Positions 1-64,000 of a stretch of 64,000 bases of DNA are shown in pieces (position 1 is the stretch's first letter; each line of letters begins with the position of its first letter). Both the position numbers and the translations under genes were made by a program. This stretch comes from Solirubrobacterales bacterium (GTDB lineage Bacteria; Actinomycetota; Thermoleophilia; Solirubrobacterales; JBBDJG01). The DNA is taken from NCBI GenBank assembly GCA_038330145.1, contig JBBQNR010000004.1, forward strand, positions 6,915 to 70,914. The letters run 5' to 3'. A model generated the notes under the pieces. It was not told the origin of the DNA and did not search any database. It worked only from the letters and a program-made list of their open reading frames with translations.

Positions 1-488
1 CGACCGTGGGTCCGTTCACACACCTGCGGCCGGGCGCAAAGCTGGGCGAGAACACCAAGGCCGGCGCGTTCGTGGAGATCAAGAACTCCGACGTGGGCGC
101 GGGCACCAAGGTCCCGCACCTGACGTACCTCGGCGACGCGGACGTCGGCGAGGGCAGCAACATCGGCGCCGGCACCATTACCGCCAACTACGACGGCAGG
201 CGCAAGCACCGAACGGTGATCGGCCGCGGCGTCCGAACGGGGGTCGACACCGCGCTGGTCGCACCCGTCACCGTCGGCGACGGCGCGTACACTGGCGCGG
301 GTTCGGTGATCACGAACGACGTGCCCGAGGGCGCGCTGGGCATAGCCAGGGCCCGGCAGACCAACGTGGAGGGCTACTCCGAGGGCGTCGAGCAGAGACC
401 CGACCGTGACGAGCCGCAGGACAACGGAACGGAGGCCGCGCAGGTGGAGGAAGCAACGGGCAAGAAGGGGGACTCAGAGCTTGACTGA
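1..488 (+). CDS. glmU: Bifunctional GlmU (UDP-N-acetylglucosamine pyrophosphorylase / GlcN-1-P acetyltransferase), C-terminal part; the 5' end lies outside the window
   Basis: The frame is open to the left edge. It shows a hexapeptide-repeat left-handed beta-helix sequence ([50 protein letters not shown]) typical of the GlmU acetyltransferase domain. It is followed directly by prs, a common glmU-prs arrangement. Confidence 0.85.
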
Positions 489-1530
489 AAGCGGAGCGAT
501 CCAGCTCCTCGACGAGCCTCTGGTCGGGGTTCCGGACCCCGAGATCTCGCTTCGCACGAGCTTCCCCGCCTCGTACGACAAGCACCTGATGGTGTTCGCC
601 GGGCGCGGCAGCCAGGAGCTCGGCCACAAGATCGCCGGCAAGCTGGGCATCGGGCTCGGCCGCGTGGACCTGAAGACCTTCTCCAACGGAGAGGTCTATT
701 GCCGCTACCTGGAGTCGATCCGTGGAGCGGACGTCTTCATCGTCCAATCCACGCACGCGCCGGTCAACCGCAACCTGATGGAGCTGTTGCTGATGATCGA
801 CGCCGCCAAGGGCGCGTCGGCGCACAGGATCATCGCGGTCACACCCTGGTTCGGCTATTCGCGCCAGGACAAGAAGTCGATGCCGCGAGAGCCGATTTCG
901 GCTCGGCTGGTCGCGCGCATGCTCGAGGCCGCCGGCGCGGACCGGGTGCTGACGATGCACCTGCACGCCGGCCAGGTCCAGGGCTTCTTCCAGATCCCGG
1001 TCGACCATCTGATCGCACGGCCGATGCTGACCCAGTACTTCCGGGACAAGGTCGTCGGCGAAGAGTGGGTTGCGGTGTCGGCCGACGCCGGTCGCGCAAA
1101 GCTGGCCGAGAAGTTCGCCGGTGAGCTGGGAGTGAAGCCGGCCTTCGTCACCAAGCAGCGCCCGGAGCACAACATCGCCGAGGCCGGATACGTCGTCGGC
1201 GACGTGGAGGGCAAGGCCGCGATCCTGGTCGACGACATGATCGACACGGCGGGAACGCTGATCGAGGCCGCGCGTGTGTTGCGCGCCTCCGGCGCCACGC
1301 GGGTGTTCGCAGCGGCGACTCACGGTGTCTTCTCCGGACCAGCGTTCGAACGACTGTCGGGGCCCGAGATCGAGGAGATCGTCGTCACCGACACGATTCC
1401 CCCCTCTCCCGAAGCCCCCGGCAAGATCAAGGTCCTGAGCGTGTCCGACGTGCTCGCGCGCTCGATCCGCTCGATCTTCACCGACGGCTCGGTCTCCGAG
1501 CTATTCGCCGGCGAGAACCAGCTTTTCTAA
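481..1530 (+). CDS. prs: Ribose-phosphate pyrophosphokinase (PRPP synthetase)
   Basis: Full-length Prs-like sequence: [46 protein letters not shown], and the PRPP loop [13 protein letters not shown]. The start is uncertain. TTG 481 overlaps the glmU stop; ATG 589 is the alternative. Confidence 0.9.
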
Positions 1531-1540
1531 AGACCGGATT

Positions 1541-1717
1541 TCGCTTTAGAGCCCCTTACGAAATGCCCGTGATGCCTGAGGCGGCGAGAATCGAGCCAGG
1601 CAAGGACGCAGGGAGGCCGCATACCCAAGCGGTATGTGGCCGACCGAGGACGCAGGATGGCGATGATTCGCAGCCGCGTCAGGCGTTGCGGGTGTTTTTG
1701 TAAGGGGCTCTAAGCGA
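1541..1717. repeat. Long imperfect palindrome (three-tier hairpin) in the convergent prs / DUF6457-like intergenic region
   Basis: The arms 1541-1559 (tcgctttagagccccttac) and 1700-1717 (gtaaggggctctaagcga) are reverse complements apart from 1 nt. Inner pairs are gcctgaggcggcgagaatcg / cgattcgcagccgcgtcaggc and 1615-1625 ggccgcatacc / 1631-1641 ggtatgtggcc, around the loop caagc. Confidence 0.5.
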
Positions 1718-1728
1718 ATGACGGCCTT

Positions 1729-1935
1729 TTAATTCACGCTTTCCGCCACCTGGATCAGGTCGTCGAGCGGGCGGCCCGTGGTTCCGGCGATCCAGCACGC
1801 CACCGGGGCGGCCTTGCGCTCGGAGGCGTGGGCGGCCACGGAGGCCAAACGGAGTATTGCCTCGGTCGTATCCTCGTCCGGCGCAGGCACGCCGATTTCC
1901 CTGCAAAACGCCTGGATCCACTCATCCGCGGTCAT
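1729..1935 (-). CDS. Small hypothetical protein (DUF6457-like, 68 aa)
   Basis: The sequence MTADEWIQAFCREIGVPAPDEDTTEAILRLASVAAHASERKAAPVACWIAGTTG resembles small actinobacterial DUF6457 proteins as I remember them. An alternative ATG lies at 1965. The longer 185-aa ORF upstream is Arg/Ser-rich and looks like junk. Confidence 0.45.
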   Translation of the reverse strand: MTADEWIQAFCREIGVPAPDEDTTEAILRLASVAAHASERKAAPVACWIAGTTGRPLDDLIQVAESVN

Positions 1936-2173
1936 CGCGTTCCCTTCTCGTGCTGGTTGTGACATATTCGTCCTCGCGCTGTCCGATAGTCGGTAGGAGG
2001 ATCCCGCTGATTCTGGAACCCATCTCCGAAGCGGACTAGATTGTGGCGCTCGTGCCTCCCCGAGCGCAAGGCGGCCGCGGCCGGCTCGCGGCGCTACCTG
2101 CGACAGGCACGCGTGTTTGAATGAGCGGCTGCGGCGACGGCTCCGTGCCGTCCCGTCAGAGATCGCGACTCGG

Positions 2174-3760
2174 ATGACCGACACCAATCCCCGCATTCCC
2201 GCGCCGCTGGCCGACCCGCCCGAACGGGTCGGGCCCGAGTCCGACCGGATGGCCGAGCGCGCCTCGACGCTGCGGGTCGCGAGCACGATCCCGGTGCCGG
2301 CCGGTCACGACGAGGTCACGCGCGACGTTCGCGCTCGCAGGCCTAGCCTGCTGACCGCGCTTCGGCGCGGTCGCGCACCGCAGCGGCTGGCCCGCGTGGC
2401 GTCGCTGCTGGCGCTCGACTTCGGCGCCATCTGGTTGGCGATCTTCTCCGCGCTGGCCTTCAAGGAGGCTGTCCGGGACACCTACTCGTTCGACCGCGTC
2501 AGCGGCCAGACCGGGGACTACCTGCCGTTCGTGTTCCTGGTCACCGCGCTGCTGTTCGCGCGCAGCCAGCTCTACTCCCGTCGTGAGGCGCGGCCGGGCC
2601 TGGTGGCGATCACGGCGGCGCTGTTCCAGGTCACGATCGTGTCCGCGCTGTTCGCAATCGCGAACGGGCTCGAGTTCCGCTCCTACTACATCTTCTATGG
2701 CGGCTTCGTGTTCGGAGTCGTCTGCCTGGCGTCCGCCCGCTGGCTCTACGAGCGCGGCATCGGCGCGCTGCTGAGAGCGGTCGGCCACAACCGGCGCGCG
2801 CTCCTGGTCGGGTCCGGGGATCAGATCGAGGCAGTGGCCCACGCGCTCGGTGGCAACAACGCCCGCTACGAGACCGTCGGCTACATCTCGCTCACGCCGC
2901 GGCCCGACAACGGGCTGCGCAACCTCGGCCGCCTGGAGGACCTGCCGCGGCTGCTCGACGAGCACAGGATCAGCGAGGTCATAATCGCCGACCCCAGCTT
3001 CCCGCAGAACCAGGCGCTGGAGCTGGTGGACACCTGCCGCGAGCACAACGTCGCCGTTCGCATCGCGCCCACGACGATGGAGATCATGACCCACCGGCAC
3101 GAGCTGGTGCCCGGGCAGAGCATGCCGCTGTTCGAGCTCAAGCCGCCGGTCTTCGAGGGCATCGACTTCGTCGTCAAGAGGACGTTCGACGTCGTCGGCT
3201 CGGTGCTGCTGCTGGGCGTGATGTCGCCGCTGCTGCTGACGATCTCCGCCGCCGTCAAGCTGACGTCCCGGGGCCCTGTCCTCTACCGCAGCCGACGGCC
3301 CGGCATCGGCGGCCAGCCCTTCGACTGCCTCAAGTTCCGCACCATGCAGTCGAACGCCGACCACCGCCAGGCCGAGCTGGAGGGCGACAACGAGGCCAGC
3401 GGCCCGCTTTTCAAGATCCGCAGCGATCCCCGCCTGACGCCGATCGGCGGCTTCCTGCGCCGCTACAGCCTCGACGAGCTGCCGCAGCTGGTCAACGTGC
3501 TGCGTGGCGAGATGTCGCTGGTGGGCCCGCGGCCGCTGCCCGAGCGCGACTATCAGAGGCTGAGGGACTGGCACCGCAAGCGCTACCTGGTGCTCCCGGG
3601 CATCACGGGCCTGTGGCAGATCTCGGGCAGGGCCGACCTCGACTTCGACGAGTTGGTGCGCCTCGACTTCGTCTACCTCGAGCGCTGGAGCGTGTTCCTC
3701 GACGTCTCGATCATGCTCAAGACGGTGCCGGCCGTGCTGACCAGGAAGGGCGCCTTCTAG
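2174..3760 (+). CDS. Polyprenyl-phosphate sugar-phosphate transferase (WbaP/exopolysaccharide initiating enzyme, bacterial sugar transferase family)
   Basis: TM helices near the N terminus, a central Rossmann-like region (ALLVGSGDQ), and the classic C-terminal catalytic domain: KRTFDVVGS..SPLLL, LYRSRRPG..GQPFDCLKFRTM, GPLFKIRSDPRLTPIGGFLRRYSLDELPQLVNVLRGEMSLVGPRP, PGITGLWQISGR. ATG 2174 was chosen as the start; the ORF opens at 2117. Confidence 0.85.
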   Translation: MTDTNPRIPAPLADPPERVGPESDRMAERASTLRVASTIPVPAGHDEVTRDVRARRPSLLTALRRGRAPQRLARVASLLALDFGAIWLAIFSALAFKEAVRDTYSFDRVSGQTGDYLPFVFLVTALLFARSQLYSRREARPGLVAITAALFQVTIVSALFAIANGLEFRSYYIFYGGFVFGVVCLASARWLYERGIGALLRAVGHNRRALLVGSGDQIEAVAHALGGNNARYETVGYISLTPRPDNGLRNLGRLEDLPRLLDEHRISEVIIADPSFPQNQALELVDTCREHNVAVRIAPTTMEIMTHRHELVPGQSMPLFELKPPVFEGIDFVVKRTFDVVGSVLLLGVMSPLLLTISAAVKLTSRGPVLYRSRRPGIGGQPFDCLKFRTMQSNADHRQAELEGDNEASGPLFKIRSDPRLTPIGGFLRRYSLDELPQLVNVLRGEMSLVGPRPLPERDYQRLRDWHRKRYLVLPGITGLWQISGRADLDFDELVRLDFVYLERWSVFLDVSIMLKTVPAVLTRKGAF

Positions 3761-3815
3761 ACGCAGGGAGGGCATCCGGATAACGTCGGAGGGGGGCACG
3801 TCTGAGAAGCACCGT

Positions 3816-4442
3816 TTGACCCTGCACGACGAGATCTGGGGGCAGGTTCCCGAGCAGCGGCCGCTCGATCGCGCCGCGCTGGACTTCGCGCTCGAGACGG
3901 TGCGAGAGGCGAACGCGCCGGGTCTCGGCGGAGGCTCGCCGAAGGTGCTCGACCTCGGCGTGGGGGACGGGCGGATCGCGACAGAGCTGGCGCGCACCGG
4001 CGCCGCCGTCACAGGGGTGGATCCCTCACGGGTGGCGCTCGAGCTTGCGCGCGCGGCGCATCCCGAGCTGGAGCTGGTGGCGACGCTCGAGGACGGCCGG
4101 CTCCCCTTCGAGGACGCGATCTTCGACGTGGTCGTGTGTCTCGATGTGCTCCAGCACGTCGCCGACACGCAGGCGCTGCTGTCGGAGGCACGCAGGGTGC
4201 TGCGGCCCGGCGGGGACCTGGCGGTCTCGGTTCCATGGCACGGGCGGCTGCGCAGCGCGCTGATCGCGCTGTTCTCGTTCGAGCGACACCACGACCCGCT
4301 GGAGCCGGTGCTGCGTTTCTACTCGGCGCGCTCGCTCGGCGATCTGCTGGAGCGGTTCGGGTTCGAGCAGCCGCAGCTGCTCGGGGTCGGCGGGCCGCCG
4401 CTCGCCAGGCAGACCTTGCTGGCGCGCGCTCGCCGGGCCTAG
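3816..4442 (+). CDS. Class I SAM-dependent methyltransferase
   Basis: Motif I VLDLGVGDGRIA, post-I VTGVDPS, and FDVVVCLDVLQHV..ARRVLRPGGDLAVSVP. The start is TTG at 3816. Confidence 0.75.
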   Translation: MTLHDEIWGQVPEQRPLDRAALDFALETVREANAPGLGGGSPKVLDLGVGDGRIATELARTGAAVTGVDPSRVALELARAAHPELELVATLEDGRLPFEDAIFDVVVCLDVLQHVADTQALLSEARRVLRPGGDLAVSVPWHGRLRSALIALFSFERHHDPLEPVLRFYSARSLGDLLERFGFEQPQLLGVGGPPLARQTLLARARRA

Positions 4443-4473
4443 ATGGGTCCGGCGAAACGGCCGGCTGCGCTGG

Positions 4474-5055
4474 TCACGGCGACTGCGGCAGCCCCGCGGC
4501 TTCGAGGGCCTCGGCGTGGTCGTAGTACTCCTGCATGCGGAATATTTGGCCGTCCTTGAGCGTAATGACAAGCGCAAACGCCTCCGTGAGCTCGATACCG
4601 CTCGCCTGAGCGCGCATTGGCACGTTTGCGAGTACCACCTGCCGTTCCCCGAGGTCGACCAGTTCCACCGGCTTCACGTAGACCTCCGAGCCAAAGACCT
4701 CCGCGGTGGAAGCCACGTACCTGCGGTGGCCCTCCGGACCGCGATAGTGCGGCTCCAAGAGCCCGGACTCGACCCATTCGCGGGCTGGGTGGTACTCGAA
4801 GTCGGGGTGGTAGCCGATTCCGATCACGTCCATATCGCGGCGGTTGTAGGCCTCCAGCGCGAGCCGCGTCGCTCGCCACAGGGTCGCCTGGCGCAGACGC
4901 GAACCGGGTGGCAGCTTGGCGATGTGGCGAAGATTGGCAGCCGCCAGCCGGGGGAACCGCAGAGCAAGCCGCTGGTCGAGTGTCCGGCGCGACCGCTCAC
5001 GCACCCGCAGCGGTTTGCGCACGAACTCGACGTTCTTCGGCCTCCCCTGAGTCAT
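4474..5055 (-). CDS. SnoaL-like / NTF2-fold protein (paralog 1 of 3)
   Basis: The C-terminal 130 aa align by eye with the ORFs at 10892 and 60414 (..EAYNRRD..PDFEYH..GPEG..VVLANVPMRAQASGIELTEAFALVITLKDGQIFRMQEYYDHAEALEAAGL). Its ATG overlaps the stop of the upstream ligase-like gene (ATGA, 5052-5055). Confidence 0.6.
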   Translation of the reverse strand: MTQGRPKNVEFVRKPLRVRERSRRTLDQRLALRFPRLAAANLRHIAKLPPGSRLRQATLWRATRLALEAYNRRDMDVIGIGYHPDFEYHPAREWVESGLLEPHYRGPEGHRRYVASTAEVFGSEVYVKPVELVDLGERQVVLANVPMRAQASGIELTEAFALVITLKDGQIFRMQEYYDHAEALEAAGLPQSP

Positions 5056-7199
5056 CGCCCGTGCTGGCGGCGGGTGCGCCCGAGCCGGCGGGTGCGCTCG
5101 AGCCGGTCGGCGCGCAGGGCGAGCAGGTAGCTGTTGCGGGCGGCGTCCGAGAGCGGGTCCAGATAGATCGCGCCCCGCAGCACCGGCAGCGCGCGCGTCG
5201 GGTCCGACATCGTCGCCAGCAGGTAGTTACCGAGCCGCAGCCATGCCTCCGCATTGGCGGGCTCGACCTGTACCGCGTGCTCGAGCAGGTCGACTGCCGC
5301 ACGGCTGTCCCCGCGGGCGTCCTCCACCGCCGCCAGCTCGAAGTAGGGCTCGGGGGAGAGAGGGTTGATGTCCCTGGCCTGCTCCGCTGTCGCGTGCGCG
5401 CGGGCGTAGTCTCCCTGCGCGACCAGCCTGAGCGCGTCAGAGCCCTTCTCCTCGGCGCGCCACGGTTGGGCGACGGCGAGCGCCGCCAGCGCGGCGACCA
5501 CCAAGACCGGAACGGCCAGCGCGGCGCGCTCGTAGAGCAGACGGCCCCGCGGCAGCGAGGCCCGCGCTGTTTCGAGCGCCGGCGGCCCGGGCTCGGACGG
5601 CCGGGAGCCGATCGGGCCGCGGCCGGCCACCCAGCCGGCACAGAAGAGCGCCGTAATGGTGACCGCCGGCACGAACCAGGTCCAGTCGATCGCCGAGTGC
5701 ACGCCGAAGACCACCGCCACCAGGGCGAGGGTCACGAGGCCGACGCGCTCCCGCCCCCAGCGCGCGCCGCCCGCGATCGTGCGGCCGCGGCGCAGGTCGA
5801 GTGTGTTGCGCGCGGCCAGCGCCCAGGCCGCGAGCAGGGCAAGGCTGACGGCAAGGCCGATCAGTCCAAGGTCGGCGAGCGTCTGCAGCACGTAGCCGTG
5901 GGCGTGCTTGGCGCGTGCCTGCTCCTTGCGATAGCGAAGCTGTGCCTGCGCAAAGGAGCCGGCTCCGGCACCGGCGAGCGAGTGGTCCTGCCAGACGTCG
6001 ATTGCCCGGCGCCAGTAGATCGAGCGCACGCTTGCTGTCTCGGTGAGGCGGCCCGGTGAGTTCTGCGGCGTGACGGCAGCGGCCTGCGTGAGGTCGTGCC
6101 AGCGATCGGAGAAGGTGCCGCCGATGCCGCGGTCGCTGAACGCGAGGGCGCCGAGCACCAGCACGGGGATCACGGCTACCAGAGCAATCGCCGCGGTTCC
6201 GATCCGCCGCCTGGTCGGCTCGGCGAGCGGTCGCCGCTCTGCGCGGCGCTGGATCAGTACACCGGCCGCGAACAGGACCACCACCATCGCCAGCAGGATC
6301 AGGCCCAGCTCGATGCCGGCGTCCTTGCGGTCGGCGAGCGGGATGCGGTCGTCGGTGAGGGCGCTGCGGCTGAAGGCCCAGGCGGTGACTGCGCCGGCTG
6401 CGAGCAGCGAGGGCAGCAGCAGCGCCAGGCTCCGCAGGCGCACGGGCACGACGATCAGCCAGATCGCGATGCCGGCGGCCGCGGCGACGATGCTCCCGCG
6501 CGAGAAGCTCAGCAGCAGCGTTACGGTGAAGAGCGCCAGCAGCGGCCAGGCGAGCGCGTTCACGATCCGGGCGCCGCCTTCGCGCGTGGCGAGCCAGAGG
6601 CAGATCGGGATGCCCATCGCGGCGGTGACGCCGACGGCGTTCCAGTATCCGTACGGCTCGCGCAGGCGGCCGTAGGTCTCGTCGGGCGCCAGCCAGGCCG
6701 GCGCGATCTTGGTCGCGAGCCCCCAAAGACAGATCGCGGCCAGCGCAAGCAGCACGCCGGCGAGCACCGCGTTCCAGCGTCCGCGCGAGATGCGCACCGC
6801 CGCAACACCGGCGCCGAATGCGGCCAGGTAGGCCAGCGAGCGGTTGGTCTCGACCCAGCTGTCGGCCGGATGCAGCGACCAGGCGATGGAGAGGGCGGTG
6901 AGGGCCGCCAGTGCGGCCATCGCACCGAGCGCGAGGCCGCCGTGCAGCCGCGCCTGGAAGCCGATCACCATCAGCGCGGTCGCGACCATCAGCGCGCCGA
7001 TCACGATGACGGCCACCTCGACCAGCGTCGACGTGCCGAGCTGCAGGCCGCCGTTGGCGATGAAGGCGGCGGCCGCCAGCGCGGCGGCGAGAGCGAGCGC
7101 TATCGCGGCGTCGGTGCTGCGGAAAAGCCTTCGAACCGCCTCCCGCACGCTCACCAGCGTGCGCGCCGGCGCGGGTCTAGCGGCGGCGTGAGATTCCAC
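5052..7199 (-). CDS. O-antigen ligase / Wzy_C-like polytopic membrane protein with a C-terminal TPR domain
   Basis: About 12 hydrophobic helices and a Wzy_C-like segment (LLLSFSRGSIVAAAAGIAIWL). The C-terminal soluble part carries TPR-like repeats (AEQARDINPLSPEPYFELAAVEDARGDSRAAVDLLEHAVQVEPANAEAWLRLGNYL). GTG 7199 overlaps the upstream gene by 23 nt; GTG 7154 and 7148 are alternative starts. Confidence 0.7.
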   Translation of the reverse strand: MESHAAARPAPARTLVSVREAVRRLFRSTDAAIALALAAALAAAAFIANGGLQLGTSTLVEVAVIVIGALMVATALMVIGFQARLHGGLALGAMAALAALTALSIAWSLHPADSWVETNRSLAYLAAFGAGVAAVRISRGRWNAVLAGVLLALAAICLWGLATKIAPAWLAPDETYGRLREPYGYWNAVGVTAAMGIPICLWLATREGGARIVNALAWPLLALFTVTLLLSFSRGSIVAAAAGIAIWLIVVPVRLRSLALLLPSLLAAGAVTAWAFSRSALTDDRIPLADRKDAGIELGLILLAMVVVLFAAGVLIQRRAERRPLAEPTRRRIGTAAIALVAVIPVLVLGALAFSDRGIGGTFSDRWHDLTQAAAVTPQNSPGRLTETASVRSIYWRRAIDVWQDHSLAGAGAGSFAQAQLRYRKEQARAKHAHGYVLQTLADLGLIGLAVSLALLAAWALAARNTLDLRRGRTIAGGARWGRERVGLVTLALVAVVFGVHSAIDWTWFVPAVTITALFCAGWVAGRGPIGSRPSEPGPPALETARASLPRGRLLYERAALAVPVLVVAALAALAVAQPWRAEEKGSDALRLVAQGDYARAHATAEQARDINPLSPEPYFELAAVEDARGDSRAAVDLLEHAVQVEPANAEAWLRLGNYLLATMSDPTRALPVLRGAIYLDPLSDAARNSYLLALRADRLERTRRLGRTRRQHGR

Positions 7200-7818
7200 G
7201 CCTCACTCCCTCCCTGAACCTGTTCAGCGCGGCACCCGCCGATTGCCATGCGGCGGGCCAGCGCCGCTGGGACGCGTAGGCGGCACCGGCGGCCATTGCC
7301 AACGCCAACAGCGCCAGCACCAGCACCAGCATCGTGGGCAGCTCCGTGCCGAGGCCGGCGGTGGCCAGCGGCGCTCCGCTGGCGCCGGGCTCGACGGCCC
7401 TGCCGCCGATTTCGACAGGACCTCGCCTGCCCGCGTCGGCCAGGCTGCGCTGCTCTGTCTGGCTCGGCGCGGAGGCCGCGTCGACCTTGTTGACCACGCT
7501 CTTCTTCTGGACGCGGCCAGACTTGCCGCCGGCGCCCAGCTGAGCCGCCCGGATCTCCGCACGGCAGTCCGGGTACTCGTCGATGTCGGAGGGGAGCTGG
7601 TCCAGCGCTCCCGACAGCTCGTCCTGCGAGTACTTGCCGTCGAGCGAGCCGTCCTCCGAGCAGTCGCGGATCACGTCCATCGCGCTCGCGTGCGCCGGGG
7701 GCGTGGCAGCGGACAGCGTTATCGCTGCGGCGGCGAGGGCCAGCAAACCGAGCCAGGCGTGGGTGCGCCAAACGTGTGGCGCGTGGACGGGATTCGTTGT
7801 CGCGGGTCGTCCCTTCAT
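7177..7818 (-). CDS. Secreted or anchored hypothetical protein with an EF-hand-like loop and a C-terminal TM helix
   Basis: Signal peptide (WLGLLALAAAAITLSAATPPAHA), a canonical EF-hand-type loop DGSLDGKYSQDE flanked by two Cys residues, and a C-terminal hydrophobic anchor (LPTMLVLVLALLALAMAAGAAYA) followed by basic residues. Confidence 0.5.
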   Translation of the reverse strand: MKGRPATTNPVHAPHVWRTHAWLGLLALAAAAITLSAATPPAHASAMDVIRDCSEDGSLDGKYSQDELSGALDQLPSDIDEYPDCRAEIRAAQLGAGGKSGRVQKKSVVNKVDAASAPSQTEQRSLADAGRRGPVEIGGRAVEPGASGAPLATAGLGTELPTMLVLVLALLALAMAAGAAYASQRRWPAAWQSAGAALNRFREGVRRGISRRR

Positions 7819-7963
7819 CGTGAAAGTTGCCCGGGGCAGTCGTAAAGAACTGGATTTGGCGGGCGCTGACCTGACTAACCCCTCGGACGGTCCAAAAGCG
7901 CGCGGCGCCGAATTCAACGGCGCAGACTACCGGGCGCTGCCGCCGGTTTCTCCGCAGGGCACC

Positions 7964-8830
7964 TCACCAGCTGCGGTAGCGCTCCACCACCTCCAGCGCG
8001 GTGTGGCGGTCGATGTGGGTCCTGTCGGCCAGGAACCGGCGCAGCTCCTCCACCGCCGCCGTGCGGTCGTAGCCGCTTGCCGTCACGCGGGCCTCGTGAC
8101 GGATGGGCACGGCGTCGACGATCCCCAGCCGCCAGCTCCGCTCGAGCGCCAGCCCGCCCCAGTGCAGGTCGAGGCCCCAGCCCATTCGCAGCGGCGGAAA
8201 GGGCAGCAGGTCCCCGGACAGCGAGCGATGGAAGGCCGTCACCGGCCCGATCTCGACCATGCGCGTGCGCCGCGTCACCAGCCCGCGCGCCCGGCGGCAG
8301 ACCGACCAGGCTGCGTGGCTGGTGTGACGATGCGCCGGCTGCGCGAGCTGCAGGCCGAAGCGCTCGGCCAGGAACAGCATGCGGTCGAGAAAGCCGCCCG
8401 GCAGCGCAACGTCGTCGTCGATCGCCAGCACCCAATCGCGCTCGCCCGCAGGCGCGCTCTCGAGCAGCCGGTTGAGGTTCTCGAACTTGCCGCTGCCGCG
8501 CAGTCCCGTCGCGACCGTGTGGGCGGCGAGCGATGGCGCCGCGCCGTCGAGCGCGCCGAGCACGATGCTCACGTCGCGCTCGCTGTGCGAGAGCTCGCGC
8601 ATCGCTCGCTCCATGACGCCGGCGCAGTCCGGCGAGTAGATGCCGAGCACCAGAACGCTGCCGCTCGCTGCCGCGCTGGCGTCGCGAGCAAGTCGCGGCG
8701 GCACCAGCCGGGCCCAGAAAGCGCCGTCGTCGATCAGGTCCTTGGCGTGCGCGCGTGTGCGCGCCCGTGGGCCAAGCACGATGCCGCTCTCGCCCGACAG
8801 CAGACGGTCGACGTCGAGCTCAGTGCTCAC
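7964..8830 (-). CDS. Putative GT-A-fold glycosyltransferase-like protein (family not recognised)
   Basis: Codon usage is coherent and there is an acidic DxD-type motif (WVLAIDDDVALP). GTG 8830 lies 14 nt after the stop of the upstream GT2. The assignment is tentative. Confidence 0.45.
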   Translation of the reverse strand: MSTELDVDRLLSGESGIVLGPRARTRAHAKDLIDDGAFWARLVPPRLARDASAAASGSVLVLGIYSPDCAGVMERAMRELSHSERDVSIVLGALDGAAPSLAAHTVATGLRGSGKFENLNRLLESAPAGERDWVLAIDDDVALPGGFLDRMLFLAERFGLQLAQPAHRHTSHAAWSVCRRARGLVTRRTRMVEIGPVTAFHRSLSGDLLPFPPLRMGWGLDLHWGGLALERSWRLGIVDAVPIRHEARVTASGYDRTAAVEELRRFLADRTHIDRHTALEVVERYRSW

Positions 8831-8843
8831 CCCGGCTCGCCGC

Positions 8844-9704
8844 TCATCTCGGCGACAGCGCCTCGACCACGCGCCCGGCCGAGTAGGCCGCGAGCAGGAC
8901 GCCGTTGCCGCAGCGGTAGCGAAAGGTGTGGAAGGCGCAGCCGCCGAGGATGCGCAGCTCGCCGGGCAGGCTCGGTGCATGCCCCGCGTGCTCGCTGTAG
9001 GCGCGCAGGTGGCGGCCGCGCCGGAATGCCTCCGCCATCAGCGACCGCAGCCGTGAGTCGCGGCGATCGCGGCGGTGAACCAGCCCGGCGCGCGCGAGGT
9101 ACATGATGCGACCGCCCGCTGCGCGCAGCCGCCGCTCCCACATCTCCTCGTCGAAGCCGTGCAGCGGGGCGCCGGCATCGAACGTGCCGGCGATCGCGAA
9201 GGCGCCGCGGTCGATCGCCATGTTGGCGCCCCAGACGAGATCGATCTCGCGGTCTTGAAGCCCGCCGTCGAGGGTCGTGATCGGCGGCTTCTCGCGGCCG
9301 CACATGCGCAGCCGGGATCCCTCCAGTCGCAATCTGATCGGCCCGCCGAAGACGTGATGCCGGGGGTTTCGGCGCCGGCCCTCGACAAGCTCGCTCAGCC
9401 AGCTCGGTGGGGCCTCCACGTCGTCGTCGACGAAGGCGAGAAACGTCGATCCGGCGGCCGCGATACCGGTGTTGCGCGCGGAGTTGAGCCCCGGTACACC
9501 CTCGCGCTCGACGTAGCCGATCGGCATGCCGGTGCGCCGTGCCGCCTCCTGCGCCACCTCCTTCGTGGCCGCGGAAGGGCCGTCGTCGACGACCAGCAGC
9601 TCGTAGTTGTCGCGGCCGATGTCCTGGGCGGCCAGCGATTCGAGCGCCACGGCCAGGTAGCCGGGGCGACCCTTCGTGGGGACTATGACGGAGGCTTCGA
9701 GCAT
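8844..9704 (-). CDS. Family 2 glycosyltransferase
   Basis: N-terminal SVIVPTKGRPGYL, LLVVDDGPS, NSARNTG, and the DxD motif FVDDD. Confidence 0.8.
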   Translation of the reverse strand: MLEASVIVPTKGRPGYLAVALESLAAQDIGRDNYELLVVDDGPSAATKEVAQEAARRTGMPIGYVEREGVPGLNSARNTGIAAAGSTFLAFVDDDVEAPPSWLSELVEGRRRNPRHHVFGGPIRLRLEGSRLRMCGREKPPITTLDGGLQDREIDLVWGANMAIDRGAFAIAGTFDAGAPLHGFDEEMWERRLRAAGGRIMYLARAGLVHRRDRRDSRLRSLMAEAFRRGRHLRAYSEHAGHAPSLPGELRILGGCAFHTFRYRCGNGVLLAAYSAGRVVEALSPR

Positions 9705-9778
9705 GAAGGCAGAGTGGAGATGCGGGGTGGTGGCAGAACGGAGATGCGAGGGTCGTGGAGCAATAGCATCCCCGATCC

Positions 9779-10855
9779 GTGGCAACGCGCGAGCCAACCG
9801 ACGTCCTGCTGGTTTCGCCGGGGACGACCGCGGGCTGGCGCCGCGCGGACGCCGAGCTGGCGGCCGGCTTCGAGCAGCTCGGGATCAGCGTGGCCACCTG
9901 CACGCCCGGCTACCGCTTCGCGCGTCACCTGCGACGCAGCGTGCTGACCACCGACCTCGCGGAGGCCGCGGCCCTTCGCCGCGCGCTCACGAACGCGCTC
10001 CGGCGTTACCGCCCGCGGGCGATCGTCTATTCCAGCCCCCAGGCCACCATGCTCCAGCCGCGCTCGCGTCTGGACGGCTCGACGGCGGTCCGCTTCGACG
10101 TGCCCGCTGCGATCAACCGCAGCGGCTTCGGCGCCGGCCTCCTGCACCGGTTGGAGCGGCGGTCGCTGGCGGCGGTGAGGCTGCTGCTGCCGGTGACGTC
10201 CGAGTCTCGCGCCGACGCACGGGCGGCGCTCCCCGACAGCACGCCGATGGTGGCGCTGCCGATCCCGGTCGAGCTCGATGCGGCAGTCGCGGCGGATGCG
10301 CCGCGGGAGCCGCTCGCGCTCGCCTATGCCGGCAACCCGGACAAGAAGGGGTTGGACATCGCGCTCGAGGCCTGGGGGCGGGCTGCGCCCGGCGGTTGGC
10401 GCCTGCACGTCACGGGCATCGAGCCCGAGCAGGCGCGCCGCTTCCTGCGCCGTCGCGGCATCGAGGAGCCGGACGGCGTCGAGTGGGCGGGCTTCGTCGG
10501 GCGGGACCGCTACCTCGAGCTGCTGAGCCGCGCGAGCGCATTCCTTGCCGCCTCGCGCTACGAGGACTACGGCATCGCGCAACTCGAGGCGCTGGCGGCT
10601 GGCACTCCGCTCGTGACGGTGCCGTCCGCGGGCCCGTACGAGGCGCTACCCCTGGCACGCGCGATCGACCCGCGGATGGTCGCGGTCGAGCTCTCGGGCG
10701 CGGCACTCGCCGGCTCGCTGCGAGCGGCGGTCGCGCTGACGGCAGAGGATCGTTCCCGCTACGCCGAGCGATCGCAAGAGCTGCTTCGCCCCTACTCGCG
10801 TCAGGCGCTCGTCGACCGCCTGCGCGAGCAGGTCGTGCCGGTTCTGCTCGGCTAG
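9779..10855 (+). CDS. Family 4 (GT-B) glycosyltransferase
   Basis: The C-terminal GT1/GT4 signature is present (..ASRYEDYGIAQLEALAAGTPLVTVPSAGP). It is divergent from the GT2 gene, 74 nt away. Confidence 0.7.
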   Translation: MATREPTDVLLVSPGTTAGWRRADAELAAGFEQLGISVATCTPGYRFARHLRRSVLTTDLAEAAALRRALTNALRRYRPRAIVYSSPQATMLQPRSRLDGSTAVRFDVPAAINRSGFGAGLLHRLERRSLAAVRLLLPVTSESRADARAALPDSTPMVALPIPVELDAAVAADAPREPLALAYAGNPDKKGLDIALEAWGRAAPGGWRLHVTGIEPEQARRFLRRRGIEEPDGVEWAGFVGRDRYLELLSRASAFLAASRYEDYGIAQLEALAAGTPLVTVPSAGPYEALPLARAIDPRMVAVELSGAALAGSLRAAVALTAEDRSRYAERSQELLRPYSRQALVDRLREQVVPVLLG

Positions 10856-10891
10856 CGGGTCCAGCGAAACGACTCGCGAAACTCGCTAGCG

Positions 10892-11290
10892 CTACTCCCG
10901 CACGCCCCCGGCCTCGAGGGCTTCTTCCCACGAAAAGTAGACGTGCACGGAGACGCCCTTGCCGTCGCGCAGCTCCCAGTCGTAGCCGATTCGTTGCTCG
11001 ATCGGGTCGCCGCTTCCCTTGATGCGGGCGCGTTGGATCAGGAGCACCACGACATGATCGCCAGCATCGATCCCTCTCTCCCAATCCAGGTGGTACTCGT
11101 CGAAGATCTCGCTCCACAGCAACGCGATCTTCCTGACCCCATCGTGACCCTTGTAGAGGGAGTCTTCCAGCCACTCGGGCGGACCCACCCACTCGATTGC
11201 GGGGTCCATGTATGCAAGCGCGGCCTCAACGCCCTCGCGGTTGAACGCCTCGATGGTGCGGCGCACGATCTCGACGTTCTGCTGCGACAT
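10892..11290 (-). CDS. SnoaL-like / NTF2-fold protein (paralog 2 of 3)
   Basis: MSQQNVEIVRRTIEAFNREGVEAALAYMDPAIEW..GHDGVRK..VVVLLIQRARIKGSGDPIEQRIGYDWELRDGKGVSVHVYFSWEEALEAGG. It is the last gene of the GT4-TagA operon. Confidence 0.65.
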   Translation of the reverse strand: MSQQNVEIVRRTIEAFNREGVEAALAYMDPAIEWVGPPEWLEDSLYKGHDGVRKIALLWSEIFDEYHLDWERGIDAGDHVVVLLIQRARIKGSGDPIEQRIGYDWELRDGKGVSVHVYFSWEEALEAGGVRE

Positions 11291-11333
11291 CGCCTGCCAG
11301 TATCGCGTAGGTGAGCGCTGTGACTTCTGCCAA

Positions 11334-12137
11334 CTAGTCGGCGGGCGCGACCGGCGGCCGGCGTCGCTCACGCAGGTACTGGCGCGCGAAGGCGGCGACG
11401 AAGGCTGGATTGGTGCGCGCGTAGCGGGGGAACAGCCGCAGCGGCTCCTGTGAGAGCCGGAACAGCCACTCGAGGCCGGTTCGCTGCATCCAGGCCGGCG
11501 CCTGGCGCTTGGTGCCGGCCAGGAAGTCGAAGGCGGCGCCGACTCCCATCAGGACCGGCGCATCCAGCTTCGATCGCATGCGAGCCATCCACTTCTCCTG
11601 CCTCGGCGCCCCGAGGCCGACGAACACGACGTCGGGGCTGTCCGCGTTGATGCGGCCCGCGAGCTGCTCGTCCTCGGCGGCGGTGTGCGGGCGATGCGGC
11701 GGCGACTCGGTTCCTGCGATCACGATGCCGGGATATCGCTGCCGCAGTGAGCGTTCGAGCTGCGCCAGCGCGTCGGAGTCGTGACCGCCGCAGAGCCAGA
11801 CGCGGTGGCCCCGCTCGGTGCAGCGCGCGCAGTAGCGGCTCATCAGCTCCGGCCCGTAGACGCGGTCGGGCAGGCTCTCGCCGAGCGCGTTCAGCGCCCA
11901 CACCAGCGGCCTGCCGTCGGGAACGGTGAGAGAGGAACCGGCCAGAGCAGCCCTCAGCTCCGGGTCGCTCCGCGACACCATCAGGGCGTGCACCGCGATC
12001 GCGCAGACGTAGCCGCGGTCACGCCGGGCGACGATGATGTCCATCACCTCGATCGCCTGCGCGTAGTCGGTCAGGGAGACCGGCACGCCGAGCAGGTCGC
12101 GGCGCGCGGGCAGCGCAACTCGACCTGCCGAGCTCAT
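11334..12137 (-). CDS. WecG/TagA/CpsF family (GT26) glycosyltransferase
   Basis: LLGVPVSLTDY..A..HALM.....LRAALAGSSLTVPDGRPLVW, VYGPELM, GLGAPRQEKWM, MGVGAAFDFLAG..RQAPAWMQRTGLEWLFRLSQEP.RL. Only the last 267 codons of the 843-aa track ORF are real. The start overlaps the upstream stop (ATGA). Confidence 0.85.
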   Translation of the reverse strand: MSSAGRVALPARRDLLGVPVSLTDYAQAIEVMDIIVARRDRGYVCAIAVHALMVSRSDPELRAALAGSSLTVPDGRPLVWALNALGESLPDRVYGPELMSRYCARCTERGHRVWLCGGHDSDALAQLERSLRQRYPGIVIAGTESPPHRPHTAAEDEQLAGRINADSPDVVFVGLGAPRQEKWMARMRSKLDAPVLMGVGAAFDFLAGTKRQAPAWMQRTGLEWLFRLSQEPLRLFPRYARTNPAFVAAFARQYLRERRRPPVAPAD

Positions 12138-13306
12138 GCCGCCAGCGCGCGTGCGTACACGTCCATCAGCCCACTGTAAAACCGCTCGGGACCGAACAGC
12201 TCGCGTGCGCGGTCGAGCGCCGCCTGACCCTGCTCGAGTCGCGCGTCCGCGTTCCCCCACAGCTGCTGCATCGCCGCGGCCCAGTGCGCGGGCGACCGAG
12301 CCGGAAGCGTCGCCTGCTCGCCGACCAGCTCGGGCAGGCCGCCGACATCGGACGCCAGCACGGGCAGCCCCGCGGCCATGCCCTCGATGGCGACGTACGG
12401 GCATGGCTCCTGCCAGCGCGAGGGCACGACGGCGAAGGCGGCCCGTTGCCTCGCCTCTGCGAGCTGAGCGGCGTTGAGGCGGCCGCTGAAGCGAACCACG
12501 GCCGCCCCGGCGGCCAGCCCCCGCAGGTGACCTGCCTGGGGCCCCTCGCCTGCCACCAGCAGCGGCACACCTGCGCGCGCCGCGGCCTCGACGACCGTGT
12601 CCAGTCCCTTCTCCTCGACCAGCCTGCCGGCGAACAGCGCATGCTCCCCCTGGTTGGCGTTGCTGGCCTGCACGAACTCGGAGGCCGGCAGGAAGTTGTG
12701 CAGCACGTCCATGCGGTCGGCCGGCATGCCGAAGCGCTCGAGCACGGTCGCGGCGGCGTGGCTCGGCACGACGAAGCGGTCGACGGCCGCCAGCACTCGC
12801 TTCTGCTGCGCGGACAGACCGGCGGCGTAGACCAGCGACTCCGGCAGGTTGCCTCGACAGCGAAGCCGCACGCCCGGCAGCGTGTCGCGGCCGTGGCAGC
12901 GCATGCAGGTTTCGCCGTCGCGGTAGGCGATCGCGATCGAGCAGAAGAGCCGGTAGTTGTGCAGGTGCATCACCACCCGTGCACCGGAGGTGCGCGCGGC
13001 CGCAAGAGCGCGCGGGCCGAGCAGCGGGGTGAGGTTGTGAACGTGGACGATGTCGGCGCCCGTCCGCTCCACGGCCGCGCGCACCTCGGCCGGCCGCAGC
13101 CCGCCGCGCAGCATCGCGACACCGCCGCGCGCCATTCCAAGCGGGCCGGTGAGCGCCTGGCTCGATCGCTCCAGCACCTGCACGGCATGCCCTCGCTCGC
13201 TCAGCAGCGCTTCGATCGCGGCCACCGAGCGCTCCTCGCCACCCGGCTCGCGGTAGCGGTTGTGCAGGAGCAGCACGCTCGGCTTGGGTTGTTCGTCCAC
13301 GTTCAT
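12134..13306 (-). CDS. Family 4 glycosyltransferase
   Basis: SVLLLHNRYREPGGEE at the N terminus and VVPSRWQEPCPYVAIEGMAAGLPVLASDVGGLPELV in the C-terminal half. GTG 13276 is an alternative start. Confidence 0.8.
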   Translation of the reverse strand: MNVDEQPKPSVLLLHNRYREPGGEERSVAAIEALLSERGHAVQVLERSSQALTGPLGMARGGVAMLRGGLRPAEVRAAVERTGADIVHVHNLTPLLGPRALAAARTSGARVVMHLHNYRLFCSIAIAYRDGETCMRCHGRDTLPGVRLRCRGNLPESLVYAAGLSAQQKRVLAAVDRFVVPSHAAATVLERFGMPADRMDVLHNFLPASEFVQASNANQGEHALFAGRLVEEKGLDTVVEAAARAGVPLLVAGEGPQAGHLRGLAAGAAVVRFSGRLNAAQLAEARQRAAFAVVPSRWQEPCPYVAIEGMAAGLPVLASDVGGLPELVGEQATLPARSPAHWAAAMQQLWGNADARLEQGQAALDRARELFGPERFYSGLMDVYARALAA

Positions 13307-13337
13307 GCGGTTGGGCGCGCAGCGTATTGTCCGCGGC

Positions 13338-14435
13338 GTGGCGGTTGCCCTGGTCACCAACTACCTGCCGGCCTACCGCATGCCTCTGTACACGCTGCTG
13401 GCGGAGCGGCACGGCGTCGAGGTGTACTGCTTCGGCGGCGAGGGTCACTACGTGCCGGAGGCGATGCGCGACCTCGATCGCCAGCTGGAGTCGGCTCCGT
13501 TTCCCGCCCATCGGCTCGAGCGCCAGCGAGACGCGGCCGAGCTGGCCGCAGGCCACGATGCGGTGATCGCCTCCACCGCCGGCAGGGTCGCGCTGCCGTC
13601 CGCCTATCGCGGGGCGCGACGAGCCGGCCGTCCCTTCCTGCTCTGGGCGTCGCTCTGGCGGCATCCGCGCACGGCGGCTCACCTGTTCTCGTTCCCGCTC
13701 ATGCGCAGCATCTACCGGCACGCGGATGCGGTCGTCACGTACGGGCCCCATGTGAGCCGTTACGTCGCCCACCAGCGCGGCGGCGACGATGGAGTCTTCG
13801 TCGCGGCGCAGGCCGTCGAGCCGCAGGTCTTCGCGCGTTCCGTATCCGAACAGGAGATCGAGCAATGGCGCAGGGAGACGGGACTCGACCGGGGGCCGTT
13901 GGTGCTGTTCGCCGGCCGACTCGTCGCCGACAAGGGGGTGGACGTGCTGGCGCGAGCCTGGCGACTGCTCGGCAACGACACCGGCGCAAGCCTCTGCCTG
14001 GTCGGAGACGGCCCGCTGGCGAGCGATCCGTCGATCGCCGACGTGCCCGGCATCACGGTCGCCGGGCGGCTCGACCGCCAGCGCCTGCCGGTCGCCTACG
14101 CGGCGGCGGACGCGGTCGTCGTGCCGTCTATCGCGACGCGCCGGTTCCTGGAGCCGTGGGGGCTCGTCTGCAACGAGGCGATGAGCCAGGGTCGGCCGGT
14201 CGTCGCGACGGACGCGGTCGGCGCGGTGGCGGGTGGGCTGGTGCGTGACGGCGAAACCGGGCTCGTTGTCGCGGCCGGCGACGAACGCGCGCTCGCGGCA
14301 GCGCTGCAGCGACTGCTCTCCGATCCGCAGCTGCGCTCAGACCTGGGCCGGCGCGCGCGCAAGGCCGTGGGTTACTACAACTACGAGCGCGCCGCGGCCG
14401 GGTTCGCCGCCGCGCTCGAGCACGCCCGCCGATAG
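13338..14435 (+). CDS. Family 4 glycosyltransferase
   Basis: VAVALVTNYLPAYR at the N terminus; FAGRLVADKGVD and VVPSIATRRFLEPWGLVCNEAMSQGRPVVATDAVGAVAGGLV in the C-terminal half. GTG 13338 was chosen as the start because ATG 13305 would overlap the divergent gene's ATG. Confidence 0.8.
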   Translation: MAVALVTNYLPAYRMPLYTLLAERHGVEVYCFGGEGHYVPEAMRDLDRQLESAPFPAHRLERQRDAAELAAGHDAVIASTAGRVALPSAYRGARRAGRPFLLWASLWRHPRTAAHLFSFPLMRSIYRHADAVVTYGPHVSRYVAHQRGGDDGVFVAAQAVEPQVFARSVSEQEIEQWRRETGLDRGPLVLFAGRLVADKGVDVLARAWRLLGNDTGASLCLVGDGPLASDPSIADVPGITVAGRLDRQRLPVAYAAADAVVVPSIATRRFLEPWGLVCNEAMSQGRPVVATDAVGAVAGGLVRDGETGLVVAAGDERALAAALQRLLSDPQLRSDLGRRARKAVGYYNYERAAAGFAAALEHARR

Positions 14436-14438
14436 CTG

Positions 14439-14955
14439 CTAGCCATCATCCGCCGAGTCGTCCTCTTTCCTGTCGAGGACGACGAGCACGGGAATGTGGC
14501 TGTGGTGCAGAAGCCCCTCCGCGGCGCTGCCGAGGATGTGCGACTTCACTCCCGACAGGCGACGCGAGCCGACCACGATCGCATGCGCCTTTCGCTCCGC
14601 GGCGATGCGCGCGATCGTCTCCGGCAGGTTGGCCTCGTCCGCGACCACCAGCGGAACGGCCTCGAATTCATTCGCGCGCGCCAGCTCGGCCCCGTCCCTC
14701 CGCGATCGCAGAGGCGCGCTCGTACATCGCCCGGTCGAGCGCCGTGGCCTGTTCGAGGTCGAGCGGATAGACGGCCGTGCCGGGCGGGACCGGCTCGGTC
14801 GCCATCGCGATCACCGGCAACGCCGGCTCCCAGACCGTCACCACCAGCGCGTAAATCGGCAGCAGCAGACTTGCCGCCTGCTCGATCGCGTGGCGTGCCG
14901 GCGGGGAGCCGTCATAGGCGAGGATCACCGGCCGCTGGCCCGAGGCCTCCGTCAT
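14439..14955 (-). pseudogene. Universal stress protein (UspA family) disrupted by a single-nucleotide frameshift
   Basis: ORF 14668-14955 encodes the USP N-terminal half (PVILAYDGSPPARHAIEQAA). ORF 14439-14648, in the +1-shifted frame, encodes the C-terminal half (AHAIVVGSRRLSGVKSHILGSAAEGLLHHSHIPVLVV). The second frame stays open upstream (..GAELARANEFEAVPLVVADE), so a 1-nt indel near the G/C run at about 14688-14702 joins the two halves. Confidence 0.7.
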
Positions 14956-15019
14956 CAGGGCTTCGAATAGGCCGCCGCCAGGTCGGTGGCAAGGGGCTCA
15001 GGCGTTATTGTCGCCCGCC

Positions 15020-15790
15020 ATGAAGGCGGTCATACTCGCAGGCGGGGTCGGCAGCAGGATCAGCGAGGAGACGCTCGTGCGGCCCAAGCCGATGGTCGAG
15101 ATCGGCAGCCGGCCGATGCTGTGGCACATCATGAAGACGTACTCGGCCCACGGCATCAACGACTTCGTGATCTGCCTCGGCTATCGCGGCTACATGATCA
15201 AGGAGTACTTTGCCAACTACCACCTGCACGCGTCCGACGTCTCGTTCGATCTCGCGGACAACAGCATGGAGGTCCACCAGGGCGCCGCCGAGCCGTGGCG
15301 GGTGACGCTGATCGACACCGGCGAGCAGACACAGACCGGTGGACGGCTAAAGCGTGTCCTCTCTTACGTCGACGAGCCCGAGTTCTGCTTCACCTACGGC
15401 GACGGCCTCTCGGACCTCGACATCTCGGGGCTGATCGACTTCCACCGCCAGCAGGACACGCTCGCGACGGTGACGGCCGTTCAGCCGCCCGGTCGCTACG
15501 GCGCGCTGGAGCTGCATGGCGACCGCATCACCGGCTTTCAGGAGAAGCCGCACGGGGACGAGGGATGGATCAACGGCGGCTTCTTCGTGCTGTCGCCGCA
15601 GGTCGGCGAGTACATCGAGGGCGACGAGACGATCTGGGAGCGCGAGCCGATGGAGCGGCTGGCGCAGGCCGGTCAGCTCGCCGCCTTCAAGCACGACGGC
15701 TTCTGGTACGCGATGGACACGCTGCGCGACAAGAACGAGCTGGAGTCCCTCTGGGCGTCCGGCCGGGCGCCCTGGAAGACGTGGTCCTAG
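15020..15790 (+). CDS. rfbF: Glucose-1-phosphate cytidylyltransferase
   Basis: MKAVILAGGVGSRISEET..RPKPMVEIGSRPMLWHIMK.YS.HGINDFVICLGYRGYMIKEYF.NY, and GGFFVLSP, PMERLA..GQL.AFKH.GFW..MDTLRDK..LE.LW. This is a very characteristic RfbF sequence. Confidence 0.9.
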   Translation: MKAVILAGGVGSRISEETLVRPKPMVEIGSRPMLWHIMKTYSAHGINDFVICLGYRGYMIKEYFANYHLHASDVSFDLADNSMEVHQGAAEPWRVTLIDTGEQTQTGGRLKRVLSYVDEPEFCFTYGDGLSDLDISGLIDFHRQQDTLATVTAVQPPGRYGALELHGDRITGFQEKPHGDEGWINGGFFVLSPQVGEYIEGDETIWEREPMERLAQAGQLAAFKHDGFWYAMDTLRDKNELESLWASGRAPWKTWS

Positions 15791-15809
15791 ACCCGGGACG
15801 GGTCCGGCG

Positions 15810-16892
15810 ATGAAGGTCGAACCGCAGTTCTGGCGCGGGCGCACCGTGCTCGTCACGGGCCACAGCGGCTTCAAGGGGAGCTGGCTCAGCCTCTGGCTCC
15901 AGACCATGGGCGCCGAGGTGGTCGGCTACTCGTCCGGCGGCACCGGCGGCCAGGCGCCGTCGGCGGGCCGCGCGCTGTTCGAGCAGGCCGGCATCGGCGA
16001 GGGCATGCGCTCGTTCGACGGCGACGTCGCCGACCCCGTGGCGGTGCATGCCGCGCTTGCGGAAGCCCGGCCGGAGGTCGTGATCCACATGGCGGCGCAG
16101 CCGCTCGTGCGCCGCTCCTACCAGGACCCGGCCGGCACCTACCGCACCAACGTGCTCGGCACCGTCGGGGTGCTGGAGGCGGTGCGGCAGAGCGACAGCG
16201 TGCGCGCGGTCGTCAACGTCACCACCGACAAGGTCTACGAGAACCGCGAGCTGGAGCGCGGCTACACCGAGGACGATCCGCTGGGAGGAAGCGATCCCTA
16301 CTCGAGCAGCAAGGCCGGCTCAGAGCTTGTGACGGCCGCATACCGGCAGTCGTTCTTCTCGGAGCAGGGGCCGGCGCTGGCGACGGCGCGCTCGGGCAAC
16401 GTGATCGGCGGTGGCGACTGGGGCGAGGACCGGCTGGTGCCCGACATCGTCAAGGCCGCGCTGGAGCAGCGCGCGGTGCGGATCCGCAACCCGAACTCGG
16501 TGCGCCCCTGGCAGCACGTGCTGAACCCGCTCAGCGGCTACCTGGTGCTGGCGCAGGCCCTGCACGAGTCGCGCGAGTTCGCGCAGGGCTGGAACTTCGG
16601 CCCCGACGCAGACGACGCCAAGCCGGTCGGCTGGATCGTCGAGCGCCTGCGCGAGCTGTGGGGAGAGGATCTGCGCTCGGAGCAGGACGCCGGCCCGCAT
16701 CCGCACGAGACCAATTACCTGCGCCTCGACTCCGGCAAGGCCCACGACCGGCTCGGCTGGCGGCCGGTCTGGAACCTCGACCGCGCGCTCGAGAGCATCG
16801 TCTCCTGGCACAAGGCGGTGCGCGACGGCGAGCACCCGCGCGAGCAGATGCTGGCGCAGATAGAGCAGTTCCAGCGCAGCGCGTCGGAGTAG
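15810..16892 (+). CDS. rfbG: CDP-glucose 4,6-dehydratase
   Basis: FWRGRTVLVTGHSGFKGSWLSLWL, TTDKVYEN, DPYSSSKA (SDR YxxxK), ARSGNVIGGGDW..DRLVPD, and RPWQHVL.PLSGYL. It lies 20 nt downstream of rfbF. Confidence 0.9.
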   Translation: MKVEPQFWRGRTVLVTGHSGFKGSWLSLWLQTMGAEVVGYSSGGTGGQAPSAGRALFEQAGIGEGMRSFDGDVADPVAVHAALAEARPEVVIHMAAQPLVRRSYQDPAGTYRTNVLGTVGVLEAVRQSDSVRAVVNVTTDKVYENRELERGYTEDDPLGGSDPYSSSKAGSELVTAAYRQSFFSEQGPALATARSGNVIGGGDWGEDRLVPDIVKAALEQRAVRIRNPNSVRPWQHVLNPLSGYLVLAQALHESREFAQGWNFGPDADDAKPVGWIVERLRELWGEDLRSEQDAGPHPHETNYLRLDSGKAHDRLGWRPVWNLDRALESIVSWHKAVRDGEHPREQMLAQIEQFQRSASE

Positions 16893-16913
16893 GAGTCGGG
16901 GTGAGCGGTTGGG

Positions 16914-18923
16914 CTAGGGTGCCTGGCCCGGGGGCGCCCTGCGTGACAGCAGGTCGAGGTCGGCGTCGACCATCAGGCGCACCAGCTGCTCGAAGCTCGT
17001 GCGCGGCTCCCAGCCGAGCTGCTGCTTCGCCTTCGAGTAGTCGCCGATCAGGTGATCGACCTCGGCGGGACGGAAGTAGCGCGGGTCGGTGTCGACGTGA
17101 TCGGCGGGGTCGAGCCCGACATGGGCGAAGGAGACGTCGACCAGCTCGCGCACGCTGTGCGCCTTGCCGGTCGCGATCACGAAGTCGTCGGGCTCGTCCT
17201 GCTGCAGCATCAGCCACATCGCCTCGACGTAGTCCTTCGCGTAGCCCCAGTCGCGCTCTGCGTCCAGGTTGCCGAGCAGCAGCTTGTCCTGGAGGCCGAG
17301 CTTGATCGAGGCCACCGCGTGGGTGACCTTGCGCGTCACGAACTCCAATCCGCGCCGGGGACTGTTGCTGATCACCAGCTTGCCGACACCGGCGCACAGC
17401 TTCCCGCTCTCGGTCTCGATGTCGAAGTTCCACTTGCTCGGAGGCGCCTGAAGCGGTTCGATGCGACGGATCTCGGCGGGGTTCTTGACCAGGTGCGCCC
17501 CCTTGCCCCCGACGAGAACGCCTGAGCGAATGTTGAGTTGGTAGTAGACCGCCTTGTCACGCTGCTCCGCGTACACGGAGCAATCGCGCCCCTGAATCGC
17601 GTACAGCCAGACCAATCCCTGCGCGAGCACCGCGCTGTTGGTCTTGACCGAGTCACCACCGCCCTTCTTGAGGCCGTCGGCGGCGTAGTAGCCGTTCAAG
17701 AAGGCCTCCTGGACCTCGCGATCGCCGTTCAGGACCAGCGGCGGGACCTTCTTGAAGCCGTCCTTCGTATAGAGCTGTTCTCGCAGCCACAATCCAGTGG
17801 CCCGCGGAGCCAGCAAGGCGAGCTTTCCTACTTCACGATCCTCGTTGAAGCCCGACCTGCCAACCCAGTACTTGCTCGTGCCCAGGAAACATCTGGACCA
17901 CAGTTCGGCGACCCCGGCGCGCATGCTCTCGTCGTTGTTCGTGAAGTCGGTACGTCCGTCCGGGCGGACGCAGCCGTCTCCGACCAGAGCACCCAGCAGC
18001 TCCGCGAGCTCGGTCGTCAAGACGGACCAGGGAAGCGTCTCTGGAAGAGATTCCGCCAGCTTGAGCTCATCGCCACCCTCCAGCTCGCTTGCCGGTACCA
18101 CCTCGTCGTCGGAGCGGAGCATGTTGTGGTGCGCCGTTACCCCGACGACTCCCGCGCGAGCCTCGACGGATAGCGGCTGGTGCTCCGGGTCGCCGTCCCG
18201 TCGGCGTGTTGCCGTGACGGCGCGCAACTCCACCCAGTCATCGCCGTCCCAGATCTCGACGCCTTCCGGAGTGCAGGTCTGCACGCTAGGGCCTTTGTCA
18301 TGAACCGCCATCAGATCGGCGGGCGTACTGACCTCTACAACCCCGCCTGTACGCAATATCAAAGGAGTGTTCGACATAACGGATTCGTGATTGAAAAGTA
18401 GCCCTGAGCAGGCAAAAAGCTCGTAGGACTCGCGGTAGTTGACGGTGATGAAGTGGCCGTAGGCCTTCGCCACGCCGTAGGGGCTGCGGGGGTAGAAGGG
18501 CGTCTTCTCCGTCTGCGGAACCTCGAGCACCTTGCCGAACATCTCGGAGGAGGAGGCCTGGTAGAAGCGCGCTTTCGGCGCGACCTCGCGCATCGCCTCC
18601 AGAATCCTCGTCACGCCCACCCCGGAGAACTCGGCGGTCAGCACGGGCTGGTTCCAGGACGCCGCGACGAACGACATCGCCGCCAGGTTGTAGATCTCCT
18701 CCGGCTCGCAGGCACGCATGACGTCCCCGAGTGAGCGCTGGTCGAGCAGATCCCCCGTATGGAGCGTGAGGCGGTCGCGGATGTGCTCGATGCGGTCGAA
18801 GGTCTCGGTCGAGGAGCGCCGCACCATGCCGTGCACCTCGTAGCCCTTCTCGAGCAGCAGGTCCGCAAGGTAGCTGCCGTCCTGGCCCGTTATGCCGGTG
18901 ATCAGCGCCCTTCGCTCACTCAT
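16914..18923 (-). CDS. gmd: GDP-mannose 4,6-dehydratase precursor containing an in-frame intein (669 aa precursor; 329 aa after splicing)
   Basis: N-extein: RALITGITGQDGSYLADLLLEKGYEVHG..SF..SW..P..TAE....GV.RILEA....YQASSSEMFG..PQ.E.TPFYPRSPYG.AK.YGH.ITVNYRESY.LFACSGLLFNHE. C-extein: SPRRGLEFVTRKVT.....KLG.Q..L.LGNLDA.RDWGYAKDYVEAMWLMLQQDEPDDFVIATG. Together these form a complete Gmd. Confidence 0.9.
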   Translation of the reverse strand: MSERRALITGITGQDGSYLADLLLEKGYEVHGMVRRSSTETFDRIEHIRDRLTLHTGDLLDQRSLGDVMRACEPEEIYNLAAMSFVAASWNQPVLTAEFSGVGVTRILEAMREVAPKARFYQASSSEMFGKVLEVPQTEKTPFYPRSPYGVAKAYGHFITVNYRESYELFACSGLLFNHESVMSNTPLILRTGGVVEVSTPADLMAVHDKGPSVQTCTPEGVEIWDGDDWVELRAVTATRRRDGDPEHQPLSVEARAGVVGVTAHHNMLRSDDEVVPASELEGGDELKLAESLPETLPWSVLTTELAELLGALVGDGCVRPDGRTDFTNNDESMRAGVAELWSRCFLGTSKYWVGRSGFNEDREVGKLALLAPRATGLWLREQLYTKDGFKKVPPLVLNGDREVQEAFLNGYYAADGLKKGGGDSVKTNSAVLAQGLVWLYAIQGRDCSVYAEQRDKAVYYQLNIRSGVLVGGKGAHLVKNPAEIRRIEPLQAPPSKWNFDIETESGKLCAGVGKLVISNSPRRGLEFVTRKVTHAVASIKLGLQDKLLLGNLDAERDWGYAKDYVEAMWLMLQQDEPDDFVIATGKAHSVRELVDVSFAHVGLDPADHVDTDPRYFRPAEVDHLIGDYSKAKQQLGWEPRTSFEQLVRLMVDADLDLLSRRAPPGQAP
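17364..18383 (-). mobile_element. Intein with a LAGLIDADG homing-endonuclease domain, inserted in gmd (340 codons)
   Basis: The insertion splits the conserved Gmd motif NHE|SPRRG. It starts with Ser (SVMSNTPLIL..) and has a block-B-like VTAHHNML. Two LAGLIDADG motifs are present (LAELLGALVGDGCV and EAFLNGYYAADGL). It ends ..KWNFDIETESGKLCAGVGKLVISN, followed by a +1 Ser. GC is lower than in the host gene (sample lines about 45-62%). Confidence 0.85.
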
Positions 18924-18948
18924 GCCCGCAACCTCAGTTCCATGATCG

Positions 18949-19938
18949 TCATCGGCTCCATTCTCGTTGACTCAAGACGTCACCCGGCGCCGCCACCCGC
19001 TCCCTCCACCAGTCGAGCGTGTCGCGCAACGTCTGGTCGAGCGGGACCCGCGGCTCCCAGCCGGTCGCGCCGGTCAGCTTGTCGTGTGAGGCTCTGATCT
19101 CCATCACCTCGTGCGGTCGCAACCTGCCGGGATCGGTTCGCTGCCTCACCTCCAGCGACGAGTGGCCGGCGAGCGCCGCGAGGATATCCGCGATGGAAGT
19201 CGCCACGCCGCTGCCGACGTTGTAGACGCCGGGCTCGCCCCGCTCCAGCGCAAGCCAGTATGCGCGCACGACGTCGCGCACGTCGGTGAAGTCGCGTCGC
19301 GGCTCGAGGTTGCCTGTCACCAGCTCGACGCTGGCGTTGCCGGCCGCCTCGGCTTCCGCTATCTGGCGTGCGAACGCGGACACCACGTAATCGTCCGACT
19401 GCCCGGGCCCGGCATGGTTGAAGGCGCGCGTGCGCACGGTGCTGAGGCCGTGCGCGTCGCTGTACATGCCGCCCAGCAGGTCGACCGCGGCCTTGCTGAC
19501 CGCGTAGGGGTTCTGCGGCGAGAGGCGTGCGCGCTCGTCGACCGGCAGCGACTCGGGTGCGCCGTACTCCTCGCCCGAGCATGCGAGCAGCACCTGCGCC
19601 GACGGCGCTTCCGCGCGCAGCGCCTCGAGCAGGTTGACCGTCATCTCGACGTTGCGGGTGATGGTGCCGCCGGGGTCCTGCCACGAGCGCGCGACCGCGG
19701 CCTCGGCGGCGAGATGGAAGACCAGATCTGGCTGCGCCGCGCGAATGCACTCCCTGGTCTGATCGGCGTCGAGCAGGTCGCAGCGCAGGTACTCCGATGC
19801 GCGTGAGGCGACGCCGGCATCCGGCTCGGCCTTGAGGCCGGTCCCGATCACGGTCGCCCCCTGCTGCGAGCAGACCGCGGCCAGGTGACCTCCCGCAAAG
19901 CCGGCGATGCCGGTGATCAGCGCGCGCACGCCGAGCAA
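18949..19938 (-). CDS. rmd: GDP-4-dehydro-6-deoxy-D-mannose reductase (GDP-D-rhamnose synthase, Rmd-like SDR)
   Basis: Colinear by eye with characterised Rmd enzymes: RALITGIAGFAGGHLA, FHLAAEAAVARSW.DP..T...NV..T.NLLEA.R, L.CSGEEYG, PQNPYAVSKAA, RTRAFNH.GPGQS..YV.SAFA.QIA.AE, VTGNLEPRRDFTDVRDVVRAYWL, YNVGSG, LRP.EV....AS..KL...TGW.P. It sits immediately upstream of gmd. Confidence 0.7.
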   Translation of the reverse strand: MLGVRALITGIAGFAGGHLAAVCSQQGATVIGTGLKAEPDAGVASRASEYLRCDLLDADQTRECIRAAQPDLVFHLAAEAAVARSWQDPGGTITRNVEMTVNLLEALRAEAPSAQVLLACSGEEYGAPESLPVDERARLSPQNPYAVSKAAVDLLGGMYSDAHGLSTVRTRAFNHAGPGQSDDYVVSAFARQIAEAEAAGNASVELVTGNLEPRRDFTDVRDVVRAYWLALERGEPGVYNVGSGVATSIADILAALAGHSSLEVRQRTDPGRLRPHEVMEIRASHDKLTGATGWEPRVPLDQTLRDTLDWWRERVAAPGDVLSQREWSR

Positions 19939-19939
19939 G

Positions 19940-21496
19940 CTATCGAACGGGCGGATAGCCGGCGGACGTGGACGCTGCCGCGCCAGGCCGCCGCACCAGG
20001 TCCACGAAGGCGGTGCTGACGCTGGGCCAGAAGCGCAATGCGAGAGCGCAGTAGACGAGCGCTCCGGCCAGCGCCGACCCGAGCGCCGCGGCCCAGCCGG
20101 GATCGCTGCCCAGAGGCAGGCGCAGAAGCAGGAAGACGGTCGCGAAGGCGAACGCCGGAGCGGCGCGCCGCAGCGCCCCGAACGCGACCGCCGCCGCTCG
20201 CGGGCCGTAGGCGGTCCGCATCACGAGCGCGCACATGACGACCGCCGACGCGAAATGGCCGGCCGCCACCGCGCGGGGTCCCAGCGTCGAGAGCGGGATC
20301 ACGATCGCCGCGTGCACGGCGATTCCCGCCAGCGCCGTCAGCAGGTACTGGCGCCAGCGTCCGAGCGCCAGCGACACCATCGCCGCCAGCACCATCAACG
20401 CCGCCGGCACGATCATGGCGCAGAGCCAGAGGCCGACGTCGAACAGCAGGCCGATCGTGGAGTCCGACATCGAACCGGCGAAGATCGCCTCGAGCAACGG
20501 CCGGCCGTCCGCTGCATAGGCGAACAGCAGCGGCGCCACGACGGCCAGTGCGTAGGGAGCGACGCGCAGGAAGTGGCGCTCGGCCGCGTCCTTGCCCTCG
20601 CTCGCGAGCCGGCTGACGAGGTCGGGCAGCGTCACCAGCCCCAGCGGCAGCGAGCTGATGGTGAGGATCACGGTCGCCATGAAGTAGGCGTACGAGTAGG
20701 CGGTGATCGCGCCGGCATGACTGGAGATGGTCGCGAGGCTGATGGCGAGGTTGATCTGGAGCGCCATGCCGATCGAAGCCCCCGCAAGCAGCGCCAGCGC
20801 GAGCCGCCACAGCTCGCGCTCGCGCAGCCAGCTCGGTCGTAGGCGCAGCCGGATCCCGAACCGGCGCAGGTAGAGCGCATGCCCGGCTCCCAGCACGACG
20901 GCGCCGGCGAGCAGGCCTAAGGCTCCGCCGAGAATGCCGATCGCCTCCAGCAGCACCGCCGAGCAGGCGAGTGCAACCACCCCCGAGGCGACGTAGAGGG
21001 TGGCCGAGAACAGGAAGCGCCGGCCGGCGGTGAGCGCCGCCGACGCCGACGCCGCCTGCAGCTGCATGTACGCGGCCGGTGACAGGATCAGCACCGTCAG
21101 CACGGCGGTCCAGCGATCGTCCGCGGGCAGCCCGTGAGTGAGGGCCTGGCCCGCGATCGGGGAGACCAGCAGCAGGACACCGAGAGCCACCAGCCCGATC
21201 AGCCGAATGCGCGACAGCACCTCCGCCACGCGGGCGCGAAAGCCCTGGTCGGTCTCGGCGTGACCGAGCAGCGGCACCACCGACGCTCGCATCGAGGCTC
21301 CGAAACCCGCGAACACGAAGTAGATCGAATAACCGGCGAGGAAGGCGTCGGTGTCGTTGCCCTCGCCAATGATGAACACGACCAGCAACGCCTGCCCCGC
21401 GCCCATCAGCGCGGCCAGCAGCAGGCTGGCCGAGACGATCACCGAACTGTGCGAGAGACTGGTCTCGGACAGCAGCAGCGAACGATCTTCGTTCAC
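19940..21496 (-). CDS. MOP-superfamily flippase (MurJ/MviN-like polysaccharide or lipid-linked oligosaccharide flippase)
   Basis: A 518-aa, highly hydrophobic protein with about 14 helices. The N terminus is MurJ-like (..NDTDAFLAGYSIYFVFAGFGASMRASVVPLLG). It is translationally coupled to neighbours on both sides. Confidence 0.65.
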   Translation of the reverse strand: MNEDRSLLLSETSLSHSSVIVSASLLLAALMGAGQALLVVFIIGEGNDTDAFLAGYSIYFVFAGFGASMRASVVPLLGHAETDQGFRARVAEVLSRIRLIGLVALGVLLLVSPIAGQALTHGLPADDRWTAVLTVLILSPAAYMQLQAASASAALTAGRRFLFSATLYVASGVVALACSAVLLEAIGILGGALGLLAGAVVLGAGHALYLRRFGIRLRLRPSWLRERELWRLALALLAGASIGMALQINLAISLATISSHAGAITAYSYAYFMATVILTISSLPLGLVTLPDLVSRLASEGKDAAERHFLRVAPYALAVVAPLLFAYAADGRPLLEAIFAGSMSDSTIGLLFDVGLWLCAMIVPAALMVLAAMVSLALGRWRQYLLTALAGIAVHAAIVIPLSTLGPRAVAAGHFASAVVMCALVMRTAYGPRAAAVAFGALRRAAPAFAFATVFLLLRLPLGSDPGWAAALGSALAGALVYCALALRFWPSVSTAFVDLVRRPGAAASTSAGYPPVR

Positions 21497-22629
21497 GTCG
21501 CGGCGGGGTGCGCGCGGGCCGGGTGCGCGCGCGCCGGCTGCGCGCAGGCCACCAGCCGGTCGAGCACCGCCTCTGCGCTGTGCTCCCAGGCGAGCCCGCG
21601 GGACAGCTCACGCCCACGCACGCGCAGGGTCTCGCGCTTGTCCGCGGCCGCCAGCAGCTCCTCCAGTGCGTCACGGATGTCCATCACGTCGAGGGGATTC
21701 ACGTAGCGGGCCCCGTCCCCTGCCACCTCGGGCAGGCTCGACACGTTCGAGGTGATGACCGGCGCGCCGGACCGCATCGCCTCGACCAGCGGCAACCCGA
21801 AGCCCTCGTAGAGCGACGGGTAGCAGAAGACTGTGCAGGCCTGATACAGCGCGACGAGATCTTCCTCCGGAACGTAGCCGAGCAGCTTCACGAGGTCGGG
21901 ATGGAGGCTGGCGCTGCGAAGTGTCTCCTTCATCCGCCATCCCTCGGGACCGGTGAACACGAGCTGGTGCGAGTCGCGCAGCGGCCCGGGCAGCCCCGAG
22001 AAGGCCTCGATCAACCGCGGCACGTTCTTGCGTGGCTCGAGTGTCGACGTCAGCAGCACGAACGGGCGGCCGAGGCCATAGCGGCTGCGAACCCGTTCCA
22101 GCTCCTCGTCGCTGCAGGTGCGCGAGAAGCGCCGGCTCGCCGCGAGCGGGATCACGGTCGTCTTTCCCGCCGCGGCCGGAAAGCGCGACAGGAGATCACG
22201 CTCGGTGGCGCGCGAGATGCAGATCACCGCTCTGGCCCGGCGCAGGCCGCGGCGGATGGTCGCGCGCTCGATCAGGCTCGCCCGCCGCTGGGGCGCCGCT
22301 CCGGGAACGAAGGCGACCATGTCATAGACGAGCTGCACACTGGGAATGCTCGTGAACCACGGTGTCAGGTAGCTGTTGGTGGAGAGGAAGACATCGCAAT
22401 CGCGACTTGCGAGAGCGGCTGTGTGCAGGTGCCAGAACGGCTCGCGAGTGCCCACGGGGCGCCAGCTGAAGCGCTCGTCGAGAAGCAGCTCCGGCGCGGG
22501 ATCGCGGCAGTAGAGGACGAAGTGGTGATCGTGGTCCAGACGCGCCAGCGCCTCCAGCAACTCTCGCGCGACGCGGCCACGCCCGGCCCTCTCGCCGGCG
22601 GCCGCGCGTGCGTCGATCCCGATCTTCAT
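21493..22629 (-). CDS. Family 4 glycosyltransferase
   Basis: MKIGIDARAAAGERAGRGRV, then FVLLTSTLEPRKNV..L and CYPSLYEGFGLPLVEAMRSGAPVITSNVSSLPEVAGD. The C-terminal tail carries a small tandem PARAH PARAH. Confidence 0.85.
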   Translation of the reverse strand: MKIGIDARAAAGERAGRGRVARELLEALARLDHDHHFVLYCRDPAPELLLDERFSWRPVGTREPFWHLHTAALASRDCDVFLSTNSYLTPWFTSIPSVQLVYDMVAFVPGAAPQRRASLIERATIRRGLRRARAVICISRATERDLLSRFPAAAGKTTVIPLAASRRFSRTCSDEELERVRSRYGLGRPFVLLTSTLEPRKNVPRLIEAFSGLPGPLRDSHQLVFTGPEGWRMKETLRSASLHPDLVKLLGYVPEEDLVALYQACTVFCYPSLYEGFGLPLVEAMRSGAPVITSNVSSLPEVAGDGARYVNPLDVMDIRDALEELLAAADKRETLRVRGRELSRGLAWEHSAEAVLDRLVACAQPARAHPARAHPAAT

Positions 22630-22643
22630 GGACGATACCCGTC

Positions 22644-23783
22644 GTGAGTAGTCGCCACATCGGCCTCAACCTGATCTACCTCGTGCCCGGGGAGACCGGC
22701 GGCACGGAGGTCGTCGCCCGTGAGCTGCTGCCCGAATTGATCGCGGCGCGACCGCAGTTCCGGTTCACGCTGTTCGTGAATCGCGAGACGGCCGAGTCCG
22801 GTGACGGGTTCTTCCAGCAGCTCGCTCCCTGTGTGACGGTTCCCGTGCGCGCGCGCCGGCGAGCCGATTGGGTGCGCGGTGAGCAGCAGCTGCTGCCTCG
22901 GCTCGCCCGCGCCGCCGGCGTCGACCTCGTTCACAGCCTCGCCAACACCGGCCCCGCCTGGGGCCGGTTCCGACGCGTTGTGACGATTCACGACCTCATC
23001 CACCGTGTCCATCGTGAAGCACACTTCGGCCTACGTGGGCTGGGCATGGGGATGCTAGTGTCGCTCGCGGCGCGCAGGTCGGATCGCGTGATCGCCGATT
23101 CCCGCAGCACGCGCGAGGATTTGGAGCGCCTGCTCGGCCTCGACCCGTCGAAGATCGACGTGGCTCCGCTGGGAGTCCGCGCCGCCACGGCGCAGGGATC
23201 CCTGGGGGAGGAGGAGGTTCGCCGCCGCCAGCGGCTGGGGGACCGGAAGATCCTGCTCAGCGTCTCGGCCAAGCGGCCGCACAAGAACCTGGCGCGGCTG
23301 CTGGAGGCGATGTCGCTGCTGCCCGCCGGGGAGCGGCCGGTCCTGGTGCTGCCCGGCTACCCAACGCCCTACGAGCAGGAGCTGCGCCGGCGGGCATCGG
23401 AGCTGGGCCTGGCCGAGGACGTGCGGCTGCTCGGCTGGCTCCCGGACGAGGAGCTGGAGGGCCATTACGCCGCCGCGGCCTGCTTCGTGTTCCCGTCCCT
23501 CTACGAGGGCTTCGGGCTGCCGGTGCTGGAGGCGATGGCGCGCGGCGTGCCCGTCGCCTGCTCCGGGCGCGGGTCGCTGGCCGAGGTCGCGGGCGAGGCG
23601 GCGGAGCTGTTCGACCCCGAGGACCCGGCCGACATCGCCCGAGCGGTGACCCACATTCTTGGTGATCCGGGGCTTGCCGAGCGGCTGCGCGCCGCCGGCC
23701 GCGCGCAGGCCGCGCGCTTCTCGTGGCAGCAGACCGCCGCCGCGACGCTGGAGAGCTACGAGCGCGCGCTCGGGCTCGGCTGA
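22644..23783 (+). CDS. Family 4 glycosyltransferase
   Basis: IGLNLIYLVPGETGGTEV, then LLSVSAKRPHKNLARLL and VFPSLYEGFGLPVLEAMARGVPVACSGRGSLAEVAGE. GTG 22644 is only 14 nt from the divergent gene's ATG. Confidence 0.85.
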   Translation: MSSRHIGLNLIYLVPGETGGTEVVARELLPELIAARPQFRFTLFVNRETAESGDGFFQQLAPCVTVPVRARRRADWVRGEQQLLPRLARAAGVDLVHSLANTGPAWGRFRRVVTIHDLIHRVHREAHFGLRGLGMGMLVSLAARRSDRVIADSRSTREDLERLLGLDPSKIDVAPLGVRAATAQGSLGEEEVRRRQRLGDRKILLSVSAKRPHKNLARLLEAMSLLPAGERPVLVLPGYPTPYEQELRRRASELGLAEDVRLLGWLPDEELEGHYAAAACFVFPSLYEGFGLPVLEAMARGVPVACSGRGSLAEVAGEAAELFDPEDPADIARAVTHILGDPGLAERLRAAGRAQAARFSWQQTAAATLESYERALGLG

Positions 23784-24634
23784 CTGTCCCGCCACGCCCA
23801 CAGCATCCCCACGCAGTCACGCTCGCGGTGGAAGATCGGCGCCACCGAGTAGCCGGAGCGCTCGAGCAGCTCGATCGCATGCCGGCGCGGGTCCGGCTGC
23901 GAGCAGAGATGCGGGTGGTACTCGAGCACCAGCGCGCGCGCCGGAACGGAGGCGAAGCGCTCGTCCTCCATGATCGCCCACTCGCCACCCTCGATGTCGA
24001 TCTTGAGCAGGTCGACCTCGCGCAGGTACGGAAAGACGTCGAGCGCGGGAACGCTGGTCGTGCCGGGCGGCCGCTCGCCCACCGCTGCGACGTGAGAGAT
24101 GGCGCCCTGCGCGGCGACGAACTCGAGCGTGCCGTCACGCGTCCACGCGCAGGCCTCGATCCGCTGCCACGTGCGCTCGCGCCCGTTCGACTCGACGCAG
24201 CATGCGAGCAGGCGCGCGTTGTCGCGATCCGGCTCGAACGCGGTTATGCGCGCGTCCGGATAGCGGTCGACGGCGTGGGCGCCGAAGAGGCCGATGTTCG
24301 CGCCCAGGTCGACGACGTCGAGTTTCGGCTCCGATCCTCCGAGCGCCGCCTCCACCTGTGGAGGCGGGTCGTAGAGCCGCTGCGAGAACACCTCGTCGAG
24401 CGCCCACACGTCCTCGGTGCTGTGTCGAAGGCAGACCATCACGCCGGTCCCGCGCACCCGGTAGCGGCCGGTCACCCGCCGTCCTCGCAGCTCGCGCGAC
24501 GCGAACGCCCATCGCTCCTGCACCAGGCTCGCCCGCAGCGCGAATGCGACCCGGCGCAGCGGCCCCAGCGCGGCCAGGCGCCGCACAGCCGAGATTCCGG
24601 CGAGACGCCGCATCTGCGACAGCAGCCGGCTCAT
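23756..24634 (-). CDS. FkbM-family methyltransferase
   Basis: VVDLGANIGLFG, ITAFEPD..N, and DLLKIDIEGGEW.I. Only the last 292 codons of the 573-aa track ORF are real. The ATG overlaps the upstream stop (ATGA 24631-24634). Confidence 0.8.
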   Translation of the reverse strand: MSRLLSQMRRLAGISAVRRLAALGPLRRVAFALRASLVQERWAFASRELRGRRVTGRYRVRGTGVMVCLRHSTEDVWALDEVFSQRLYDPPPQVEAALGGSEPKLDVVDLGANIGLFGAHAVDRYPDARITAFEPDRDNARLLACCVESNGRERTWQRIEACAWTRDGTLEFVAAQGAISHVAAVGERPPGTTSVPALDVFPYLREVDLLKIDIEGGEWAIMEDERFASVPARALVLEYHPHLCSQPDPRRHAIELLERSGYSVAPIFHRERDCVGMLWAWRDSQPSPSARS

Positions 24635-25761
24635 GCCCTGTCGCGCAGGGCGCGCTCGTAGGCCTCGAACGTGCCGTGGGCGGCGTCGCGCCAGCTGTAG
24701 TGGGAGGCGTGCTCGCGTCCGCGAGCGCGCAACGAGTCGTCGTCGAGGGCCGCAACGATTGCGGCCGCCGCCGAGCCGGGGTCGTGCGGATCGAAATAGA
24801 GCACCGCGTCGCCGCACACCTCTCGCAGGACGGGAATGTCGGAGCACGCCACCGGAACCGCTCGCTGCATCGCCTCCAGAACCGGCAATCCAAATCCCTC
24901 GGCAAGGGTCGGGAACGCGAAGCACCCGGCCAGTCGCCAGAGCGTCTCGAGCTCGTCGTCGGCCACGTAGCCGGGGAACCGCACCCTCGCCGCCACGCCG
25001 TACTCCTGCGCAAGCGTGCGCAGCAGCTGCTCGTAGGGCTCGGGATGACCGGCCAGCACCAGCACGACGTCGTTCGGCAGCTGCGGCAACGCGCGGATCA
25101 GCAGCTCCTGGTTCTTGTGCGGGCGCTTTGCCGCCACGCACAGCACCACGCGAGAGTTGCCGAGCGCATGGCGCTCCCGCAGCTCGGCCTCGGGCGCCGG
25201 CTCGACGTCGGCCGGGCGGCCGACGCCGTGCGGGACGATCGAGAAGGCCGACGGGTCGAGGCCGAGCACCGAGCAGATCTCGTCGCGAACCGCACCGGCC
25301 GCGGTGATCAGCGCGCTCGCCCTGCGGGCGGCTCGTGCCGTGATCTGGCGCATGCCCACCGTGGTGACGAGGCCGAAGGTGCGGTGCCTGAAGAAGGTGA
25401 CGTCGTGGAGGGTGATGACGGAGGGCGCCCCCGCCCGGATCGGCGCAACCGTCGCCAGGCTGTGAACGAGGTCCCAATCGCGGCGACGGGCCAGGCTCGG
25501 CAGCAGCGCCTGCTCGGCCAGCGCCCGGCGCAGGCGCTGGCCCTCGTCCACCGGCAGCGTCAGCAGCTCGACCTGATCCCTCCAGCCGTCCCTCTCCAGC
25601 GCGGCCGCTCCCCTGCGCGTGGTGACGACCGTGAAGCGCGTGCCGGGGTACTCCGAGACAAGCGCGGGCGCGAGTTGTCGAAGGTACGTCTCAGGACCGC
25701 CGGAGACGCCGGGGTCGAGGAAAAGTGCGTTCAGCGCGACGCTGCGAATCGGACTTCTCAC
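24631..25761 (-). CDS. Family 4 glycosyltransferase
   Basis: VALNALFLDPGVSGGPETY, then VLCVAAKRPHKNQELLI and AFPTLAEGFGLPVLEAMQRAVPVACSDIPVLREVCGD. Confidence 0.85.
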   Translation of the reverse strand: MRSPIRSVALNALFLDPGVSGGPETYLRQLAPALVSEYPGTRFTVVTTRRGAAALERDGWRDQVELLTLPVDEGQRLRRALAEQALLPSLARRRDWDLVHSLATVAPIRAGAPSVITLHDVTFFRHRTFGLVTTVGMRQITARAARRASALITAAGAVRDEICSVLGLDPSAFSIVPHGVGRPADVEPAPEAELRERHALGNSRVVLCVAAKRPHKNQELLIRALPQLPNDVVLVLAGHPEPYEQLLRTLAQEYGVAARVRFPGYVADDELETLWRLAGCFAFPTLAEGFGLPVLEAMQRAVPVACSDIPVLREVCGDAVLYFDPHDPGSAAAAIVAALDDDSLRARGREHASHYSWRDAAHGTFEAYERALRDRA

Positions 25762-25787
25762 GCGGGCGGTACCGTAACCGCTGCCGG

Positions 25788-26381
25788 ATGGGTTACTTCG
25801 ACTGGCACGAGCAGCCCGGTTACTACCGGGACGTGACGCGCCACTTCGCCGCCGACGCCGAGATCCTCGACGTCGGCTGCGGGAGCGCGTGGCTCGCCGA
25901 CCACTTCGCCAACTACACGGGCGTCGACGGCGCGCCAGAGGCGGTCGCGGCCGCTCACGAGCGCGGCCGTGCTGCCGCGCTGGTGAATGTGGAGGAGGGG
26001 TTGCCGTTCGAGGATTCGAGCTTCGACGGCGTCATCCTCAAGGACGTGCTCGAGCACCTCGACGACGCCGTCGCCGCCGTGCGCGAGGTGCGCCGTGTCC
26101 TGAGACCGGGCGGGCAGGTGTTCGCCTCGTCCCCCGACGCGCAGCGCTGGGTGTGGGACGACTACACGCACGTGCGCCCCTTCACGCGCAAGTCGTTCCG
26201 GTTGCTGTTCGCGGACCAGGGATTCGATGTCGAGCGGGTCAGCTACGAGATGGTCGCCCCCGGCACCGGCGTGATCTCGCGCTACACGAGGCGCAAGCGG
26301 CGCCCGATGCTGCTCTCCCTGCTGGCATGGCTGCCGTTCATGCGGCGCAACGTCTGGGTGCTGGCGTCGCGCCCGCGTTAG
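25788..26381 (+). CDS. Class I SAM-dependent methyltransferase
   Basis: ILDVGCGSAWLA, GVD, and FDGVILKDVLEHL.D...A..EV.RVLRPGG. The ATG is 26 nt from the divergent GT4 start. Confidence 0.8.
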   Translation: MGYFDWHEQPGYYRDVTRHFAADAEILDVGCGSAWLADHFANYTGVDGAPEAVAAAHERGRAAALVNVEEGLPFEDSSFDGVILKDVLEHLDDAVAAVREVRRVLRPGGQVFASSPDAQRWVWDDYTHVRPFTRKSFRLLFADQGFDVERVSYEMVAPGTGVISRYTRRKRRPMLLSLLAWLPFMRRNVWVLASRPR

Positions 26382-26416
26382 CGGTCCTGAGGCAGGTCAG
26401 TTAGCGCCGGCGGTCG

Positions 26417-26489
26417 GTCGGAAACGCTCCGCAAGTGGCTTCGTCGGAACGCTCGGCCGGTGGCGCTTCGCGGAACGCTCGCTTAGCGG
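26417..26489. repeat. Imperfect direct repeats of about 26 bp (2.5 copies) in a convergent intergenic spacer
   Basis: tcggaaacgctc..gtggcttcg / tcggaacgctc..gtggcgcttcg / gcggaacgctc. The core GGAA(A)CGCTC occurs three times, about 26 nt apart. Confidence 0.4.
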
Positions 26490-27655
26490 TAGGCCTCTTC
26501 GACCGCGGCCAGTGAGCTCTCGATCGACAGCTCGTGCTCGTGCTCGCGATACCAGCGCAGGGTCGAGCGGCGCAGGGCCTGGCCGGCGTCGATGGCGTCG
26601 AGCACGCGCGCCGCAACCTGCTCGGGTTCGGCGGAGACGGCGATGAAGCCGTTCACGCCCGGCTCGATCAGCTCGGTTGCAGCGTTGTCCGGGCTGTCCA
26701 CGACCACCGCGGGCGTGCCGAGCGCGACCGCCTCGACCACCACCAGCCCGTAGCCCTCTCGCATCGACGGCAGCAGCACGCAGGCCGCCGCCGCCATTCC
26801 CTGCCTGACCTGGTCCGCCGACGCCCGGCCCGGCAGCTCGACCGCGCCGTCGAGTCCCAGCTCGGCGACGCGCCGGCGCACCGCCTCCAGCTCGGGTCCG
26901 TCGCCGAACATCACGCAGCGCAGCTCCGGGCTTCGCCGCCGCGCGGCCGCCACCACGTCGGGCACGATCCTGACCCGCTTCTCGGGGATGTGACGGCCCG
27001 CGAACACGACCAGAGGTGCTCGCGCGGCATCGGCATCTGCCTCGGCGGTGCCCCCGTCCCCGCCCTCACCGTCGGACGCCGAGCCGCCGGCGTAGATGCC
27101 GGTCAACCGCGTCAGCGGCGCGCGGTGCCCCTGCTCCAGCAGCCGCCGCTCGTGCAGACGCGAGAAGGCGAAGCTGCGATCGGGCAGCCGTATGCAGAAG
27201 CGCTGCACGGCGTGGCCGATTCGTCCTCCGCCGGGCCCGAGGTACTCGATCCAGTAGTCGCGGCTCCAGAGCTCGAACCAGTCCACCACCAGCCGCCCCC
27301 GGCGGCGGATCCGCATCGCGAGCCAGGCACCGACCAGCGAGAAGTACGGGAACGAGCAGCTGTGCACGACGTCGTAGCGGCCTCCGTGGCGCAGCAGGTG
27401 CCAGAAGACTCCGATCCCGAAACGCACCGGCGGCCAGATCCGGCGCCTGCCCGAGCGCGTATAGAGGCTCGCCGCTCCGCTGACCGCGATCGTGCGGAAG
27501 GGTGTCTCCGGGCCGCGCTCCCGATCCCACTGGAGCCGCGTCAGATAGGTGACCTCGTGCCGGCCCTCGAGCCGCTCGGCCAGGGCGCGGTACCAGCGCT
27601 CCGCTCCTCCGACGGTGTTCGGGTACAGGCAGTCGTAGACGATCGCGATCCGCAC
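26483..27655 (-). CDS. Family 4 glycosyltransferase
   Basis: VRIAIVYDCLYPNTVGGAERWY, then VVFAGRHIPEKRV and LLPSMREGYGLVVVEAVALGTPAVVVDSPDNAATELI. GTG 27655 was chosen as the start; TTG 27664 is possible. Confidence 0.8.
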   Translation of the reverse strand: MRIAIVYDCLYPNTVGGAERWYRALAERLEGRHEVTYLTRLQWDRERGPETPFRTIAVSGAASLYTRSGRRRIWPPVRFGIGVFWHLLRHGGRYDVVHSCSFPYFSLVGAWLAMRIRRRGRLVVDWFELWSRDYWIEYLGPGGGRIGHAVQRFCIRLPDRSFAFSRLHERRLLEQGHRAPLTRLTGIYAGGSASDGEGGDGGTAEADADAARAPLVVFAGRHIPEKRVRIVPDVVAAARRRSPELRCVMFGDGPELEAVRRRVAELGLDGAVELPGRASADQVRQGMAAAACVLLPSMREGYGLVVVEAVALGTPAVVVDSPDNAATELIEPGVNGFIAVSAEPEQVAARVLDAIDAGQALRRSTLRWYREHEHELSIESSLAAVEEAYR

Positions 27656-27721
27656 GGATCGCAACTCTACGGGTGCCTGGCGGTCGGGACCGCGGCCTGG
27701 GCTACGATTTCGGGGAGCCGG

Positions 27722-28900
27722 ATGGCCACCACAACCCAGAGCGCCACTCAACAGCCCGGCCAGGAAACTCTCGACGTCTCCGTCGTGATCCCGTGCCTGA
27801 ACGAGGCCGAGACGATTGCGACCTGCATTCGCAAGGCCAAGCGCTCGATGGAGCGCGACGGCCTCAGCGGTGAGGTAATCGTGGTCGACAACGGCTCCAG
27901 CGACGGGTCGGACGTGATCGCCGCCGACGAGGGCGCCCGCGTCGTGCGCGAGTCGCGGCGCGGCTACGGCAACGCCTACCTGGCCGGCTTCGCCAGCGCG
28001 GAGGGCCGCTACATCGTGATGGCCGACGGCGACGACACCTACGACTTCGACCTGGTCGGGCGGTTCGTCCAGCCTCTGCAGGAAGGCGCGGACATGGTGA
28101 TGGGGTCACGCCTGAAGGGGACGATCCACAAGGGAGCGATGCCGCCGCTGCACCGCTACCTCGGCAACCCCGTGCTGACCGGGCTGCTGAACCTGATGTA
28201 CCGCAGCGGCGTCAGCGATGCGCACTGCGGCATGCGCGCGTTCCGGCGCGACGCGCTGGAGCGGCTCGATCTGCGCATGCCCGGGATGGAGTTCGCGTCC
28301 GAGATGGTGATCAGGGCCTCGAAGGCCGGCCTTCAGATCGAGGAGATCCCGATCGAGTACCACCCTCGCAAGGGCGAGTCGAAGCTGAACTCGTTCCGGG
28401 ACGGCTGGCGGCATCTTCGCTTCCTGCTCGTTCACAGCCCGACGCACCTGTTCCTGATCCCGGGTCTGCTGCTGTGCTTCTTCGGCGTGGTCGGGATGGC
28501 AGCGGTGCTGGCCAACCTCAGCTTCCTCGGCCGGCAGTGGGACCTGCACGCGATGATCGCCGCCTCGATGGTGACGATCGCCGGAGGCCAGGTCGTCGCC
28601 CTCGGCCTGGTTGCGCGCGCCTATGGCGTGCACCACCTCGGCGACCGCGACCCGATGTTCGAGCGCTGGGAGAGCCGCTACCGGCTCGAGCACGGCCTGC
28701 TCGCGGGCGCGATGCTGCTGCTCGCTGGGCTCACGATCGCCACCGTCGTGCTGGTCAAGTGGTTCGATCGCGGCCTGGGAGCGCTGGGCGAGGAGCAGCT
28801 GGCGGTGCTGTCGCTGACGCTGATCGTGATCGGAATGCAGGTGGTGTTCACCTCGTTCCTGATCAGCATCGTGGGCCTTCGGCGCCGCACCGATACCTGA
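27722..28900 (+). CDS. Family 2 glycosyltransferase of the polyprenyl-phosphate sugar synthase type (GtrB/DPM1/ArnC-like), with about four C-terminal TM helices
   Basis: VSVVIPCLNEAETI, EVIVVDNGSSDGS, RGYGNAY, the DxD motif MADGDDTYD, and MGSRLKG......MPPLHRYLGNP. Hydrophobic helices follow (HLFLIPGLLLCFFGVVGMAAV..). Only the last 392 codons of the 788-aa track ORF are real. Confidence 0.8.
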   Translation: MATTTQSATQQPGQETLDVSVVIPCLNEAETIATCIRKAKRSMERDGLSGEVIVVDNGSSDGSDVIAADEGARVVRESRRGYGNAYLAGFASAEGRYIVMADGDDTYDFDLVGRFVQPLQEGADMVMGSRLKGTIHKGAMPPLHRYLGNPVLTGLLNLMYRSGVSDAHCGMRAFRRDALERLDLRMPGMEFASEMVIRASKAGLQIEEIPIEYHPRKGESKLNSFRDGWRHLRFLLVHSPTHLFLIPGLLLCFFGVVGMAAVLANLSFLGRQWDLHAMIAASMVTIAGGQVVALGLVARAYGVHHLGDRDPMFERWESRYRLEHGLLAGAMLLLAGLTIATVVLVKWFDRGLGALGEEQLAVLSLTLIVIGMQVVFTSFLISIVGLRRRTDT

Positions 28901-28916
28901 GCCCGACCGGGCATCG

Positions 28917-31277
28917 ATGAGCATGCTCCTGGCCTGGCTGGCCTTCCCGCTGCTGCTGTGCCTGCTCTGCCTGGGTTGCGGGTTGGTGGTGCAGCTGCTG
29001 TCCGGCTGCGACATCCCCGGCCCGCTGCTGATCCCGCTCGGCTTTGCGCTGATCGTGGTCGCCGCCCAGGCGATGGTCTGGGGCCCGAGTCCGTCACTGG
29101 CGACACCGCTCGTGATCGCGCTGGCCGTGGCGGGGCTGGTGGCAGGCAGCGGGCGCCTGCTCGAGCTGTCTCCCGATGGCTGGGCCGCCGGGGCCGCGGC
29201 CGGCGTGTTCGCGGTCTTCGCCGCCCCCGTCGTGCTCTCCGGCGACGCAACCTTTGCCGGTTACACGGTGCTCGGGGACACCTCGATCCATTTCATCCTC
29301 GTCGACCAGCTGATGGACCACGGTCGCGATCTCTCGGGGCTGCCCCCGTCGTCCTACAAAGCGGCGCTGGCCGCCTACTTCGACACCGCCTATCCGGTCG
29401 GAGCGCACGTCGCACTCGGCGCGGTGCGACCGTTGGTGGGCCAGGACGTGGCCTGGGTGTTCCAGCCCTTCCTCGCCCTGCTGGCGGCGATGCTGTCGCT
29501 GTCGCTGTATTCGCTGCTGGACGGCATCGTCGAGCGGCGCGCGTTGCGGGCGGCGATCGCGCTGCTGGCCGCGCAGCCCGCCCTGGTCTACGCCTACGCG
29601 CTCCAGGGCAGCATCAAGGAGCTGGCGACGGTGGCGGTCGTCGCGACCCTGCTTGCACTGGTACCGCTGACAGTGGGGGAGGGAGGCCCGCGCAGGCTGG
29701 TGCCGCTGGCGATCGCCTCCGCCGCGGCGCTGGCGGTGCTGGGGCCGGCCGTGGCGCCCTGGCTCGTCCCGCTGCTGCTGGCCTGCGCGGTGGTGCTCGC
29801 GTGGCACAGGCGCCCTCGCTGGTTGGCTCCCACCGCCCGCGACGCTGGCTTCCTGCTCGCGCTGGCGGGGGCTCTTTCGCTGCCGGTGCTGACACAGGCC
29901 GCCGACTTCGTGCGCGAGAACGGCGACACGGCCACGAGCCAGAGCGAGCTTGGCAACCTGCTCGGCCCGCTGGACCGCCTGCAGGCGGTCGGGATCTGGC
30001 TCGAGGGCGACTACCGCCTGAAGCTCGCGGGCGGCATGCTGACGCTCTCGAGGCTGCTGATCGCGCTCGCGATCGCGGCCGCTGTCGCCGGCGCCGTCTG
30101 GGCGCTGCGCCGCCGCGCCTGGCTGCCGCTGCTCTACCTCGGCATCTCGCTCGTCGCGTGGCTCTCGGTCACGTCGCAGGGCTCGCCCTGGGCCGACGCC
30201 AAGGCACTCATGATCGTCTCTCCTCCGATCCTGCTGATGGCGTTGCTGGGAGCGGCTGCATTGGCGCAGGTGGGCAGGGTGCTGCCGGCGTGGCTGCTGG
30301 TCGCCGCGATCGGAGTCGGGGTGGTGTGGTCGAACGCGCTCGCCTACCACGACGCCCACCTCGCGCCGCGCGACCGGCTGGTCGAGCTGGGCGACGTCGG
30401 CGAGCGGCTGGAGGGCGACGGGCCGACGCTGTACCTGGAGTTCGAGGAGTTCGCCAAGCACTTCCTGCGCGACGCGCAGCCGACCGCCTGGAGCGAGCCG
30501 TGGGAGGTTCGCCCGGGCGCGCCGCGCGGGCGCTTCGGCTTCGAGGGCGACAGCGACCAGGTGCCGCTGTCGTACCTGGAGAGCTTTCGGACGCTGGTGC
30601 TGCGGCGCTCGCCCTCGGCCAGCCGGCCGCCGGCGTCCTTCCGGCTCGTGTGGAGAGGCGACGACTACGAGGTCTGGCGCCCCGGCGGGTCACCTGACGT
30701 CGAGCGCCACCTTCCGCTTGGCGGAGGCCTTCAGCCCGGCGCCGTCGCTAGCTGCGGCCGGCTGCCGCGCGCGTTCACGCGGCCGGCGGGTCGTTCGTTG
30801 CTGTACGTGCGGCGCCGGCGACTGCTGGTTGCCAGCCCGGCTCAGGCGTCGCGGCCGAGCTCGTGGGCGGTCGATGCCGACGACCCGCTGTCGGTGCGCG
30901 CGTCCGGCTCCGGACGCGCGACGCAAACGCTCGCGGTGCCGGCGGACACCGCCTACGACGTCTGGCTCCAGGGCTCGTTCGGGCGCGAGACCAGTGTCGC
31001 GATCGACGGCAGGGCAGTTGGGAGTGTCAGCTACGAGCTGAACGGAAGAGGCGAGTTCGCGCACCTCGGCCGCGCCCGCGTGTCGCGCGGGCGGCACACG
31101 CTGACCGTTACCCGCGCCGGCGGCGACCTGCGGCCCGGCAACGGCGGTGGCCAGCTGCTGGGTCCCGTCGTGATGGTGCCCGTATCGGCCACAGGACCCG
31201 ACGTGGTGCGCAGCGCCCGCAGCGCGCGCGACCTTTGCGGCAAGCGGGTCGATTGGCTCGAGCTGGCGCGGCGCTGA
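28917..31277 (+). CDS. Large polytopic membrane protein with a C-terminal extracytoplasmic domain (possible GT-C-type glycosyltransferase; family not recognised)
   Basis: 786 aa. The first 480 aa or so are a run of hydrophobic helices, followed by a soluble domain of about 300 aa. It starts 17 nt after the GtrB-like gene. Confidence 0.55.
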   Translation: MSMLLAWLAFPLLLCLLCLGCGLVVQLLSGCDIPGPLLIPLGFALIVVAAQAMVWGPSPSLATPLVIALAVAGLVAGSGRLLELSPDGWAAGAAAGVFAVFAAPVVLSGDATFAGYTVLGDTSIHFILVDQLMDHGRDLSGLPPSSYKAALAAYFDTAYPVGAHVALGAVRPLVGQDVAWVFQPFLALLAAMLSLSLYSLLDGIVERRALRAAIALLAAQPALVYAYALQGSIKELATVAVVATLLALVPLTVGEGGPRRLVPLAIASAAALAVLGPAVAPWLVPLLLACAVVLAWHRRPRWLAPTARDAGFLLALAGALSLPVLTQAADFVRENGDTATSQSELGNLLGPLDRLQAVGIWLEGDYRLKLAGGMLTLSRLLIALAIAAAVAGAVWALRRRAWLPLLYLGISLVAWLSVTSQGSPWADAKALMIVSPPILLMALLGAAALAQVGRVLPAWLLVAAIGVGVVWSNALAYHDAHLAPRDRLVELGDVGERLEGDGPTLYLEFEEFAKHFLRDAQPTAWSEPWEVRPGAPRGRFGFEGDSDQVPLSYLESFRTLVLRRSPSASRPPASFRLVWRGDDYEVWRPGGSPDVERHLPLGGGLQPGAVASCGRLPRAFTRPAGRSLLYVRRRRLLVASPAQASRPSSWAVDADDPLSVRASGSGRATQTLAVPADTAYDVWLQGSFGRETSVAIDGRAVGSVSYELNGRGEFAHLGRARVSRGRHTLTVTRAGGDLRPGNGGGQLLGPVVMVPVSATGPDVVRSARSARDLCGKRVDWLELARR

Positions 31278-31290
31278 AGCCTGGGCTGAA

Positions 31291-33411
31291 CTACGCAAAC
31301 GCGCTCGTGAACACGAACAGCTGCGACGTCGCGCTGAAGCCGACGACCAGCGTGACCGCGACCGCGAGTGCGGTGGGGAAGCGGCGCCGCCCAAAGGCCA
31401 GACAGGCCAACACGACCAGAGCGGCGTAGGCCGGTAGGGCCGTGAACACGTAGCGTCCCTGCTCGGCGATCGCCGGTCGTGGCGTCAGAGTCGTGAACGC
31501 GGCCTCGACTCCCATCACGACGCCGATCGCCACGGCGGCAAGCAGCAGCGCCTCACGCCACCTGGAGCGCACGGCGGGCCACTCGCGTCGCAGCGCGACC
31601 AGTGCCAGCGCGCCGGTTGCAGCCATGCCGGCCAGCGCGACGACATAGACCCAGCGCGGAAACAGCAACGCGATCCAGCCGAACGCTCCCCAGACACGCT
31701 CGACGTAGATGTGGAAGAAGGGAAACGTCTCCACGTGCAGATCGGTCATGAACGGCAGCGGAGGCAGAAAGACCTGCCACAGATAGGAGAGATAGCCGGT
31801 CGGGTTCTGGAGGATCGAGACGCTCTGGACCGGAGAGTCGCCGCTGGGCGTGGTGAACGTGTCGCGGTCGAAGAACCCCGAGAGCAGCACCCAGCTCAGC
31901 TCGACGGCCAGGAACGTGGCGGCGAATGCCAGCAGCGGCGTCAGCCGCCGCCGCTCGCGGTCGGTGACGAGCAGCGCGATCGCGAGCGCCGCGACGACGA
32001 AGAACGTGTACGCCGTGCCCTTGAACAGGGGAGCAAGCGCAAGCAGCGCGCCGGCGCCGGTGGCGACGGGCAGCGTCAGGCCTCGCCGCAGGGCGACGAT
32101 CAGCAACAGCAGCACACCGGCGGCAGCCGCGTTTACTCCCATGTCGTTGTTGACCGCGCCCGCCATGAACCCGAACATCGGCTGGAACGCGACCAGCAGC
32201 GCTCCAGCGACCCACGCGACCGGGTATCGCGGGAACAGTTCGGCCAGCGTCAGGAACACCAGCGCCACCACGAGCGCAGCCAGCAGCGTCGAGGTGAGCC
32301 GCATTGCCTCGAGCTGCGAGAACGGAGATTGGCCGCGCGTGGCGAGATAGCCGGGCGCAAGCAGCCCGTAGTAGGCGGGGGCGTGAACGGTCGCGGAGGT
32401 GGCGCCGCCACCGTTGTCGCGCGCCGGGGGCGGTCGCAGCGCGGCGGCAAGGCGCTCCCACTGGCGCTCCTGGGCCGCTGACCAGGGTGGCTTGCCGTCC
32501 GGGCCTTCCTGGTAGAGGTAGATGCGCACGGCCTGAAGGGCGAGGGATTGCTGGTCCGACAGTGGCAGGCGCTCGTCCGGCGAGGCGGAGGGAGCCTTTC
32601 CGGTCTCGGCCAGGTACTGGGCATAGGCAAAATGCTCGGGCTCGTCGGGCGCGTCGAAGGCCGGCGTGATCAGGCCCCAGACGATCCCGTTGACCAGCGC
32701 GAGCAGCGTCACGCCCAGCATCAGCCGCCGCGGGCGCCGCCACGGCGCCACGGCCAGCAGGCGGATCGCCGAGAACCAGAGCGCCGGTATCGCGACCGCG
32801 AGCAGCAGCACGTAGGTCCACGGCCCGACGATGCCGGGGCGGAAGAGGGCGGCGCGGTCGACGGCGTCGTCCAGGCGCGAAGCCAGGCTGGAGCGCTTGC
32901 CCGCCGGCGGGCGGAACCAGACCGCGACGCGCCCGTCGAGCCGGCGGCCGCCCAGCAGCGGAGCCGGATCGCGATCCAGGCCGGCGACGCCCCTGAAGTC
33001 GAGCGGACCCTGCAGCGGCCTGACGCACACCGTGCCGGTCGCGGCGGCGGAACCTGGCGCAGCGGGACCGATCGGTATCGCAAGCTTGTGCGACCCCGTT
33101 GCGGCATCGCGCACCGACCCGGTCTGCACGCCCGCGGCCGTTCGCACTCGCGTCTCGACCAGCCCGGTCGCCGCCGGCGCGGCGACGTCGAACTCGACCC
33201 GACCCGTGCCGGCCGGGACCGAGAGTTCCGGCACGCAGAGCTCCGACCCCGGCGGCACCGTCGCCACCACCGACCTTCCGCGCACGCTGTTGGTGCCGGT
33301 ATAGAAGTCGCGCGGGATCAGCAGTTGCCAGGCGATCAGCGCCAGCATCGCGGCGCTCACCACAGCGGCGGCGCGCCAGACGCGTGCGTCACCGGCGACG
33401 ATGCGTCTCAA
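31291..33411 (-). CDS. Large polytopic membrane protein, GT-C-like (DUF2142-like)
   Basis: 706 aa. An N-terminal TM helix is followed by a soluble domain of about 190 aa, then many helices. The first loop has an acidic motif typical of GT-C/ArnT/PMT-like enzymes (FDAPDEPEHFAYAQYL). The DUF2142 assignment is from memory. Confidence 0.55.
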   Translation of the reverse strand: MRRIVAGDARVWRAAAVVSAAMLALIAWQLLIPRDFYTGTNSVRGRSVVATVPPGSELCVPELSVPAGTGRVEFDVAAPAATGLVETRVRTAAGVQTGSVRDAATGSHKLAIPIGPAAPGSAAATGTVCVRPLQGPLDFRGVAGLDRDPAPLLGGRRLDGRVAVWFRPPAGKRSSLASRLDDAVDRAALFRPGIVGPWTYVLLLAVAIPALWFSAIRLLAVAPWRRPRRLMLGVTLLALVNGIVWGLITPAFDAPDEPEHFAYAQYLAETGKAPSASPDERLPLSDQQSLALQAVRIYLYQEGPDGKPPWSAAQERQWERLAAALRPPPARDNGGGATSATVHAPAYYGLLAPGYLATRGQSPFSQLEAMRLTSTLLAALVVALVFLTLAELFPRYPVAWVAGALLVAFQPMFGFMAGAVNNDMGVNAAAAGVLLLLIVALRRGLTLPVATGAGALLALAPLFKGTAYTFFVVAALAIALLVTDRERRRLTPLLAFAATFLAVELSWVLLSGFFDRDTFTTPSGDSPVQSVSILQNPTGYLSYLWQVFLPPLPFMTDLHVETFPFFHIYVERVWGAFGWIALLFPRWVYVVALAGMAATGALALVALRREWPAVRSRWREALLLAAVAIGVVMGVEAAFTTLTPRPAIAEQGRYVFTALPAYAALVVLACLAFGRRRFPTALAVAVTLVVGFSATSQLFVFTSAFA

Positions 33412-33459
33412 CGGCCTCGGGCGGGCTTCAAGCAGGGCTGCCGGGTTCGGGCCGGGCGC

Positions 33460-34548
33460 TCACGCGGACGGCAGGCCCCGGGCGGCGCCCTCCCAGGACT
33501 CCGCGTTCTGCTCGAAGATCTCGCGCAGCATCTCCTCGATCCCGTACCGGAGCCGCCAACCCGGGTAATCCTGCTCGAACTCGCTCAGGTCGCTGATCCA
33601 CCAGCGGTGATCTCCCATCCGCGCCTGGTCGGAGAGCCGCCAGTCGAGACGCCGGCCGGCGATGCTCTCGCAGCGCGTGATCGCCTCCAGCATCGAGCAG
33701 TTGCTGTAACGCCCTCCGCCGAGGTTGTAGACGGCGGCGGCGCGCGGCGAGCGATGAAAGGCTTCGAAGGCGGAGACGACGTCGGCACTGTGGATGTTGT
33801 CGCGCACCTGCTTGCCGCCATAGCCGTTGACCGTGTACGGCTCGCCCGTCACCGTGCACTTCATCAGGTAGGAGAGAAACCCGTGCAGTTGCGCGCCGGC
33901 ATGCTGGGGCCCGGTCAGGCAGCCGCCACGGAAGCAGACGGTCGGCATGTCGAAGTAGCGGCCGTACTCCTGCACCATCAGATCAGCTGCGGCTTTCGAG
34001 ACGCCGAACAGCGAGTGCATCGAACGGTCGATCGACATAGAGGTGTCAATCCCACGGTGGTATGGGTGGTCCTCGGGCAGCTCGAGCCGGGTGTCCGTCT
34101 CGATCAGCGGCAGCTGATTCGCGAGGTCGCCGTAGACCTTGTTCGTGGAGGTGAAGACGAACGTTGCGGCCGGAGCATGCCGGCGCGTGGACTCCAGCAG
34201 GTTGAGTGTGCCGTTGGCGTTGACGCCGAAGTCGGTCTGGGGGTCCGTCGCCGCCCAGTCGTGCGACGGCTGAGCCGCCGTGTGGACGATCAGCTCGAGC
34301 GACTTTGCGTTGTCCTGAAAGACCCGATCGACGCCGTCCGCGTCACGGATGTCCAGCGGCAGCCATCGAAAGCCGTCGTAGCGTTCGACGAGATCCTCGC
34401 TGACGGCGCGGGTGGAGGCATCGGGGCCGAAGAACTGAGCGCGCATGTCGTTCTCGATCCCGATCACGTCGAATCCGAGCTCGACGAAGTAGCGAACGGA
34501 CTCCGAGCCGATGAGGCCGCCTGAGCCTGTGACTATTGCTGTGGGCAT
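33460..34548 (-). CDS. Extended-SDR NAD-dependent epimerase/dehydratase (CDP-paratose 2-epimerase-like)
   Basis: [11 protein letters not shown] (GxxGxxG), STNKVYGD, the catalytic [11 protein letters not shown] (YxxxK-type position), and [10 protein letters not shown]. The overall architecture resembles RfbE-type CDP-sugar epimerases, but substrate specificity is not established. Confidence 0.75.
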
Positions 34549-34658
34549 GACTGAGACTCTCTGACGAAATGCCCGGCGTGTCCGAGGGCAGGGTCGCGAC
34601 CAGGGCCGCTGTATAGCAGGTTCCCGCCCATGTCCCGGCAGCTAGGATTTCGCGCTCG

Positions 34659-35453
34659 ATGAGCTCCAGCGTCGATTGGCGAAACCTCGTCAGGCATGCT
34701 CGCCGCCTGCCCCCGATCGTTCCCCGGCTGGGCTGGCGCGCACTGCGCGCGCTCTCGTTCCCTGGGGCAATCGCGCGCTGGCTGCGGGATCGGAGGGCCT
34801 ATCGCACGATGCCGGGAGCAGAGAGATTGAGGTGGAGGGACAGCGACCCGCAGCTGTTCGACCGCCTGCCCGCATCCCCTTACGACAGCCACTACTTCCA
34901 CCAGGACGTTTGGGCGGCGAAAAACGTCGCTGCTCGCGTGCCGGAGCGCCACGTCGACGTTGGCTCCCGGGTCGACTACGTCGGATTCCTGACCTCGCTG
35001 ACTCGCGTCACCTTTGTGGACATCCGGCCGCTGGAGGCGGCAGTCGAGGGCCTCGACTCGGTCGCGGGAAGCGTGCTCGCGCTGCCGTTCGCCGACCGCT
35101 CGCTGGAGTCGGTCTCCTGTCTTCACGTCGCCGAGCACATCGGGCTGGGGCGGTACGGCGACGAGCTCAACCCGGACGGCACGAGAACTGCCGCGGCCGA
35201 GCTGCAGCGGGTGATCCAGGCCGGTGGCCGGCTGCTCTTCTCGCTGCCGGTCGGCCGGCCGCGGCTCTGCTTCAACGCCCACCGCATTCACTCCCCGGAG
35301 CAGATCGTGGCCATGTTCCAGGAGCTGGAGCTGGTGGAGTTCTCCGGCGTCGACGACGCCGGCACCTTCAAGCGTCACCGCTCGCTCGCAGAGCTCGAGG
35401 GCTCACGCTACGCGTGCGGGATGTTCCACTTCACCAGGCCGGCGTCCCGATAG
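34659..35453 (+). CDS. SAM-dependent methyltransferase-like protein (DUF268-like)
   Basis: HVDVGSRVDY, LPFADRSLESVSCLHVAEHIGLGRYGD.L.P.G, RV...GGRLLFS.P.G..R..FNAHR. The pattern is as remembered for DUF268/Methyltransf_11-like proteins in O-antigen clusters. Confidence 0.6.
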   Translation: MSSSVDWRNLVRHARRLPPIVPRLGWRALRALSFPGAIARWLRDRRAYRTMPGAERLRWRDSDPQLFDRLPASPYDSHYFHQDVWAAKNVAARVPERHVDVGSRVDYVGFLTSLTRVTFVDIRPLEAAVEGLDSVAGSVLALPFADRSLESVSCLHVAEHIGLGRYGDELNPDGTRTAAAELQRVIQAGGRLLFSLPVGRPRLCFNAHRIHSPEQIVAMFQELELVEFSGVDDAGTFKRHRSLAELEGSRYACGMFHFTRPASR

Positions 35454-35482
35454 TCCCGCAGCTCGGCCGGCTCGCTTCGGCA

Positions 35483-36421
35483 TCAGAGCCGCGCCCGCTG
35501 GCGTTCGGCCCGGCGGCGATCGTCGATGCCCGCCCGCCGGTCACCCGCGCGGCGGTCGCCGGCCTCGGTCAGGTCGATGGCGGAAACCGGTGGCAGGATC
35601 TGATCTGCCTCGAGTGGGACCTCCCGCGCCGCAGCATCGGTGCGCTGTCGCTGCAACGCGGCGTAGCGGCGCACGTAGTGATGGCGCAGGTGGATCCTGT
35701 ACGCGATCGCGAGCGTGTCGACGAACATACGCCGCACAGCCGCGTTCGAGATCCCACTTCCCGAGAAGCGGTAATCGAGGCGGATCGGCATCTCCTCGAT
35801 GCGGTCGAAGCCGAACTCGGCCCCGACGGCCATCAGCTCGAGGTCGTAGGCATAGCGCTTGATCATCAGCAGCGGCACGACGGTGTCGAGCATCTCGCGC
35901 CGGAACAGCTTCGCGCCGACCTGCGTGTCGCGCACGTTGATGCGGAACAGCGCGCGGATCAGCCACTGAAACCCCCACGAGTACACGCGCCGGATCAGCG
36001 GATAGCTGACCTTGCTGGCCGGATGCCGCTTGCTGCCGATCACCGCGTCGATGTCCGGCGCCTGCTCGAAGCGGCGCGCCGCCTCCACGATCACTTCCGG
36101 CTGGATGTCGAGGTCGCTGTCCAGCCAACCCACCAGGCGGCCACGCGCGTGGGCCAGACCGCATGTGACTGCCACTCCCTTGCCCTGGTGCTGCTCGTAG
36201 CGCAGCACCCGCAGGCGTGGATCGGACACGGCGCTGGCCAGCTCGGCGCTGCCGTCCGTGCTGCCGTCGTCGACGACGATCACCTCGCACGGGCGCTCCA
36301 GCTGCTCCAGCGCGCGGAACATCTCGCGCACGCTGTCCTCGATGAAGGCGGCGCCGTTGCGAACCGGCGTCACCAGAGTCAGGTACGGCGTGACGCTTTG
36401 AGCCTGGGCGTCGCCGCTCAC
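35483..36421 (-). CDS. Family 2 glycosyltransferase
   Basis: LTLVTPVRNGAAFI, EVIVVDDGSTDGS, QGKGVA, and the DxD-type motif LDSDLD. GTG 36421 overlaps the flippase stop (GTGA). Only the last 312 codons of the 781-aa track ORF are real. Confidence 0.8.
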   Translation of the reverse strand: MSGDAQAQSVTPYLTLVTPVRNGAAFIEDSVREMFRALEQLERPCEVIVVDDGSTDGSAELASAVSDPRLRVLRYEQHQGKGVAVTCGLAHARGRLVGWLDSDLDIQPEVIVEAARRFEQAPDIDAVIGSKRHPASKVSYPLIRRVYSWGFQWLIRALFRINVRDTQVGAKLFRREMLDTVVPLLMIKRYAYDLELMAVGAEFGFDRIEEMPIRLDYRFSGSGISNAAVRRMFVDTLAIAYRIHLRHHYVRRYAALQRQRTDAAAREVPLEADQILPPVSAIDLTEAGDRRAGDRRAGIDDRRRAERQRARL

Positions 36422-37800
36422 GGTGCGGCGCCACTCACGTTGCGCGGGGTCATCAAGAGCCTGTGGAAGCGCAGCTCGTTGCCGAACAGCACGATCGTGA
36501 CCACGATCGCCTGCACGAGCGCGATCTGCGCCGGCGAGTCGTGGAAGATCGAGATGCCGGCGATCTGCAGCAGGATGCCGGCTCCCAGCAGCATGCTCCA
36601 GCGCCGGTCCTCGACGGCGACCGAATAGATCACGAGCAGGTAGAGGAGCGAGAGCCCCGCCCCCGCCCAGACGATCGGCAGCACGCCGTCGGTGGCTTCG
36701 AGGTACTTGCTCCCGAACATCAGCCGGACCACGGACTCCGGCGCCACGATCGCCGGCAGCGCCGCCACCACGGTCGTGATCGCGACCAGCAGCCCGGCGA
36801 TCCGGAGTACCCGGCCCGTCTCCCTGCTGGTGTGGCGGGTGCGGGCGGCGTTGGGCACCATCACGACGGCGATCGCGGCCGGCAGGAACATGACCACCTT
36901 GCCGATCGTCGAGAGGGCGGCGTAAATGCCTACCTCGTGGGAGGACAGGAACAGCTTGGCCAGCAGCACGTCGAGGTTGCTGAGCACGGCAAAAGCGATG
37001 AACGCGAGGCTGGCGGTGACCGCGCGTACGTTCGGCAAGCGCCGAAGGCCGGTCGTTGCCGCTCCCGTGCCACGACCGATCAGGTACCCGCGCAGCAACC
37101 ATGCGGCTCCCACCAGTACGACCGCGATGCCGAGCGCCTGACCGGCGAGCGCGCCGCCCGAGCCTCCCGCCGGCGTTGCGGCCCACGGAACTCCGAACGC
37201 GATCCGCGAGACGGCGATCGCAAGCAGCATCAGGCCGTATGCGAGGTAGCGGTCCATCCCCTGCAGCGCGCCCATCGCGACCGGAAGCATGAAGCCGACC
37301 ACCACCAGTGGCGCAAGCGCGATCGCGGGACCGGCGGATTGCAGGTCCAGCACGTCGACGACCATCGGGATCGTCAGCGTGTAGAGAGCGCCCACGATCG
37401 CGGCGATGATCGCCACGTGCGCGATCGCGTGACGGATCAGGTATCTGACGCGGTCGGGGCGACCGTCTGCCATGTGGGTGGCGATGCGTTCGGCGATCAC
37501 GGTCTGCGCCGCCCCGGTAGGCACTGTTATGACGACCAGCAGAGCGAGAAGTGCCGTCAAATCGCCGAAGCTGGCCGGCGACAGCACGCGACTGAAGATC
37601 AGGTTCGATCCGTAGTTGGTGACGCTCGCGAGCAGCGTCAGCACCACCATCACGGAGGCGCCCTTGCCCATTCGCGACAGCAACGGCTTCGTCGAGGCGG
37701 CCTCGGCAGGCTCGGGATGAGCCGCGGGCGGCTCGAGCAGCTCCTGCTCGTTGCTGGGCGACCTCGATCGCTCCGCGCGGCTGGTCTTCGTCTCTACCAT
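36418..37800 (-). CDS. Wzx-type polysaccharide flippase (polysaccharide biosynthesis protein, MOP superfamily)
   Basis: 460 aa with 12-14 helices. The pattern is typical: ...NYGSNLIFSRVLSPASFGDLTALLAL and VGIYAALSTIGKVVMFLPAAIAVVMVP. Confidence 0.7.
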   Translation of the reverse strand: MVETKTSRAERSRSPSNEQELLEPPAAHPEPAEAASTKPLLSRMGKGASVMVVLTLLASVTNYGSNLIFSRVLSPASFGDLTALLALLVVITVPTGAAQTVIAERIATHMADGRPDRVRYLIRHAIAHVAIIAAIVGALYTLTIPMVVDVLDLQSAGPAIALAPLVVVGFMLPVAMGALQGMDRYLAYGLMLLAIAVSRIAFGVPWAATPAGGSGGALAGQALGIAVVLVGAAWLLRGYLIGRGTGAATTGLRRLPNVRAVTASLAFIAFAVLSNLDVLLAKLFLSSHEVGIYAALSTIGKVVMFLPAAIAVVMVPNAARTRHTSRETGRVLRIAGLLVAITTVVAALPAIVAPESVVRLMFGSKYLEATDGVLPIVWAGAGLSLLYLLVIYSVAVEDRRWSMLLGAGILLQIAGISIFHDSPAQIALVQAIVVTIVLFGNELRFHRLLMTPRNVSGAAP

Positions 37801-37985
37801 GGCTGAGGAGGCTGCCTCGGGACCCCAAAATCTAAACCAGGCGGTCGCCGGTTAGTTGCGCCCGCCGCGATTCCGGCGGTCTGCGGGGGTGCCGCGATGC
37901 CGCCGCTATAGTGCCCGCCGGCTGCGTTGGTCTCCACACATGCACGCACTGAACACCCTGCACGCGGCCACCGTCGAGCTCCCGC

Positions 37986-40175
37986 ATGACTGAGCAACCG
38001 GTCGCCTCGACAACATCCGGCTCGGCGGAGGCCGCGCCGAAGACGCGACTCGCGGACCGCTCCTCCTCCAGACGGCGGATGAGATCCGGGCTCGAGCAAC
38101 GGCTTGCGCGATTGCTGTCCGTCGTCGCTCGTCTGCCGAGGCCGGCCCAGACGCTGCTCGCGACGCTCGTCTATGCCGGTGTCGCGATCCAGCTCACCTG
38201 GCCGCTGGTGACGGACCTGCACTCGATCATCTTCGGCGCCTTCGGGGACCTCACCGGCGGAATGGCGATCATGCGCGAGACCGTAGAGGGCCATCACAAT
38301 CCGTTCCTCCCCGGCACCCTCCACGACCTCAGCGCTCCGGAGGGCAGGCCGATCGAGTGGACGCAGAACATCGCGGCCTTCTCCAGCACCGGCGTCCTGT
38401 ACCTGCTGACGCTCATCTTCGGCGCGGTGCCGGCGTTCTCGCTCTTCACGCTGGGCGGTTTCGTGGCATCGGGGACCGCGATGTTCCTGCTGGCGCGCCG
38501 TCTGACGGGCAACTTCTTCGTCAGCCTGCTGATCGGCTGGGCGTTCGCCTTCTACCCGTATCCGGTCGTGAAGGCGGGAGGTCACATTCATTTCGTCCAT
38601 GGCTGGCCACTGGTCCTGATCTTCTGGCGAATGCTCGTCCTGCACGAATCGCCATCCCGCAGGAACGGCGTGCTGGCCGGACTTGCCACCGTCATCGCGC
38701 TCTCCTGGTCGCAGTACTACCTCCTGATCGGCGGTGTCGCGTTCGCGGCCCTGTTCGCGGTTGGCGTCGTAGCTCCGGCCATCCGGCGCCGCCAGGTGGC
38801 CGGAAATCTGAGGGCCCACCTCGTCGCCGCGGGAATCGTCTCCGCGTTTACCGCCGGGCTGGTCCTGCTGACCGTTGCGAGCGGCAGGGGGACGGGAACC
38901 GAAACGCAAACCCTACAGGCTCTGTACGCGTACTCGGCTCGGCCCTTCGAGTACCTGGTCCCACCGGGCGGCACCGCGATCGTCGGCGACCACACAGGTC
39001 CCTGGTTGCAGCGCCACATCCACGGATCCAACTTCGCCGAGAGCACCCTCTACGTCGGGCTTTCGATGGTGGCCCTGTCGCTGGTCGCGCTGGTCGCGGC
39101 GGCACGCCGGCGGCTGACGCCGGCATTGACCTGGGTCGTCGTGGCCGCCGCCTTCACCGGCGTCGTTGCGCTGCTCTTCTCCGCGCCCCCGAAGGTGGCA
39201 GCGTTCGGCCACCTCTTCCCGTTCCCGTCGCTGCTCGTTCACGACGTGGCCGGGGCATGGCGCGTGTACGCGCGTTTCGTGATGGTCGTGATGCTGGTGG
39301 TCTGCGTGCTGGCCGCCATCGGCCTTCAACGCCTGCTGCGCGGCAGGCCCCTGGTCGTGCAGGCCGTCATCCTGATCGCCGTCAGCGTGGTCGTCGTTCT
39401 CGACCTCAGAATCCGCCCGGTGGGCACCAACACGATGGTGATCCCGCCGATCTACAAAGCGCTGAAGGAACTGCCCGACGGCCTGGTTGTCGAGTATCCG
39501 ATCGAGGCCGCCGGCCACGGGGACTACTCGGCCGAGTTCTTTCAGGACTTCCACGGCAAGCCGATCCTGAACGGATTCGACTCGGAGACTCTCTCGGAGT
39601 TCCGCGCGCTGCGGCTCGACAAGCTCACACGCCCTGTCACGCCGGGCCGGCTCAGCATGGTGGGCGTGCGCTATGTCGTGGTGACGCACGTGCCGATCGA
39701 GGCCGGAGTGACGAGACCGGGCAGGCCGGGCAAGGGACTTCACCTCATCATGCCCGGGAAGTACGCCTCGCTGTATTCCGTGCAGGCCAAGCCTCTTCCG
39801 CTCGTCACGCTTGGTCCCGGCTTCAGCCTTCCGGAGCAGACGCCCACCGGCATCATTCAATGGCTCAGCAGCGACGAGGGCGAGATTGAGGTGAGGGCTC
39901 CGTGCTCCCCATGCGTCGGCACCCTGAACGTCGTCGCGACCAGCTTCGCGCAGCCGCGCTCGGTCACGTTGCGCGGCCCGGACGGGCGCACGCTCGCCGT
40001 GCGCCGGGTCGGCATCAGGCCGCAAAGCATCTCCTTCCCGGTCCGTTTCGATCGCCGGGCGCTGGTGAAGGTCACGACCAGCCCCGGACCGCAGCCCGCC
40101 GGCCGCGCCGACACGCGCAGCCTCAGCGTCTCGATGGGCCGACAGCGACTCAGGCTTCGAAGCCCAGCTCGCTGA
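37986..40175 (+). CDS. Large polytopic membrane protein, paralog A of an unrecognised family (729 aa)
   Basis: Colinear with the 44847-47066 product. Shared blocks are ..ITWP........G...D........RE......PFLPG...DL.APEG....W, FLL.R.LTG, and the C-terminal IEVRAPC.PC.G.L ... P.RFDRR..V. Confidence 0.6.
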   Translation: MTEQPVASTTSGSAEAAPKTRLADRSSSRRRMRSGLEQRLARLLSVVARLPRPAQTLLATLVYAGVAIQLTWPLVTDLHSIIFGAFGDLTGGMAIMRETVEGHHNPFLPGTLHDLSAPEGRPIEWTQNIAAFSSTGVLYLLTLIFGAVPAFSLFTLGGFVASGTAMFLLARRLTGNFFVSLLIGWAFAFYPYPVVKAGGHIHFVHGWPLVLIFWRMLVLHESPSRRNGVLAGLATVIALSWSQYYLLIGGVAFAALFAVGVVAPAIRRRQVAGNLRAHLVAAGIVSAFTAGLVLLTVASGRGTGTETQTLQALYAYSARPFEYLVPPGGTAIVGDHTGPWLQRHIHGSNFAESTLYVGLSMVALSLVALVAAARRRLTPALTWVVVAAAFTGVVALLFSAPPKVAAFGHLFPFPSLLVHDVAGAWRVYARFVMVVMLVVCVLAAIGLQRLLRGRPLVVQAVILIAVSVVVVLDLRIRPVGTNTMVIPPIYKALKELPDGLVVEYPIEAAGHGDYSAEFFQDFHGKPILNGFDSETLSEFRALRLDKLTRPVTPGRLSMVGVRYVVVTHVPIEAGVTRPGRPGKGLHLIMPGKYASLYSVQAKPLPLVTLGPGFSLPEQTPTGIIQWLSSDEGEIEVRAPCSPCVGTLNVVATSFAQPRSVTLRGPDGRTLAVRRVGIRPQSISFPVRFDRRALVKVTTSPGPQPAGRADTRSLSVSMGRQRLRLRSPAR

Positions 40176-41301
40176 GCGGCCGCTCGAGTAGCGCCCCCCA
40201 GTCGAAGCCCCTGGCGTAGTCGAGCGCGGCCCGGCGCCGCTGCTGCCAGCGCTCGCCATCGCTGAGCGCGCGCTCGATCGCGTCGGCGAGCGCGCCGGCG
40301 TCGAAGGGGATCAGCTCCGCGCCTGCCCGCTGCGCCAGCTCCTGCGCGTTGTGGGGCAGATCGGTCATCACGATCGGCAGCCCGGCGGCGAGATATGCCT
40401 TCAGCTTCGAGGGGTCGGCGTGCTGGGTGAGGACGTTGTCGGTGGGGTCGTAGGCCGCGACTGCCACGCTGCCGCTCGCAAGGAACGACTCGACGCTGCG
40501 CTGGTCGTCGATGAACCCGGCGAAGCTGAGCCGACCGTCCAGGCCGGCGCGCGCTGCCTGCTCGCGCAGCCCCTGCTCCAGCGGGCCCGAGCCGGCGATC
40601 TCGGCGACGAAGTCGACGCTGCGCCTGGCGAGCAGGTCGAGAGCCTCCACCAGCAGCCCGACTCCCTGCCGCCTGATCAGATGGCCGACGTACAGGACCC
40701 GGCGCGCCTTCCAGCCGTCCTCGGCCGTGACCGGCACGCGGTCCACCCAGGCGCCGATCGGCACCACGTGGGAACGAGCCGCCTGCTCCGGCCGCAGGCC
40801 GAGGCGCTCGTTGCGGCCATTCAGCGCCGCCTCGGACAGCTCGAAGCGGGCGTTCGCCGAACGGCAGCAGAGTGCGTCGAAGCGGTCGTAGGCTCTTGTG
40901 AGGGCGTTGTCGCCGAAGCGGTTCGGAACGAAGTCGACCGCCCAGTAGACGACCTTGCCGGCGCGCCCGAGCCGCCTCGCGAGCAGGCCGCGCGCGCAGG
41001 CGAGGTTGTTGAAGCCGAGCCAGCCGTCGACCCGTTCGGGCCAGAGCGGCACCAGCGGGTCGAGGACGTAGGTGAACGGTGGCCGCGAGGGCAGCCGGAC
41101 GCGCCGCACCCGCGGCTCGCTGTCGGGCTCGTAGACGGTGATCACGTGCTGGGGCTCCTGCTCGGGCTCGAGCGGGTGGAACACGGTCGTGAGCCGCCGC
41201 GCTCGGTGCTGTAGCAGGAAGTCGATCAGCCCCGAAGCGGGTGGCGAGGGGCCGGCGCCGTTGACGGCGACGAAGAAGCTGCTGTCCGAGATCCGGCGCA
41301 T
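40150..41301 (-). CDS. Family 4-like glycosyltransferase
   Basis: C-terminal GT-B half: RVLYVGHLIRRQGVGLLVEAL ... SKLKAYLAAGLPIVMTDLPHNAQEL. Only the last 383 codons of the 565-aa track ORF are real. It overlaps the convergent gene by 26 nt. Confidence 0.7.
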   Translation of the reverse strand: MRRISDSSFFVAVNGAGPSPPASGLIDFLLQHRARRLTTVFHPLEPEQEPQHVITVYEPDSEPRVRRVRLPSRPPFTYVLDPLVPLWPERVDGWLGFNNLACARGLLARRLGRAGKVVYWAVDFVPNRFGDNALTRAYDRFDALCCRSANARFELSEAALNGRNERLGLRPEQAARSHVVPIGAWVDRVPVTAEDGWKARRVLYVGHLIRRQGVGLLVEALDLLARRSVDFVAEIAGSGPLEQGLREQAARAGLDGRLSFAGFIDDQRSVESFLASGSVAVAAYDPTDNVLTQHADPSKLKAYLAAGLPIVMTDLPHNAQELAQRAGAELIPFDAGALADAIERALSDGERWQQRRRAALDYARGFDWGALLERPLSELGFEA

Positions 41302-41303
41302 GC

Positions 41304-42122
41304 TTATCCCGCCGTGCGCGCGCGGCGCGCACACGCGCGCGCGACCACTAGCCCGGCCGCCCCGGCGCCAAGCTCGAGCGCCTTCATCAGCATCATTCCC
41401 GCTGCGGTGAGGGGCTGGCGAGCCAGTCTCCTCCGGTTGCGGATGAACGCGGGCCGGAACAGTCGAGCCTGCTTTCGCGCGGCGGTGGAGTGCCTTCGCA
41501 GATAGACCTCTGCGCCCTTTCCGTAGTAGTACTTGGTGGCGACCGTCTCCCGCAGTCGCAGGCGACCCTCGTCGTGCCAGATCAGCGCATTGGTCCGCTG
41601 CACGGCGTCGTCGGCTGCCCGCACACGTTCGTGAAGGTCCCAGTCCTCGGGGCCGGCCGGGATGCTCTCGTCGAAGCCACCCGCGCGGTCGAACGCGTCG
41701 CGCGTGAAGAAACGCGCCGCCTCGATGGTGTCGTCGCCGATGTAGCAGGAACGCTCCAGCGCCTTGCAGCGCGTCCAGTAACCTTCCCCGAAGCTGACCT
41801 CCGGGATGACGACGGACTGAGCACCGCCTCGCGCGGCGTGCACGCATTCGCTGACGACGGAGCGTTCCAGCACCATGTCGCTGTCGATGAACAGAAGAAA
41901 CTCCCCGGTCGAGGCGCGCGAGCCGGCGTTGCGCTGCGCGCTCCTTTCGGGACCTGCAACCAGCACCGCATCCGCCAACTCGTGCGCGATCTGAAGGGTC
42001 CCGTCCGTCGAGTGGTTGTCGACCACGGTCAGCTCGACGTCTGGGTGATCCTGGGCTCGCGCGCTTTCGAGGCAGGTGGCTAGGGTCGTCGCCGAGTTGC
42101 GCGTGGGAACGACGATGCTCAC
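41304..42122 (-). CDS. Family 2 glycosyltransferase
   Basis: VSIVVPTRNSATTL, LTVVDNHSTDGT, RNAG, and the DxD motif FIDSDM. GTG 42122 was chosen as the start. GTG 42182 would abut the divergent gene with no gap. Confidence 0.75.
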   Translation of the reverse strand: MSIVVPTRNSATTLATCLESARAQDHPDVELTVVDNHSTDGTLQIAHELADAVLVAGPERSAQRNAGSRASTGEFLLFIDSDMVLERSVVSECVHAARGGAQSVVIPEVSFGEGYWTRCKALERSCYIGDDTIEAARFFTRDAFDRAGGFDESIPAGPEDWDLHERVRAADDAVQRTNALIWHDEGRLRLRETVATKYYYGKGAEVYLRRHSTAARKQARLFRPAFIRNRRRLARQPLTAAGMMLMKALELGAGAAGLVVARACARRARTAG

Positions 42123-42182
42123 CCGCCCAACCTTCGGGCGCTCGTCGCCCTCGGCCCGGGCGTCCGGGGCGGTGACCCTCAC

Positions 42183-43322
42183 TTGAGGCTGCTGACGCTC
42201 TCCTGGCGTTATCTCGACCACCCCGCCGCCGGCGGCGCCGAGCTGGTGACCCACGAGATCCTGAGCCGGCTCGCGCAGACGCACGAGGTCACCTGCTTCA
42301 CGGCGTCGCATCCGGGCGCGAGCACGAGCAGCGTCATCGATGGGGTGAACGTGATCCGCCGTGGACGGCAGGCAACTGTGCATTTCTGGGCGTGGCGATG
42401 GCTACGCAAGAAGCACGGTGGATACGACTGGATAGTAGATCAGATCAACACGATCCCGTTCTTCACTCCGCTCTACGTTCCGGCGCACAAGCGAGTCTTC
42501 TTCATCCACCAGCTCGCGCGCGAGTACTGGTGGCGCGAGACGCGCGGAGTGGCGAGGCTTGGGGCGCCATTCGGATACCTGGCGGAGCCGGCGATGATGC
42601 GGCTCTATCGCCACTCGCGCGGCGTGACGGGCTCCCAGTCCACGGCAGAGGACCTGGAGGCGCTCGGCATTGCCCGCGAACAGGTGACCATCGTGCCCTA
42701 TCCGCTCAGCATGCAGCCTCTGGAGGCGCTTACCGAGAAGGCTGAGCCACTCAGGATCGTTGTCTTGGGTCGCCTGACGCCGGCCAAGTTCATCGAGGAG
42801 GCGATCCGCGCCTTCGCGGACGTCCAGCGTCAGGTCCCCGACGCCGTCCTCGACGTCGTCGGCGCGGGAGACGATCCCTACAGGCGACGTCTCGAGCGCA
42901 TGGTGCGAGGGCTGGGCCTGCGTGGTGTCACCTTCCATGGTCGTGTCTCGGACGAGCGAAAGCGAGCCCTGCTGTCCCAGGCCCACGTCCACATGTTCAG
43001 CTCGCACAGAGAGGGGTGGGGCCTGGTCGTGAGCGAGGCCGCCGCGATGGGCACTCCCTCGGTCGGGTACGACGCGCCCGGCGTGCGCGACTCGATCGGC
43101 GAGCAGCGGCTGCTGGTGCCGATAGGTGACACGTCCGCTCTCGCCGCCAAGGCCGTGATGCTGTACAGGGACGCGGCGCTCTGCGCGGAGGTTCAGGCTG
43201 CGGCCTGGCGCCGCACGTTCGAGATGTCGCCGAGCGCCACCGCCGCCAACTTCGCTCACGCGCTGGGGATAGAGCCCGGAGCCACGCCGTCCGGCGCACG
43301 GGCGATCAGCCCGATGAAGTGA
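42183..43322 (+). CDS. Family 4 glycosyltransferase
   Basis: LRLLTLSWRYLDHPAAGGAE, then VVLGRLTPAKF and MFSSHREGWGLVVSEAAAMGTPSVGYDAPGVRDSI. The start is TTG. GC looks lower than in neighbouring genes. Confidence 0.8.
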   Translation: MRLLTLSWRYLDHPAAGGAELVTHEILSRLAQTHEVTCFTASHPGASTSSVIDGVNVIRRGRQATVHFWAWRWLRKKHGGYDWIVDQINTIPFFTPLYVPAHKRVFFIHQLAREYWWRETRGVARLGAPFGYLAEPAMMRLYRHSRGVTGSQSTAEDLEALGIAREQVTIVPYPLSMQPLEALTEKAEPLRIVVLGRLTPAKFIEEAIRAFADVQRQVPDAVLDVVGAGDDPYRRRLERMVRGLGLRGVTFHGRVSDERKRALLSQAHVHMFSSHREGWGLVVSEAAAMGTPSVGYDAPGVRDSIGEQRLLVPIGDTSALAAKAVMLYRDAALCAEVQAAAWRRTFEMSPSATAANFAHALGIEPGATPSGARAISPMK

Positions 43323-44017
43323 GCGTGCCGTGGATTGCGTTCGGCCAGCGCTGCGCTGAGCCGGCCGAGTGCCGGCCAGTAGGTGGCGCCAAAGACTGAT
43401 TCCGGCAGCAGGCCATGTGACCGGCAGAGCGAGTCCAGCGCCGAGAGCGTCACGACGTGCACGTGCTGCCACGACTCCCCGCGACCCTCGGTGCCGGTCG
43501 GGTGAAGCGCGAACGGATTGCCGACCGAGCCTCGATTGCTGATGTTGGTGAGCGAGAACGGCATGAACCCAAGCAGCAGCGCGCCGATGTTGACCCAGCC
43601 GGCGAGGTTCTCGGTGCACAGCACCAGCAGCCCTCCCGGTCTCAGCACGCGGACGCTCTCCTCGAGGAAGTGATCCAGCCGTCGCACGTGCTCGATGACC
43701 TGGTTGGCGTGCACGACGTCGAAGCTGTCGTCGTCGAAGGGCCAGTGCTGCTCCAAGTCTCCCTCTCGAACGTCATAACCACGCGCGCGGGCACGTTCGC
43801 GTGGCCCTTCACCGACCTCGATGCCGGCCACCTGATCGGGCGGGACACCGAGTCTCGCGGCGACCTGCGCGGTCCATGACCCGTCGTCGCAACCCACGTC
43901 GAGCAGGTGGGCATCCGGCCTGTGCGGGATCGCGGCGAGCAGCTTGCGGCGGTACTCGTCGTCGCCGTCCTCGTAGATCTTCTGCAGTCGCTTCTTCGCG
44001 GCGGGACCCAGCTTCAT
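43256..44017 (-). CDS. Class I SAM-dependent methyltransferase (tandem paralog 2)
   Basis: LLDVGCDDGSW, G.E, and FDVVHANQVIEHV..L..FL.E..RVLRPGGLLVLCTENLAGW.N. The ATG overlaps the upstream stop (ATGA 44014-44017). The 3' end overlaps the convergent GT4 by 67 nt. Confidence 0.75.
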   Translation of the reverse strand: MKLGPAAKKRLQKIYEDGDDEYRRKLLAAIPHRPDAHLLDVGCDDGSWTAQVAARLGVPPDQVAGIEVGEGPRERARARGYDVREGDLEQHWPFDDDSFDVVHANQVIEHVRRLDHFLEESVRVLRPGGLLVLCTENLAGWVNIGALLLGFMPFSLTNISNRGSVGNPFALHPTGTEGRGESWQHVHVVTLSALDSLCRSHGLLPESVFGATYWPALGRLSAALAERNPRHAHFIGLIARAPDGVAPGSIPSA

Positions 44018-44739
44018 GACGGGTCTGCCTTCTGGACCACGTAGGTGTTGTTGGGCGCCAGGCTGTTCGAGAGCCTGCAGACGAGCCGATCGGGTGCGAA
44101 GTTCCAGACGGGAGTCGAGCGCGTTCGCAGCAGGCGCAGCCGGTGCATGCTCAGGAAGTCGCGCATCGCCCCGTACGTGAACAGCCGTATGTGGCCTTCG
44201 GTCGAGTTGTTCTGACCCAGGTGCGTGGTGCGGCGCCCGAGCTTGGTCCGTGACGAGTTCTCGAGGAAGAGTGGGGAGATACCGACCAGGAGCAGCAGGC
44301 GGTTGAGCCAGTAGCCGAGGTTCGGTGTCGACAGCAGCAGCAGGCCGTCCGGGCGCAGGATCCGCTTCAGGTCCTCGACGAGATCGTCCGGGCTGTATAC
44401 GTGCTCGATCACCTCGCCACAGAAGATGACGTCGAACTGCTCTCCACCGACTTTGTCCGACAGCAGCTCGGAGTTCAGGTCGACGAGCTGGAAGGAGGGG
44501 AGATCGACTCCATCCTCGAGTGGGGCGATGTCGCACCCCGAGTAGCTGTCCGCGGGATCGACGAGTCGCGACAGCACGGCATTGCGACCGCAACCCACGT
44601 CGAGCACGTTCAGCGGCCTGCCGCGGGCCGCGCGGTGGCGCTCGTACTCGTCGATGAATACGCGCAGTCGCGAGTTCACGAACGGGATCGCCGTATCGAC
44701 CTCCGCGTAGAAGCGCTCGGCCGAACGGATCTCAGTCAT
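44014..44739 (-). CDS. Class I SAM-dependent methyltransferase (tandem paralog 1)
   Basis: VLDVGCGRNA, CDI, and FDVIFCGEVIEHVYSPDDLVEDLKRILRPDGLLLLSTPNLGYWLN. It has the same architecture as the downstream gene. Confidence 0.8.
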   Translation of the reverse strand: MTEIRSAERFYAEVDTAIPFVNSRLRVFIDEYERHRAARGRPLNVLDVGCGRNAVLSRLVDPADSYSGCDIAPLEDGVDLPSFQLVDLNSELLSDKVGGEQFDVIFCGEVIEHVYSPDDLVEDLKRILRPDGLLLLSTPNLGYWLNRLLLLVGISPLFLENSSRTKLGRRTTHLGQNNSTEGHIRLFTYGAMRDFLSMHRLRLLRTRSTPVWNFAPDRLVCRLSNSLAPNNTYVVQKADPS

Positions 44740-44846
44740 CGTCCGGAGGCGTCTTGGTTGCCGGTGATTGGAATCTCCACATCTCGCTGGCTGCCTGGCT
44801 CTGTCACCCGCCCAGGCCGTGTAAGCATGCCTGTTCGAACGGTACG

Positions 44847-47066
44847 ATGGCGCGCTCCCACCTTTGGCCCTGGCGCCTTTCTCGCGTGAGCTTTATCACA
44901 GCTTTTCGATCAAAAGCCCCGGCGCCTCGGAAGATCGTCGCGCGAAATCGGGTTACGCGTGTGGTCTCGGGGCTGTCGCGCAGGCCCGCCGTGCTGGCCG
45001 GCGCCGCGTACCTCGCCTTTGCCGTCGCCATCACGTGGCCCTTCGCGATTCACCCTGGAAGCACCCTCTTCGGCGGCGTTGGATCCGACCTCACCGCTGC
45101 CGTCGTTCGCTTTCGCGAGCTGGCCGATGCGGCGCAACCGCCGTTCCTGCCCGGTCACATGCCGGACCTCGACGCTCCGGAGGGATTGACGACTCAATGG
45201 GCGCTCGATTTCTCGTCCTTCCCCAGCAGCACCCTGCTCTGGCTCTCGGCCCTGGCCTTCGGCGGCATCGCCGGATACGGGCTGCTGGCGATCGTGAACT
45301 TCGCCGGCTCGGCGCTGGCGATGTTCCTGCTCACCCGCTGGCTCACGGGCAGCGCCGGCGCGGCGTTCGTCGCGGGCGTCGCCTTCGGATTCTGGCCGTT
45401 CGCCTACTCGGCGGCCAACGTGCCGTTCGGAAGCGGGTTCATCCTGGTGATCCTGGTCTGGCGGATGCTGGTCGTGCTTCGCGAGCCGACGATCAGGAAC
45501 GGCCTGATCGCCGGCCTGGCGGGAGTCCTGGTGGTGGCCTGGACCTCCTACTGGATCCTGATCGGCGGAGTCCTGTACGCGGTGCTGGCCGGGTTCGTGC
45601 TCCTGCGGTCGCACTCTCGGGGACAGACCGCCCTGCAGCTCAGGGCACAGATAGCCGCCGGGGCCGTGGTCGTGTGCTGGCTGCTGGCGGTCGCGGTGAT
45701 CGGGTCGGTGAGCGGTTTCACCGACGTGCCGGTTCGCTCCGGTGACGACAGTGTCTTCTACTCGGCCCGGCCGCTGATGTATCTGGTACCCGGTCCGCAT
45801 CATCCGGTGCTGAGCGACGCCACGAAGGATTTCCTTCAGAGGCGGTACCTGAATCCGAACACCACGGCGGTCTACGCGCCGATCTATGTCGGGCTGGTGA
45901 CGCTGGCACTCGCCCTGGTGGGGCTGGTCTCCACGGTCCGTGACCGCTTGAAGAGGCGAGGCGACAGTGGCAACGCCGAGATCGTGTTCCTGGGTGTCGT
46001 TCTCGTGCTCGTCGCCGGCGTTTTCTCGGGGCCGCCCGAGGTGCAGATCCTGGGCGCGACGATCAAGACTCCGGCAGGCCTGGTGGCCGACTTCACGACG
46101 GTCTTCCGCGTCGCGTCGCGCTTTGCGATCCTCGTCATGCTCGGCCTCTGCCTGTTGCTGTCGGTGGGCGTTTCGTGGATCCTTCGCGGTCGCTCGCTGG
46201 CCGCCGGCGCCGTGGTGGTGTCGGCGCTCTCGGTGATCGTCGCGGTGGACCTGTGGAGTCGTGAGCCGCCGGGCCCCACCCGCGTCCACTATCCGCCCGT
46301 CCTGACCCGTCTCGCCGACCGGCCGGTGGGGATCGTGATCGAGTACCCGGTGCTCGCCGAAGTCAACAGCGGCAGCGAGACGACCTTCAACCAACAGGCA
46401 CACGGCAACCCGATCGTCAACGGATCACGGCGCGATACTCGCTCGGAGTCGTGGAAGCTCGAGCTGCAGGCGCTTCAGGACCCCCGAACCGTGTCCGAGC
46501 TTGCGAGGGTGGGGGTGAGGTACGTGGTGGTACGGAAACTGGGCGTGCCGGCGCCGGGCGTCCCGGCGCCCGGGTCGCGGATCGCCGGTCTGCGCCTGCT
46601 CGACCGCGGCGACTCATACGGAGCCCTGTACGAGGTCACAGCACGGCCCGCGCGCACCGCGGTCCACGCGCTGACGGGGTTCTCGCTGCCCGAGGGCGAT
46701 CCGGTGCGCTTCAGCCGCTGGATGACCAAATCGGAGGGTGAGATCGAGGTCAGAGCCCCGTGTGCGCCGTGCGAAGGAGATCTTCGCTTCGACGCCGGCA
46801 CGTTCGCGACCCCCCGGCAGCTGACGGTGCGCAACGAGGCCGGGGACGTGGTGGCACGCCAGACGATCTCGTCGGCAAAGCAGTCCGTGCGCGTCCCGCT
46901 GCGCTTCGACCGCAGGACCGCCGTTACGCTCGCGATCGATCCGGCGCCTCAGGCGCCCAATGATCTGGATCCCGCCAATCCCGACACCCGCCCGCTCGGA
47001 ATCCTCGTCTCCTATCCGATTCGATTCGAGCGCGACGAACGTGGGCCACCCAAGCCTGCCGGCTGA
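44847..47066 (+). CDS. Large polytopic membrane protein, paralog B of the 37986-40175 family (740 aa from ATG 44847)
   Basis: See paralog A. Shared blocks include PPFLPGHMPDLDAPEG, FLLTRWLTG, and IEVRAPCAPCEGDL ... VPLRFDRRTAV. Confidence 0.6.
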   Translation: MARSHLWPWRLSRVSFITAFRSKAPAPRKIVARNRVTRVVSGLSRRPAVLAGAAYLAFAVAITWPFAIHPGSTLFGGVGSDLTAAVVRFRELADAAQPPFLPGHMPDLDAPEGLTTQWALDFSSFPSSTLLWLSALAFGGIAGYGLLAIVNFAGSALAMFLLTRWLTGSAGAAFVAGVAFGFWPFAYSAANVPFGSGFILVILVWRMLVVLREPTIRNGLIAGLAGVLVVAWTSYWILIGGVLYAVLAGFVLLRSHSRGQTALQLRAQIAAGAVVVCWLLAVAVIGSVSGFTDVPVRSGDDSVFYSARPLMYLVPGPHHPVLSDATKDFLQRRYLNPNTTAVYAPIYVGLVTLALALVGLVSTVRDRLKRRGDSGNAEIVFLGVVLVLVAGVFSGPPEVQILGATIKTPAGLVADFTTVFRVASRFAILVMLGLCLLLSVGVSWILRGRSLAAGAVVVSALSVIVAVDLWSREPPGPTRVHYPPVLTRLADRPVGIVIEYPVLAEVNSGSETTFNQQAHGNPIVNGSRRDTRSESWKLELQALQDPRTVSELARVGVRYVVVRKLGVPAPGVPAPGSRIAGLRLLDRGDSYGALYEVTARPARTAVHALTGFSLPEGDPVRFSRWMTKSEGEIEVRAPCAPCEGDLRFDAGTFATPRQLTVRNEAGDVVARQTISSAKQSVRVPLRFDRRTAVTLAIDPAPQAPNDLDPANPDTRPLGILVSYPIRFERDERGPPKPAG

Positions 47067-47080
47067 GTTGCCGGCTGAGT
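47057..47080. repeat. Perfect 12-bp tandem duplication at a gene junction
   Basis: tgccggctgagt occurs twice (47057-47068 and 47069-47080). The first copy holds the TGA stop of the upstream gene. The candidate TTG start of the next gene (47068-47070) spans the boundary between the two copies. Confidence 0.7.
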
Positions 47081-48300
47081 CGGCGCGCCGCCCGCTGTCG
47101 GTGACGATCGACGCCCGCATCCTGCGCGGCGACTTCTCGGGCGCCCAGGCCGCGACGCTGGACCTGATCGAGCTGCTGGGCGGTATCGAGGAGCTGAGGG
47201 TGCGGGTGCTCGTCGACCCCGCGATCGGCGCGCAGGCGGAAGCCGCGATCGACCGCGCCGGAGTTGAGCGGCTGCCGTTCGAGCAGGCCGGGCCGGGCAT
47301 CGACCGAACCGACATCGTGCACCGTCCGTACCAGGTGACGTCGGAGCAGGACCTCGAGCTGCTCGCGCGCCTCGGTCAGCGGCTGATCATCACGCAGCTC
47401 GATCTGATCGCCTTCCACAACCCCGGCTACTTCGACTCAACCGAGAGCTGGCGCCGGCACCAGCGATTGACTCGCCGCGCGCTGGCGCTGGCCGACCAGG
47501 TCGTCTTCCTGAGCGATCACGCCGCGAGCGACGCTGTTCACGAGGGCCTGGTCGAACGCGAGCGCACCCGTGTGGTGCCGATGGTCGTGACCCGCGATGC
47601 GCCGGCACAGAATGCTCGCCGGCCGGCCGGCGCGCCCGACGGAGCGTTCCTGCTCACGATCGGCAACGACTTCCGTCACAAGAACCGCCTGTTCGCGATC
47701 GAGTTGCTGGCCGAGCTTCGCGAGCGCGGCTGGCAGGGTGGTCTGGTGCTGGCGGGCGCGAACGTCGGCCCCGGCTCGTCGCGGCCGGAGGAGGCCGCAT
47801 ACCTGTCGGAGCATCCGCAGCTGGCTCCGTTCGTGCACGACCTTCCGGCCGTGACGGAGGCGGAGAAGGCATGGCTCTACTCGCACACCACGGCGGTTGC
47901 CTACCCGAGTGCTGATGAGGGCTTCGGGTTGATCCCGTTCGAGGCCGCCCGAGCCGGCGTGCCCAGCCTGTTCGCGCATCAGGCCTCGCTGGCGGAGACG
48001 CTCCCGGCGGAGGCCGCCGTGCTGGTTCCCTGGGACGCCGCGGCATCGGCCGAGCGGGCGCTTCCGTTGCTGGGCGAAGGGCCGCAGCGAGAGCGCCACC
48101 TCGCCCTGGTTAGGACCGCGGCGGAGCATCTGGGCGACACGGAATCGGTGCGGGCCAGGCTGCTCGAGGCCTACGATCGCGGGGCCGCCGCGAAACCTCG
48201 GGCGCCAGCCTCGCCGGGCGCCGCAAATCCGTTCACGCGAGCAGGCCGAGCGCTGCTCGGACGCCTGCGCCGGATCGGGGACCGACTTCGGCGACGGTAG
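47068..48300 (+). CDS. Family 4 glycosyltransferase
   Basis: LSVTIDARIL.. at the N terminus, then FLLTIGNDFRHKNRLF and AYPSADEGFGLIPFEAARAGVPSLFAHQASLAE. The start is uncertain: TTG 47068, GTG 47041 or GTG 47101. Confidence 0.75.
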   Translation: MPAESARRPLSVTIDARILRGDFSGAQAATLDLIELLGGIEELRVRVLVDPAIGAQAEAAIDRAGVERLPFEQAGPGIDRTDIVHRPYQVTSEQDLELLARLGQRLIITQLDLIAFHNPGYFDSTESWRRHQRLTRRALALADQVVFLSDHAASDAVHEGLVERERTRVVPMVVTRDAPAQNARRPAGAPDGAFLLTIGNDFRHKNRLFAIELLAELRERGWQGGLVLAGANVGPGSSRPEEAAYLSEHPQLAPFVHDLPAVTEAEKAWLYSHTTAVAYPSADEGFGLIPFEAARAGVPSLFAHQASLAETLPAEAAVLVPWDAAASAERALPLLGEGPQRERHLALVRTAAEHLGDTESVRARLLEAYDRGAAAKPRAPASPGAANPFTRAGRALLGRLRRIGDRLRRR

Positions 48301-48310
48301 CCTGTCGCCC

Positions 48311-48943
48311 TTGTCCTCCTTCGCCGTCCCACCCCGGTTGCGTCGCACCTTGCCCCGGCCGCTACGTGAGCTTGCGCAGCGCGCGCTCGCCCTGAGGCGA
48401 TTCGATGCCGGCGTCGTCGACCTGCCGCCGCCGCGCGCAAAGCGGCGCCACCTTCTGAGCCTGTTCAGGGAACGGGGGCACGACTGCTTCGTGGAGGCGG
48501 GGACCTACCTCGGCGACACTGTCCAGTTCTTCCTGCCCCATGCCGGTCGCATCATCTCGGTCGAGCTCGACGACGAGCTGTGGCGGGCGGCCTCGGAGCG
48601 CTTCGTCGGTCATCCGCAGGTGACGATCGTGAGGGGCGACGCCGAGCAGGAGATCCCACGCATCGTCGGCGAGCTGGAGCTGCCGCCGCTGGTCTGGCTC
48701 GACGGGCACCACTCGGGCGAGGGAACGTCTCAGGGCGAGCACGCCGAGCCGGCGGTGGCGATCGTAGAACGCCTCGGCCAGACGCGGGTCCCGCCCGGGA
48801 CCACGATCGTGGTCGACGACCTGCGGCTGTTCGGGCGCCTGCCCGAGTTCCCGGCGCTGGAGTCGCTCACCTCCGCCGCGCGAGCGGCCTGGCCGGACGC
48901 TCAGATCCGCGTCGGGCTCGACGCGCTCGTCATCGCGCTCTAG
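48311..48943 (+). CDS. Putative class I methyltransferase-fold protein (family not firmly recognised)
   Basis: FVEAGTYLGDTV resembles SAM motif I, and VWLDGHH resembles the acidic post-motif of O-methyltransferase family 3/CmcI-like proteins. The assignment is weak. Confidence 0.4.
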   Translation: MSSFAVPPRLRRTLPRPLRELAQRALALRRFDAGVVDLPPPRAKRRHLLSLFRERGHDCFVEAGTYLGDTVQFFLPHAGRIISVELDDELWRAASERFVGHPQVTIVRGDAEQEIPRIVGELELPPLVWLDGHHSGEGTSQGEHAEPAVAIVERLGQTRVPPGTTIVVDDLRLFGRLPEFPALESLTSAARAAWPDAQIRVGLDALVIAL

Positions 48944-48977
48944 AGATCACGCGCGTGCTCTAGAGATCACGCGCGCC
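48938..48977. repeat. 20-bp tandem duplication at a convergent gene junction
   Basis: gctctagagatcacgcgcgt (48938-48957) is followed by gctctagagatcacgcgcgc (48958-48977). Copy 1 contains the TAG stop of the plus-strand gene and the TGA stop (as tca) of the minus-strand gene. Confidence 0.7.
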
Positions 48978-51427
48978 CGCTCGGGCCAGAGCGCCTGCAG
49001 CTCCTCGATCCGCGCGCGCATCAGCTCCCCGATCGCCTGCGGTGAGTACATGCGCTCGACGTCCTCGCGCGCGCGCGCTCCCTTCTCCGCGGCTTCATCG
49101 GGGTTCTCCACAACGCGTCGCATCAACGCCGCCGCCTGGGCGACGTCGGGGTCGGCCCAGGTCCCGTGGGAGGGATAGATCTCGCAATCCGCTCCGACGC
49201 GAACCATCCCGAACGGCACCGGATAGCTGTTGTGCTCCGTCATGAAGTCGGCCGGGCCGGAGAAGGCGGTGGCGATCACCGGCTTGCCGAGCGCCATGCA
49301 CTCCGCCAGCGTGAGACCGAAACCCTCGCTGCGGTGCAGCGACACGTAGCAGTCGCAGGCGGTCACCAGAGCGTCGCGCTCGCGCGCCCCCAGCGAACGA
49401 TCGACGACGTGGATGTCCGGCCGGTCCCGCGCCGCCCACAGCAACTGCTCGAGAGCGTGCGGCCTGTGCACGCCGTTGATGGTCTTGATCACGAGCTGAG
49501 GTCCCTCGCCCGCCTCGAACGCCAGCCTGAAGGCCTCGACCAGGCCGACCGGGTTCTTGCGCTGGATGGTGCTGAAGAAGTCGAACATGAACATGAACCG
49601 GAAGCCGCCGGGCAGGCCGAGGTCGAGTTGCACGTCGCCGGGGTCCGGGCGCAAGACGGGCGGCGGCATCCGGCGCACTGGGATCGACGCGGCCCGGGCG
49701 AGGTTGTCGGCGACGTAGTCGGTGTAGACCCAGATCTCGTCCAGCAGCTCGAACGAGTTCTTCCAGCGCTCGGGCACCTGATCGGTCTCCCAGGCCCAGA
49801 CGCCGATCGCCGGCCGTTCCTCGAAGAAGTCCTCGCCCACCGTCTCTGCGAACCGGGGCAGCTCGTCGGCGTTGAGGCAGATGAGCCGGAACCCGTTCGA
49901 TGCGGCTCCGTCGATGTCGGTGTAGGCGACGCGGGCATAGTCCTCGTGCGGGTCGGCCGCCAGCTTCACGAACTCGCGCACGTCGACGGTCGAGGTGGAA
50001 ACGGGAACGGCGACCTGCTCGAGCGCACGCACGTAGCCGCGCGCGGCCTCACCCAGACCCAGCGTGCCGCCGAAGAGGCCGCTGACGTGCACGGACAGGT
50101 CGGGCCTGCGGCCGCGCGGCAGCGGTGCCAGCGGCCGCCGGCGCCTGCCGGATCCGGGCGCGGCTCTCTCCAGGCCGGGCGGGGGAGGCGGCAGGAACCG
50201 CTCCGGGATCTCCATCTCGACGACGCCGAAGACCCACACCCAGCCGGCGAAGCCCGAGCCGTCGGGACCGTCGAGGAAGGGATAGGCCACGGCGAGATCC
50301 GCCCGCTCGCCGTAGACGCGGTACAGGTAGCGGTTGATGCCGAAGCCCGCGCCATGGGGAGCTGGCCCCTCCAGCCAGCGCATGAACGCTTCGGCGCCCT
50401 CGGCGCTGAAGAGGTCGCCGAAGTCCTCGCCCGCGGCGGCGGCGTCGGCCAGCAGCAGGGATAGGCGGTCGTCGAAGGTGAGCCCGTTCGGGAGCGTGCG
50501 GCCGACGTCGGCGCGTCGGCGAGGGTCCTTCCATCCCGCGTCCAGCAGGCGGCGGGTGTACGACTCGACCAGCGCCGCCAGCAGCGGGTCGTCGCTCAGG
50601 CGCACCCTGTCCGCGTCCGGGCTGAGCAGGAACGGGCGCCCCGGATCGAAGCCCTCCAGGTGCAAGAACCGCAGCGGGCGGTCGTCGACCGTGGTTCGTC
50701 CCTGGTCGCTGGCAAGGGTGCGCTCGTGAAGGTTCCAGTAGCCCACGGCCGATGCCGGATCGGACAGTGTGGCCACGCCGGTGAAGACGCTCGGCGCGAG
50801 ATCGATCCAGCGGCTCAGCTCGCGGGGGGCGTTGGGAGACTGCGCGGTCGAGGTGGCGACCGGCGCAGCCGCCGCTCGCGCGACCCGCCCCGCCCACCAC
50901 CGCGCCAGCTCGAGACCCTCCTGGCCGCGCATCGCCACCAGCGAGGCCCCCAGCGATCCGGCACGGCGCAGCTCCGCGGCGCCGGGCCGCCTGCCGTCGT
51001 CGGGCAGCCGCCCGAGCAGGCGAGGCGCCAGCAGCGCCCGATTACCCTCCAGCGTCGTAACGACCGGTTGAAGCGGGGCGTTGACGTCCACCGCGACGTC
51101 GAGGTAAACGACCTCGCCCGCCTTTCCTTGTGCCTTTCCTTGCGCCGCTCGTTGCTCCGCTCCTTGCTCCAGCAGCCAGGCGATCAGGTGCGGCTTCAGG
51201 AACTCGGTCTGGTCGGCCCAGCCACCGGCCGGCGGCATGCCATCGGGGGGCAGGGGCAGCAGATCCTGCGGCCATACGACCACGAATGGCTCGCCGGCCG
51301 CATCCGTGCTGCCGGAGCCGAGACGCAACAGCGTCAGCTCAGCGCCGGGATGGTGCTCGTGCAGACGCTGCGCCAGCACGCGCCCCTGCGGTAGCTGCGC
51401 GGCGTTTGCGATCGTGCAGAATCTCAC
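48947..51427 (-). CDS. Two-domain glycosyltransferase: an N-terminal domain of about 430 aa of unrecognised type plus a C-terminal GT4 domain
   Basis: C-terminal half: FMFMFDFFSTIQRKNPVGL, YVSLHRSEGFGLTLAECMALGKPVIATAFSGPADFM. The N terminus (RFCTIANAAQLPQGRVLAQRLHEHHPG) resembles nucleotide-diphospho-sugar transferase-like domains found fused to GT4 in large actinobacterial enzymes. Confidence 0.7.
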   Translation of the reverse strand: MRFCTIANAAQLPQGRVLAQRLHEHHPGAELTLLRLGSGSTDAAGEPFVVVWPQDLLPLPPDGMPPAGGWADQTEFLKPHLIAWLLEQGAEQRAAQGKAQGKAGEVVYLDVAVDVNAPLQPVVTTLEGNRALLAPRLLGRLPDDGRRPGAAELRRAGSLGASLVAMRGQEGLELARWWAGRVARAAAAPVATSTAQSPNAPRELSRWIDLAPSVFTGVATLSDPASAVGYWNLHERTLASDQGRTTVDDRPLRFLHLEGFDPGRPFLLSPDADRVRLSDDPLLAALVESYTRRLLDAGWKDPRRRADVGRTLPNGLTFDDRLSLLLADAAAAGEDFGDLFSAEGAEAFMRWLEGPAPHGAGFGINRYLYRVYGERADLAVAYPFLDGPDGSGFAGWVWVFGVVEMEIPERFLPPPPPGLERAAPGSGRRRRPLAPLPRGRRPDLSVHVSGLFGGTLGLGEAARGYVRALEQVAVPVSTSTVDVREFVKLAADPHEDYARVAYTDIDGAASNGFRLICLNADELPRFAETVGEDFFEERPAIGVWAWETDQVPERWKNSFELLDEIWVYTDYVADNLARAASIPVRRMPPPVLRPDPGDVQLDLGLPGGFRFMFMFDFFSTIQRKNPVGLVEAFRLAFEAGEGPQLVIKTINGVHRPHALEQLLWAARDRPDIHVVDRSLGARERDALVTACDCYVSLHRSEGFGLTLAECMALGKPVIATAFSGPADFMTEHNSYPVPFGMVRVGADCEIYPSHGTWADPDVAQAAALMRRVVENPDEAAEKGARAREDVERMYSPQAIGELMRARIEELQALWPERARVISRARA

Positions 51428-51478
51428 CGCGTCCCTGTCTGCCTCGATTTCGGCGCCTCAGACACAGCAGGCATTTCG

Positions 51479-52504
51479 TCAGAGGCGCTTGGTCGCCACG
51501 AGCGCGTACTCGCCCTCGCCGAAGCGGTCGTCCTCCACGTGCCCGCTCCCGAGCGGATGGAAGACGTACGCGGAGGCGAAGCCGGCCAGCCGGCACAGCA
51601 CCAGCAGCACCTCGGGGAAGAGGGGGTGGCGGTGCGTCGGGTCCACCCAGAAGGTCTTCAGCGCGTGCGGCGCGTGCGGGTTCACAGTCTCCGCGACGAA
51701 GATGCCGCCGGGGCGAAGCCGCGACAGCGACAGCCGCAGGAAGCGCTGCAGCTCCTGGTAGCCGAGGTGCTCGACGAGCTGGGCCGAGAAGACAGCGCCC
51801 AGCTCCTGCTCCAGGTCGTGTTCCAGGAAGTGGTTGACGTCGGCGACGTGAACGTTTTCGTGACCCTTAGTGCGGCAGCGTTCGGCCATCGCCTCGTCCG
51901 CGTCCACTCCCAGGTACGTGATGCCGCGCTCGCGCATCAGGTCCAGGAACTCGCCGCGACCGCAGCCGGCGTCGAGCACCGGCTGATGTGGTTTCACGAG
52001 GTCCAGGAACACCTGCTGGCGCTTTCGCACCCGCTCCTCCGGGCCGCGGAAGACCTGCTCGAAGTCGAGGTACGGCGCCTGCGACTCGCCGGGACCGTCG
52101 CGGTAGCCGAGCACCACACCGGCGGACGGTTCCCGGAACTGCTCCAGGGCGCCGGGCGCCGAGTAGGGAAGCGCGCGGCCCGCCGTCACCGCCTCCTCCG
52201 TCTCGGCAAGACGCGCCGTCAGCTTCTGAAGCGCTCCCATCAGCTCCTCGGTCAGGACCTCCAGCTGCATCCGCTCCTGGTCGCGCAGGCGGCGGTCGAG
52301 ATCGTCGATCGCGTCGAGAAGCTTTCCGTCGACCGTCCGCTGGTAGCTCGTATAGGGCCGCAGCGCTCGCAACAGCGAGCGTCGGGCAAGCCGCAACAGG
52401 CCCCCTCGCCTGCGCGGTTGCGAGTCCGGCCCGCGCTGGGTCAACTCGCGCGCCACCCCTGCGGGGCGGGTTGAAGCTGCTGTGTCCTCGGACAGAGGCA
52501 TCAT
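51479..52504 (-). CDS. SAM-dependent methyltransferase with an N-terminal coiled-coil segment
   Basis: Residues 40-135 or so are heptad-like and charged (LDAIDDLDRRLRDQERMQLEVLTEELMGALQKLTARLAETEEAV). The C-terminal part is VLDAGCGRGEF, GVD, and VFSAQLVEHL......FL.L....LRPGGIFVAET. Confidence 0.75.
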   Translation of the reverse strand: MMPLSEDTAASTRPAGVARELTQRGPDSQPRRRGGLLRLARRSLLRALRPYTSYQRTVDGKLLDAIDDLDRRLRDQERMQLEVLTEELMGALQKLTARLAETEEAVTAGRALPYSAPGALEQFREPSAGVVLGYRDGPGESQAPYLDFEQVFRGPEERVRKRQQVFLDLVKPHQPVLDAGCGRGEFLDLMRERGITYLGVDADEAMAERCRTKGHENVHVADVNHFLEHDLEQELGAVFSAQLVEHLGYQELQRFLRLSLSRLRPGGIFVAETVNPHAPHALKTFWVDPTHRHPLFPEVLLVLCRLAGFASAYVFHPLGSGHVEDDRFGEGEYALVATKRL

Positions 52505-52562
52505 GGTACCGGCGCAGCCTACGACGGTTGTCGCCCAGCGACGTCCCTAGACTGGCTGCCAG

Positions 52563-53804
52563 ATGGCAGGCGAACCGCAGGCAGCGGCGATCACCGTCGA
52601 GCACGTCAGCAAGCGCTTCCGGGTGCCGAAGGAGCGCTACGGCACCTTGAAGGAGCGGGCGCTGCACGGCTTCCGGCGCGGCGGCTACGAGACCCTGGAG
52701 GGACTGCACGACGTCTCCTTCTCCGTCCAGCCGGGGGAGTTCTTCGGCGTAGTGGGCCGCAACGGGTCGGGCAAGAGCACGCTGCTCAAGTGCCTGGCCG
52801 GCATCTACAGCACCGACGAGGGCAGCATCCGAGTCGACGGCCGCATGTCGACCTTCATCGAGCTCGGAGTCGGATTCAATCCCGACCTCGCCGCCGAGGA
52901 CAACGTGGTGCTGAACGCGATCCTGCTGGGCCTCAGCCCGAGCGAGGCGCGCCGGCGCGTGGACGCGGTGATCGACTTTGCCGAGCTGCGCGAGTTCAAG
53001 GACATGAAGCTCAAGAACTACTCGTCCGGCATGTACGTGCGGCTGGCGTTCGCCGTCATGATCCAGGTCGACGCCGAGGTGCTGCTGATCGACGAGGTGC
53101 TGGCGGTCGGCGACGCCGCCTTCCAGCACAAGTGCTATCGCGAGTTCAACCGCATGCGCGAGGACGGCCGCACGATCCTGTTCGTCACCCACGACATGAG
53201 CGCCGTCAACCGCTTCTGCCACCGAGCGCTGCTGCTGGAGCGCGGGCGGGTGGTGTCGATGGGCATCCCGCACGAGGTGTCCGGCGAGTACCTGGCGGTC
53301 AACTTCCGGCACGAGCGCAAGGTCGATGCCACCGAGGCGACCGACCCGCTGCGCGACCGCGCCGCGTTCATCGCCGAGGCATGGTTCGAGGACGAGCGTG
53401 GCGAGCGTGTCGAGTTCCTGACCCAGGGACAGTCGTGCGTCTGCAGGGTGCGGGTGGAGATCAACTGGGAGCTTCACGACCCGACCTTCGTGCTCGCGAT
53501 CGAGAGCGAGGGCGGCGCGCGCGTGTTCGCGACCTCGAGCGCCTGGCTGGGCCAGGAGACAGGCTCCTTCACCGCCGGCGAGCAGGTCGTCTTCTCGGTC
53601 ACGTTCGACAACCCGCTCGCGCCCGGCCGCTACTACATCTCTCCCCAGGTCACTCTCCTCACCGGTCCCCAGGCCGGCGTGGTCGACCGCCGCGACCGGG
53701 CCGCGGCCACCGTCGTGACGGGCACCGACGACGACGGCGCCCTGGTCAGCATCCCGCACGACTTCACGCTCGAGCGCATCAGCGCCCGGGAGCTGTCGGC
53801 TTGA
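52563..53804 (+). CDS. wzt: Polysaccharide ABC exporter ATP-binding protein (Wzt/TagH type) with an extra C-terminal domain of about 165 aa
   Basis: Walker A GRNGSGKSTLLK, signature YSSGMYVRLAFA, Walker B LLIDEVLAVGD, and H-loop FVTHD. A beta-rich extension follows (..FIAEAWFEDERGERVEFLTQGQSCVCRVRVEINWELHDPTFVLAIES..), at the position of Wzt carbohydrate-binding domains. Confidence 0.85.
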   Translation: MAGEPQAAAITVEHVSKRFRVPKERYGTLKERALHGFRRGGYETLEGLHDVSFSVQPGEFFGVVGRNGSGKSTLLKCLAGIYSTDEGSIRVDGRMSTFIELGVGFNPDLAAEDNVVLNAILLGLSPSEARRRVDAVIDFAELREFKDMKLKNYSSGMYVRLAFAVMIQVDAEVLLIDEVLAVGDAAFQHKCYREFNRMREDGRTILFVTHDMSAVNRFCHRALLLERGRVVSMGIPHEVSGEYLAVNFRHERKVDATEATDPLRDRAAFIAEAWFEDERGERVEFLTQGQSCVCRVRVEINWELHDPTFVLAIESEGGARVFATSSAWLGQETGSFTAGEQVVFSVTFDNPLAPGRYYISPQVTLLTGPQAGVVDRRDRAAATVVTGTDDDGALVSIPHDFTLERISARELSA

Positions 53805-54640
53805 GCGCGACCACCTCCGCGCCCGCGCTCGCCGGCCGGCCACAGAGCGACCGAGGCTGGCGGCGCTTCGCGACCATCACGCTGACGCTCGCCAAGAACG
53901 AGTTCAAGGTCCGCTACTTCGGCTCGGTGCTGGGTTACCTCTGGTCGCTGATGCGGCCGCTGATGGTGTTCGGCGTCCTCTATGTCGTCTTCACGCACGT
54001 CGTCAGGTTTGGCGGCGACATCCAGAACTACCCACTCAAGCTGCTGCTCGCGATCGTGCTCTGGAGCTTCTTCGCGGAGGCCACCGGCCAGTCGATCGCT
54101 TCGCTCGTGCAGCGCGAGGGCCTGCTGCGGAAGGTGCCCTTCCCGCCGGCCGTGATCCCGCTCTCGGTGGCGCTCACGAGCTCCTTCAACCTGGGGCTGA
54201 ACCTGGTGGTGGTGATCGTGTTCGTGCTCGTGACGGGGATCGCCCCGGCGCTCTCGTGGCTCGAGCTGCTGCCGCTGCTCCTGCTCCTGATCGCGCTCAC
54301 CGTCGCCGTCTCGATGCTGCTGGCCGTGCTCTACGTTCCGTTTCGCGACATGGCACCGATCTGGGAGGTCGCGACCCAGATGCTGTTCTGGGGCACGCCG
54401 ATCATCTATGTGATCGAGACCGTGCCGAAGGGGGCACGGGAGATCCTGATGGCCAACCCGCTGGCGGCGATCATCGAGCAGGCCAGGCACGCGATGATCG
54501 ATCCCTCGGCGCCGAGCGCCGCCGCCTCCAGCGGCGGCGCCGTCAGGTTGCTGATCCCGCTGGCGGTGGTGGCGATCCTGCTGGCGTTGAGCCTCGTGCT
54601 CTACCGGCGGGCGAGGTCCACGCTCGCCGAGCGGCTCTGA
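53801..54640 (+). CDS. wzm: Polysaccharide ABC exporter permease (ABC-2 type)
   Basis: LAKNEFKVRYFGSVLGYLWSLMRPLMVFGVLYVVF and six hydrophobic helices. The TTG start overlaps the wzt stop (TTGA). Only the last 279 codons of the 616-aa track ORF are real. Confidence 0.85.
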   Translation: MSATTSAPALAGRPQSDRGWRRFATITLTLAKNEFKVRYFGSVLGYLWSLMRPLMVFGVLYVVFTHVVRFGGDIQNYPLKLLLAIVLWSFFAEATGQSIASLVQREGLLRKVPFPPAVIPLSVALTSSFNLGLNLVVVIVFVLVTGIAPALSWLELLPLLLLLIALTVAVSMLLAVLYVPFRDMAPIWEVATQMLFWGTPIIYVIETVPKGAREILMANPLAAIIEQARHAMIDPSAPSAAASSGGAVRLLIPLAVVAILLALSLVLYRRARSTLAERL

Positions 54641-56781
54641 CCCTCGGCGACCGTCTTCTCCCAGCGCTCGCGCAGCCATTCACGCAGCATGCGCTCGATC
54701 TGGCTCGCGGCCGCCTCCCAGGTCATCGGCAGCACGAAGTCGCGGGCGCGCTCGGCCATCTGCTCGCGCCTCTCGGCTGAGTCGAGCAGCCCCGAGAGCC
54801 GCTGCGCGATGTCGATCGGCTGCGGGTCGGCAAGCTCGATCAGGGTTCCGTCGCGTCCGAATACGGACCCCACGCTCTGGTGGCAGACGTCGACCACCGG
54901 CAGTCCGCAGGCCATCATCTCCTTCGGTATGCGCGAGTAGTTGGTGAGCGAGAGCACGAGCCCGACCGTCGCAGTGTTGTAGAGGCTCGCCAGTGAGCGC
55001 TCGTCGACGATGCCGGCGAACTCGAAATCGAACCCGGCCGGCGGCGCCTTGGTGTCGCCAAACAGCACGATCCGCACGTCCGGCCTCTGCTCGGCGAGCT
55101 CCGCCAGCGCAAGGATCGCCAGCTCGGTGCCGCGGCGAGGGGTGATCGGGCGGGCATAATGGACGACCGTCGCCGGCTCGCGCTGCGCGGCTTGCGGCCG
55201 GTAGATGCCGTGATCCACCCCCAGCTCGAAGTGGTCCGCGGTGGCGCCGAGGCCACGCAGCATCTCCGTCAGCCAGGGGCTGGCGGTCACGCAGGGATAG
55301 CCCATCTTGTAGGTGTCCTCCGCCCAGAGCCGCTCGGCCGACGCCGGGTAGAAGTCCGGCTCGTAGTCCTGCACGAGATAGGCCTTCAGCCTGCAATCGG
55401 GAAGGCCCGAGAGCGGATAGGCGGTCTGCCATCCGGTGGCCATCGCGACGTCCGCGCCATGCCAGTCGTCGAAGCCGATGAAGACGCCTCCCCGAACGCG
55501 CGCGAAGTGCTCCTCGATCTCGCGCCGTACGGTTGCACCGCGGCCACCGAGCTTGGAGGTCGGGTCGTGCACCCAGATCGAGCACGAGTGCCCCTTGCGC
55601 TCCAGCTCCTCGACGATGTTGAAGATCGTCATGTGTCCACCGCTTCCACGCCGGAAGGGAGGGATCACCCACGCGATGTGAAGCACCCCCTCACCGTCGT
55701 CGGGCGAGGCAGGTGACAGCGCGGCCGGCTGGCGGCGGTGGTGCTCGCGCACGTACTCGAAGCGGTGATCGGAGGCCTTGACGCGGGTCGTCTTCAGCCC
55801 GCCGCCGGCGTTACCCGCGCTGTCGTTGCCGCCGTGCCCTTCCAGCGACAGCCGCCGCCGCAGCGCGCGAGGGAGGCGCTCCGAGCGCGATCCGAGCGCG
55901 GAGAACAGCGCCCGGCCGGCATGGTGGCGGGCGGACCGTGCTCGCCATGCCAGGCGCCGGCCGGCTCCGTATTCGGCTGCATGCATGTAGTCCACATCGT
56001 CGCGCACCTGGGCCCTGACGTTGCCCAGCGCCCGGCGAGGTGAGGCCGGCTCGACGTGGCCGATGGTGGCTCGAAGACCCCTGTACTCGTCGAAGTAGCG
56101 GCGCATGAAGGTCACGAAGCCAAAGTCGTGCGCGTGCATGACGGCCGCCGCGGGCACGTAGGCCTTCCTCCATCCGGCCGCCGCCGCGTCGCGCGCGAAC
56201 GCCTGGTCCTCGGCGTACTCGACGTCGCGGAAGCGGACCTCCTCCCAGCAGCGTCGCAGCAGCGCCGAGTTGACGTTCGAGAAGAAGCCGCTGCGAACGT
56301 TGCCGCTCTCGATGCCGTCGTCGACCTGCAGCGCTCCGTCCTCGCTGAAGGAGCCGAAGAACTGCTCCAACTCCCGAGCAACCATCGGGCTGGTGTCCTG
56401 TCGCGGCAGGTGAGGGCCGAACGAAAGGCCGACACGACCCTGCTCGTCGAGCGGAGAGACGAGCTCTGCCAGCCACAGCTCGGAGGCGGGCGTCGCATCC
56501 TGCGTCAGGAACGCGATGCGCTCGCCCCGAGCCTCGGCCGCCGCGAGGTTGCGCGTGCTGCCGTGACCGAACTCGGACGACTCGATCTCGAGCACCCGGG
56601 CGCCCGCCGCTCGGGCGACGCCCACCGAGCCGTCGCTCGAGCCGGAGTCGACAACCAGCACTTCGACCGCGGCATCGATGCGCTGTCGTGAGATCGCGTC
56701 GAGCACTTCCGGCAAATGCCGCGCCCCGTTCTTCACCGGCAACACCACCGAGACCGTCGGCGCCTGCTCGTTCTCGCTCAT
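54601..56781 (-). CDS. Two-domain glycosyltransferase: N-terminal GT2 plus a C-terminal GT-B domain (WsaF-like rhamnosyltransferase type, tentative)
   Basis: N-terminal part: VSVVLPVKNGARHL, VLVVDSGSSDGS, FGHGSTRN, and FLTQDA. C-terminal part: HIAWVIPPFRRGSGGHMTIFNIVEELERKGH, then VLSLTNYSRIPKEMMACGLPVVD. The 3' end overlaps wzm by 40 nt (convergent). Confidence 0.7.
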   Translation of the reverse strand: MSENEQAPTVSVVLPVKNGARHLPEVLDAISRQRIDAAVEVLVVDSGSSDGSVGVARAAGARVLEIESSEFGHGSTRNLAAAEARGERIAFLTQDATPASELWLAELVSPLDEQGRVGLSFGPHLPRQDTSPMVARELEQFFGSFSEDGALQVDDGIESGNVRSGFFSNVNSALLRRCWEEVRFRDVEYAEDQAFARDAAAAGWRKAYVPAAAVMHAHDFGFVTFMRRYFDEYRGLRATIGHVEPASPRRALGNVRAQVRDDVDYMHAAEYGAGRRLAWRARSARHHAGRALFSALGSRSERLPRALRRRLSLEGHGGNDSAGNAGGGLKTTRVKASDHRFEYVREHHRRQPAALSPASPDDGEGVLHIAWVIPPFRRGSGGHMTIFNIVEELERKGHSCSIWVHDPTSKLGGRGATVRREIEEHFARVRGGVFIGFDDWHGADVAMATGWQTAYPLSGLPDCRLKAYLVQDYEPDFYPASAERLWAEDTYKMGYPCVTASPWLTEMLRGLGATADHFELGVDHGIYRPQAAQREPATVVHYARPITPRRGTELAILALAELAEQRPDVRIVLFGDTKAPPAGFDFEFAGIVDERSLASLYNTATVGLVLSLTNYSRIPKEMMACGLPVVDVCHQSVGSVFGRDGTLIELADPQPIDIAQRLSGLLDSAERREQMAERARDFVLPMTWEAAASQIERMLREWLRERWEKTVAEGQSRSASVDLARR

Positions 56782-57131
56782 CCGCGCAGGCGGCGGATCG
56801 CGCGCACCATCATGCGCGCGGCCCGTCGCAGTGCCCCGAGCACCAGGCGCGGCCCGCGGCGGGCCATCAGTCGCTCGAAGTCGATGCCGGCCCATTCGAG
56901 CCAGTAGGCCTGACGCTCCAGCCGCTCCATCTCGGCCGAGCGGCGATGCCTCAGCTCGCGCAGCTGGCGCTCGCTCTCCTCGAGCGCGCTGCGCGTCGCC
57001 GCCAGCTCCGCGGCAAGGCGCTGGTTTGCGTCTTCGGAGGCCGCCTGCTGCGGCGACGCGGCCTCGGTTGTGACGCTCCGGACGGGCTCCTCCGGCCCGG
57101 TCCTGGCCGGGTCGAGCGGGTCGACAGCCAT
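56778..57131 (-). CDS. Small coiled-coil hypothetical protein (117 aa)
   Basis: Charged helical segment QRLAAELAATRSALEESERQLRELRHRRSAEMERLERQAYWLEW. Its stop overlaps the ATG of the downstream two-domain GT (ATGA 56778-56781). No family was recognised. Confidence 0.4.
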   Translation of the reverse strand: MAVDPLDPARTGPEEPVRSVTTEAASPQQAASEDANQRLAAELAATRSALEESERQLRELRHRRSAEMERLERQAYWLEWAGIDFERLMARRGPRLVLGALRRAARMMVRAIRRLRG

Positions 57132-57207
57132 GGCACGGACGGTACCAGCCGTCGTCGCTGACAGCGCGATTGCGTCGAGCGCGGGCAGGTCAGGCCGGCG
57201 ACGGTGG

Positions 57208-57966
57208 ATGCCGACCAAGCAGAGAGTGAGAAGAACGGGAAACCTGTCGCGCGGAGAGGGCGAGCAGCCGGCGCTGCGTCGCCCGATAGAGGTCGTGATC
57301 GTCTGCCGGGCCGAGCTGTTGATGCTCGGTCTCGAGCGGCTGCTCGTGCAGGCTCCGGACCTGAAGGTGTTCACCTACTCCAGCCTTCCGGATGCGGCGA
57401 CCGGGAGCGTGTCCTCAGCGGCGAGCGGGCCGAGCACGCCCAGCAGGGTCGTGCTGCTCAGCGATCGCCAGGCCGAGGAGCCGGTGCAGCAGTGCGAGCG
57501 CGCGCTGGAGTCGCTCGCAGAGGAAGTCGTCGTGCTCTTCAGCCGCCCCGATCTCGACCTGCTCGTCGGGTGCATGGCGGCCGGCGCCCGCGGCTTCGTG
57601 ATGGAGGGCGATCCTCCGCCGATGCTTCTGGCCGCGATCCGCTCTGCCGCAGCAGGGAAGACCTACGTCGGGCAGCGCACGCTCGACCTGCTGGTCGACT
57701 GGCTCGCGCAGCAGGAGCGGACGCGTCGTGGCAGACCCGGCGGCGACCAGGACGGGGTACTGCTGCGACTGCTGGCGGAGGGAAGAACGACCGCCGACAT
57801 CGCACAGCTGCTCGGAGTGGCTCCGAAGACGGTGCGAAACCGCGCCTCGATGCTCTACAGGCGGCTCGGGGTTCACAGCCGCGCCGCCGCAGTCAGGCTG
57901 GCCGAGCAGCGCGGCCTGCTGGACGGCCGCGGCCGAGCTTCCAGGCCGGCCGGCGCCGGCAGCTAG
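57208..57966 (+). CDS. LuxR/NarL-family transcriptional regulator with a degenerate (pseudo-)receiver domain
   Basis: C-terminal GerE/LuxR HTH: VLLRLLAEGRTTADIAQLLGVAPKTVRNRASMLYRRLGVHSRAAAV. The N-terminal part has receiver-like topology (VVIVCRAELLMLGLERLL ... VVLLSD ... VVVLFS ... GARGFVMEG) but lacks the DD pair and the conserved Lys. ATG 57208 was chosen as the start. Confidence 0.7.
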   Translation: MPTKQRVRRTGNLSRGEGEQPALRRPIEVVIVCRAELLMLGLERLLVQAPDLKVFTYSSLPDAATGSVSSAASGPSTPSRVVLLSDRQAEEPVQQCERALESLAEEVVVLFSRPDLDLLVGCMAAGARGFVMEGDPPPMLLAAIRSAAAGKTYVGQRTLDLLVDWLAQQERTRRGRPGGDQDGVLLRLLAEGRTTADIAQLLGVAPKTVRNRASMLYRRLGVHSRAAAVRLAEQRGLLDGRGRASRPAGAGS

Positions 57967-58469
57967 CGTGCGCTGTTCGCTTTGCTCACGGTCGGGACCT
58001 TCAGGGTCCCCGGGCCGTAGTCGATGCTGACCGGTGTCCGCGGCCCGGCCGGCTCGTGCCACGAGATCGTCAGCGGCCGGGTCGCGCCGGGCTTTATCTC
58101 CGTGACCTGGCCGATGTGCACGCGCTCTTCCTCGGGATAGCCACTCGGTCCCGGGCCGGGCCCACGGCCGTATGGATAGCGAGGGTGGGCATAGCCCTGG
58201 ATGAAGGTCACCAGGCCGTCGACCTGCTGCCCGTCGGCGTCCAGCAACTTCACGTCGCCGGCCTGAACCGTGATCTTCTTCAGGCCCTCGTTCCTGACCT
58301 CGCCGTGCAGAATGCGGTCGCGCGGCAGCGTCGGAGGCACCAGCAGCCGGGGTGGCTTGCTCCAGACCAACTCCGTCGACCGGCCCACGGCGCTGTCGTC
58401 CCCACCGCAAGCGGCGGGGACGACAGCCAGCACGATCAGCACCGAAGCCAGCGCAGCACGGCTTCTCAT
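57963..58469 (-). CDS. Putative lipoprotein, function unknown
   Basis: Signal peptide with a lipobox-like sequence (LIVLAVVPAAC GGDD). It lies downstream of the beta-helix gene on the same strand. Its stop shares a CTAG with the convergent LuxR gene's stop. Confidence 0.5.
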   Translation of the reverse strand: MRSRAALASVLIVLAVVPAACGGDDSAVGRSTELVWSKPPRLLVPPTLPRDRILHGEVRNEGLKKITVQAGDVKLLDADGQQVDGLVTFIQGYAHPRYPYGRGPGPGPSGYPEEERVHIGQVTEIKPGATRPLTISWHEPAGPRTPVSIDYGPGTLKVPTVSKANSAR

Positions 58470-58508
58470 GTGCTCGACGTTACCGTGCCGTGGCTCTATC
58501 GATAAGCG

Positions 58509-60251
58509 CTAGTTGGGCTCCTGGCGAGGTGTGAACCAGTCGCAGCCGGGCGGATTCGGGTTCTCCGGGCTCCAGGTCGCGCACGGGACCAGCAGCGCCT
58601 GCTTGTCCGAGTTGCCGGGCCGGAACAGGTCGATGCCCGGGCAATCCGCCAGCAGCGGAGGCGGCGGGTTGCTGCTCGGCTGAGCGCCGTTCGGCCCCAC
58701 GTTCCTGGTGCTTCCCGTCTGCACCCAGCAGTTGCCGAGCGCCGTGTCGTTGTCGACACAGCCCGCCTGGTCTTCGGTGCAGTCCCGGCCCTCCTCCTCG
58801 TCCCACCAGAAGTCGGTCCCGTTCGGGTCACGCGTGCCCTGGCACTGCGTGAAGTCGACGGCGGCGGGGTCGAGGACCGCCGGGCGCACGCCCATGCAGT
58901 TGGCCTCGTAGTGATTGTTGCTCGAGGTGTCGTAGGTCTTTTCCGGGTCCTGCTCGTCACGCAGGGCGGCCGGGACCCAGAACTGCATGGTGCCGTTTCT
59001 CCAGTTGTTGAAGATGTAGTTGCTCTGGACCACGTTGGCGTTGCCGCCCGCGATCAGCAGCCCGGTGCCCAGCGGCACGCCGAACGTCGGGCAGACCACG
59101 GTCGGGTCGGTGCGCTGTGCCCACGGGGTGCTCGAGCAGTAGGTGTCGCGCTCGTCGGTGTAGAGGTCGTTGTTGTTGTCGTAGATCAGGTTCTCCGACC
59201 ACTTTGAGTTGTCCTGCGGCATGCCGGGGTGTCCTGCGTTGAACGAGTCGACCGTGACGCCTGCGGCGTTGTCGTGCAGGCGGTTGTGCTCGAACCAGGT
59301 TCCGTTGCCGGCGGTGCCGGAGGTGCCGATCGTGTTGTGGTGCGAGTCGCAGTTGCGGACGATGATCCCGTAGCGGTGGCCGTGGGCGTCCGGCTGCCCG
59401 TGGCGCCCGTTCGGGCCCGACCCCGGATAGACGCCGGAGTCGCCGCTGTACGAGGTGTCGCAATTTTCGTAGATGCCGTGGTCGCTGGCGAACGACAGGA
59501 TCGCGTACTCGCGGCTGTAGCGGGAGACGACCTTGTCGAGCCGGAAGCCGTTCGTCTCCAGCACGTAGATGTTGTTGAAGTCCGAGAACTCGATGTAGAA
59601 GTTCCTCAGGTACACGCCGTCTGCCCGGTCTGCGCGGATCACGTTGAGGGCTGTCCTCTCGCCCTCGATCCTGACGTCCTCGGGCTTCTCGCCCATGCCC
59701 TCGATCTGGATGTTGCACTTCGAGTCGCAGATGCGGTTGCCGTTGGTGTCGCCGAGGATCGCGATCAGGTTCTGCGCGTGCGGGCAGCGCTGGTGCTCCT
59801 CGTACGTGAGATTGGTGCTCCCGGCGGCGGTGCGCGCGTAGACGTCCTCGCAACCGGCCGGTGCGGGGCCGCGGCTCGGATTTTCGCGATACTCGCCCGG
59901 GAGGACCAGGATGCGGGTGTCGTTGCCGGCTAGGTCGACCGCTCGCTGGATGTTGTAGAAGATGCAGCGCTTGAGCAGCTTGGTGTTCTCGCGCCGGACC
60001 GCGTTGTCACGGATGCGGGCGATCAGCTGGCGCGAGTTCGGGCGGCAGACCACGATGCTCGAGCCCTCAGTGCGGTAGACCGGAAAGTCGCCCTGGTTGA
60101 TATCCGGGAAGAAGGTGGCTCGCTCGGAGTGAGCGCCGGCGGCAGATGGCAGCGCGAGCGCCGCCAGCCCCGCGATCGCCGCCACGATCAGAATTGAGGC
60201 TGTGCGCCTGCTCGGCGACAGGAAATCCAGCTTGCTAGACAGAAAGGCCAC
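58509..60251 (-). CDS. Secreted right-handed parallel beta-helix repeat protein (pectate-lyase-fold / NosD-like)
   Basis: GTG 60251 is preceded by GGGGAGGGA about 6 nt upstream. Signal peptide ILIVAAIAGLAALALPSAAGA. Repeated beta-helix turn signatures are present (..NFYIEFSDFNNIYVLETNGFRLD.., ..IIVRNCDSHHNTIGTSGTAGNG.., ..NRLHDNAAGVTVDS.., ..NLIYDNNND.., ..NYIFNNW..). Confidence 0.6.
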   Translation of the reverse strand: MAFLSSKLDFLSPSRRTASILIVAAIAGLAALALPSAAGAHSERATFFPDINQGDFPVYRTEGSSIVVCRPNSRQLIARIRDNAVRRENTKLLKRCIFYNIQRAVDLAGNDTRILVLPGEYRENPSRGPAPAGCEDVYARTAAGSTNLTYEEHQRCPHAQNLIAILGDTNGNRICDSKCNIQIEGMGEKPEDVRIEGERTALNVIRADRADGVYLRNFYIEFSDFNNIYVLETNGFRLDKVVSRYSREYAILSFASDHGIYENCDTSYSGDSGVYPGSGPNGRHGQPDAHGHRYGIIVRNCDSHHNTIGTSGTAGNGTWFEHNRLHDNAAGVTVDSFNAGHPGMPQDNSKWSENLIYDNNNDLYTDERDTYCSSTPWAQRTDPTVVCPTFGVPLGTGLLIAGGNANVVQSNYIFNNWRNGTMQFWVPAALRDEQDPEKTYDTSSNNHYEANCMGVRPAVLDPAAVDFTQCQGTRDPNGTDFWWDEEEGRDCTEDQAGCVDNDTALGNCWVQTGSTRNVGPNGAQPSSNPPPPLLADCPGIDLFRPGNSDKQALLVPCATWSPENPNPPGCDWFTPRQEPN

Positions 60252-60413
60252 TACCGATCCCTCCCCGGATTGGTTGGTCTGGTCCCCGCGGACATGCGGC
60301 TGTAGGTGCGGCACCAGCCGCAGGCCCGGCATCTTAAGACGCCATCACCGGCTTTTCAACCCCGGCGCCAGGCAGGCCGCTGAGCCGCGGCGGCCGTCCG
60401 CGATACTGCGGCC

Positions 60414-60827
60414 ATGCCCGAGACCGATTCGGACAACGTCGCGGTCGTGCGACAAGCCTTCGAGGCCTACAAGAAGGAGGACTACGACGCCCTGATCGCG
60501 ATGGCTGATCCGGAGCTCGAGATGCACGGAACGATCGGCGGGCTGACGGAGGGAACCGTCACACGGGGGATCGACAACGTGAGAAGCACGCTGACCGATG
60601 ACGACGAGACCTGGGAGCGCGTCGAGGTCGAGGCGGAGCGCATCATCGAGGCCGGGAATAGGGTCGTGGTGCTGCAGAAGGAGCTGCGCACGGGCGCGGC
60701 CAGCGGCATCGAGCTCGAGGTCCACACGGCGGTCGTCTTCGAGGTCCGTGACGGCAGGCTTCTGAGCATGAAGGGCTACATGGACCAGGACGAGGCGTTG
60801 CGCTCGATGTCGGCGGAGGGGGGTTAG
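60414..60827 (+). CDS. SnoaL-like / NTF2-fold protein (paralog 3 of 3)
   Basis: NVAVVRQAFEAYKKEDYDALIAMADPELEMH ... VVVLQKELRTGAASGIELEVHTAVVFEVRDGRLLSMKGYMDQDEAL. Confidence 0.65.
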   Translation: MPETDSDNVAVVRQAFEAYKKEDYDALIAMADPELEMHGTIGGLTEGTVTRGIDNVRSTLTDDDETWERVEVEAERIIEAGNRVVVLQKELRTGAASGIELEVHTAVVFEVRDGRLLSMKGYMDQDEALRSMSAEGG

Positions 60828-60829
60828 GC

Positions 60830-61696
60830 ATGGCGGCCACCGCGGCGCCCCGGCAGTCCGAGTTCTCCGTGGCGGTGCGGGGTTCCGGGGTGCGTGATTT
60901 CGACCTTCCTCTGCCGCCCCAGCCGATGCCGCTGATTCGCCACGGCAGGCTTCGCAAGTGCTGGCGCTACGTCGGCTACTACTCACCGCAGCTGATGCTG
61001 TGCGTCGGCGACGCCCGCATCGGGCCCGTGCCCCAGCGCTGGTGGGCGATCGCCGAGCCGGGAGCCGGCCTGCTCGAGCGCACGTCGGTGGGCCGTGGCG
61101 GAATCGAGGTCGAGGCATCGCGGGTGCGCGTTCGGTCGGGCCGGGTCAGCATCGATATGGAGCTGGAGGAGTCGGACGGCGTGGAGGTGCTCTCGCCCGC
61201 CGGAAGCAGGGGCAACTACATCTGGACTCGCAAGCAGGCGCAGGTGCCCGTGCGCGGCAGCGTCCAGATCGGCGACCGCCATCACTCGCTCGACGGCGGG
61301 GCTTTCATCGACGACAGCGCCGGCTACCACGACCGCCACACGAACTGGCGCTGGTCGGCCGGAAACGGCACCACGACGGACGGCCATGGGGTGGCGTGGA
61401 ACCTCGTCGACGGGCTGCACGACGGGGCTGAGGCCAGCGAGCGCACGCTGTGGGTGGACGGCGACCCGCAGCCCCTCGGCCCGGTCAGCTTCCTGACCGG
61501 CCTCTCCGGCATCCGCTTCGACGACGGCGCCTCGCTGTCGTTCGGCGAATGGTCCTCACGCGAGGAGCGGACGAACCTGCTGCTGCTGCGCTCCGACTAC
61601 CGCCAGCCGTTCGGCGTCTTCAGCGGGAGCCTGCCCGGCGGCCTCGAGCTGGCCGAGGGCCATGGCGTGATGGAGCAGCACGACGTCCACTGGTGA
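60830..61696 (+). CDS. DUF2804-family protein
   Basis: KCWRYVGYYSP, W.I.EPG, FIDDSAGYHDRHTNWRWSAGNG, and W.L...L.. resemble DUF2804 as remembered. It starts 2 nt after the SnoaL-like gene. Confidence 0.55.
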   Translation: MAATAAPRQSEFSVAVRGSGVRDFDLPLPPQPMPLIRHGRLRKCWRYVGYYSPQLMLCVGDARIGPVPQRWWAIAEPGAGLLERTSVGRGGIEVEASRVRVRSGRVSIDMELEESDGVEVLSPAGSRGNYIWTRKQAQVPVRGSVQIGDRHHSLDGGAFIDDSAGYHDRHTNWRWSAGNGTTTDGHGVAWNLVDGLHDGAEASERTLWVDGDPQPLGPVSFLTGLSGIRFDDGASLSFGEWSSREERTNLLLLRSDYRQPFGVFSGSLPGGLELAEGHGVMEQHDVHW

Positions 61697-61710
61697 CGGC
61701 GCGCGAAGCG

Positions 61711-61736
61711 CCCCGGGGAGCTTGCGCTCCCCGGGG
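61711..61736. terminator. GC-rich hairpin (11-bp perfect stem, 4-nt loop) between convergent genes
   Basis: ccccggggagc ttgc gctccccgggg. No obvious U-tract is present, as is common in high-GC genomes. Confidence 0.5.
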
Positions 61737-61749
61737 TCCCATCACACAC

Positions 61750-61774
61750 CCTGACGGCCATTGAGGCCGTCAGG
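61750..61774. terminator. Second hairpin (10-bp perfect stem, 5-nt loop) between convergent genes
   Basis: cctgacggcc attga ggccgtcagg. A third hairpin, cagggagt tagg actccctg (61780-61799), covers the stop-codon region of the minus-strand gene. Confidence 0.45.
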
Positions 61775-61778
61775 CCTG

Positions 61779-64000
61779 TCAGGGAGTTAGGACTCCCTGA
61801 GTCATGAACACCTTCTCGTCGCCTGAGCCGCAGCTCAGGGGGCAGGCACCCGACGGCGGCGTGATGCTGCCGTCTGCTCCGCGGTCCAGCAGGTTGAACG
61901 AGAACGTCGAGATGATCGTGCGCTTCGTCTCCTTGACGAAGTTGGGCAGCAGCGTGTCGGCCGTGGTGGTGACGTTGCAGCTCCCTCCGACCGCGGGGTC
62001 GGGTGTCGCGACGCAGTCGAACGGGATCGAGAACTGCACGTCCTGCACGGTGGCGCCCTCGTCGCTGTTGTAGCCGTTGGAGCGGTCGGTGATCCGCATC
62101 TGGGTGGTCAGGATCACCTTGCCCGTGTACTCGGTCCCGCCGACCTTGTTCAGCACGTCGGTGGCCGATCCAGTGATCGAGAAGTCGGCCTCGTCGGCCA
62201 TCGTTCCGGTGTTGCCCGGGATCGCGTACAGATAGGCCGAGGCCAGGCCCCGGCCCACGGTCGACGTCGTCAGCAGCGACGACTCCTGGGCAGGAGGCGT
62301 GCAGGAGGGGTTGTTGAGCGGCCCGACATGGCTGCTGTTCGGGCTTGTGCATTGCTGAAACGCCGGAACCAACGCGACCCGCAGCGGGGTCGCGCCCCCC
62401 GGCCTCGGGTAGAGCGGGTCGGCGGCGAGCGCGACGTAGACGTCCAGAGCGGTGTCGGTGTCGCTGGCCGCCAGCGGCTCGAGCGTGTCGAAGAAGGCCT
62501 TGCGGCCATCAGCCGAGCTGGTCCAGAAGAAGGCCGGGAAGGCGCCGTTGCCTCCGCTGGGCCCGGTCGAGATCCGCGTCGTCGCGCCCGAGAAGCGCTC
62601 GTAGACGTCGGTCACGGTGTCCGTGTCGCCTGTGGACAGAGACTCGTCCGTCTCGAAGAACGCCCGCGCGCCGTCCGTGCTTGCCCCGACGTAGGTCGTC
62701 GGGAAGGCGCCGTTGCCGCCCGTGGTGCTGGTCGAGACCTGGGTCGTGGTCCCGCCCGAGCGCTGATAGAGGTCGGTGACGGCGTCCGTGTCGCCGGCCA
62801 GCAGCGATTCGGCGGTCGAGAAGAAGACCAGGTTGCCGGTCTCCGACGCACCATCGAAGAAGGCCGAGACGGCGCCGTTGCCGCCCGTGACGCCGGCTGA
62901 AAGCCGAGTCGTGGTGCCGCCCGCGCGCTCGTAGATGTCACGCGAGGCGTCCGTGTCGTCAGCCGTCAGCACCTCGCGGGTATCGAAGAACACACGGCTG
63001 CCGTCGGCCGAGCTGCCCAGGAAGAGCGGCACGAACGCGCCGTTGCCTCCTACGGGCCCGGTCGAGACCCGCGTCGTCGTCCCACCGGAGCGCTGGTAGA
63101 TATCGATCACCGCGTCGGTGTCCCCCGGCTCGAGTTGCTCCGCGCTGGTGAAGAACACGCTCGACGCGCTGGGGGTGATGCCGGCGAAGGCGGCAGCGAA
63201 CGCGCCGTTGCCCCCCGCAGATCCGGTCGACACCCGCGTCGTCACCCCGCCTGAGCGCTGGTAGAGGTCGACCTGCGTGTCGGTGTCCGTCCCGACCAGC
63301 GATTCGTCGGTGCTGAAGATCACCACGCTGCCGTCTGCCGACGCTGCGCCGAAGTCGGCGAAGAAGGAGCCGTTGCCACCACTGGGACCGGTGGAGACCT
63401 GCGTCGTGGTGCCGCCGGAACGCTCGTAGACGTCCGTCACGGTGTCGGTGTCACCCGCAACCAGAGACTCGTCCGTCTCGAAGAAAACCCGGCTGCCGTC
63501 GTTGGAGGAGCCGCGGAAGATCGCGTCGAAGGCGCCGTTGCCGCCGCTCGTTCCGGTCGAGATCAGGGTCGTGGTGCTGCCCGAGCGCTCGTAGATGTCG
63601 AACTGGTTGTCGGTGTCGGCCGCAACCAGCTTTTCCTCGGTGTCGAAGAAGACCCGCGCGCCGTCGGTGGATATCGCCTGATAGAAGCTGTCGAAGCTGC
63701 CGTTGCCGCCGGTCGGGCCTGTGGAGAGGAGCGTGGTGACGGTGCCGCTGCGCTGGTAGACGTCGAACTGGCCGTCCGTGTCGGCGGCGACCAGCTTCTC
63801 GTCGCTCTCGAAGACGGCGGGCGTGCCGGAGGCCGAGGTGCCGGCGAAGTAGGCGTCGTTGGGCCCGTTTCCGCCGCTGGAGCCGATCGAGATCTGCACC
63901 TGCACGTTGTGGTTCGCGCCCGCGCTGGTGGCGAACGCGATTGCCAGCAGTATTCCCGTGAGCAGAGCCGCACCCACGCCAAGCTTTCCGTTTCGAATCA
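61779..64000 (-). CDS. Secreted protein with nine tandem 55-aa beta-propeller-type (PD40/TolB-like) repeats and a C-terminal Cys-containing domain of about 215 aa; the 5' end is probably outside the window
   Basis: The frame stays open to the window edge (..IRNGKLGVGAALLTGILLAIAFATSAGA is a signal peptide). GTG 63977 is the only in-window start. The repeat consensus is D.Y.RSGGTTT.VSTGP.GGNGAF.A.F.G.S.DGSRVFF.T.E.L...DTD. Confidence 0.7.
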   Translation of the reverse strand, partial: IRNGKLGVGAALLTGILLAIAFATSAGANHNVQVQISIGSSGGNGPNDAYFAGTSASGTPAVFESDEKLVAADTDGQFDVYQRSGTVTTLLSTGPTGGNGSFDSFYQAISTDGARVFFDTEEKLVAADTDNQFDIYERSGSTTTLISTGTSGGNGAFDAIFRGSSNDGSRVFFETDESLVAGDTDTVTDVYERSGGTTTQVSTGPSGGNGSFFADFGAASADGSVVIFSTDESLVGTDTDTQVDLYQRSGGVTTRVSTGSAGGNGAFAAAFAGITPSASSVFFTSAEQLEPGDTDAVIDIYQRSGGTTTRVSTGPVGGNGAFVPLFLGSSADGSRVFFDTREVLTADDTDASRDIYERAGGTTTRLSAGVTGGNGAVSAFFDGASETGNLVFFSTAESLLAGDTDAVTDLYQRSGGTTTQVSTSTTGGNGAFPTTYVGASTDGARAFFETDESLSTGDTDTVTDVYERFSGATTRISTGPSGGNGAFPAFFWTSSADGRKAFFDTLEPLAASDTDTALDVYVALAADPLYPRPGGATPLRVALVPAFQQCTSPNSSHVGPLNNPSCTPPAQESSLLTTSTVGRGLASAYLYAIPGNTGTMADEADFSITGSATDVLNKVGGTEYTGKVILTTQMRITDRSNGYNSDEGATVQDVQFSIPFDCVATPDPAVGGSCNVTTTADTLLPNFVKETKRTIISTFSFNLLDRGADGSITPPSGACPLSCGSGDEKVFMTQGVLTP
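62445..63902 (-). repeat. Nine tandem copies of a 165-bp coding repeat
   Basis: GGNG occurs nine times at a 55-aa period. The DNA-level repeats are conserved enough to read by eye (..ccgttgcc[gc]cc..gg[gt]cc[gc]gt[cg]ga[gc]a..cgcgtcgt..). Confidence 0.7.

Follow-up and report, generated by a model that had tools for sequence, protein, structure and literature searches.

A putative class 1 intein with a nested LAGLIDADG endonuclease domain in the most conserved loop of a Solirubrobacterales GDP-mannose 4,6-dehydratase

The window (the whole 64,000-nucleotide stretch of Solirubrobacterales DNA analysed here) contains a gmd gene in which 340 codons interrupt the sequence of GDP-mannose 4,6-dehydratase (Gmd). 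What is this insert, and how could the gene still give rise to a functional enzyme? A sequence-only reading had proposed a full-size LAGLIDADG intein. The gene and its neighbour are arranged as follows:

16914..18923, minus strand: gmd precursor ORF (GDP-mannose 4,6-dehydratase interrupted by the putative intein), 669 codons plus stop
18384..18923, minus strand: N-extein, Gmd residues 1-180, ending ...LLFNHE, 93 % identical to the N-extein of the closest relative, L003
17364..18383, minus strand: putative intein, 340 aa, 36.9 kDa
16917..17363, minus strand: C-extein, 149 aa, starting SPRRGLEF
18949..19938, minus strand: upstream gene in the same orientation (context), an extended SDR most like GDP-6-deoxy-D-lyxo-4-hexulose reductase (Rmd)

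The insert occupies precursor residues 181-520, with the junctions ...LLFNHE/SVMSNTPLIL... and ...GKLVISN/SPRRG.... The precursor matches Pfam GDP_Man_Dehyd (1e-131) and the TIGR01472 gmd equivalog (444.5 bits, with the cutoff at 415), and the insert breaks each of these matches into two stretches. Once it is removed, the remaining 329 residues align end-to-end, and uninterrupted at the junction, with P. aeruginosa Gmd (1rpn, E 1.7e-128), and the alignment to solved Gmd structures in general is likewise gap-free. The TIGR01472 score and these alignments identify the host as a GDP-mannose 4,6-dehydratase. Three earlier statements are confirmed: that the ORF has 669 codons, that the block lies exactly between E and S of LFNHESPRRG, and that its removal restores a normal 329-aa Gmd. 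Of the 319 10-residue windows of Gmd, the one at the insertion site, LFNHE/SPRRG, ranks first in conservation, and such a site is typical for inteins. The suggestion that the element sits in the D-rhamnose supply line gains something from the upstream neighbour, which among solved structures comes closest to GDP-6-deoxy-D-lyxo-4-hexulose reductase (2pk3, 2e-69). This makes it plausible that gmd and its neighbour serve the GDP-D-rhamnose pathway, and the suggestion can be kept at that strength.

An insert of this size might also be a structural domain that one subfamily of Gmd has conserved, an outcome named in advance as one that would speak against an intein. The 120 closest extein relatives (83-89 % identity), one of which, L083, lies in the same gene cluster, are all free of the insert, and it is therefore not such a domain.

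Profile searches gave a divided answer as to the domains of the insert. Pfam LAGLIDADG_3 (PF14528) matched it with 29.6 bits (gathering threshold 22.5), and the remaining matches in Pfam and NCBIfam were weak ones to intein-bearing VMA, RpoA'' and DnaB models. The HINT models of the two collections (Intein_splicing, Hint) gave no match on this sequence, and for this reason the HINT fold was established by structure prediction. The AlphaFold (AF2) model of the insert has a pLDDT of 91.7 and a pTM of 0.91, and its best Foldseek matches are endonuclease-containing inteins: 7qsu (E 1e-20), followed by 7qss, 7qst, 2cw7, 1dq3 and PI-SceI. Overall, it best resembles the endonuclease-containing VMA inteins, PI-PfuI and PI-SceI. 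Whole inteins matched the model, TFIIB mini-inteins (5o9i, target-normalised TM-score 0.70) matched its HINT part, and the endonuclease part was matched by I-DmoI, I-SceI and I-Tsp061I over about 180 columns with a probability of 1.00, in the pseudo-dimeric alpha-beta-beta-alpha-beta-beta-alpha fold. A profile of the family aligned with the TliVMA intein (E 2e-14) over a stretch that starts at block B, takes in the two LAGLIDADG motifs and reaches block F. Thus the proposed domain check was answered positively by LAGLIDADG_3 and by the predicted folds, but not by Pfam Intein_splicing. The parts of the insert are placed as follows:

18381..18383, minus strand: Ser1, codon TCC, putative N-terminal nucleophile (Cys in most relatives)
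18117..18143, minus strand: block B GVTAHHNML, with T83 at 18135-18137 and H86 at 18126-18128; H85 and H86 are invariant in the family and T83 is nearly so
17499..18026, minus strand: LAGLIDADG homing endonuclease domain, about residues 120-295 (Pfam PF14528; Foldseek class of I-DmoI, I-SceI and PI-SceI; dN/dS about 0.1)
17973..18008, minus strand: LAGLIDADG motif 1, LAELLGALVGDG, with the predicted catalytic D136 at 17976-17978
17673..17708, minus strand: LAGLIDADG motif 2, EAFLNGYYAADG, with the predicted catalytic D236 at 17676-17678
17388..17432, minus strand: block F, WNFDIETESGKLCAG, with D321 (F:4) at 17421-17423 and Gly327 at the usual block-F His position
17364..17387, minus strand: block G VGKLVISN, with penultimate Ser339 at 17367-17369 and terminal Asn340 at 17364-17366
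17361..17363, minus strand: Ser+1, codon AGT, putative C-extein nucleophile and native Ser of the NHES motif

The residues expected of a class 1 intein are nearly all present, as the sequence-only reading had listed them. The insert starts with Ser1 (SVMSNTPLIL), its block B contains the Thr-x-x-His motif T83-A-H-H86 (in VTAHHNML), which aligns with VTPIH of TliVMA, and the segment NFDIETESGKLCAGVGKLVISN ends in Asn340, directly followed by Ser+1. Each of the two dodecapeptide motifs retains its terminal acidic residue, D136 in LLGALVGDG and D236 in LNGYYAADG. The insertion is in frame within a conserved motif, the host can be restored, and intein-less alleles exist. The exception is the penultimate residue, Ser339 in place of His (block G:6), rightly described as non-canonical, though recurrent in the family. 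The penultimate His is highly conserved in class 1 inteins, but it is not obligatory. Class 3 inteins have no nucleophile at residue 1 and are recognised by Trp in block B, Cys at F:4 and Thr in block G; here Ser1 is present and F:4 is Asp321. Bacterial intein-like (BIL) domains are HINT domains with neither a +1 nucleophile nor an endonuclease, found at variable, non-conserved host sites, and this class is ruled out by the invariant Ser+1, the endonuclease and the position at the host's most conserved site. Judged by its residues and its predicted fold, the insert in this best conserved loop of Gmd is very probably an intein of class 1 in which a LAGLIDADG homing endonuclease is nested.

A protein search with the insert returned 190 homologues, the strongest at E 2e-127. 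Among the best 120 of these, a single one, a 264-aa intein-only fragment, has no Gmd domains. Inteins at the same site occur in 185 species-level genomes, mostly metagenome-assembled ones (MAGs) of Solirubrobacterales and Thermoleophilaceae, and the taxa include Actinomycetota, Myxococcales, Anaerolineales, Chloroflexia and Acidobacteriota; metagenomes hold more distant relatives at the same Gmd site. Related inteins are also hosted by glycosyltransferases, and there is a second insertion site in Gmd. The Gmd-site intein family is thus large, and common in Solirubrobacterales. As to the earlier remark that nucleotide-sugar enzymes are rare hosts, the element is neither rare nor unique, and a precedent exists in the intein survey PMC4760082, which lists 10 inteins for the UDP-glucose/GDP-mannose dehydrogenase (COG1004) of Euryarchaeota; these are found in another enzyme family, at another site and in another domain of life. 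Within the texts covered, a literature search found no description of a Gmd intein. The element is a further example of a well-known kind, of a family for which we could not find a description and which is apparently new to the literature. Searches of phage and plasmid collections for a related intein, as a possible vector, found none.

The closest known inteins are those of the V-ATPase subunit A of Thermococcales, TliVMA and PhoVMA (7qss, 7qsu, 7qst), which are the best matches in both sequence (phmmer 2e-6, profile 2e-14) and structure (Foldseek 1e-20), at an identity of 17-19 %. Like the Gmd intein they are class 1, with a two-motif LAGLIDADG endonuclease nested in HINT at the canonical position, and they can be aligned with it at the block B TxxH, at each of the LAGLIDADG motifs and at block F. 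Unlike the Gmd intein, whose host is an SDR sugar-nucleotide dehydratase, they are archaeal and reside in the P-loop of an ATPase; their first residue is Cys, and in TliVMA the block-F His occupies the position aligned with Gly327. The Gmd intein has Ser1, Gly327 and Ser339. PI-SceI (the Sce VMA1 intein), PI-PfuI and PI-TkoII share the combination of splicing domain and LAGLIDADG endonuclease (Foldseek E 1e-14 to 1e-8), but at 454-537 aa they far exceed the Gmd intein in size, have a DNA-recognition region or stirrup domains in addition, and reach TM-scores of no more than 0.4-0.6.

Does the insert splice, in spite of its unusual termini? The translation product would be a 74-kDa precursor, which should be inactive since the NHESPRRG loop is split. 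From the conserved residues and the fold, splicing is expected to start with an N-O acyl shift by Ser1 at Glu180-Ser181, aided by Thr83 and His86 of block B. Transesterification would move the N-extein to the hydroxyl of Ser+1, cyclisation of Asn340 would release the intein, and an O-N shift would restore a native peptide bond. This would yield Gmd of 37.1 kDa, in which LFNHESPRRG is whole again, and a free intein of 36.9 kDa. Since the penultimate and the block-F His, the usual helpers of Asn cyclisation, are both replaced (Ser339 and Gly327), the third step may be slow or rely on other residues. An upstream block-F His has been suggested to stand in for the penultimate one (PMC5050341), and with Gly at that position this substitute is unavailable here. 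Mycobacteriophage class 1 inteins with penultimate Gly, Lys or Ser are nevertheless splicing-competent (PMC5050341), and Ssp DnaE splices with a non-His residue before its terminal Asn (refs 74 and 87, as cited in PMC4031507).

The same termini could be taken to indicate that the HINT/LAGLIDADG domain has been domesticated or has degenerated and has lost the ability to splice, the 669-aa protein itself being either the functional enzyme or the product of a pseudogene. The loss of both His residues would fit, as would the use of Ser, which is an intrinsically weaker nucleophile than Cys. However, all the essential class 1 residues are kept (Ser1, T83, H86, D321, N340, Ser+1), the ORF is intact, purifying selection on the exteins is strong (dN/dS 0.125 versus L003), and no motif of the enzyme is more conserved than the one that the insert interrupts. 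The splicing residues are conserved in the family: all of 51 relatives have H85, H86 and N340, 50 have T83, and D136 and D236 are nearly invariant. The terminal Asn and Ser+1 are found in 81/81 complete alleles, whose C-termini are HN in 50 cases, SN in 30 and KN in one, and all 30 of the Ser-Asn-ending alleles are in frame, which also speaks against degeneration. Residue 1 is Cys in 63 and Ser in 18 of the 81, and Ser1 is found exclusively together with a penultimate Ser (18/18). Of the 121 columns with a conservation of 90 % or more, the window intein itself deviates at 5, each time by a conservative change. We find a non-splicing domain hardly credible.

A splicing intein could alternatively be retained for the benefit of the host, with regulated, conditional splicing gating the synthesis of GDP-D-rhamnose and glycan, as the sequence-only reading had hinted. 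Because the insertion lies in the active-site loop, Gmd activity would strictly depend on splicing, and non-canonical termini could tune its rate, as does the penultimate residue in a phage intein (PMC5050341). We found no support for this idea: the sequence has no sensor feature, the known thiol and redox switches are inapplicable to an intein with Ser1 and Ser+1, which rule out disulfide control, and the closest Gmd alleles are intein-free. The distribution and the discordant divergence described below are those predicted for a selfish homing element. Conditional splicing is therefore, in our view, very unlikely.

To return to the class 1 intein with its nested endonuclease, the predicted route of homing is that the free intein cuts intein-less gmd at TTC AAY CAC GAR / TCN CCN CGN CGN GG, and that repair from the intein-bearing allele copies the element in. 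Close pairs of alleles have a dN/dS of about 0.03-0.06 in the extein, about 0.10 in HINT and about 0.10 in the endonuclease domain; purifying selection acts on both parts of the intein. In the pair L020/L030 the flanks have diverged by a dS of 0.10-0.19 and the intein by 1.07. In L009/L017 the relation is reversed, with a dS of 0.37-0.58 in the flanks and 0.21 in the intein. Where intein dS exceeds extein dS, the weaker codon bias of the intein (GC3 0.80 versus 0.90-0.94) may account for part of the difference. Discordance in both directions between related genomes indicates that homing is probably ongoing in the family, and together with the patchy distribution and the intein-free close exteins it lends indirect support to the view that the family behaves as a mobile element.

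For the copy in the window, the closest comparison is with L003, to which the intein is 74 % identical in protein sequence and the flanking genes 65-71 %. The intein dS exceeds 1 in this pair, but we dropped dS discordance as a proof of transfer here, because calibration with the flanking genes fits simple vertical descent; the evidence for mobility is thus confined to other pairs of the family. Vertical inheritance would suit an intein that still splices while its endonuclease is inactive, a fixed passenger whose endonuclease domain is kept solely for folding and splicing. Lineage-specific swaps of small residues beside the catalytic Asp in both LAGLIDADG helices point the same way, G135 (Ala in 50/51 relatives) and A235 (Gly in 48/51). 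Otherwise intact inteins with inactive endonuclease domains are known: PMC8966425, the source of 7qss, 7qst and 7qsu, reports on a pair of inteins of which the domain is active in one and inactive in the other. The swaps are, however, shared with L003 despite the intein dS of more than 1, and are therefore themselves conserved. D136 and D236 are intact, as is the near-invariant KTNS motif, deviations in the endonuclease are limited to 3 of 70 conserved columns, the dN/dS of the domain is 0.20 versus L003, and other members of the family show replacement of the intein between close genomes. We regard an inactive endonuclease as a serious possibility, though not as the reading that we prefer. 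Homing of the family is supported by the comparative data, and the window copy presumably retains endonuclease activity.

The intein-free alleles may carry a trace of the encounter with the element. The +1 position is Ser in five out of five aligned solved Gmds (E. coli, P. aeruginosa, Aquifex, Arabidopsis and Naegleria), whereas 35 of the 120 closest alleles without the intein have Gly or Ala instead. A cluster of rare AGG/AGA codons at the empty site of L083 was set aside as an anecdote, since it is absent from another GERRGR allele, L086. It is tempting to speculate that a live arms race takes place between intein and host gene in soil Thermoleophilia, with escape via Gly or Ala at +1, and that a new, co-adapted splicing chemistry has arisen in the lineage of the window; we consider this doubtful. 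If it were true, hosts would escape by losing the +1 Ser nucleophile that the invading intein needs, and the loss of the thiol nucleophile and of both His helpers, with Ser1 and Ser339 paired, would amount to a distinct co-adapted arrangement for splicing steps 1 and 3.

Genes of this kind are filed as plain "GDP-mannose 4,6-dehydratase", and often as split or partial, so that recognition of the intein corrects many gene models in Thermoleophilia MAGs. Inteins usually reside in replication, repair and ATPase proteins, and the Gmd family extends their host range by a well-populated family in a sugar-nucleotide enzyme. At this one site, residue 1 varies between Cys, Ser and possibly Thr, and the penultimate residue between His, Ser, Lys, Gly and Ala, a natural variation that offers a test bed for the co-evolution of splice junctions. 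The discordant divergence, together with Gly or Ala at +1 of empty alleles, would make the family a tractable case of homing and host resistance in uncultured soil bacteria.

The gmd gene of the window encodes a GDP-mannose 4,6-dehydratase (Gmd) precursor in which a large insert separates the N- and C-exteins. The features of the precursor are as follows, with intein residues numbered from Ser1 to Asn340 and the first C-extein residue designated Ser+1.

16914..18923, minus strand: gmd precursor ORF, encoding 669 aa
17364..18383, minus strand: intein insert, precursor residues 181-520, between ...LLFNHE and SPRRGLEF...
Intein residues 1-10: intein start, SVMSNTPLIL
Intein residues ~1-112 and ~300-340: HINT splicing domain
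Intein residues 81-89: block B, GVTAHHNML
Intein residues ~120-295: two-motif LAGLIDADG endonuclease, nested in HINT
Intein residues 126-137: LAGLIDADG-1, LAELLGALVGDG
Intein residues 226-237: LAGLIDADG-2, EAFLNGYYAADG
Intein residues 318-332: block F, WNFDIETESGKLCAG
Intein residues 333-340: block G, VGKLVISN

The sequence-only reading had proposed a LAGLIDADG intein between NHE and SPRRG, and each motif it listed was found in the insert where it had placed it. Both Pfam GDP_Man_Dehyd (1e-131) and NCBIfam TIGR01472 gmd (444.5 bits, cutoff 415) match the precursor in two stretches, with a break at residue ~184. Without the insert, the remaining 329-aa protein aligns end to end, with a gapless junction, to the Gmd of P. 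aeruginosa (1rpn, 1.7e-128) and likewise to that of Aquifex. The sequence NHES occupies the insertion site in all five solved Gmds aligned (E. coli, P. aeruginosa, Aquifex, Arabidopsis, Naegleria), and across 52 aligned sequences from diverse Gmds, LFNHESPRRG ranks first in conservation among the 319 ten-residue windows of the enzyme.

Pfam LAGLIDADG_3 was detected in the insert at 29.6 bits (gathering threshold 22.5), and the only sequence relatives in the PDB were endonuclease-containing inteins: TliVMA (7qsu/7qss, ~2e-6) and, weakly, PI-SceI. A profile of 17 family members aligned with TliVMA from block B through both LAGLIDADG motifs to block F (E 2e-14), VTPIH in block B of TliVMA corresponding to vTahh in the Gmd family, and VYDITTETH in block F to vfdletesg. 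An AlphaFold2 model built from 51 homologues (pLDDT 91.7, pTM 0.91) had as its ranked Foldseek neighbours TliVMA, PhoVMA, PI-TkoII, PI-PfuI and PI-SceI; its HINT part matched TFIIB mini-inteins, and its endonuclease part I-DmoI, I-SceI and WhiA. The insert can therefore be described as a HINT splicing domain with a nested two-motif LAGLIDADG endonuclease. It contains the complete class 1 catalytic set: Ser1, Thr83/His86, Asp321 (F:4), Asn340 and Ser+1. A class 3 intein was ruled out because Ser1 is present and the WCT triplet is absent, and the insert does not qualify as a BIL domain. Sequence and predicted structure together identify the insert as a class 1 intein that carries a LAGLIDADG endonuclease and whose insertion site is exact and highly conserved.

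Standard four-step splicing via Ser1, Ser+1 and Asn340 would yield a Gmd of 37.1 kDa and an intein of 36.9 kDa. With its NHESPRRG loop split, the precursor should be inactive before splicing. The earlier suggestion that splicing might be conditional was not supported, nor was a regulatory role for splicing. Two features of this intein are non-canonical: its penultimate residue is Ser339, and the block-F His of TliVMA corresponds to Gly327, a position occupied by Gly family-wide. The termini of 81 complete alleles were Cys1/His-Asn (50), Ser1/Ser-Asn (18), Cys1/Ser-Asn (12) and Cys1/Lys-Asn (1), with no case of Ser1 combined with His-Asn. Among partial sequences similar to that of the window, the last two residues are Lys-Asn or Gly-Asn. 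In a neighbour-joining tree on p-distances, which is weak evidence, the window and its closest relative L003 formed a deep branch outside the main Ser-Asn clade, and that clade contained several Cys1/Ser1 alternations, which argues that a single ancestral event would not explain the coupling of Ser1 with a penultimate Ser. Distant same-site Gmd inserts (P0292, P0298, P0316, P0324, P0333, P0340 and P0375) have Thr after NHE, with putative boundaries that read NHE followed by TVTSFM... and ...VHN followed by SPRRG; to our knowledge, inteins very rarely use Thr1 as the nucleophile. Penultimate Gly, Lys or Ser permits splicing and can even accelerate it (PMC5050341), and references in PMC4031507 likewise describe penultimate residues other than His as splicing-compatible. 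The missing His is thus no evidence of inactivity. Candidate helpers of Asn cyclisation are His85, an extra His that is invariant, and Arg/Lys335, which is near-invariant.

An intein-only query matched 190 proteins (E down to 2e-127, 49-64 % identity across the full length), and Gmd domains were present in all but one of the 120 listed among them, the exception being P0101, a 264-aa intein-only fragment. In a scan of one genome per species, 185 genomes encoded a relative; the best 80 of these are nearly all Solirubrobacteraceae, Solirubrobacterales or Thermoleophilaceae metagenome-assembled genomes (MAGs), and also include single Myxococcales, Anaerolineales, Pyrinomonadaceae and Chloroflexia MAGs. 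In every locus that had both extein halves located and an assembly free of frameshifts, the intein occupies this same site, in frame and directly flanked by the two halves. The closest relative, L003 from an uncultured Solirubrobacterales MAG, shares 73-74 % identity in the intein and 92 % in the extein, which assigns the window to this order. Among 1.84 billion cluster representatives, searched exhaustively, there were 619 matches, many of them proteins of 660-760 aa in which the intein starts at about residue 180-200, preceded by NHE and ending in N before S.RRG, with identity down to ~27-35 %. Such divergence at one site argues that a diverse intein family has long occupied this position in Gmd.

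Two ENA-assembly MAG contigs (L001:9357-11380 and L002:10001-13140) carry intein-bearing gmd called as split or frameshifted genes, one with the N-extein as a separate 180-aa gene and the other with an out-of-frame C-extein. These are probably assembly errors or pseudogenes, and split cases of this kind lead to mis-annotation. The metagenomic P0284 (1087 aa) is a Gmd with two inteins, one at the site between NH(E/S) and S and the other between YQAS and SSEMFG, the latter site being the catalytic Ser/Thr-x-Glu motif, which ranks second in conservation among Gmd windows. More distant intein relatives are hosted by GT1 and GT2 glycosyltransferases and by a family B DNA polymerase. Related LAGLIDADG inteins (25-31 % identity), apparently with Ser1, interrupt P0355 (GT1 glycosyltransferase, 751 aa) and P0358 (GT2 plus methyltransferase, 834 aa). 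Glycan-synthesis enzymes may be recurrent hosts of this intein lineage.

The gmd gene lies next to a reductase closest to Rmd (2pk3, 2e-69), and it is plausible that Gmd supplies the glycan cluster around it with GDP-D-rhamnose or another GDP-6-deoxyhexose. Two further features belong to this context.

15008-16892, plus strand: glucose-1-phosphate cytidylyltransferase (TIGR02623, 449 bits) and CDP-glucose 4,6-dehydratase (TIGR02622, 453 bits), converging on gmd
11334-13865, minus strand: WecG/TagA ORF of 843 aa, domain at residues 645-815 only

The presence of CDP-glucose pathway genes beside gmd suggests that the cluster makes both a CDP-6-deoxyhexose and a GDP-6-deoxyhexose. The WecG/TagA ORF, with a GC3 of 0.69 vs 0.87-0.95 in neighbouring genes, is probably over-extended upstream of its real start.

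With lengths of 319-392 aa, the 120 proteins closest to the extein of the window (83-89 % identity) are all intein-free. The gene order around one of them, P0143 at locus L083, is that of the window: Rmd-like reductase and gmd; on the opposite strand CDP-glucose 4,6-dehydratase and glucose-1-phosphate cytidylyltransferase; then GT4, GT4 and WecG. Apart from its "empty site", the L083 cluster is equivalent to that of the window. In close pairs, dN/dS was 0.03-0.06 for the exteins and ~0.10 for both HINT and the endonuclease domain, which argues that the endonuclease is maintained and not decaying. The window's intein deviates at only 5 of the 121 columns with conservation of 90 % or more; L003 has three of the five deviations as well, and all three lie in the LAGLIDADG-1 and LAGLIDADG-2 helices. 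The GC3 of the window's intein is 0.80, lower than in the exteins (0.90 and 0.94) and in most neighbouring genes. In P0078 (520 aa) the intein is shortened to 325 aa and LAGLIDADG-2 is destroyed (AFLMAYEEAAGPGPTNS), which is endonuclease decay of the kind expected in a homing cycle.

Intein and extein pairwise identities correlate moderately (Spearman 0.42). In the close genomes of L020 and L030, flanking genes are 92-95 % identical (dS 0.10-0.19) and the exteins 99 %, vs 74 % for the inteins (dS 1.07). The reverse pattern was found between L009 and L017 (flank dS 0.37-0.58, extein dS 0.50, intein dS 0.21). Both patterns call for the intein to have been replaced or transferred independently of its host gene. 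For the window and L003, divergence of the intein (74 %, dS 1.1-1.5) is roughly matched by that of the flanking genes (65-71 % aa identity, dS 0.7-0.85), and vertical descent therefore suffices for this pair. These comparisons show an intein conserved under purifying selection and mobile as a family; that the window copy's endonuclease is active we infer with less confidence than that the intein splices.

Across the 120 closest intein-free alleles (P0122-P0241), the position that corresponds to Ser+1 holds Ser 85 times, Gly 31 times and Ala 4 times; Gly or Ala is thus found in 35, and in 19 of the 26 very closest. The same residue is Ser in all five solved Gmds, from bacteria to plants and including Naegleria. 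Intein-free gmd loci include the following.

L083:8001-8990: intein-free gmd
L084:8001-9023: intein-free gmd
L085:3001-3990: intein-free gmd
L086:3001-3984: intein-free gmd

An allele with no +1 nucleophile cannot host a splicing intein, and the endonuclease may also lose its target through the DNA changes that come with the substitution. We hypothesize that Gly or Ala at +1 may be a means by which hosts escape invasion by the intein. At the empty site of L083, the 18 nt that follow the insertion point (8541-8558, GGG GAA AGG AGA GGA AGG) differ from the window's flank at 10 of 18 positions, vs a gene average of 15.8 %, and hold all three AGR Arg codons of the gene; this codon cluster is absent from L086, another GERRGR allele.

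No description of an intein in Gmd was found in the literature. The main text of a large intein survey (PMC4760082) has Euryarchaeota UDP-glucose/GDP-mannose dehydrogenase inteins and none in Gmd, and source databases label the intein-bearing proteins plainly as GDP-mannose 4,6-dehydratase. The insertion site may be uncatalogued, and the element type itself is thoroughly known. The main value of the finding lies in the size of the family, its natural variation, and the indications that homing is ongoing and that hosts may be escaping.
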